Below are positions 1-64,000 of a DNA stretch of 64,000 nt, one piece after another (within the stretch, counting starts at the first letter, position 1; each line of letters starts with the position of its first letter). The notes below the pieces were generated by a model, which worked only from the letters and a program-made list of their open reading frames with translations, searched no databases and had not been told where the DNA came from. A program made the translations under genes and the position numbers. Origin of the DNA: Paraspadella gotoi (Eukaryota; Animalia; Chaetognatha); contig CM119263.1 of assembly GCA_051294375.1 (NCBI GenBank), positions 2,070,113-2,134,112 of the forward strand, read 5' to 3'.

Positions 1-252
1 GTGAACTGACTAATAGTGGACTATAAGTGACCCAATGGCAAGTCAAATTGGCCGCAGATTTGTAGCGTCATCTCTATCTCTATCTTCCTCTCTCTCTTTT
101 TGAACATCTAATAAATACTTAAGGTCATAGTCATGTTTCCTTTGTAATAATATAAAAATTCAGAAAATGTATGAGTTTTTGTCTTTTACAAATGTTGTTT
201 TGCTTTCGTTGTATTCCTCAGATAAAAATATGCATAAGTCTCTTCAGGACTC

Positions 253-518
253 TATTTGCCGAGAGCACCCCATTTCTGTTCCTTAATCTCTGATCTTGAT
301 TTTTATATTTAATTTTAATCTTTTTACTAAATTTCAAGCACAAACCCTAAAGCTACGTAATTCATAACCCAAATCCTAAACTTTATCGACTACCCTAAAC
401 TCTAATCTCTAACCGAAATCCCAAAACAAATTTATAATCTTATATCTAACTTACTCAATAACCTTAAAAAAGAATTTAAATCATATCCTAGGCAGAAGTA
501 GGGAGCTTTTGGAATATA
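253..518. mobile_element. MITE-like element with imperfect TIRs and an internal degenerate telomere-like (CCCTAA/CTAACC) array
   Basis: The left end tatttgccgagagcaccc resembles the reverse complement of the right end (tatattccaaaagctccc). The interior has CCTAAA/CTAACC-like units. The sub-terminal motif recurs at ~9966-9997, ~11493-11525 and 58539-58571. Confidence 0.55.
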
Positions 519-791
519 TAGCCAAAGTAAGACTCCAGTGCCGAGAAGAATTTAAAAGTGATCCTCTATTTCTGATGAAACGAACTAAAAAATGTGGCTC
601 AATTTCTAATGAGGTGTTGATAGTGAGACCTTAATGATGTGAGACAGTGAATTCTCACAAATTCCCTCGACGCTAATTCCAACTTTCTTGAGGGAAGAAA
701 AAAGTGAGAAAGAAATAACCCGACATAAAAATAAAAAATAAAATTATTGTTTTAAAAAAACTGATTAGTCAAATATAAAAAGGCTCAATGC

Positions 792-1556
792 TTAAGGGGA
801 CCCAGGAATAAAAAGCTTAAAGGTCTATCATCAAAAGAATTTGAATGGTGATAGTTATTAATTTTTTTTACACGGGAAAGTAGTAAAAATTGTAATAATT
901 TAAAATTTAGCAAAAGTACAGAACCTTTCTTTTCTTTTCATATTTATATTACTTTAAAGGTATTTTATGGTGGACTAAAATCCACCAACCATTCATCAGC
1001 GGTCATTGGTGCCGGAGGCAAGTCATTCGCCTCCCAACCCAAAGGTCCGGGGTTCTAGCCTGGTGGCCGCCTAGCAGTTAAGAGGGACGGGGCGCTTAAC
1101 CCGCCTGTAACATGGTGTTACAGCCTGATCCGAAGCTCAGGGACTGCTTATATTGAACGGTTCTGTCATTAACACTTATCAATAATTACTGTCTCTTCAA
1201 TTTATTTTTATCTAATTAACAGAATTACTTGAAAAGAAAGTTAAATAAAATCAGTTGATACCTTTAATTTTTATTCATTCCTAATTATTTTTGTTATAAT
1301 TTTTTTATAATAAAATCTGTAAAGCTTTCTAAAATTAGATCTTACCCTTTTCAAACAAAAAAATTAAAACCTTGAAAAAGATTTTTTTCTTACTGATTTT
1401 AAAAAAAATTAGGTGAGCTGATCATCATCATATTTTTTACTATTTTCCCAAATGTTTATAGAAAAAAAAATCATATGGACAGATCTGGCTTAATTTAAAA
1501 AGGATCAAACAATATGCTTTCAGCTTTTTACCATCCTGGTCACAAGGTCCCCTTAA
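792..1556. mobile_element. Non-autonomous TTAA-flanked DNA transposon (Kolobok-like termini)
   Basis: Ends are TTAA-GGGGACC ... GGTCCCC-TTAA, with a further matching sub-terminal TIR (taaaaagcttaaag versus ctttcagcttttta). TTAA TSD at 792-795 and 1553-1556. No ORF. Confidence 0.65.
999..1190 (+). mobile_element. tRNA-derived SINE (tRNA-like head 999-1071) inserted in the TTAA element
   Basis: The acceptor-like stem GCGGTCA (999-1005) pairs with TGGCCGC (1064-1070). A-box-like TGGTGCCGGAGG and B-box GGTTCTAGCC (1051-1060) are present, but the anticodon stem does not pair. The GC-rich body has the hairpin ctgtaaca-tgg-tgttacag. The 3' end is approximate. Confidence 0.6.
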
Positions 1557-1757
1557 AAACTTTGGTCAGATAAAAAAATAATAATTCGATAAAAATAATT
1601 CAATGTGACAATTTTGTGACGTCTTTCACAAAATCGAATGAAAAATCCGCAAAAATTCTGAGCGAAAATTTAAAATCACGTTTTTTTTCTCCTGAGAAAA
1701 AGAGACGAAAATAGTTTCCGGTCAACATTTCTTCGTTTTATTCTCTATCTTATTCCC

Positions 1758-1817
<60 letters not shown>

Positions 1818-2342
1818 ATCAAAAATTCCTGAAATGAATCCGAAGCTTTTCTCTTTTCTTTTTTCTTTTTTTTTCCTTCTTTTCCTCCCCTCACCCCACC
1901 TGGGTTTTTTTCTTTCCTCCTTTTTTACGCTTCCTCCTTTTAAACTCACTTCTCTCTTCTCTCTTCTCTCTTCTCTCGCCATATTCTTTGCCAAAAATAT
2001 CCTTTCTTTCTTTTTTTGGACGAAAACTTTCACGAGTTTCTCCATAATCCTTTCCACTTCATTTTTTTCCTTATTCAACTTTTCTACTTCTTTATTTTCC
2101 ATTTCTTTTTGAAAAAAAAACATAAAAACCGATTTATTATTTTTTTCATACTAAGTTTATTTTCTGTTGGTTGAGTTCAATTTGTTTTGGTAGTGATAAA
2201 TAAACAACTTAAATGCAAATGGATTTAGGTAACAAAATGCCAAGAAAAGGGTTTTTCTTTTCTTATTTTCGAGTTACATCTTTTACTGCAAAATTTACAT
2301 GTTGAAAAAATACTTTTAACTTAAGTAATGATTTTATTTCAC

Positions 2343-2433
2343 TATGGAGAGGCAGTGCAAGTATAAAAAAAATTTTTGCCAAATATTTCGACTTATTTTT
2401 TAAGTCATCATTAGTGGTAAAAGCCTCTCCATA
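2343..2433. repeat. Short inverted-repeat element (possible mini-MITE)
   Basis: Perfect 11-bp inverted repeat TATGGAGAGGC ... GCCTCTCCATA with TA ends. Confidence 0.4.
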
Positions 2434-2547
2434 CAACCATTACTTAAACTACTCACAGTGAATGTAATGACTTTTAAAGATTTACTTTTAACTTAGTTTT
2501 GCAGACATCAAAAAAACATTTGCGTCCAGTAAGAAAAAATATGTCTT

Positions 2548-3037
2548 TGAATTGAAGAATTGAACAATTAATGAATTGAAAAATTGAAGAATTGGAGAAT
2601 TGAAGAATTGAAGAATTGAAGAATTAAAGAAGTGAAGAATTGAAAAATTGAAGAATTGAAGAATTGAATAATTGTATAATTGAAGAATTGAAGAATTAAA
2701 GATTGAAAAATTCAATANNNNNNNNNNNNNNNNNNNNNNNNNNNNNNNNNNNNNNNNNNNNNNNNNNNNNNNNNNNNNNNNNNNNNNNNNNNNNNNNNNN
2801 NNNNNNNNNNNNNNNNNNNNNNNNNNNNNNNNNNNNNNNNNNNNNNNNNNNNNNNNNNNNNNNNNNNNNNNNNNNNNNNNNNNNNNNNNNNNNNNNNNNN
2901 NNNNNNNNNNNNNNNNNNNNNNNNNNNNNNAGAATTGAAGAATTAAAGGTTGAAGAATTGAAGAATTGAATGATTGAAGAATTAAAGATTGAAGAATTGA
3001 AGAATTGAGAAATTGAAGAATTAAAGATTGAAGAATT
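2548..3037. repeat. (GAATTGAA)n 8-bp satellite spanning an N gap
   Basis: Visible tandem units on both sides of the gap at 2718-2930. Confidence 0.9.
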
Positions 3038-3651
3038 TAAAAATTTATTTCAGGCAGTTCTCAATAAAAAAAAACAAATTAAAAGTCGGCTCACACAGAC
3101 GTGACTAATCTCTGGATTCATCGCCAGATCGAGAAACACAAGAATGTAAATGCGGTCACANNNNNNNNNNNNNNNNNNNNNNNNNNNNNNNNNNNNNNNN
3201 NNNNNNNNNNNNNNNNNNNNNNNNNNNNNNNNNNNNNNNNNNNNNNNNNNNNNNNNNNNNNNNNNNNNNNNNNNNNNNNNNNNNNNNNNNNNNNNNNNNN
3301 NNNNNNNNNNNNNNNNNNNNNNNNNNNGGGGGGAAAGCAAAAGTAATTTCTTCACATTTCGCTGCGTTCGACTTTTAAACTAAAAAAAAAGAATTGCGAG
3401 GCTCAGCTGCGACTGTGAATTTTAACTTTTGAACGCAGTCTGAATCATTATTTTGAGTTTTAGGGGAAACGGATCATAACGAGGATCATTTTCCAGACTG
3501 TTCAATATTAAATCGCATTTAAGTGAACGAAGAAACGAAAGTAGATTCCAAAGATAAAACCACGAATCGATCGTTTCTCTCACTCGTCGATGAAAATGTC
3601 CTTTTGCTCTTTTGTCTTTTTATCTTTTCATTCTAACAGATTTTCTTTAGA

Positions 3652-4770
3652 GCTGACTGCATTTCCCTCTATCCTATTCCTTTTCCCTTGAGAATAGATT
3701 GCCATGTCAATTCACCCTTCCCTCTATCCTATTCCTTTTCCCATGAGCATAGACTGCCATGTCAATTCACTCTTCCCTTTATCCTATTCTTTTTCATTTG
3801 AGATGTCTGCCTCGTAATGTCTCACCCTTTCATCTATCCTATCTCTATGTATCATTAATTCTTCCTTTTTTTATTCTATTCTATATCTCTCTCTCACTTT
3901 TCCCTCTCACTTTTCCCTCTCGCAAATCTCCCGTTCTGATCCCCCGCCCTATTCCTTTTCCCTTGAAAATTAGACTGTTCATGTCAATTCACCCTTCCTC
4001 TATTCTATTCTTTTCCATTGAGAATAGCTGCCATGTCAATTCACCTTCCCTCTATCCTATTCCTTTTCCCTTGAGATTTAGACTGCCATGTCAATCACCC
4101 TGTGTCCCTCTATCCATTCCTTTTCCCTTGAGCATAGACTGGCCATGTCATTCACTTCTTCCCTCTATCCTTTTCCTTTTCCCTTGAGAATAAACTGTCA
4201 TGTCAATTCACCTTCCCTCTATTCTATTCCTTTTCCCTTGAGAATAGATTGCCGATGTCAATTCACCCTTTCCCTCTATCCTTATTCTTCCCTTGAGGAT
4301 TAGACCCATGTCAATTCACCCTTCCCTCTATTCCTATTCCTTTTCCCATGAGCTTAGGACTGCCATGTCATCACCTTCCCTCTATCCTATTTCCTTTTCC
4401 CATGAGCATAGACTGCCATGTCAATTCACTCTTCCCTCTATCCTATTCCTTTTCCCTTGAGAAAAAACTGTCATGTTCAATTCACCCTTCCCTCGTATCC
4501 TATTCCTTTTCCCATGAGCATAGACTGCCATGTCAATTCACTCTTCCCTCTATCCTATTCTTTTCCTGAGAATAAACTGTTCATGTCTATTCACCCTCCC
4601 TCTATCTATTCCTTTTCCTTGAGAATAGACTGCCATGTCAATTCACCCTTCCCTCTATCCTATTCCTTTCCCTTGAGATTAGATGCCATGTCAATTCACC
4701 CTTCCTCATCCTATTCCTTTCCCATGAGCATAGACATGCCATTGTCAATTCATCTTCCCTTTATCCTATT
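3652..4770. repeat. ~55-bp minisatellite
   Basis: Tandem copies of gactgccatgtcaattcacccttccctctatcctattccttttcccttgagaata with many small indels. It is interrupted by a block at ~3790-3950 that recurs at ~4770-4970. Confidence 0.9.
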
Positions 4771-5039
4771 CTTTATTCATTTGAGATGTCTGCCTCGTAA
4801 TGTCTCACTCCTTATCAATGCTAATCACTTATCTCTATAGGTGTCATTAATTCTTCCTTTTTTAATTCTATTCTATAATTCTCTCTCCGCTACTCACTTT
4901 TCCCTCCACTTTTCCTTTCTTCGGGGGGCCCAAAAAAATTCTTTTTTTTCCCCCCCCGTTCTGATTCCCCGCCCATCTTTCCCCCTTTCCTCGCCACCAT
5001 TTCCCCCACTTTCCCCCGCCCACCCTTTCCCCCTTTCCC

Positions 5040-11123
<6,084 letters not shown>

Positions 11124-11267
11124 CTGAAGATAATACGATGCAATTTTTTTCATTTGAAATTTAAACATTAACAACATTAAAATAAAAGGATTTTCTTGAA
11201 CAAAAATAAAAAAGAAAACGCTACATAATTTGGTCATATGACAAATTTTTAGTATTGCACATGCGCA

Positions 11268-11525
11268 ATATTTGAAAGACTCAAAGACTCAGAATTACTT
11301 TAATTTTTAGGTTCAAAAATTATTTTAAAAGTTAAGAATTAAGGTTAGGGATTAGTGTAAGTCATTAGGGTTAGGAACTAAGGTTAATGGTTAAAGGTTA
11401 AAGTTAAAGATTAAGAATTAGTTTAAAGATCTGGTTATGATTTTATTAACAGATGAGGTTCAAATATTAGGGTTAAAATTAAGCAAATGGTTTAAGGAAC
11501 ATAAATGGAGCATTTTTGAAAAATA
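11268..11525. mobile_element. Telomere-like-array MITE copy
   Basis: A degenerate TTAGGG/GGTTAA array ends in taaggaacataaatggagcatttttgaaaaata, matching the terminus of the 253-518 element in reverse orientation. Confidence 0.5.
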
Positions 11526-12004
11526 GAATTCAATTTTTCATTAAAAAAAATATGAAAATTGAAAAAAAAAGAAAACAGAAACTTTAAACGGACCAAACGA
11601 CCGACCGACCATGTCGCATTGTCGCCCCGTTTGGCGTCTCTAACTTACCCTCTAACTTACTCTCTATCTCTAACTTACCCGTTTCGCCGCTACGAGCGCC
11701 CATGTCGCTGGTTCGCGATTCAGAAATTTCTGAGAAAAAAAAAATATCCGTAGTGAAGGAGATAAAAAGGTTCGACGGAAGAAGGAGTTATATCGAAACG
11801 AAAAAAAATAAAGAAGGAATCATTTTTTAAATGCGAATTGAAAAAAAGAAAAGCGAAAGAGCGAGAGGGAGAGAGCGCGCGAACGATAAAGAGAGAGAGA
11901 GCGATAGAGAGCGAGAGGTGAAGATGGAATCCTTGGCTGAGATCGAGTGACGCGTGAACATTTGAGATGTTCATCCGATCTTCGTTGAAAGAATTTGAAT
12001 CGAG

Positions 12005-12051
<47 letters not shown>

Positions 12052-12944
12052 TCTCAAATGAAAAACTCACGGAAAAAATGGGGGAGAGAAAAGGAAAGAA
12101 AAAAGCTTTTAGTTGAGGATTAGAGTTTAAATCGGAGTGAGTGGATGAAAGGAAAAAGTTTAGAGTAAAGGTAGTCTCTCTCTCTCTCTCTCTTTTTCTC
12201 TCTCTCTCTCTCTTCCTTTTTCATTTTCACATTAGATCTAATGATGACGGCCTGCTTTGTGACATGGATCACTGGAGCTTAGGGGCATTGTTCGTGACAT
12301 TTGAACTTTGTCCGTGGCGCGAGTCTTAGTCTTCGCATGGCGATTGGCGTTCTTTCCATGGAAAGTAGGGTGTTACGTAAAACAAAAAAGATTTCTTTTT
12401 TTTTTTATTTATTTATTTATTTTTTTTTTTTTGTGACAAGGACTGTGCTAAATTCATAGGGACACGAAGACAGGCAAATTCATCATGGCATGGAGAGTGC
12501 CCAATTTATCTTGGCATGAAGAGTGCCAAATTTATCTTGGCATGGAGAGTGGTTTTTAATCCTTGACATGATCCATGATCCACTATTCATGCTTCTTACG
12601 TGAACTGAGACTCGATTTCTTCGTCGTCGTCACGAATCGATTTTTCTTTTTCCTCTTTTTTTGTTGTTGTTGTTATCCTGTTTTTCTTAACTCTTTCATT
12701 TTCCCCGTTTTTCTCTCCTTTTCTTTTTTCTTCTTTTTTCTTCTTTTGTTTCCCAATTTTCCTCTAATTATCATAAAAGAAAAGTGAGTAAAAAATGATT
12801 TTTATGCCAGAGAAAAATAAAGAGACAGACAGAAAAATATTATCGAATAACGTTTAAAGATCGTTATATCTTTACATGTTTTATGTTTTACATGTTTTAT
12901 AATCAGTTTTTTATTCTTTTTTTTCTTTTTTTCTTAAATTCGGA

Positions 12945-13205
12945 ATTAGGTTAATATTTTTAGTTAAAGATTAATTTGGAGATTAAGATTAGGGATTAGG
13001 TTCGTGATTAAGGTTAAAGATAAGATAAGTGATTAGGTTTAGGGATTAGGGTTAGAGACTGAGGTTTAAGGTGAGGGGGTCAGAATTAAAAATTAGGAAT
13101 AATAGTTTAAGGTTGAGATTCAGCATTTGCTACAGTTAAGAATTAGGGTTAATAATAAGGTTATTAATTTAAAAATATATTTTAGTTAAATATTAAGGTT
13201 AAAAT
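12945..13205. repeat. Degenerate TTAGGG-like array
   Basis: ttaggg/ggttaa/gattag hexamer-period sequence; element termini are not clear. Confidence 0.55.
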
Positions 13206-13365
13206 TAAATTCCGGAAAAAAAGGAAAATAAATGGGGCGCGACGGGAAAAGAGAGCCAATTTTCCTTTTGTTTGGTTATCATGAGAAACATGTAAGATTA
13301 TTTTGTTTTTTTGTTTTTTTTTCGTCGAGAGCTTGCTTGGCAGGTGAATTTGTTTATTGTTTCTT

Positions 13366-13399
<34 letters not shown>

Positions 13400-13409
13400 C
13401 GCGTGACCA

Positions 13410-13612
13410 TTCAAAAAATTTCTTCGCCTCCATCTAAGAATTTCCGAGAAAAGAGGAAAAGAGAGGAATGAAAATTCTCTGCGGCTTCGCTGATTGGCTG
13501 AAACATTGTTCGGGACCCGACCGCTGATTGGCAGCTGCGTCGAGGGTCCTGAGGAGACGATTGGTTCGAATCGTGAAAAATGGGGCCGTCTTAAATGACG
13601 CGCGCGAGAAAC
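13410..13612 (-). promoter_or_regulatory. Triple CCAAT (NF-Y) promoter with CHR-like and E2F-like motifs
   Basis: ATTGG at 13493, 13527 and 13560 (spacing 34 and 33 bp) in a CpG-rich island. TTCAAA (TTTGAA on -) at 13410-13415; GCGCGAGAAA near 13602. Confidence 0.5.
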
Positions 13613-14314
13613 CCTCCCCCAGTCCAACCCCAATAGCACTAGACTTAAGACTTGAGACTTGAGACCTGAGACCTGAGACGTAAGACCTGAGACCCTTGAC
13701 TCTTCAGGGCGTCAATTTCAAAAAGATGAGACTTTCTTGTGTAATAATTATTACAAACCATGACTTCCGAGGAGATTAAAATAGACCCACGACCCATCTA
13801 TACCCCACAGCGACTCTTCCATATTCCTGAGTCCTTACCCACGACCCTGCCTCACCCCTCAACCACGACCTTCCGCCTTCGCTTCGAGAACCTCGCCCCG
13901 AACGATACTCTGACGAAGCCACGCCCACTCGCTGGAGGAAGAGAATATTTTTAAAAACGGGGAGGAGAGGGGAGGAGAGGGGGGAGAGGGGAGAGGGGGA
14001 GAGGGGAGGAGGGAAGAGGAGGAGATGATGTGTGTCGACGATGCGTGTTTTTATTTGAAACAAAACATTGGGATGATTTTATTATAGTGACATGTGAAGA
14101 CTGAAGAAGTGAGAGCGTTTTAAGATTAGTGAGCGTGAAGGTAAGAGTGAGACGAAGAGTGAGAAAATTGAGTTCTGAGTGAGATTGATAGTGAGAGTGA
14201 GAAAAAGGAGTGAAAAAGATGAAAGAAAAGAAAAGGAAAGAAAAGTAGAATGGAATCGTGAAAGAGAGAAAAAGGAAGGGAGGATTAAGACGGATTAAAA
14301 GGTTGGCGAAAGAA

Positions 14315-14412
<98 letters not shown>

Positions 14413-14712
14413 TGTATCTAACCCGCTGTGACGGATGATTAGTATGAGGAGATTAACTCGCGAAACCGAAAACTAATCAAATTCGTTTCGGAAATTTCAC
14501 CAACGGCCAAGAATCCATTGTGGTGAGATGTTCCAACGCGGATCCGAAAAGGAAACTCCGATGTTGTGATCGTCATTATCACAGTCAGTTGTATTCTCTT
14601 CCGGTTAATTCTGCTCACAATGAAAAGGACTTTTCATTTTGAAAGGAAGAGGAGCCACATTTGATTTAATCAAAATAGCATTAAGGGAAGGCGGTCCTGC
14701 CGAGATCGTTCG

Positions 14713-14798
14713 ATAAATAATAAATAAAAAAATAAATGAATAAATAGATAAATAAATAAATAGATGAATAAAAAATAAATAAATGAAAAATTAATAGG

Positions 14799-14849
<51 letters not shown>

Positions 14850-14956
14850 ATAGATGAATAAAAAATAAATAAATGAAAAATTAATAAGTAAATAAATAAA
14901 TAAATAAATAAATAGATTAATTAAAGAAATAAATAAAAAAATTAAATAAAAAATAA

Positions 14957-15043
<87 letters not shown>
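14713..15043. repeat. (AAAT)n microsatellite
   Basis: Directly visible. Confidence 0.95.
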
Positions 15044-17761
15044 AAGATGAAGCAAATTAAGAAATAAAAAGAGGTCACAAACGTAAATCATTGACTTAAT
15101 TGAATTTAGTTATTTAATAACGAATATTTTCCAGGAACTTTACGACATTTGCTATATTACATGTTAAACTAAGAAGTTGCTGTTTTTGAAAGTTTTTTTT
15201 TCCTAATTTTGTTCAAGTTTTTTTCCTTTAAAAACAACAGTTAAACCTCGACACCGAAAGAGGACGCACGCGACAAAGCTGAGAATCAAAAGAGCAATTT
15301 GTCGTTATATTTCAAATTAACGAATTCAACGGATTTATAGGAAACGTCAGTTTTAATTGAATAACGTAAGTCACTGTGACGTAGGTTTTTTGAGTCCTAG
15401 GTATTCAAAGAAAATAATTTCTAAAAGAGCTTACGCCCAGTTTTAATATTATTAGTAAACTTTAAAAAAACTTCCTCAGCTACACGTTGTTAAGGGAATT
15501 CTTCTCCTAACTTAATTAAGATAATCAATGTTCATTTGTTAGCCAAACAACAATCTATTCGATAATTTTCATGTTCATCTTTTCTTTTGTTTGTTTATGT
15601 CTCTCTAGTAACATTTGAACATTTGAAGTGAATAATCTAATTCGAATCGATCGCTTCTAATGGAATAACAATTTTGAAACGAAAATTCTCCGTCATTAGC
15701 TGTCTGAACAGAAGATGAGTATAAAAGCCAAAGTTTTAACATCATATCGCATCTATTCTTTGAAAGAGATATGATAACTTATTTATTAAAAATAATTAAA
15801 ACATTAAACCAAAAGTTAAGAAATAAACTAAAATCTTTGCATCACATAATTGTTTTCAAAATCTCAAAGAAAACAGTTTTTAAGTACAACAAAAACGACT
15901 GAAAATTGTCCAATTTTAAATTATTTTAGTTTTCGGTTGGAAATCATTGCAATTTCTTCATACTGTTCGTTTCCTAGCATTATGCGTGAGAAGATCTCCA
16001 GGGTATTAATGTTAATTTTTATCAAAAACATCAATTAAACCCGAAAGTCTTCAAATTCCGTCAAGCCAATGCATATAATGGGACGTCCCTGAGTTTATAA
16101 ACGTTCTGGCCGAGAAACGTTTCTATTGTTTTTATTTTCTTAATAAAACTAAATTCGAAATAATCAGTTATTTGCAAAGGCGGTAAAAAGTGGGTTAGAA
16201 ATTTTTTTTTCCTAGACCAGAACTAATCCAAAACATGAATAATGGCTCGATCAAAATATATCTACTTTATTGGCATTGTTAGGAAATTCTGTCGATGGAG
16301 GTTAGAACAAGTTTTCTATATAAAGTTAGCAGAGATAGTCTGTGTTGATTTCGTAACAAGCTAAAAAAAAAAAACTACTGCAAAACGAAGTAGGACTCCG
16401 TTTATCTTCGCGCCGTTACAAGCTTGATGAGATTTTTTTTTCAAGTTTTTGGAGGATTTCATCGGCCAAGGGAACCAGAGCGAATTCAACCCGTTGCAAC
16501 GTTGCAACGTTGCAACGTGCTGAAGTCATCGAGTTCTCTTGGTTGTTGCAATCAAAAATGGTCCGCTCTACAATAATGTATCGAATTATTAACCATTTCT
16601 GATTTTTTTTTTGTTTCTATTCTACCAGCGATTTCCAAACGAAATTTAAAAAAAATATTAATATCAATAAGCAAAAATAATTCCAGTCATTTTTGTATGT
16701 TCGTAAAGAAAAAATGTTAAATTTAACTTTGAAAATAAAATAGCAGTGATGCAAATAAAAACAAACTTAAAAAGTGGATTTCACGATTTAGTATTTTAAA
16801 CTGTCAGGGAATTGTGTGTTTCAATTCAAAAGCAACTGTTTTTTTGAGGTATTATAATCCAAAACGAATATTTTATCGAAGTAAAACTTAAGAAAAAAGG
16901 ATGTCATGAATATTTTAATATAATTTTATTCATATTCTAGTTTTCCATACATATATATTTTAAAAATATTGCGATGGAAATGACGATTTATTGGATGAGG
17001 AGCTGATTTATAGCTAAGAAAGAAGCACCAGCGCAAAGTTATTTACATTATGAAATGATTTACTTGTGCCAAAAGAACGATAACTCAATAAAAATTATTT
17101 TATTAACTTTCACTTTAGGAGAGAACCTCATGACACGATAACCTCTTTATTAAAAAATTGATTGTTAAGAGTGGACAGGATCTGATTTGACTGTACAAAC
17201 ATGAATATTATTATAACAAATACATCAGACGGCAACATACTTTTTTTCTCGCTTTCATAAAGGGAATACAAAAATCACAAAATAATATATTCTTTCAGAG
17301 TCGAAAGCCCGGAATTCATTTCGTTTTTTGTTTTCAATGGGATAACTAATAATTCTAAACAAACGGAGAAAATATTTCGGACATGATGATGATAAATAGA
17401 GTCGCTTCTGATTTTTTAACTCCTCGCAATATATTTACTTTCTCTTTTTCAAATATTATTCTTTTTAAAAAAAACGGGAAAATCGAAGGATGGCCCAGAT
17501 TGGGTTCGCCCGATGATCCAGTTTTGGGTCAGCCGACGGGCCCAACTTGGGTCAGCCGGTGAGTTCGATTCAGCCTTCCACCTGGGAAGGATGAATCGAC
17601 CCCTGTCCACTTAACCCTTCTTTCTTCTTCTTCCCTTGCCGTCAGAGGGAATGGAGGGAGGAAGATAATTTTTTTGTTTTGTTTTTTTGTTTGTTTTTTT
17701 TTTTTCCGCATCACGAAATTTAAGAATAATGGACACTAGATAAAATTGTCAATGTGGAGAG

Positions 17762-17792
<31 letters not shown>

Positions 17793-17831
17793 TCGATAGA
17801 GAGAGCGAGACGGGGTGGTTAGGAAAGCGTT

Positions 17832-20293
<2,462 letters not shown>

Positions 20294-20496
20294 TTTAGAA
20301 ATTTGTTGGTTTTTTTTGTTTTAAGTTTTAAATAAAATTAAAGTTTAGTACTGGCGTTTTGAGTACCGAGCGTTTTTTTTTTTAGTTATCGAATATTAAT
20401 TTGCGTGATTCGATTTGCGCGCGTGAAAAATAATAAAGATATGATTTACTAGCGAAGAGAGAAAAGAAGCGCGAATTCAGTTGAGTTCTTTCTTAT

Positions 20497-20570
20497 TTTT
20501 GCGCGAAGCTGGCAAAGCTGCGAAATGCGAAATGACTCGAAATGGCGGGAGGAGAAAGTCTTGGAGAGAG

Positions 20571-20646
<76 letters not shown>

Positions 20647-20826
20647 AGAGACGCGAAAAAGAGAGCTTGAGAATCGACGCGGACGTCGCACCGTCGACTC
20701 GGTTTCCCCGTCCGAAGCGGACCAATGAGAGTTGAGGACGAAGGCCGCACGAACCAATCGGATGTCGAGCTCGACCACCGCGACGCTCAAGGCTAAACCC
20801 CTATGAATGAAATCATTCCGCATTGG
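20497..20826 (-). promoter_or_regulatory. Promoter of the prothymosin-like gene: CCAAT boxes plus E2F/YY1-like sites
   Basis: CCAAT at 20722 and 20754 (32 bp apart) and ATTGG at 20822. AAATGGCGGGA at 20540-20550 and TTTTGCGCGAA at ~20497. CpG-rich, 200-500 bp upstream of the ATG. Confidence 0.5.
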
Positions 20827-21308
20827 TTGCCTTGAGTATCGAGCCTGATGACCTGAACACCTCAAGAGAAGATACAGAGAAAAGAGAGGGAGAGAGAGAA
20901 AGAAGGAAAAAGAATTGAACAAGAAGGGATAAAGAATTGAAGACAGAATAACGTTATATAGATAGACAGATAGAAATAGAGCAAAAAGGAAGGAAAGAAA
21001 GAAAGAAAGAAAGAAAGAAAAAAAGAAAGAAAGAAAGAAAGAAAGAAAAAAAGAAAGAAAGAAAGAAAGAAAGACATAAAAATAGACAGACAGACTGACA
21101 GAATCTTGTTTCGTATGTGTCACTGTTCATAAAGTAAGCGAATCAAATTTTAGATAACCTCAAACTTCGTCTTTGGGTTCACTAACCAGAAAATATATGG
21201 AAAAAGAGGAAGAGAGAGAGAAGGAGAGAAAATTGAGAGAGATCGAGAGAGAGAGGAGAAAGAGAGAGAAGGAGAGAGAGAGAGACGAGAGAGAGAGAGA
21301 GAGTAGAG

Positions 21309-21354
<46 letters not shown>

Positions 21355-21894
21355 TAAAAGTCTGCCCGCTCTCACCTTCATTGCCCGATCGAATTGAGAA
21401 TGAATCGGGCAAGAGAAAGTTTGTGTCCGTAGGCGGCGATTGGTGATCTTGATTCTCGATCGATGGAGAGAGAAATTTTAATCGTTGGCTTCTCGGGTTC
21501 ACGCCGCCGCTTCACTCTTCACCACCCGCTCCTAACACTTTAACACTCTCACTCACATCTTTGCCTATATAAGTGCTTTCCACACTTTTCCCTCATGACT
21601 ATGCTATACTATGCTATGCTACCCTTCCACCGTTTTTCACATAATTCAACAATGTCTCAATCCCACGAGACAATCTTGAGCCCTCATCCATGCCCTAGAC
21701 CATAACACCATAATCTCTTTTGACACCGATCCGCCATCAATTAGTATTTTCTCCGAAAGGACGCATACCTCGTTTGCAATTGCAACCAATTCAGTGGCAG
21801 CAATCCTCAACTTTTTGAGTCCATACTCCACTTCCATCTTCATTATTGTTACTGCTGAGCATTAGAGCACGTTTGAAAATTCTAATAGTCAATT

Positions 21895-22328
21895 ATGAAC
21901 AAAGTACCACCAGTAAAAATTAATTTATAAAAAAAAAATAATTTTATGGTTTTTAATTTTTGCAGTAGGCTATATTTAGGTATAAGATCCTAAAATTTTA
22001 AAATGGGATTTTTTTCAATTTTTATGGCAGATTTGAATTCTTTGTCAAAAGTTGATAAAACAAAATATAAATAACTATTAAGAATTCTTTCATTAAGGTT
22101 TTAAAAAACTATATTCAATATTCAAAAATTTAATTTTCAGCTTATGATATAACTTTTCTGATTTTTGTCCACTGTCTTTTTATCAACTTTATATGATGAA
22201 TCTAAATCTGTAAAAATTTTGATATTCATAGGGTTAGTACTATAAATAGATATAGCTTACTGCGTATATAGAAAAAATTAGAAAAAAAATTGTTTTACAT
22301 TAACGTTCATTAGTACAATATTGTTCAT
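21895..22328. mobile_element. Degenerate foldback/palindromic MITE
   Basis: The arms are reverse complements over >150 bp: atgaacaa/ttgttcat, gcagtaggctatat/atatagcttactgc, aaagttgataaaa/ttttatcaacttt. Confidence 0.6.
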
Positions 22329-22827
22329 TTTTTTATTAATACCAAAAACTGTATTAACAAAATCAGTAACGAAATCAATACGCTAAATAAATAAAACTAA
22401 ACTAATATCAATGATATACATGTTCTTTATGCTGCCCAAATAAGCCCAAATATTGATAAAATTGCGCGTCATTAACCTCTAGCAGCCCTAAAACCTTAAA
22501 AGCCCGAATGTAGAACAAATTATTTACTATATTTTAGTAGAAAGGAGAAGTTCAACCTAAACAAAGATTATTATCAAATTCACTGAAAAAGAGAGAGAAT
22601 TTGAATTTCATTTCTTACATTTGAAACTAAAAACACATAAAACGATTAGAACAAACAAAAATTACCTTGTTCATTCCTCACTTTTAGAATTTTAATTTAA
22701 ATTAAATTTAGAATTTTTATTAGGCTTTACTCCGAAAATGTTATGCTAAAGAAGAATTTATGTTATTTAAGTATTTAAGTATTTAAAATTCTATCTCTCT
22801 TTTTTAAAATCTCCTCTCTCCTCGATC

Positions 22828-23633
22828 TACATTATGTCCCAATGGTACTGTTTGTTAACTTTTACATATTGTGCGGAACTGTGTTCTTAAACCTTATTTT
22901 TGTGATAACAATGTCCAATATAAGTTCTTACCATTTATGATACTATATTTTTAATTCAATTTTTATCAATTTTTCTTTTCAAAACATTCAATTAAAAGGA
23001 GTCCAAGTTTTTCACTTTTTTAATTTTTAAATTATGTTTTATATTTTAAAATGAATTGTATTAAAAATTGCATAGAAAAATATTTTAAATTGATATAAAT
23101 TATTTAAATTTTAATTTTGTATGAAATAAATGTATTCATAAAAATAAAAATGCATATATTTGAAAAAACCACTAATTAATAATAATATGCTAATTATTTT
23201 GATATATAAATTCTATTATTTCAAGCTTTGTGAGATTGAATCATAGAGCCAGAACAAAATGGTTGGTATTTATTCAATAAATTATTATTAAATCAATTAA
23301 AAAAGTAATATGAACAAGATAAGTAGATAATTTTAAAAAGAATGAATATTGCATTATATGAGGTCGTTTCTCACCGTCCTGCATCTAATTATTATAAAAA
23401 TTAATATTTAGATATTAAAAAATATATAATTTAATAAAAAATTCTGAAAATTTTTTTTTACCAATTACTTTATGTAATAACTACAGGTGTTTGCTTTGTT
23501 CAATTTTAAAAATTTATGTTTACTATGAAATGGTTCTTACTTGTGCCCTTATTCGTGATAATAATAAGTTGTTCGATCTAGTATAGGAGTAGTAAGTTTT
23601 TATTAACCGACAGTAGCATTGGGACACACTGTA
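22828..23633. mobile_element. Tc1/mariner-type MITE (~800 bp)
   Basis: TA-flanked ~30-bp TIRs: TA-cattatgtcccaatggtactgtttgttaa versus the reverse complement of the right end TA-cagtgtgtcccaatgctactgtcggttaa. The interior is AT-rich and non-coding. Confidence 0.7.
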
Positions 23634-23817
23634 GTTAGGGTCGAAAGAAATTATTCCCGGTCTGTCATCCAATTTGTTAAATCATTCGGAATTTTGTTAA
23701 ATCTTTCTTTTTTTTACGATAATTAGTTTTAATTCGAGTATTCTTTCTTTTAAACAAGAACCGACAGAAATTGATACATGATTCTACTTTTTCTCTCTTC
23801 TCAGTATCTGTCTGTCC

Positions 23818-23920
<103 letters not shown>

Positions 23921-24189
23921 CTCATTCTCATATTTTCCTCTTCCTCAAACACGGACACACACAATTTCGAACACACAAACGAGCTCCGAAGAACACACAC
24001 ACACATTGAACGACACTCACACACAAAAGGCTCGGACTTTTTCCCTCGTCGAGAGATTCCACGAATCCACGTGGTTCTTAACCGATTCGTTTCCCGCCCG
24101 CCAAAAAAAAAAGAAGAAAAAGAAAAGAATCCCGACCTTCCGTTCCACGGAGAGGCGAAGGCCAGCACTCCCCCCCTTCTCGTCGCGAA

Positions 24190-24236
24190 GTCACGTGACT
24201 GTGATCGGGAAGAATCATGTGATAAAATCACGTGAT
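24190..24236. promoter_or_regulatory. Cluster of palindromic E-boxes (USF/MiT-TFE type)
   Basis: GTCACGTGAC at 24190-24199 and ATCACGTGAT at 24227-24236, with TCATGTGA between them, in a CpG-rich island. Confidence 0.45.
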
Positions 24237-24313
24237 CGTGAGCAGCGTTAGTCGCGCGTCCTTTCGAAATCAACGCCGAAAATGGGAGGAAGGGATAGAA
24301 CTAGAAGTAGCAC

Positions 24314-24415
<102 letters not shown>

Positions 24416-25794
24416 TTCTTGTCGCGCAGGCGGGGGAGGGTCAGAAATCGAGAGAGCGATCAAAAGAGAAGAGAAAGAATAAGTAACAACGGGAAAAAAA
24501 AGTTGGGTCAGTAATACTTTCTCTCCTTATATTTTCCGTTCTCTCTTTTATATTTCAAATGATTTATCTTTTTCTTTCTGTAGAACCCGTTTATTGGAGG
24601 ATTATGACGATCCGCGATCTCTGATTGGCTGATTTCAATCGCCGACTCGACGCGTCCCACCTGCGCTGCGGTGGCGGCGGCGGCGACGGCGGCGGGCCCC
24701 TCAGAAGGGAGAGGTGGGATTGAATTGGAAAAGATGCGTTTTGGCAGAGAGCGGCCGGCAGAAGGTGAGGAGTTGGTTGAAGAGTGAGTTCGGGAGTCAA
24801 ACCGAAGGGATCCAAGATGTTGGAATCTCGGGAAAGGTCGGGAAATAATAAGTTTATGATATGAGGATGTATTGTTTTTTTTTAGATAAGGAATTGTGTA
24901 AGTATGAAACATTAAAAGATTAGAAGTTCCGAAATCTCATACCATGACATAATTTATACTTCATGACACAATTCGTTATATCAACTGTGAGACTACGAAA
25001 TGATCCACGAAGCTTCAGCTATTCTTAGTTTTGCCTTGTGAATTATAAAACTATAAAACACAAAATAATTAATTAACAAGCTTTTAATCTTGATTTTAGA
25101 AACGATTTTATTTTTCTTATCTGTGAAAGATATGTAATAGGAATTTACATGTAATTTTTTTTTTGACTCACTATTATTTTTCTCATTATTTAATTCTTTA
25201 ATTCGATTATTATTTTACGTAGAATTTCTACACATGATTAAATAATTAATTAATTAATTTTGTTTTCGTCGAATGCAGTTTAATGTGAGACAATATTTTT
25301 AAAGGGAATCGACCTCTCTCTTATTTGAATTTTGGAAACAAGGTTTTTTTTTCTCTCTCTCTCTCTCTCTATCCGGTTTTATTTCTAAATCCTTTGCTGG
25401 ATTTTTTGCACAAAAGAACATCGAAGCGAAATCGAGCGAATTCAGCGTCGAAAAAAAGAATTCGAGCAGAAAAAAAAGTAATTGTCGCTTAGTATAATTG
25501 ATCATCAGCAAGAAGATTGATAGTTTAGTTATAATTAATGATCTAAATTGTTTAATGGTTTAAAATATTTTCAAAAATTCCCACATGACTCATTAATAGT
25601 TTTAATATTATATAGCCTAACAGTCATACAGACGATAGTATTAGTAACTATGAGATAGTCTACTTAAATCATTACTGGTATAAGCCGAGTTTCGTATACG
25701 AAATTGAAGCAGTATAAAATTATCTACTCATTCAATAAAAAGAGTATCTTACTCCTGAGATAAGACCTGTAAGTTAGGATATTATTCGTCGTAG

Positions 25795-30311
<4,517 letters not shown>

Positions 30312-31211
30312 GGAAGAGGAGGAAGAAAGACTGAAACGTAAAGAATAAAGAAATAGGAGAAAAGTGATGAAGACTACATCAGAAGCAGCTGCTACTTCGC
30401 GAAGCAATGGAGTCGCTGCAAATCATTTAGCGTCGATAAGCTTCTAGAACCGTCAGATATTTAGTACTAATTAGCAACAGCTGCATGGTTCGTGATGCTT
30501 TTTTTAATATTTGTTAATATAATTTTCGAGAATGTGCTAAGTAAATAAGTAATGATTGATTTACGTGACTCGTATTCTTCAATACACTACAGCTAATAAC
30601 ATATGTATTAGTAGAATTATGCTATTATCAAATATTCATTCTTGAATTATCTAAACAGAAGAAATTCGACTTTTTTAGAATTATTATGTAATAATTGAAT
30701 TGTTCAATATAAATTTAATAATTTAATATTTTCGTCTTCTACAAAGGCTCTTTTAAGCTTTGAGATAACTTGTTTCGCTTTTAAGTTAACCGTCTGCAGC
30801 AGCATAACGCACGTATTTTGTTTTCCAATGATGAACCTGACGGGACTTTGCGAAAATTAACGTCAACAAAACAACAGCGCGTATTTTTGTATATTTTAGC
30901 AATTTGTACCATTTTAGCAATTATTACTGCATAGAATTACCTGAATGTAGATAAAAAAAATTTATTTACTTTGACTTGATTGATTATTTAGACATTAAAA
31001 GAAACTGTACAATGTTTACATGAAAAGTGATTTAATTAAAAAAAAATATACATGGTTTTTATGACATAATGACGGTATTTACAGGCGAATTGACAACGGC
31101 CCATATCACAAAAATAGATGTAAGATGTAAGGGAGACAGTTTACAATTTATTTTCTACCCTCTGGACACACATTTCTAACACTAAACCCTCCCCCGCCCC
31201 AACCCCCATTC

Positions 31212-33846
31212 TCAAACATGTTTCGCGAAATGTGGCGCCCCTTTCGGCGGCGCCGGATTGTTCGTCTTCTTCCCGCTTTCGGCGTCGATGAGCGGCGTCA
31301 CGGCTCGATTGGCGCTCATTTGCGGTGCCACGACCTTCGCCACGTAGACGGCGCCGGCAACGCCTCCGCCGACGACGACGCAAGCACCGAGAACGGCGCC
31401 GACGATGACGCCGACGTTGGGACCGGGTTCCGGTTCCGGCTCTTTCGTCGGTGCCGGCTCCCGGATGTAATCGACGTTGGAGGCGTCCTTGTCGACGATG
31501 ACGTCGCTGAATTCGTGACCGGAATTGACGAGCGATTCCAAGTAGAACATCTGAGTTCCTTGGGTGTAGCTTCTTTCTTCCGGGTCCCAGTCTTGGGGAA
31601 GTTCGATGTAGAAGCTGCGGGGGGAAAGGAGAGAAAAGGAAAAAACTAAATTTCTTTTCTTTTCTTTTCTTTTCTTTTCTTTTCTTTTCTTTTCTTTTCT
31701 TTTCTTTTCTTTTCTTTTCTTTTCTTTTCTTTTCTTTTCTTTTCTTTTCTTTTCCTCTCCTTTCCCTCATTCTTTCTTTCTCCTCTTTCTACCATCCCTC
31801 CATCCTTCATCCCCTTTCTTACTTTATAAAGGGTCGAGTGACGCCGTTCGCCGTGTGAGTCCCCAAATTGAACTTTGTGTACGAGGCGTTGATGAGCATG
31901 TAGTAGGTCTCAAACTCGTTCTGGATCGGGCGGGCTTCTAACTGCATGCCGGGATTCCGGAGATTGAGAACGATGGTGGCGTTGATGGCGATGATGCGTC
32001 GTGTTTGGCAAGGAGTTGCCTCGCGGGTCTGAAGGCGGAAAGATAATTGTATTTAAAGATCAATTTTAGTTTTTAACTTTTTTAACGCTAAGAATATAAT
32101 TTTGAAATTGAGTATGTGGCGGGCATTGCCCAGGCTCACGGCGCATAGAAATATCAACCCCGTAGAGACCTGGTGGCTCATTGAGCAAAGCCTTCAGCTA
32201 GGAACCACTAGGAACCCGGTTCAATCCTAACCCTTATTCTTTGAAGACCGTGAGGATATCCCTCAAGCCTCGTTCCAAGCCCAGGACCCGTTTCATGGCA
32301 GCTAGAGGGTAGTTGAGGAAGTCTTCAGCCCACTTAGCGCCTTATTCAAAAGTTGTTTTTTTTCTATTTCGACTGTTAAAATTCGCCTGATACTATTGCA
32401 ATCATTGCAAAAAATAGATAGAAGGATCCCCTGTCCTTTCCCCACCCTTCAACACTCCCCACCTCACTCACATCCTATGCTACCACCCCACCCCACCTCC
32501 ATCACCTCTCTGAGGGTCTCGGTTCCCTCGATCTTAATCCCCATCTGATCCACGCACCAACACAACCCGTACGACGCCGTCTGGCATTGCATCGGCATGT
32601 AGTGCTTGTCTACGCCGCAATCGGGCGTCGTGGAGACGGAGATGGAGGCGGCGGTCTTGACGAGGGCGTCCGCGCGAAGGCGACGACACTTGGAGACAAA
32701 GTCGAAGCAGCCGTGGTAAGGGAGGCCGTCCTGGTCGAGATAGCTGGCCTGGCAGACGGGCGTTGAGGTCATGTTCCAGGCGCTGGTGCAGGTGGGCTCC
32801 TCTCCGTACAAGAGGCAGGGAGTCTCCACGCACTTGTTGCAAACGCCGAGGGTGGTTGGGGGCTCGGTGGTTGTAGGAGGATCTGTTGTGGCTGCCATTG
32901 TGGATGCCGCCATAGTACTTGCGACTGAATCAGTTGCGGCAACACTAGCACTTGAAGCATCAGATCCAGCAACATTAGTTGTTCCTGCTGCTGTTGTGGC
33001 ATCTGTACCAGCTGCATTAGTTGATTCAGCAACAGTAGTGACACTTGCAGCTGTTGTAGCGCCAGTATTAGAAGATCCAGCAGCGGTTGTGGCACTGCTA
33101 TCAGTTGTAGCGTCATTGGTAGCTCCTGTGATTGTAGTAGCACTGCTGTCTGTCGTAGCACCTGTGTTTGCAGCATTGGTTGCTCCTGCAACTGTCGTGG
33201 CACTGCTATCTGTTGTCGCACCTGTGTTTGCAGCATTGGTTGCTCCTGCAACTGTCGTGGCACTGCTGTCTGTTGTAGCACCTGTGTTTGCAGCATTGGT
33301 TGCTCCTGCAACTGTAGTGGCACTGCTATCTGTTGTAGCACCTGTGTTTGCAGCATTAGTTGCTCCTGCAACTGTTGTGGCACTGCTATCTGTTGTAGCA
33401 CCTGTGTTTGCAGCATTGGTTGCTCCAGCTACTGTTGTGGCACTGCTGTCTGTTGTAGCACCTGTGTTTGCTGCATTGGTTGCTCCTGCAACTGTTGTGG
33501 CAATGCTGTCTGTTGTAGCACTGCTGTCTGTTGTAGCACCTGTGTTTGCAGCATTGGTTGCTCCTGCAACAGTTGTGGCACTGCTATCTGTGGTAGCTCC
33601 AGTATTTGCAGCATTTGTTGCCCCAGCAGTCGTGGCGCTAGCGACGGTGGTGACCTGAGTACCAGCGGCATTCGTTGTCCCAGCTGCGGCTGTCCCTGCC
33701 ACTGTTGTCCCTGCTGCGGTTGCCCCTGCTGCGGTTGTCCCTGCTGCGGTGGTGACAACGGTGGGCGCCTCCGTCGATAGCGAATTAACAACAACAACAG
33801 AGAATCCGAGCAAATATAAAGAAAGAATCCACGTCGACATTTCCAT
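31212..33846 (-). CDS. EpCAM/Trop2-like type I membrane glycoprotein with N-terminal mucin-like stalk and thyroglobulin type-1 domain, 649 aa, 3 exons
   Basis: Exons 33846-32506, 32028-31823 and 31614-31212, GT-AG, phases 0 and 2 consistent, 1950 nt. It has a signal peptide, Thr/Ala repeats, a 6-Cys domain and a TY domain (KC..PDC..QC..CWCVD..G..PC). A Cys-free ~110-aa domain, the TM VGVIVGAVLGACVVVGGGVAGAVYV and a short tail follow. AATAAA on - at 31147-31152. Confidence 0.85.
32125..32345 (+). mobile_element. tRNA-derived SINE, family B copy 2 (in intron 1 of the EpCAM-like gene, antisense)
   Basis: A box TGGCTCATTGAG at 32174-32185 and B box GGTTCAATCC at 32218-32227. Homologous to 28816-29075. 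Confidence 0.75.
33125..33623 (-). repeat. Coding 60-bp tandem repeat, 8 copies of GATNAANTGATTDSSATTVA
   Basis: Visible 60-nt periodicity; one copy has an extra 18-nt duplication. Confidence 0.95.
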
Positions 33847-34954
33847 TTTTCACTTTTTAGCTTTTATGTTCAGAGTTATTGTGAGGTTCGCGTGAAATCG
33901 TAATTCGTGATATGACGATTGTCACAAAATTTTCAGTTTTCTGCAACGAGTCTTTAGTTGCGAGTCTAAGGATTAATAAATATCTAAGGATTAATAAATA
34001 TCACAAACTGATTTCGTTTTTGATTTCACGAAATTGAGATTTCCATTTGTCCTAAGATGATTATGTTTATTAATTTTTATTTCTACGTCGTCAAGCAAGT
34101 CAGGGGTCTTTATTCAAAATGGAACTTTCGTTGTATAATGTATAGTAAAAGAAATTAAATGTATAATATCATTGTATTCAAACTTTCTTTTTTGTTGTTA
34201 GAGTAAAGTTTAGGAGAAAAAAAACTAAAATTGTAACTAAAATTTGTAACAACAAATGAATATCGGATATGTTTCGACTCTTTGTTTTGCGAGTCTTCAT
34301 CAGCATGCTGATTCATTTGTTGTCACAACGAAATTTTAGTTTTTTCTCCTAATCAATAATATCAATAAAAAAACGAAAACATCGGATATGAAAAATTGGA
34401 CGAGTTACAAACGTCAATTTCGCTTCCGGAAGACGGCGAACGACTCGACGAACGACTCGGCGATCGACTCGGCGAACGACTCGGCGCCGGCGCTCAAATT
34501 CTTAACCTCGTATTTAAGACCCCTGTCAACAACCTCGACAACGACAACAACAACGACAACAACCCCTGCGCTCGAACGTCTCCAAGTTTGTCCGAGTGTT
34601 TGACTTCGTCACTAGGATTGCAATCACGCCATCGTCGGGGACAACTTTTTCTTTAACATTGTCACGTTCGCCGCGAGATCGCTGGTTACCAAGTTGAGGC
34701 TCAGCGAAAGTGAAATTAGTCGTCGTCGTTGGATTCGATTCCATCCTTCATGGAATCCCAGCGAGAGAGAGAGAAGAGAGAGAGAGAGAAAGAGAGAGAG
34801 AGAGGAGAAGAGAGAGAGAGAGAGAGAAGAGAGAGAGAGAAAGGGGTTTACCTGCTGTGTACCCTTTGCCTTGACAGAGGGAGACAATGGAACCAAACGG
34901 ACTCAACATCGCATTACGACATTCGAGTTTCCCAGAGACGAAGGGTCCACGACA

Positions 34955-35270
34955 CCGACCGACCGACCGACCGACCGAACCGACGACCGACCGACGACGC
35001 GACCGACCGACCGACCGACCGACCGACCGACCGACCGACCCGACCGACCGACGGCCGACCGATCCGACCGACCGACGACCGCCGAGCCGACCGACGACGA
35101 CCGACCGACTAACAAAAAGAAAATAGGACAGCCCAAGTGAGAAAACCAGAACCAAGACGAACGACCGACCGAGCGACCGAACGACGACCGACCGACCGAC
35201 GCGATCCGACCCGACCGACCGACCGACGACCCACACCGACCGAGACCGCCGACCGCCGACCGACCGACGC
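34955..35270. repeat. Degenerate (CCGA)n microsatellite
   Basis: Directly visible; a similar tract lies at ~44695-44890. Confidence 0.9.
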
Positions 35271-35411
35271 GACGACGCTGACGATATATGAACGGATGAA
35301 GGAAAGTCTGAGAATTAAGAATTTGAAAATTGCAAGATAAAGTAAATTGGAATATTAGGAAAATTATTAAAAATTGATACAACCAATGTAAAATTAATTA
35401 ATAAAAAAATA

Positions 35412-35529
35412 CATTTAATAAATAAGCTATCTTGCCCATGACTTTGAACAGGTTCTGGTGGTTTAAGAACTCTATCACTCGATCAAGCTTTTAATCAAGA
35501 CTCTCACAGTCAAGTTTATTCACTCCCAG
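35412..35529 (+). repeat. Dispersed repeat family C copy 2
   Basis: Matches 29224-29362. Confidence 0.7.
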
Positions 35530-36218
35530 AGTAACTGGCTTAAAGTTATGTTATGTTATGTTATGTTTCAATTGTATAAAATTTAAAGATAGACACAAGA
35601 AGTAAAAATTTGGAAATGCAAGACATTGAGCGTTAGAAATGAGAAAATGCAAATTGATAATATAAATTATAAAGTTAGAAATAATAGTTTTGGAAATGAA
35701 GAAATGAGCAAAAATTATATTTGAAATAAGGAATTGCGGACAAGAAAATGAAAATTCGAGTTTGGATATCTAGAGCATTGTACATTAAATTAAAAACGAA
35801 AAATTTTTACACTAGTATATTTGAGCGAAAAGAATCAATGGCATTTTTCTTTTTTTTCTTTTTAAGTCAGTAAATTTTTTGTATTATCCTAATTACACAA
35901 TGTCTATCCTAAAATTGTAAAAAACTTTCATTATAAACCAGTTAAGTTTTCTTTCCTACGCTCAAATCCATTTCCTTTCCAGATAAAAAAAAATACTTTC
36001 TTACGAAAAATTATTTTTCCCCCTTTTCTTTCGCGGGCCTTATCATGCTCGACCGGGTGGGAGGGAGAGTTAGGGATGGAGAGAGAGTGAGGGAGGGAGG
36101 NNNNNNNNNNNNNNNNNNNNNNNNNNNNNNNNNNNNNNNNNNNNNNNNNNNNNNNNNNNNNNNNNNNNNNNNNNNNNNNNNNNNNNNNNNNNNNNNNNNN
36201 NNNNNNNNNNNNNNNNNN

Positions 36219-36252
<34 letters not shown>

Positions 36253-37482
36253 AAGTTACTTGAAAGACGGCTCGTTGGAGAATAGGATATATCCGGTGTC
36301 TTTTTTAATTCGTGTCTCTTTCCCCTATCAAAAATTACAGATTCGCTCGAATAAATCATCTCTCCTTTATTCTTTTTTTTTACGACGTGAGAAAGAATCA
36401 CATGCGATAAAAAAAGGAGAAAATCACAGAAAATTGAAAAGGTTTCCTTCTGGTGTCCATCATTTTTTTGACGGACCTTCTGGCCACAACTTTATCCAGC
36501 ATTTTTTGACTCAAATATTTTAAATTTCTTTTACCTTCTATAAATCAGAGCAAGCGTCGTACTTTTCTCTCTCTCTCTCTATTTCTCTCTTTTCGATTCG
36601 AATTTTTACTTTGGTTAAAACGTTTTTACTTTCGNNNNNNNNNNNNNNNNNNNNNNNNNNNNNNNNNNNNNNNNNNNNNNNNNNNNNNNNNNNNNNNNNN
36701 NNNNNNNNNNNNNNNNNNNNNNNNNNNNNNNNNNNNNNNNNNNNNNNNNNNNNNNNNNNNNNNNNNNNNNNNNNNNNNNNNNNNNNNNNNNNNNNNNNNN
36801 NNNNNNNNNNNNNNNNNNNNNNNNNNNNNNNNNNNNNNNNNNNNNNNNTTTTTTTTTTTTTTCAAACCGAAACAAAGAAACATTTTAAATTCATTTTTTG
36901 TTTATTTTTCATAAGTGTTTTTTTAATTTCTGACACTTCTGTCTCATACGTTCAAAATACATTTTAAAAACAATAGTCTAAATCTTTATCAAGTTTATCG
37001 TATGCATTGATAACAAAATTACATTTTATTTCGTAGACATTTCATAGACATTTCAAAAACGATATCCTTCATAAGCCTCATATAATTTTTAAGCTTAAAA
37101 GGTTTAAATCTAAACGTCTTCCAGCTTCCACTCATTCTGACGCGAAAGCGCCTCTTCTTTTTTTTTTCTTCCCCGAAGCGCCCTCTCTGTGAATTTTTTT
37201 TTCTTCACTCTTCACCCGACGAAGTGAATAATTGTGAATGACTTCGACCAAAGGACCTTTTTTTGTCTCCAAATTTATTTTATTGAATCTCGCAAATTTC
37301 CGAGTGGTGACATTTCTCTCGCAATATTCACTCGGCGGTCTCAGTCGGAACTGATAAACGATCGACGACCGGCGAGTTGACATCAACAGCGTCGTCGTTA
37401 GCATCGTTTTCATCGTCGTCATCATCGTCGTTAGCATTTTTTTTTATCGTCGTCGTCATCGTCGTAAACATCGTCGTCGAAA

Positions 37483-43956
<6,474 letters not shown>

Positions 43957-44151
43957 TGTCACCATCTCCTACAGACAGAATTTCATCTGATGTCTCCATC
44001 TCTTACAGACAGGAATTCATCTGATGTCACCATCTCTTACAGACAGAAATTCATCTGACGTCATCTGAACTCATCTGAATAACTACAGCTGAAATAATAC
44101 TCCTGGTCAACTTTGCATATTTAAAAAAAAAAAAAACTTAGTTGGACTGTA

Positions 44152-44178
44152 AATAAATTGTATTAATCGTTTAATAAA
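44152..44178. terminator. Polyadenylation signals between convergent genes
   Basis: AATAAA (+) at 44152-44157 and 44173-44178; ATTAAA (-) at 44170-44175. Confidence 0.5.
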
Positions 44179-44322
44179 ATATACAAAAATCACGCGTAAA
44201 AATATTAGCACAAATTCTTCCGCGGCCTCAGTTTTTCCAATTCGGCGCTTTTCTCTTCGTCGTCGTCGTCGTCTTTCGTCGTCGTCGTCGTCATCATCGT
44301 CGTGGTCACCTTCTTGGATTCC

Positions 44323-45675
44323 TCACTCGATCTCTTGATCGAACATTCTCCTGGCCGCCGCCATCACGCCCCTCGTGTCCGCCAACTCGTTGGGCGGGAT
44401 GGCGTACTGCGTGGGTTTGGTCACCGCGTCTCTGTCCCAATCCTTCATGTCACCGCAGCGACAACCGTCGTTGACCCAAACTCCTTCGTTGACCTGACCC
44501 GTGGTCAGGTAATAGAACCGACCCGGTCCGTTCTTCTTGTCGTTCATCCACGACCCTGTTGAGAAAAGGGGGGGGGCGGCGAGGCGATAAGAATGTTATA
44601 TCTGTTTAGAAAAGTAGAGCAGAAAGTAAGCTTAACTTCCGTTGTATCTAGACGCTCCCTCTAGTTCCAAAATACAACACCTACATCCCCTTCACCGACC
44701 GACCGACCGACTGACTAACCGACTTAACTACCGACCAACTTACCTACCAACCAACCGACTGAATTACAAGTCAAACGACCAACTGATCGACCGACTGACC
44801 AACCAATTGACCTACCGACAACTAACAGACTGAGCGACCGACTTACCATCGACCGACTGACCTACTGACCGATCGATTGACCTACCGATCTTACCGCCCT
44901 TACTTACCCTCGAATTACCCTCGAATTACTTACCCTCGTATCGAGTATTATTCGGGAGACGAATCAACCCTTCCCCGTTCCGTTTGTCGTCGTGCCACGC
45001 CCCCTCGTAGATGCTACCGTCGGCGTAGAACATGCGGCCCCATCCACTTCGCTTGTTCGCGTACCTTGATTCGTTATAAGAGGAGGCAACACTAACAGCA
45101 CAATGCCAATAATAGATAAGTAACGTTAGGTGTAAATATTTAAAAATAAATTTTCAATCTGACAAAAAGGCAAAAAATTATTATCATTATTTTTTAATTT
45201 TTTTTTGCAATTCTCGATATACAATCGATATAAATATATAATATAAAAAAATTGATAAAATTAAATTTCAATTCAATAGATTTGACAACATTGATTTTAT
45301 TGCTTTTATTGAATTATGATAAGTTCGTTGATTAGATTTTGTATTAGAGCCGATTAAAATGAATTTGAAAGTAATTCGATTCACCGTTCCCTGACTCACT
45401 CGGTCACTCACTCACTCACTCACTCAGTTACTCACCACTCTCCCTCGTAATATTCCTCGTCCGTATAAAAGTGAGTCCCGTATCCGTGACGCTTGTCATC
45501 TTTCCAACCGCCGGTGTATCGCTTCTTATACCCGCCGCCAGAAGGAAAACTTAGCGTACCGTAACCGTTGCGTTTGTTCAACGCCCAGTCGCCGTCGTAG
45601 ATGAAGCCGTTCTGTGATTGATTGATTGATCGATCGATCGATGGATTGAATTTCGTCAGCTCGATGCAAAAATCA

Positions 45676-45745
<70 letters not shown>

Positions 45746-45983
45746 CGAGAGCGGAAAAACCGTTAAAGAGAGAGTGAAGTAGAGTCACTGAAATGAATTG
45801 ACTTTTGACCTTCTTCCATTTAAACGTCCCGTGACCGCTCTTAAGATTGTCGAGCCACTCGCCCTTGTATTCGTCACCATTGATTGCGTAGACGGTGTGG
45901 TGCATCCCCTTCTTCTGCGCCTTTTCGTCAGCGTCGATCCACAGTTGGCGCACGTAGCGCTTCGCCTTCCACTGTTGCGCCAT
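44323..45983 (-). CDS. MORN3: MORN repeat-containing protein 3, 237 aa, 4 exons
   Basis: Exons 45983-45810, 45611-45436, 45064-44934 and 44555-44323, 714 nt, phases consistent. It has repeated Y-x-G-x-W..K-x-x-G-x-G MORN motifs, and MORN3-typical ends LW..D.KAQK.G...VYAINGD and CG.M.D..RD....PTQYAIP. Confidence 0.92.
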
Positions 45984-46069
45984 TGCGAGGTGATTTTTTT
46001 TGGTCGGTCAGTCACTTTACTTTTCAAAACTGATAGGATGGAATGAGCCCAGCATCGGTCTCTACTTAT

Positions 46070-46155
46070 TGTTTGTTAAACAATTTTTTCTCTAAACTAC
46101 AAATGTAACTCGTCGAATTTCTAGAACTAAGATGATTTTGTGTCGTTATGGTAAC
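46070..46155. promoter_or_regulatory. RFX X-box plus forkhead motif upstream of MORN3
   Basis: GTCGTTATGGTAAC at 46142-46155 fits GTHNYYATRRNAAC exactly, ~160 bp upstream of the ATG. TAAACAA lies at 46077-46083. Confidence 0.7.
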
Positions 46156-47708
46156 CGATGTTCTTTTGTTGAAAGTATGAAAAGATATGATATTTAGCGA
46201 CATCTCTTTTGAATATGATTTATCTGAAAGGAACAAAAGACAAACTTTTCGGTTTCCTATTAAAACTATTTTGCGTTAATTTCCTTCGATAGTATACTAC
46301 TTTATAACTATTATTACTAACATTTTTATAAATTGTTAAGCATTGATTCATCTCTTTTATGAAATCATTTCTACTCATGATTCCTTAATTGTGTTTTTCT
46401 CCTCTAATTCTGTGAACATTGCGATATTTATTTCCGAAATTGCTGAGTTGTCTCATTTTTTGTTGTGCCATAACTCGGGACGGAAATCCCAGCGGCTTCG
46501 GCCAAACAGTTAAATCGTCGGCAAAACTCGCAAATTGTGGGACATAGCAACCGAAGCTGCGTTTTTTTAAAAAAAAATACCGAAATCTCCATTCATATTT
46601 ACAGCATTACAGCATTCCGCTTCTCCGTTACGCGTCATCGCGCATTTAATGCCGACGGCCTCCTTCGCTGTTTTCCTTTCCCGCTCGATCGGCCAAGCGT
46701 TGACTTGCCCAAGCTAGACTCGTCCAGCAGACTAAACCATCATGACTAACCCAAGCATACTACCCAAGCTACTAATCAAGCGTGACTAACCCAAGCATTG
46801 ACTAACCCAAGCATTGTACACATCATTGACTCCAACGATTTCCCGCCGAACCAAAATCTCCTCATCCTCTTCATTTTTTTTTCTTTGATGCGACGATGAT
46901 GAGATGGGGGACACTTTTGCGTCGGGGTCGAATGTCGTACTTTAATTTAAATGATATAATATAATATAATATTTTAAGTTTATAAGTCTAAAAATATATT
47001 TAAGTTAAATATTAAGTTAAAATTAAATTCTGGGAACTACAGAAATACGGCAGTCTCAGAAAACAGACCCATTTGAGGACGCATCAGTTTAACATCAAAT
47101 CTCCCATTTTTTTTTCTTTTCTTTCCATCTCAAACTGCAAAGTCCCACGCACGACAAGTATTGAGACTCCGGGAATCTACAGAGAACAAAAAAAAGCAAA
47201 CATCTCTCTGTCTTTCTCTCTCTCTTTCTCTTTGCCCCATTAGCGCGGCCATGAGTCGAACGAACCAAGGATATGGAAGAAAGTGAGAGATATTGTCGGT
47301 CGGACTCATCCCCGCCCTTACTCTCCCCCCCTTACCCCCCTCCCGCCCTCTCATCTCCGTGGATGAAAGACGCTCCCTATTTTCTTCGCCTTCGTCGCCC
47401 GGCGTCTTCCGGTCTTGCCGCGCAGTTTGCGTCGGCGTCCGCGTCGGCAAACCCCGGCGGTTGACGCGATAAGAATTCCTCTATTTCAAATTCTGCCCCT
47501 TTTTTGTTTAAAGGAGACAGAGAGAGAGACAGGGACAATCGCAAATGTCAACATTCGGCGCGAATTTTCCTTTTTTTTCTTTTTCTTTTCTTCTTCGATA
47601 ATTTTTTCTTCATATTTTTATTTCTCTTCTTTCCTTCTTTCTTTCTTTCTTTCTTTCTTTCTTTGCCAATCTCCCTCTCTCTCCTCTCTCTCTCCTCTTT
47701 CTCTCTTC

Positions 47709-47809
<101 letters not shown>

Positions 47810-47831
47810 TCTCTCTCTCTCCTCTCTCTCT

Positions 47832-49716
<1,885 letters not shown>

Positions 49717-50754
49717 GTTTGAATTGGGATGAGAGCACGCAATTGATTATGGCTGCAATGAGGAACCACGACCCTCGATGCCAAATGGATGTCGATGTCG
49801 GAATCTCCGAAAGGCGAAGTCGCCTCCCAACGCAAACGTCGTCCAAAAACGGAACGCTAAACTCATTTTAAAATTTGCTAATACAGTTTGCCCATTTGTA
49901 AACAATCACCGAAATAGTTTTTTACCTTTACTATTTACTTTGCGATACTAAGTGAGTTACATTTTCTCTGTATAAAATTACCCTATTTTCGCATATCATC
50001 ATATCATATCATCTCGTAATACCCGTAATATCGTTATATATTCCCTGAAAAATTGTCGTTTAATTTATGAAAATGGTCGCCCAATCACGGCATACAGTCA
50101 CGAATCACTGTGAAAACTTTGCATACGCCATACAGTCATCCAATCATATACAGTCACCCTTTTGGTTACGCGGAGATCTAATGAACGTAACCACGACGGC
50201 CGGCGGCCGGACGAGACGGATCCTGTTTTCACGACTTCGTAAATTCTGACCCAAAAAGTTGATCCTCGAGGGAAGGAAAATCGGGGATGACCGAGGGGTC
50301 AATCGAGGGGACCAGCGGCAGGAATTACCGATCGGAGACGGAGCTTTCGAACCACCGACCACAATCGAAGACTCATCGAACCGACCACCGACCACTGGCC
50401 GCACCGCCGAGTGTAAAACCGACCGTAAAGGGTGGGGAAGCCGCGGACCGTAGAGTCGACGATTAATTCCGATGATGACGCGTCCGTCAATTCGCGGCCT
50501 TAAAGGTAAGTGAATTCCTTGGAGGTGAGAGGCCAGTTTGTTCAGCTGATCAGGAAAGTTGAGAATGGTTTATGTTTATTATCTTTAAATAGAAGGGTTC
50601 TATCCTCCTCTATCCTCCTGTAACTTCCACCTAACCTCCCTCACATTCTGCTCCTCTTTCTCTCTTCTTCCTCGTTCCCACGCCCGGCTCACTTCCCAGA
50701 GGCCGTCCGCGAGAGACGCTTTGCATCAACGAAATCATCGGTTCCAGTCTTCCC

Positions 50755-50795
<41 letters not shown>

Positions 50796-51259
50796 TTCTT
50801 TCTCTCTCTTTTCCCCCCTCGCGTCTGCCTCTTTTTTTCCTCACTTCCACCTTTCGAGACGAAAGGCCGCGTACCGACTGGCGGGTCCAGAGCCACGACG
50901 CCCTCTCTCTCTCGCTCTCGCGCGCGCGCTTCATAGCGTCTTTCTCTCGCGATCGAATCCTTTTTCCCCCCCAGAACCGACACGCCGACATTCCTTTACC
51001 AGCGAGAGAGTCTCGCCTCTCGTTCCTTCCAGCTTAGCGGGCATCTGGTTCGCGACGCCATTGAGCGCGCGTGAGCCACGAGAGAAAAAAAAATAAAGCG
51101 TCATCTCTCTCTCAATCTCTCTATCCTTTTCTCGCTTTCTCTCTCTCTCTCTCTCCCCCTCGCTCGCCGCGCGCGACGTTATCGCCGGTTCTCAATTTTA
51201 CTCGCGCTCATGCAGAAGCCCGCCGCTCCGGCGATGCACAGGAGAAGCCGTGACCGCTG

Positions 51260-51286
51260 ATTGGTCCGAACTCGTCTTGTGATTGG
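51260..51286. promoter_or_regulatory. Paired CCAAT boxes in a CpG-rich island upstream of M6
   Basis: GATTGG twice (ATTGG at 51260 and 51282) within the CpG-rich stretch ~50690-51350. Confidence 0.35.
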
Positions 51287-52275
51287 CTGTTGAGCCGAGG
51301 GAACTGCAGCTGCCGAGCAGCGAAGCTCGAGCTCCTCGTATGTTGCGAGGAATAGAGATGAAATCGAAAAGACTGACTGATTACTATAAATTCTTATTTA
51401 GTGATGATTAAATCTATTTTTGATAATTTTTTTAACTATGATAAAATATGGGTAAAATAAAAAAATTAAACACTTAATTACTTGCTCCGTTTTTTATTAA
51501 TATGAATTTTAACTCGCTCTTTTAATCATTTTTTAGAATAATCTCATTAGAAAAGAGACCTCGCCACTTTACGCTTCTTCAGTTCCTGGATATTTTTTGG
51601 GAATAAGTAGCGGTGAAAAGTTCAACCAAAAAACTTATTTCCAGACATAGCTAATTAACTTTGAAGGGGTTTTTTTTTTCATTTTTTTTATAATTTGACT
51701 TCCAGTTATCTGTTTTTCCTCTGATTTTCATCTAAGCGAGGTCTGGTTGTTGTTGTCGTCCCAACGCTGCGGACGCCGCGGCCGCTGCTGCTTTCTCTGT
51801 CAACTGCCCTGTAGCCGTCTTTTGGTTTTTGACAAAAAAATTTATGCTCGATGTTTTTGTTATTTTAAATCGAAAACATTTCGCGTTCGTTATTTAAATA
51901 TGAACCGGAAACAACCATCAGACGCTACAAATATCGGAAAATATAAATACATCCCATTTCCTACGAAAGGATTACAAACTACAATGACGCAGATTTCTTT
52001 GTTTGCGATTGCTCCCTGATTTCTGGCGAATTCTGCATCGTTCCGCTGAGAACCCGTTCAACGATATCATTTCTCCAATTGTTTTTGTTTTCTTAGGATA
52101 AATATCATGGTGTGAATCGAGTGATCGACTTAAAAACAAAACAGAATCGACTCTTCGATGTGATAAACGCTAAACGGGGCGAAAACCCTTTCCCCGAGGG
52201 ATCGATATTCCCTCCCGAGTTTAAAACTCAAACTCTAGTTGACGCTTTTAGGAACAAAAATACATAGCATTCAAG

Positions 52276-52648
52276 ATGGCGGGTAAGTTTCCCTTTTTTA
52301 AATCAACGTGTTTTTTTTTTCTTCAAAATCCCGGCATACTCTTTTTTTCCCGCTATCTCTCCCCGCATCCTTTTGGTTCTCCTGTCCTCGCATGTTCCGG
52401 TTGTACCCTGTGACGTTTCGTGAAAGATTCTCGCACCCTTTTTGATTGCTCGTGCATTTCGCATGTCCGTCGTGAGAGAACTTCATTATTAATCTTTACC
52501 TCAAAATAAATGAAAGGAATTCATATTTTCTTTTCCTCGGCTATGGTTTTTATAATTTCATACACCATTTAAGACAGCGGAATGATCCTTGCAAAATTCA
52601 TAATGTTTTGACTTCAGATTTATATTTATTGCGAAAATCCACGCTTTT

Positions 52649-52695
<47 letters not shown>

Positions 52696-55600
52696 GGTTT
52701 CCTCTTTTGCCCAAAAGCGGAAAAAATAGGCAAACATGAGGCTTGAACGACTGAGTGAATGAAAATAAACGCCGGAGTTTTGTCGCCCTCCGGTCGCCGA
52801 CTCTATTGTTTGGAGCCACGTGAAATTCGGGCGACAGATGGGGAGCGGGGAAAGGGGGGGGTGGCAGATGTGGAAGGCAGGGGTGCTGTGGGATGGAGGG
52901 AAGGGTGGAAGATGACGATTGGTGGAACGGTGGGCGGTGTTCTCCGCCATTGTGGGCGTGGCGGAGTGTGGCTTCAGATGATGAGCTTGAATTAAGATGA
53001 AAAAAGAAGGTTGATGATGTGAATCTTGAAAATTTAAACAGTGATTAGAGGGATGTGAGACGCGTTGGGCGATTCACGATCATATGGAAAATTATTCTCA
53101 ATTTTTTAAATGTGCAACAGTTTTAAAAGTAATTGGATTGAAAATGGGAGGTGTTAGTATTGATAAAAAGTGGCAGTAATGAAAAAATAATGAAGGTAAA
53201 ATCGGTAACGAAATTAGCGAAAAAGAAAAATGAGGAAAGTAATTGAGTGAAGAGGATTCCACGTGATTGAGAGCGTGAGAGCAGGTGTTTGACCAGGAAA
53301 CGCCGGTAACGGGGCTACGAGGGGAAGGAGTGCCGAAAATCTTCAATAACAATGCAAAAGACAAGGCATGGATGATGTAGGGTGATGGGGTGCAATACGG
53401 AAAGGATGGACCAAGCGATGGGAGCCAGCGTGGTCGATACTAGGGGTTCCGGAAGACATGCATAGGGAAAGGGGATGCCGACGTGAGGGTTCCGGAAGAC
53501 GGAGGGAGTTGCCGGCATTAACGACGCAGTGAATTAGTAGAGAGAGAAGTAATGAATCGAGAATTGCCGACACAAACACGAGACGGCATCGTCGCCATCG
53601 CCGGCCCACTTTGGCCAATGCCGGCGAAATGATACGAGCGGCGGGTGGCGTCCCTTATGATACAAGTTGGAATTAAAGAGATTCTCTTACAGTGTAAATA
53701 AAGAGAGGGGGAGAGAAGAGAGAGAGAGAAAAAGGCAGAGAAGAGATAGGGAAATAATGAAAAGGCCACCGTTGGCCATAAAGCGCTACACGAGTCTTTC
53801 TTTTTTCTTTCTTTTTTTCGTTTTGAGCGGTCGTGAATGGCTTCCAAAAAGACAAGCTCTCTTAGTTGCCACTCAGTTCACCGAAAGGTTAAAACTCTGT
53901 CAACGCGCTGTCTCTCTCTTTTAGCTCTTTTTTTTTCATTCTTTTTTTTTCCTTTCCCTTTTGTTTTTCATGCATTTAAGTCTATGCTTAAGGTTCCTCA
54001 CCTCTCCAATGCCCTCTCTCACCCTCTCTTTTCGAAATTGCCATTTTTTATGGTATCGTTTCTCTTTTCAAATTCGATAACGAAAATAGCAATAGAGCCG
54101 CGAAAATGTTTGCCTTCCGCGCGATTCAATTCAAGTAAATTTGATTCTGGGGTTTAAGAAGATATCTATTAGTCACTGTCAACGGTAAATTTTAATAATA
54201 TTCAGGACTTTGCGAGCTTTATACAATTTAATTTAAACTTTTAGAACAAATTTTATGATTGAAATAATAGTTTTTAAATTTAAGTATGAATAAACAAGCC
54301 CTAATTGCGTAGGTACAGACGTTACCCTTCTCATTAGCAAAATGTGCATATTTCGCCTGCGCTCGTTCCAAGAAGACTGCGGAAAAGAACCCAGACATTA
54401 GCCTTCCCGCGACTCAAAAAAGTTCCGGAATAACAAGAGAGAAAAGAGCTGGAACTTCGTGTAGGAAGGATTTTTCAAATGTGGGGCGGAACTAAATAAA
54501 CTCGTCAGATAAATTCAATTTGCTTTTACACTAAAAAAGAGGATGGGGAAATTGGAGGGGAAAAAATAGTAAAAATGGAAGAGGAGATGACTTTTTAAAA
54601 GGGACTTGCTCTCTCTCGCTCTCTCTCTTTTTTTTTTTCTAGTTTTTTCTCGAGGATTTCGTGAAATATCTTTTCGACGGCTTTTTAAGGATAGATTCAT
54701 CCTCACTCATTCGGTCGGCGAGGTACAAAGTTTCTCTGTTTACATCCTATAATTTATCTAACTAATGATGAAGACTTAACGGTTTTTAAAAGATAAAAAG
54801 GAATAAAAAAAAATTTTTCCCTAAATATTCTTGTCTCTGGGCGGGAAAACTCAGATTTTCACGGGAGAGACAGAGAAGACAGACGGGTCCTTGTTTGTTC
54901 GCGAATCCAAGGACCCGCCAGATTTTCACGCTTTTTTGTCAGCGTTGTTGTTGTTGTTGCCTAGGAAATATTTCATTCAATTCCCACACTAACGAATGTT
55001 AAAAATTCTTTTAGTAATCCAAATATTTTTTCGTTCATCAGAATAAAGAATCCCATACTAAATAAATGATCAGTCCCATAAAAAATACATAAGTATTACT
55101 AGCATACCCTTGATTATCTGGTCCACTGCTTTATTTCTAATCAATATCGAGGCAGTGCCTCCAATCTCACACCTCGAAATATTTGGGCCCGCCTTGGATT
55201 TTGGCAAAGCGCCTGGGATCAAAGAGACAGGGGCGGTCCCGGTTGTGAAGGAAACAATGACAGAAATAAAAAATGTGGTTTTCGTACCCAGAACATACTC
55301 GCAAGGGGATGGAATAAAACAGTGCAACCTTGGGAAGCTGCTCAAGTTAGAATGATATGAATTCGGTTCCAAATATTATAAAACGCCTGTTTGGCTTTTT
55401 CTTATCTAGAAAAAAAAAAAAAATTAATCATTTCTTCTAGAATTTTGTTATTTTAATTTTCTGCGATGTTTTTACGAGTGATCGTAAAGTTTTTACGTTT
55501 TTGACTTCCATCGCGTCAAATATTTATGAAATTTCTTTCCTGGCGACGCCGGGATTTGTTTTTAACGATGTCGTTTTGAGATGTAAGTCAGGATTCAGGC

Positions 55601-57223
55601 TCATCTGCCAAATCCGCTTTAAAACCTGATGATTTTTAAATGGAAAACTCCTGACATCTGTCGTTGTTGTTCAGTTTTCATCCACTCGGCCACTTTGCAC
55701 CCAAACCACCTTCTTCAACACCCAACGATTCCACTATCCCTCGCTCTCCCTTGCCACTCTCGGTCTGTGATCGTTGACGTTGAAGGAAAGCATCAATCAC
55801 GCGGCATTAACGACGATGGATTAAGCGCAGTGAGGGAGAATCTAGCAAGCAATGGCGTCTGCTTGGCGCGACTCTTGGTGAATCATTGACCATGCGCCTC
55901 TTTTATTAGCGTGAGAACTGATACTTAAGTGCGTCGCTCTTTAGAATGATGTACTGCGAACACGATACTTTCGGGTGCGCCGTTTCATGAGCGCCTTATT
56001 TGGGAAATTACGGTTTTTGTCTTATTAAAATAAAATGAGAAAATGCTTTTAGGGCCTCAATCTTATGATAGTGATTATCCTACGAAAGTATGTCTGCCAC
56101 GTCGTAATTCCTGAGATAAAAACGCAATATAACGCACTGTGCCATTTACAAAGAGCCAACTACCAAGTCGTGCCAATGGGCCAACCATCGAGCCGTACCA
56201 AAGAGCCATTCGCTAAGCCCAGCCCTGCAATGCCTCCGGAGCCTACACCGTATCCAAACTCGTTGTCGCAGAACCGGAACTCATTTTGGGTTTTGAGCGG
56301 AAGTCAATCGATGATCGAGCGAAAAGTGGGTGAATCCAATTACCCTACTTTTACTGGGTTAATGTGCCCGCCGAGTGAGAACGAAAACAAAAGTGGCATT
56401 GACCCTCTTTACATTAATACATCATCAGGATAATAGATTAAATACGTCGATAATATACTGGACAATAATGGAATAAATATTATTTTTTTATCCGAGCTCT
56501 TTTACGAGAATTTCAATTTCTCTTCCATTTAAAATAAAATTAAGGATTTAGAATCCAAACCCTGTACACAAATTCCAATCACAGATATATATTCCGCATT
56601 TTTTCTTTTTGATTAGTTTTTTATTTACTCCACCAAATTTTAGTCTTCCAAAAAATTTTCTAGAGCACCAAAGCATGACGGTTAGTTTTTTCGTTGCATT
56701 TATAGTTTATTTTATTTTGGTAGTTTAGAAATAGATATTTTTATACTTTGGAATTTTAAAAGATGCATGGTTTAAAATTAGATTGAAAAATCGGCTCAAA
56801 ACTAGATTTTTTTTCCTTTTTCCATTTTTTCAACGCTTGCTAAAAAAAAACGAAAAAAAAAGACGGTGCACTTTTGCAGGATGAACAGAAAAATATGGAT
56901 GGAGAGATGGGTTCAGGTAAAGTTTTTCCCATCCATTATTTATTTATAATGTTTGTTTTTTACCCATTTGTTTGGATGAGTCATTCAATTTAAAAGAAAT
57001 TCGTTTTTACAATTTCTATTTATACTGGGATCGTTAAATAAAATAAATCCCTTAGTTGTTTCGGAATTACAAAAAAACAAACACTTTTTTTTTTGCGGGA
57101 GGCACAAAGCGGTTGGGTTAAGCCGGGTGGAGGGTAGAAATGTGAGTCGCAGGCCGGTTCTCTGTTTCCAATAAAATTGGATTGCCTTTGCTTCGAAATA
57201 TCACGACTGTCGGATATGCGATG

Positions 57224-57282
<59 letters not shown>

Positions 57283-57994
57283 TCCCTGCCATCAATCGAT
57301 GAGACTGCTACTCCCTTCCTTCTATTTATCCTTCATTTTAATTAAATGATCATTTTTTCTCTTTTAACCATTCATTTTCTGCTAATTTAAAGTAATGACT
57401 TTAGTTGGGCGAAACTCTATTTGAAATTCGCCGCCGCGCGCGAGAGTGTTACCTAAGACGAGACACAATCAGCGGACGGATATTATTTTCCTTCTTTCTC
57501 TTTATTTCTTCTCATTTTTAATCTTTTTTTTTCTTTTTTTTTTAATTCTTAATTTACTTTTCCGTTTCTGCAGCTAATTCCCGATCCTCCAATCCATTAC
57601 TATAACCATTATTTTATTTGAAAGTCGTTATGAGTCACCCTCCACGTAATTAGATTAGGGATTCTGTCACTCGCTGTTGCGGAGTTCCCGCCACTCTCCC
57701 AATTTGAACACATCGCCAACAATGCTCACGCTGTGAATATTTTTCGCAGTCACCCAAATCAAATGGGAGGCTTTTCATTAATCAAAATCCTCGGCGATCT
57801 TTCACCGTTAACTCATTTCGACGGGCGTGTCTCTTTCGCGATGGAATTTTAGCGCGCGAACTAATGGAAACCGAGTCCTTGCTCACTTTCCTTATCCCTG
57901 CTCCCTCCCCCAGTCCGCCAGCGGAAAGGGACAACGAGTCCTTTTGGACTTTCGAGTTTGATCGCAAAGTGGTTTTACGATGACCCCCTTCGGC

Positions 57995-58049
<55 letters not shown>

Positions 58050-61000
58050 CCCCAATTCCTACCCTAAAGGGAGGCTGGCATGAATGAAAAATACAAGAAT
58101 CGCTTTGGGTCTTTTTGTTGGCATTTCTAATCTCGCTTGGGATGAAAAAAAAAATTAATCAACGCTTCTCTATGTTTATTTTAGTTTCCGGTTTCTCGTT
58201 AAAAAACAAAATTCAATTCGATTCGAAGAAAAATAGAATGGTGATGGCTAATATTCCTTTTTTCCCTTTTGCGGCAGAAGGCGACGGAGGTTGCTGCAAA
58301 TGCATGGACCGTTGCTGCGACTGTCTCGGCCGCATCCCCTGCGCGTCCACTCTCGCCCTCACACTCCTTCTCTCCGGATTGGCGGGCTTCGCCGCTTCCC
58401 TCATCGTCGCCGTACAGAAAACCAGAGACGCTTTCGACACAGTCAGCCAGTGAGTTCATGAGGCTGTGGCCTTTTTTTTTGTTATACTTTTTGGTTCTTT
58501 TTTTTAAATTAGTAAATTTTATAAAGGATTTTATGCACTATTTTTCGAAAGCGCCTCATTTCTGATCCTAATCCTTAAAATAAATTTTAAGTCAAATATT
58601 TAAGCATATTTATTTGCCAAATATTTAACCAAACCCTCATACTTAATCTTTACCTCATCCATAACTCTAATCTTTAACCTCGATCCCTAAACTTTTCCTT
58701 TCACTATAAAAACCTAATTTTTAATGCTAAAGCAAATCCTAAACTATAATACCCAAATATTAATATTAATCCGAAATGTTATCCTTTACCCTTGACTTTA
58801 AACTTAAGAACAATTCAAGCTGAAATTAGGTACTTATGGAAAATATGGCGATTTTTTTATTTGTGAGATTTATTGTTTTTGACTTTCAGGCGGAAGTTGT
58901 TTCTGGGTTTATTTTTTTACTGGAGATTTCAGTCTTGAATAAATCTAGACATTGTTCTAGGTGTTGTTATATATATTGTTATTTATATTGTTATTTATAT
59001 TGCTCAAATCTATCTTTTATTCAGATTGGACCCGAAGTATAAATCATTAGGAGATGGAAATCTTTTAAGGTAAATCAATCGGAGATTTTTCAGGGGTTTT
59101 CAAGTTAGGATAATAAATATTTAATGTTGTATCATTTAATAAGAGTTCGTTGTAATTTTTTTACTTTTTGCAAAAAAAAAAACAACAAATTATCACTCCG
59201 TATTTTTCCCGACTCATAGTGGTGTCTTTTGTTATTAATGAAAGCTCGTAGAATAGGTTGAACAAACAAACGAGACTTTGATAAATCATTGATATTTTTC
59301 ACTGATCTTTATTTCACCATCCAACTTGCTTTGCTTTCTTTGCTGTCACTCCCTCACATCCGTCCGTGATTTGACATAATTCTTCACTCGCTTTGAACTT
59401 ATCTCACTAAATCAACTTTACCATCAGTACCAGTGATCTTGGCCCGATTCCGTAAGTATCAAACTTTTTTCGCTCATCCATCACGTTGTAGCACAATTTT
59501 ATGTTTCTCCCAATTTTGTTTAATTTAGTTTTGTATTTTTTTACACCAAATGGTCACAAAAAGGCTCGGAAATTTGGTTTAAGAAAAGTCATCTTTGACA
59601 ATTTCAATCAAGCCACAGTTATCAGTTCGAAGTAGTAAAAAATATCTGGGAATATTTTGGGAGAACGTGAAATCATCCTTAGTGGCATTAGTGATGTTAT
59701 ATAACTTTATAAAACAAAGAAGAACAATTGTAAAATATTTCAATATCATTTATAGATTCCTTAGTTTTATCGCTATTTAAAAAAAAATTGGTAACTTTGA
59801 TCGTTATGCAATGTTCCAGCAAACTTAAAATAAAAGAATTTATAACTATCTGAGCGTCATAGTTCATCTAGGTTTTTTTCGGCCGTTTTTCGATTCTCTT
59901 CACCAATTTTCACGTTAATATTTGAATAACCTTTAAATTTATAGAAAAATTTAAAGGAAAAACTGCAGTATGCACGAATAATTGAATATTTTTTTAAGTT
60001 TTTATATTTTTTTCAAACTTAGTTAATGGTTAACAACTTTTTTAGTAAAACTATCAAAAATACAAAACGCCCTTTTCCCCCTTCCACGTTTCTTTCCTTC
60101 GACGATCAGGCTGGCCCTCATGGAGACCGTGGTCCTCAGCATCTGCGTTGGGATGGTCCTTTTGTCTTGCATCTTCTTATCCATCGCTTTTCTGTCTTCC
60201 GGTGCGACGCGGCGCCACCTGTTTGGCGGAAAGCGATCGCACAACATCTGCGGTCGCGTCACCAACGGAATCGTGAGTTTGAGGATGTTGGAGGCAATTG
60301 GAGCAAAGTCGATCAAGTGATAGGATCAATCAATCATTTTTATTATTTTAACGAAGGAAGTAGGCGTTGTTTATTGAAGAGAATTTGAGGAGTTTTATTA
60401 ACATTAGTAAGATAACGATAATTTATGGAGATTATGTAAACAAATACAATAAATAGAATTTGAAGTTGATATCTTGAAGGTAAGTTGAAGACTGATCTCG
60501 TTCCCCCTCCTCCTTCCCTGCCGTCGGTTTCCTCTGATTGGTCAATCAGAAGAAAAGACGGAAAAGCCAAGAGATTCAAACAATATGGTCTATCGGGTTC
60601 ATATACTGGTCCGTTTCCTGCAATGTAATAAGTTTTTTTAAAAATAAAGATAAAGTAAAGTTTACGTTATAACCAGAATAATAGAAAAACTGCTCCTTTG
60701 AAACAGCAAGAAACAAACTGAATTCAGACGTGATGGGGGGGACGGAGCGTCTCCTCAAGCGACAGAATAAATCACAAAATAAATCACTTTTGTTTGTGGG
60801 GCGGAAAGAAATGATTTTAATGCTTGGACATTTGTTAGGACTTAAAAAGTGTCTGACTATAGAAAATTTTAAAAAATCACAGTATTATTAATATTTAACA
60901 TTTTCAAGAAAGTGAATGAATTTGATGTTGAAGAAATTTGAGCGGTTTCCAAAATTTGTCTTTTTTTTTTAGCTCTTAGTCTAAATTCGTTCCAAGTTCA

Positions 61001-63052
61001 TTTCTAAGCGGCACAGAGAAATGGATTTCTCCCTGGTGCCTCCTTTCTAAAATGTGAAGAGGCCAACTGCTTTTTAGACTTACCCGTCTGGGTGGGGAAC
61101 GACGCAGCTTCGGCGGTGGTTGAGGCCAATCGTGGCTCGAGGGATATGAGTGGCTTAGAAGGGGATTTATCAGCCAGGAGGAGAACTCGTGAATCGAAAA
61201 AAAAACCAAAAAACATTCGAGTCTTTAAAGAAAAAAAAACATCGATTGTCTGATTATTATTTTTAAATTTCGAAATTAAAATCTAAGACAAATTCTATGT
61301 AATAACAAAATATGGAAGTGTGCAGGAGGAATTACTAAAACTTCAGTATATAAATGGCTAAAAATTGTCTCAGAAAGGCAAGCCAATATTTAAAATGACA
61401 AATGATTCCGACTGGATAAGCGACCGGGAAGTGATCGATGCCTCATGAGGAGACGAGACCGAAAAAAAAATCACTCTAAGGCTCCAATCCCCACAGCTCA
61501 CTTTCACTTCCCGATACCCGGCTTCTCCCCTCCGTGAAAGTCAGGTTTCCTCAGAGCCGGTGATTGACGCTGCAAGGTCGGTTGGAAGGTCACGGTTCAA
61601 GGTTCCCGCGAAACCGAAAAAAAAAGCAAACGAAAAAAGTATAAAGCACAAATCAAACGAATATAAATCGAATCAATTGGTAAATCGTGTTTACCGAAAG
61701 GCGGAAGTTCAGATATTTTCTAAATCGAAAGGCGAATTTTCGTCCCGCATTTTTTGCGGTTTTGGCCAAAAAGAGGGAGAGGGGACCTGGGGTCGGAATA
61801 GAGGGTGGAGACAGAATACTGAACGTAAAAGCGTTTGAAGAATAATGAGTTGATTGAAAAAAAAGGGGAAAAAATAAGAAAGACGCTCAGCCTTTCGAAA
61901 AAAAGAAGAAAAAAAGAAAGTAAGAAAGAAAGAAAGAAGCTCAGTAAAAAAACTAAAAAGATTGATATATAGAAACGAAATAAAAATATGTAATTAAAAA
62001 AAAAACGAAAAAACTTTAAAAAAAAGAAATATAAGCTAAAAATAATACTAATAATATTCCTCAGTTTCGCTTACTTGCTTACTAAAAGCCAAGCGACCCA
62101 ATCCTTTAATCTCTATTATTTCCCTTCATAGATGTTCGGTCTCGGCTACATCGTGAACGTGGCTTGGGTCGCCGTCAGCGGGTGTCTGGCCATTCCCGTC
62201 TTCATTCTCGCCATCCTTCATCGTCGCTGCGGCACCATCGTCCTGGACAACGGATCCCAGACTTGCTTCACGCCCTCGGACTACGCCATCACCACCGAGG
62301 AATACAAAATCTGCGGGGCTCACTTGCAAAAATTCTGTGTCTTGGTGAGAATACTTTTCCGTAGATGTATTAACTGCAGCTGCTTAATTTCGAATTAGAA
62401 ATTGTTAAATTTGACCTTAAAAACGTAAAATTATTTTGAGGGGCTAGTATTAATATTAATATATATAATATAACATTATTAATAGTATTAATTGTTTTCT
62501 CTCCAGGGTGACGACGCTTTTCCAGCTTACATCGCAGCCTACGTTTCTTCAGTAGTTGTCGTTATTAGCACAGTAAGTTCTTTCAATTTTTAAACTTGAT
62601 CTGCCATATTTTTCATATTTCTTTTTAATTTGACAATTTTATTATTTCTGTTCTAATAAAAAATTTTCATAAATTATTTACTTGTTTCACTATTTTATAT
62701 TTTTATATTTTGAGCTGTCTTTTTGTTTTTTTTATTACCGCAAAATCACTGATATCGTTTTCGATTAGCAGTGCACTCTAACGTACAGAAAAGAAACAAA
62801 AGCGCAATTTTTATAGCATTCATAATTGTTTGTCGATCAGATTAGGTTTGTGAGTTGTCTCATAATAAAAATATTATAAGTTAACAAAAGAAACAAAGGA
62901 TTTTGATATTTTCATTATTTTTACAGATTCACTTCCTCGTTACCATCACGGCGAACTATGCGCATATAAAAAAGGACAGCAGCAACTCGTGGCACGGCGG
63001 AAGCGAGGACTACGTCGGGTCCACAAACACAATTGAGAACACGAAGATGTAA
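52276..63052 (+). CDS. M6: Myelin proteolipid family tetraspan protein (M6/GPM6/DM20-like), ~248 aa
   Basis: Exons 58278-58449, 60110-60272, 62132-62344, 62507-62572 and 62927-63052 are in consistent phase. Motifs are CCDCLGRIPCAS, FLSSGATR..LFG....ICGR, W......AIPVF, KICG..L..FC and IHFLVTITANYAHIK. The first coding exon is uncertain; 52276-52282 (ATGGCGG/gtaagt) was chosen. Confidence 0.88.
58539..58845. mobile_element. Telomere-like-array MITE copy in an M6 intron
   Basis: Imperfect TIRs tatttttcgaaagcgcctca and tattttccataagtacctaa (reverse complement of the right end), with an internal CCCTAA-like degenerate array. Confidence 0.55.
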
Positions 63053-64000
63053 ACATAAATAAAGAAAAGGGAAGAGGCCGATGGCAGCCGGTCACTCTGT
63101 CTCTATCTCTCTCTCTCTCGCTCTTCCCCCCCCCCCAAAAAAAAAGAAAATCGGTCGCCATCGGGTTTTTTCTTCTCTTTGAGTAAATCGACCAAGAAAG
63201 AAACATGGAATTAATTTAAACAACATAACAACAACAACAAAAACATCAAATCTGAAACTAAAAAAAGAAGGGGAAAAAAAGGAGTCGATCTCGGGTCCAT
63301 AACGCGCGCGTCTCTATTTCTCCGTCTTCGCTGGAGATACGAAACAAAAAAGAAAACAAATGCGTCGGGGAGAATGAACAATATTTTTGGAGATCGCGAA
63401 AAGGTCACGTGACTCGTCGCCTCCGCTTAATTTTTTTTTCCTCTCCGTTAATCTTCTTTCTTATTTAAAACAACAATCAATTTCGACTCTCAACTGAATG
63501 CTTGTGTTTGTGCTCAACGTTTGCTTCCAAAAAAAAGTCATTGCATTTATTTAAAAAAAGAAAAATGTTCGAAGGATATTTTGTAGAAACAACAAAAAAA
63601 AAAAAACAAAAAAAAAGCGTCACACGAATTTCTCGGAGAAAAAAACCAAAACTTCGGAAATCGTTCGCCCGCGACTTTTTTAGAAATTAACAAAAATCTT
63701 CTTTATTTTTTTTTTAAACACGTTTGTCATCTTCGGTGTCCTTCGCACACTTAAATACCAAGTGGCACGTCTTGTTTGTAAAATTTTCATCAAACAAGCT
63801 ACTTAAAAGAATTGTTTACATTCGAATGGCGTAGTTTTCATGAATTTGTCGACGACAACTTACAAATTCCGCTTCCCGACTTCAAAAACGACAATTAGAA
63901 ATAAAAAACAAAAAAAAACTCCTTTTGCTGTGTATTTATATACGTCGATGTCCGTTTGTTTCCTTATCTATTTTTTCAACATTTTTTATTTAACAACGCT

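What the first reader, a model, noticed from the sequence alone, without database searches (positions are those of the whole stretch)
31212..32850. Full-length EpCAM/Trop2-like ectodomain in an apparently invertebrate genome
Seen: after splicing there are 12 ectodomain Cys (6 plus 6 in a TY domain), then a Cys-poor domain, TM and short tail, which is the EpCAM layout. Similarity to human EpCAM (recalled from memory) extends beyond the promiscuous TY domain. Pairs are CFDFVSKCRRLRAD/CSKLAAKCLVMKAE, IQNEFETYYML/LQKEITTRYQL, FYIELPQD/ITIDLVQN, FYLESLV/YYFEKDV, VDYIREPAP/IYYVDEKAP and GVIVG/GVIAV. Known: EpCAM/TACSTD2 are generally treated as vertebrate or chordate genes. Inference: this is a distant true homologue that could push back the origin of the family. 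The host being invertebrate is inferred only from genome style and gene divergence.
Basis: partly seen in the sequence, partly recalled or inferred. Interest (0 to 1): 0.8.

Follow-up and report, generated by a model that had tools for sequence, protein, structure and literature searches.

The report
Membrane mucin with EpCAM-like core
This spliced gene of an unidentified, probably invertebrate animal encodes a predicted cell-surface mucin whose membrane-side part is laid out like the tumour marker EpCAM, and it is likely a distant cousin that shares an old animal protein module, not EpCAM itself.

Summary
The gene is real. One transcript-type contig confirms both introns. The 649-aa product has 12 ectodomain cysteines, a thyroglobulin type-1 (TY) domain, a 117-aa cysteine-free region, a membrane helix and a short tail.

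The candidate's own cysteine-free domain does not score against that family (299 of 2000 shuffles did as well), and neither exon half hits EpCAM. Its six-cysteine spacing differs from EpCAM's. The spliced domain could not be folded or compared directly with EpCAM.

Verdict: likely a divergent membrane mucin carrying the EpCAM-type module (0.55); true EpCAM orthologue about 0.2. Host unnamed.

The parts
32506..33846 (-). Exon 1 (447 codons): signal peptide, mucin-like stalk, 6-Cys domain, most of TY
   Evidence: Open frame; donor GT at 32505; contig covers 32506-33110 and has 74 further letters upstream, towards the repeats
33781..33846 (-). Predicted signal peptide (about residues 1-22)
   Evidence: N-terminal hydropathy peak; no dedicated predictor run
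32848..33780 (-). Thr/Ala/Ser-rich mucin-like stalk, about 310 aa, with 20-aa (60-nt) tandem repeats
   Evidence: 94 Thr, 89 Ala and 31 Ser of 309 residues; GC3 0.29 against 0.77 in the rest; TRF period 60, 6.8 copies; 8 copies of the core motif
32701..32847 (-). Six-cysteine microdomain (Cys gaps 2,4,8,11,14), 6 residues before the first TY cysteine
   Evidence: same pattern in P0076
32008..32700 (-). Thyroglobulin type-1A domain (six Cys, CWCV motif), interrupted by intron 1
   Evidence: PF00086 E 1.8e-12; PDB TY hits
32029..32505 (-). Intron 1, 477 nt, phase 0, holding a dispersed repeat
   Evidence: Joint 32028/32506 in the X1 contig; second copy of the repeat near 28813-29030
31823..32028 (-). 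Exon 2: last TY cysteine and first half of the Cys-free domain
   Evidence: Contig record 680-885
31615..31822 (-). Intron 2, 208 nt, phase 2, with TTTCT microsatellite
31449..32007 (-). Cys-free domain, residues 455-571, inferred SEA-type (EpCAM C-domain position); split by intron 2
   Evidence: Position and length; fold inferred, not shown; no significant profile match
31347..31415 (-). Predicted transmembrane helix, Gly/Ala/Val-rich
   Evidence: Hydropathy 2.4 at residue 583
31212..31346 (-). Cytoplasmic tail (about 44 aa) and stop codon
   Evidence: contig runs on to 31162

Best explanation
The gene is spliced into a 649-aa protein that is predicted to be a single-pass cell-surface mucin, whose likely O-glycosylated Thr/Ala stalk sits on a six-cysteine domain, a TY domain and a likely SEA-type domain that probably descend from the same old TY-SEA-membrane module as EpCAM/Trop2. 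Shown: gene structure, splicing, TY domain, cysteine count, stalk composition, and an EpCAM-type module in other invertebrate proteins. Inferred mechanism: the stalk forms a protective or anti-adhesive glycocalyx on an epithelial surface. The TY-SEA unit next to the membrane would act as its base, a site of cis-dimer contact and of regulated shedding by outside proteases, since the self-cleaving GS-hydrophobic motif is absent. The membrane stub might then be cut further, as in EpCAM. None of these functional steps was tested.
Against: The candidate's Cys-free domain does not score against the invertebrate family: 1.8 bits, 41 of 2000 shuffles as good; -0.5 bits, 299 of 2000 with 13 rows; 40 of 200 in a semi-global test. 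All 7 left-out family members, including the coral, beat all 500 shuffles. The candidate's score lies within the range of 37 control segments that follow other TY domains. Exon halves do not hit EpCAM in the PDB. The six-Cys domain matches neither EpCAM's spacing nor, significantly, the invertebrate 8-Cys module (139 of 1000 Cys-fixed shuffles). No function was tested.
Confidence: 0.55

Rival explanations
1. It is a true pre-vertebrate orthologue of EPCAM/TACSTD2 (one microdomain-TY-SEA unit) that later gained a mucin stalk, and it works like EpCAM in epithelial junction control and signalling.
For: It has one TY and one 6-Cys domain, whereas the 12 family proteins counted carry 4-7 CWC-type motifs in 1043-2038 aa. 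The 12-Cys total and the 6-residue link equal EpCAM's. The by-eye register and loop spacing in the C-domain are closer to EpCAM than to arthropod rows. The stalk has very different GC3 and near-identical repeats, consistent with a recent addition.
Against: Microdomain Cys gaps are 2,4,8,11,14 against 1,8,7,1,10, and the first TY gap is 22 against 32 (EpCAM positions). The Cys-rich profile meets EpCAM only in the TY core, at E 4.4. It has three exons with no intron between microdomain and TY, against nine exons with that boundary in EPCAM. The tail lacks a basic cluster after the TM.
Confidence: 0.2
2. It is an independently shuffled membrane mucin (stalk + TY + generic SEA or another Cys-free domain). 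The EpCAM look comes from two promiscuous domains and hand-picked peptides.
For: No significant score of the Cys-free domain against the EpCAM-type family. The Atlas's best named family for the exon 3 part was mucin-16-like SEA, at only 0.79 (a lead only). TY occurs before a TM in many unrelated layouts.
Against: Domain length and TY-to-TM distance fit the family, the order of the in-register residues is kept, and the 6-residue link is shared.
Confidence: 0.2
3. The host is a vertebrate or chordate and this is a diverged EPCAM paralogue, or the joined gene model is an artefact.
For: The host could not be named (no genome held; run organisms coded). Earlier AI notes report a third vertebrate EpCAM paralogue (untested).
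Against: Both junctions are in one contig. The neighbouring endostatin exon scores alike against collagen XV (50.6 bits) and XVIII (48.8 bits), about 37 of 85 identities each by my count of the printed alignments, as expected outside vertebrates. A vertebrate paralogue would be expected to hit EpCAM strongly, and it does not.
Confidence: 0.05

Closest known systems
EpCAM / Trop2 (TACSTD family; PDB 4MZV, 6I07, 7PEE, 7E5N)
   Same: 6-Cys domain + single TY-1A + Cys-free domain of about 117-120 aa + TM + short tail; 12 ectodomain Cys; 6-residue link; no SEA self-cleavage motif
   Different: Extra ~310-aa mucin-like stalk; different microdomain Cys spacing; shorter first TY loop (22 against 32); 3 against 9 exons; no significant sequence match outside TY
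Invertebrate multi-TY/WAP/Kunitz/antistasin membrane proteins (e.g. XP_077995049.1 Glandiceps, XP_023226834.1 Centruroides, XP_068730483.1 Montipora)
   Same: End in TY + Cys-free domain + TM + tail with similar spacing; the acorn-worm domain has an EpCAM-type SEA fold
   Different: They carry many inhibitor-type domains and no mucin stalk; the candidate's Cys-free domain does not score against their profile; 3 of 13 keep the GS-hydrophobic motif
Transmembrane mucins with a juxtamembrane SEA domain (MUC1, MUC16)
   Same: Signal peptide, tandem-repeat Thr/Ser stalk, probable SEA next to one TM, short tail
   Different: TY and six-Cys domains inserted between stalk and SEA; no self-cleavage motif; SEA not demonstrated
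P0076 (unnamed 127-aa ENA fragment)
   Same: Best single-domain hit (E 6.8e-11); 36% identity over the alignment with the same six-Cys pattern and TY
   Different: Fragment from a 546-nt contig with no organism on record; the rest of its gene is unknown

Membership tests
EpCAM/Trop2 (TACSTD) | Type I membrane protein with order Cys-rich ND, TY, Cys-free CD, TM, short tail | tested here: met
   with an extra stalk before the ND
EpCAM/Trop2 (TACSTD) | TY type-1A domain with six Cys and CWCV | tested here: met
   PF00086 E 1.8e-12; shared by many unrelated families
EpCAM/Trop2 (TACSTD) | ND cysteine spacing of EpCAM (27, 29, 38, 46, 48, 59: gaps 1,8,7,1,10) | tested here: not met
   Candidate gaps 2,4,8,11,14 (positions from PMC7497325); the profile match to EpCAM/Trop2 does not reach the ND
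EpCAM/Trop2 (TACSTD) | ND fold and I-IV, II-VI, III-V disulfides | tested here: inconclusive
   Single-sequence model had pLDDT 39 and was not searched
EpCAM/Trop2 (TACSTD) | CD with EpCAM-type SEA fold | tested here: inconclusive
   The spliced domain could not be folded; exon halves give no EpCAM hit; no significant score against the invertebrate EpCAM-type profile; only by-eye register with residues printed
EpCAM/Trop2 (TACSTD) | Long first TY loop used in the cis-dimer and protease cleavage | tested here: not met
   First TY Cys gap 22 against 32; no dibasic pair in mid-loop
EpCAM/Trop2 (TACSTD) | Orthology (tree or synteny with EPCAM) | not testable with these tools
   No EpCAM sequence could be fetched as a usable record; no genome held
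Invertebrate multi-TY TY-SEA-TM proteins | Terminal TY + Cys-free domain + TM at the family's spacing | tested here: met
   154 against 142-182 residues
Invertebrate multi-TY TY-SEA-TM proteins | Significant match to the family's Cys-free-domain profile | tested here: not met
   left-out members pass
Invertebrate multi-TY TY-SEA-TM proteins | Arrays of TY/WAP/Kunitz/antistasin domains | tested here: not met
   Only one Pfam family, TY, once, in exon 1
Transmembrane mucins | Signal peptide, Thr/Ser-rich tandem-repeat stalk, single TM | tested here: met
   (sequence level; glycosylation not tested)
Transmembrane mucins | Self-cleaving SEA motif (GS + three hydrophobic residues) | tested here: not met

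The most novel reading that the evidence does not exclude
This is the closest invertebrate relative of EpCAM/Trop2: a single microdomain-TY-SEA-TM unit outside vertebrates. EpCAM would then have arisen by cutting down an ancient family of multi-inhibitor membrane proteins that reaches back to corals, and this animal lineage would have turned the same unit into a membrane mucin.
Probability: 0.25. Interest if true: 0.7.

Novelty: new variant of a known kind. Interest (0 to 1): 0.45.

Why it matters
EpCAM and Trop2 are major carcinoma markers and drug targets whose basic function is still debated. A review passage says their C-domain has no significant sequence similarity outside the family. The searches here show an EpCAM-type TY-SEA-TM core in an acorn-worm protein and, by sequence, in arthropod and coral relatives. 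The ancestral job of the module (protease control, shedding, barrier) could therefore be studied in invertebrate models. The window's gene adds a new combination, a mucin-like stalk on a single EpCAM-sized unit. It is the weakest-supported member, so by itself it does not move the family's origin.

Tried and rejected
Word-based homologue searches found no full-length relative: 0 of 43 candidates, 1 nidogen of 464, and only 4 known rows of 7992 scored. This is weak evidence of absence. Metagenome scans: 106 pattern matches, none confirmed; an EpCAM-motif scan meant to fetch a vertebrate copy gave 0. Single-sequence AF2 of the Cys-rich part failed (pLDDT 39). Co-folding the two exon halves of the Cys-free domain gave no verdict and is not used either way. 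A three-row alignment of both exon halves with the acorn-worm domain was misaligned and dropped. The acorn-worm domain alone as a single sequence does not hit EpCAM in the PDB, so single-sequence misses are weak evidence. Coral P0019 hits Trop2 only weakly (E 0.024) and EpCAM not at all. ESM Atlas hits were all under 0.9: unnamed clusters and SEA for exon 3, generic TY clusters for exon 1. The idea that the six-Cys domain is the invertebrate 8-Cys pre-TY module was tested and was not significant. Runs X2 and X3 laid nothing (no proof of absence); no holder is on record as RNA. MORN3 and M6/PLP did not name the host. Literature: ten searches listed no paper whose title or abstract start describes an invertebrate EpCAM-type protein; searches returned nothing. 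Pei and Grishin 2017 (doi 10.1002/pro.3096), which classed EpCAM's domain as SEA and may list invertebrate homologues, could not be read.

Full report
Gene structure. The finding lies in a three-exon gene on the minus strand: 33846-32506, 32028-31823 and 31614-31212, with GT-AG introns of 477 nt (phase 0) and 208 nt (phase 2), giving 649 aa. One public run (X1; RNA is the tool's guess) holds 0.62 of the sampled words. A 1338-nt contig of it skips intron 1 exactly and ends exon 2 at 31823. Its part 886-1338 lies on 31614-31162, with a loose end that is the end of exon 2. The spliced form therefore exists. This is one run of one study and may be the source of the assembly.

Anatomy. Residues 1-22 are hydrophobic (predicted signal). 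About 310 residues follow, of which 94 are Thr, 89 Ala and 31 Ser, with 60-nt tandem repeats and a GC3 of 0.29 against 0.77 in the rest. Then come six cysteines (336-380), a TY domain (387-454; PF00086, E 1.8e-12), 117 residues without cysteine, a membrane helix near 583-605 and a tail of about 44 aa.

Direct tests against EpCAM were negative or weak. The Cys-rich part hits Trop2 at E 0.032 and EpCAM at E 0.54, only in the TY core, and below thyroglobulin, saxiphilin, p41 and IGFBPs. A two-sequence profile with P0076 did the same. Exon 2 gave no PDB hit and exon 3 one unrelated hit at E<=10. No EpCAM Pfam family was listed. EpCAM's first six cysteines (27, 29, 38, 46, 48, 59; PMC7497325, passages) have gaps 1,8,7,1,10, while the candidate has 2,4,8,11,14. 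The link to the first TY cysteine is 6 in both, and the first TY gap is 22 against 32. EPCAM has nine exons, with the N-domain and TY on separate exons; here they share one. These misses are limited: the domain that matters is split by intron 2 and could not be submitted whole, and even the acorn-worm domain that does have the EpCAM fold misses EpCAM as a single sequence.

The wider family. A HMMER search of 1.84 billion representatives with the Cys-rich part gave 227 hits at E<=0.001, of which 150 were listed. The best single-domain hit, P0076, is an unnamed 127-aa fragment with the same six-cysteine pattern and 36% identity. The microdomain-TY unit therefore occurs in at least one other record. 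Ten of the 150 end in TY, a cysteine-poor domain, TM and tail. An eleventh, from the coral Montipora, was missed by my pattern and found; P0134 looks like a truncated twelfth. Named hosts are the acorn worm Glandiceps, a scorpion, a firefly, a millipede, a centipede, a tick, a thrips and the coral; three records are unnamed. The members scanned carry arrays of TY, WAP and, variously, Kunitz and antistasin domains.

Does the candidate belong? Its TY-to-TM distance (154) is within the family's 142-182, and MAFFT lays it collinearly on the family. But its score is not significant: 41 of 2000 shuffles as good with 10 rows, 299 of 2000 with 13 rows, and 40 of 200 in a semi-global test. All 7 left-out members passed, and the candidate sat among 37 control segments. 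In its favour, by eye against the EpCAM residues printed, about ten identities fall in register in the domain's second half. The strand-to-helix spacing there (21) is nearer EpCAM (22) than the acorn worm (18) or most arthropod rows (13). These are hand counts, not a test. The candidate lacks the SEA self-cleavage motif, as EpCAM does; 3 of 13 family rows keep it.

Host. No genome is held. Neighbours are an endostatin exon, MORN3 and M6/PLP. The endostatin exon scores equally against collagen XV and XVIII, which suggests a non-vertebrate animal.

Mechanism (inferred). The protein would work like a transmembrane mucin: a glycosylated stalk outermost, resting on a compact microdomain-TY-SEA base at the membrane. 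By analogy with EpCAM, the base may dimerise in cis and be shed by outside proteases. By analogy with thyropins (PMC10889554, passages), the TY might bind cathepsins, although notes that long loops prevent this. It likely works like a mucin with an EpCAM-like base; it fails EpCAM membership on N-domain spacing and TY loop length.

Literature. I saw passages of PMC7349879, PMC7497325, PMC11117676, PMC7696911 and PMC10889554, and search listings otherwise; no supplements were opened. PMC7696911 dates the TACSTD genes only as older than 300 million years. Ten searches showed no paper on invertebrate EpCAM-type proteins. Pei and Grishin 2017 could not be read and may already list them. An earlier AI note made the same general point.

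Verdict. This is a real gene with a new domain combination, a likely but unproven EpCAM-type module, and low odds of being an EpCAM orthologue. Interest 0.45.

Noticed in passing
[not shown]
   Followed up: yes
[not shown]
   Followed up: no
P0100, P0097, P0019: Three of 13 family rows keep the GS-hydrophobic self-cleavage motif that EpCAM lacks, suggesting a self-cleaving ancestor.
   Followed up: partly
P0019, P0039, P0100 and others: A cysteine-rich module, repeated and often just before a TY domain, occurs 59 times in 25 stored proteins; no Pfam family evidently described it.
   Followed up: partly
window 32128-32357 and 28813-29030: Dispersed repeat inside intron 1, with a 76-77% identical inverted copy upstream in the window and very high contig depth in run X1; probably a short mobile element.
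   Followed up: partly
window 39967-41928 (+): A 653-codon Ser/Thr/Glu-rich open frame just upstream of the endostatin exons; may be an expanded exon of the collagen XV/XVIII gene. No Pfam match.
   Followed up: no
window 42848-43102 (+), 44323-45983 (-), 58088-63033 (+): Neighbouring genes: endostatin-bearing collagen, MORN3 and an M6/proteolipid-family gene; usable for naming the host.
   Followed up: partly
window 48164-48771 and 49000-49856: Open frames on opposite strands share long stretches of translated sequence, suggesting a local inverted duplication or an assembly artefact.
   Followed up: no
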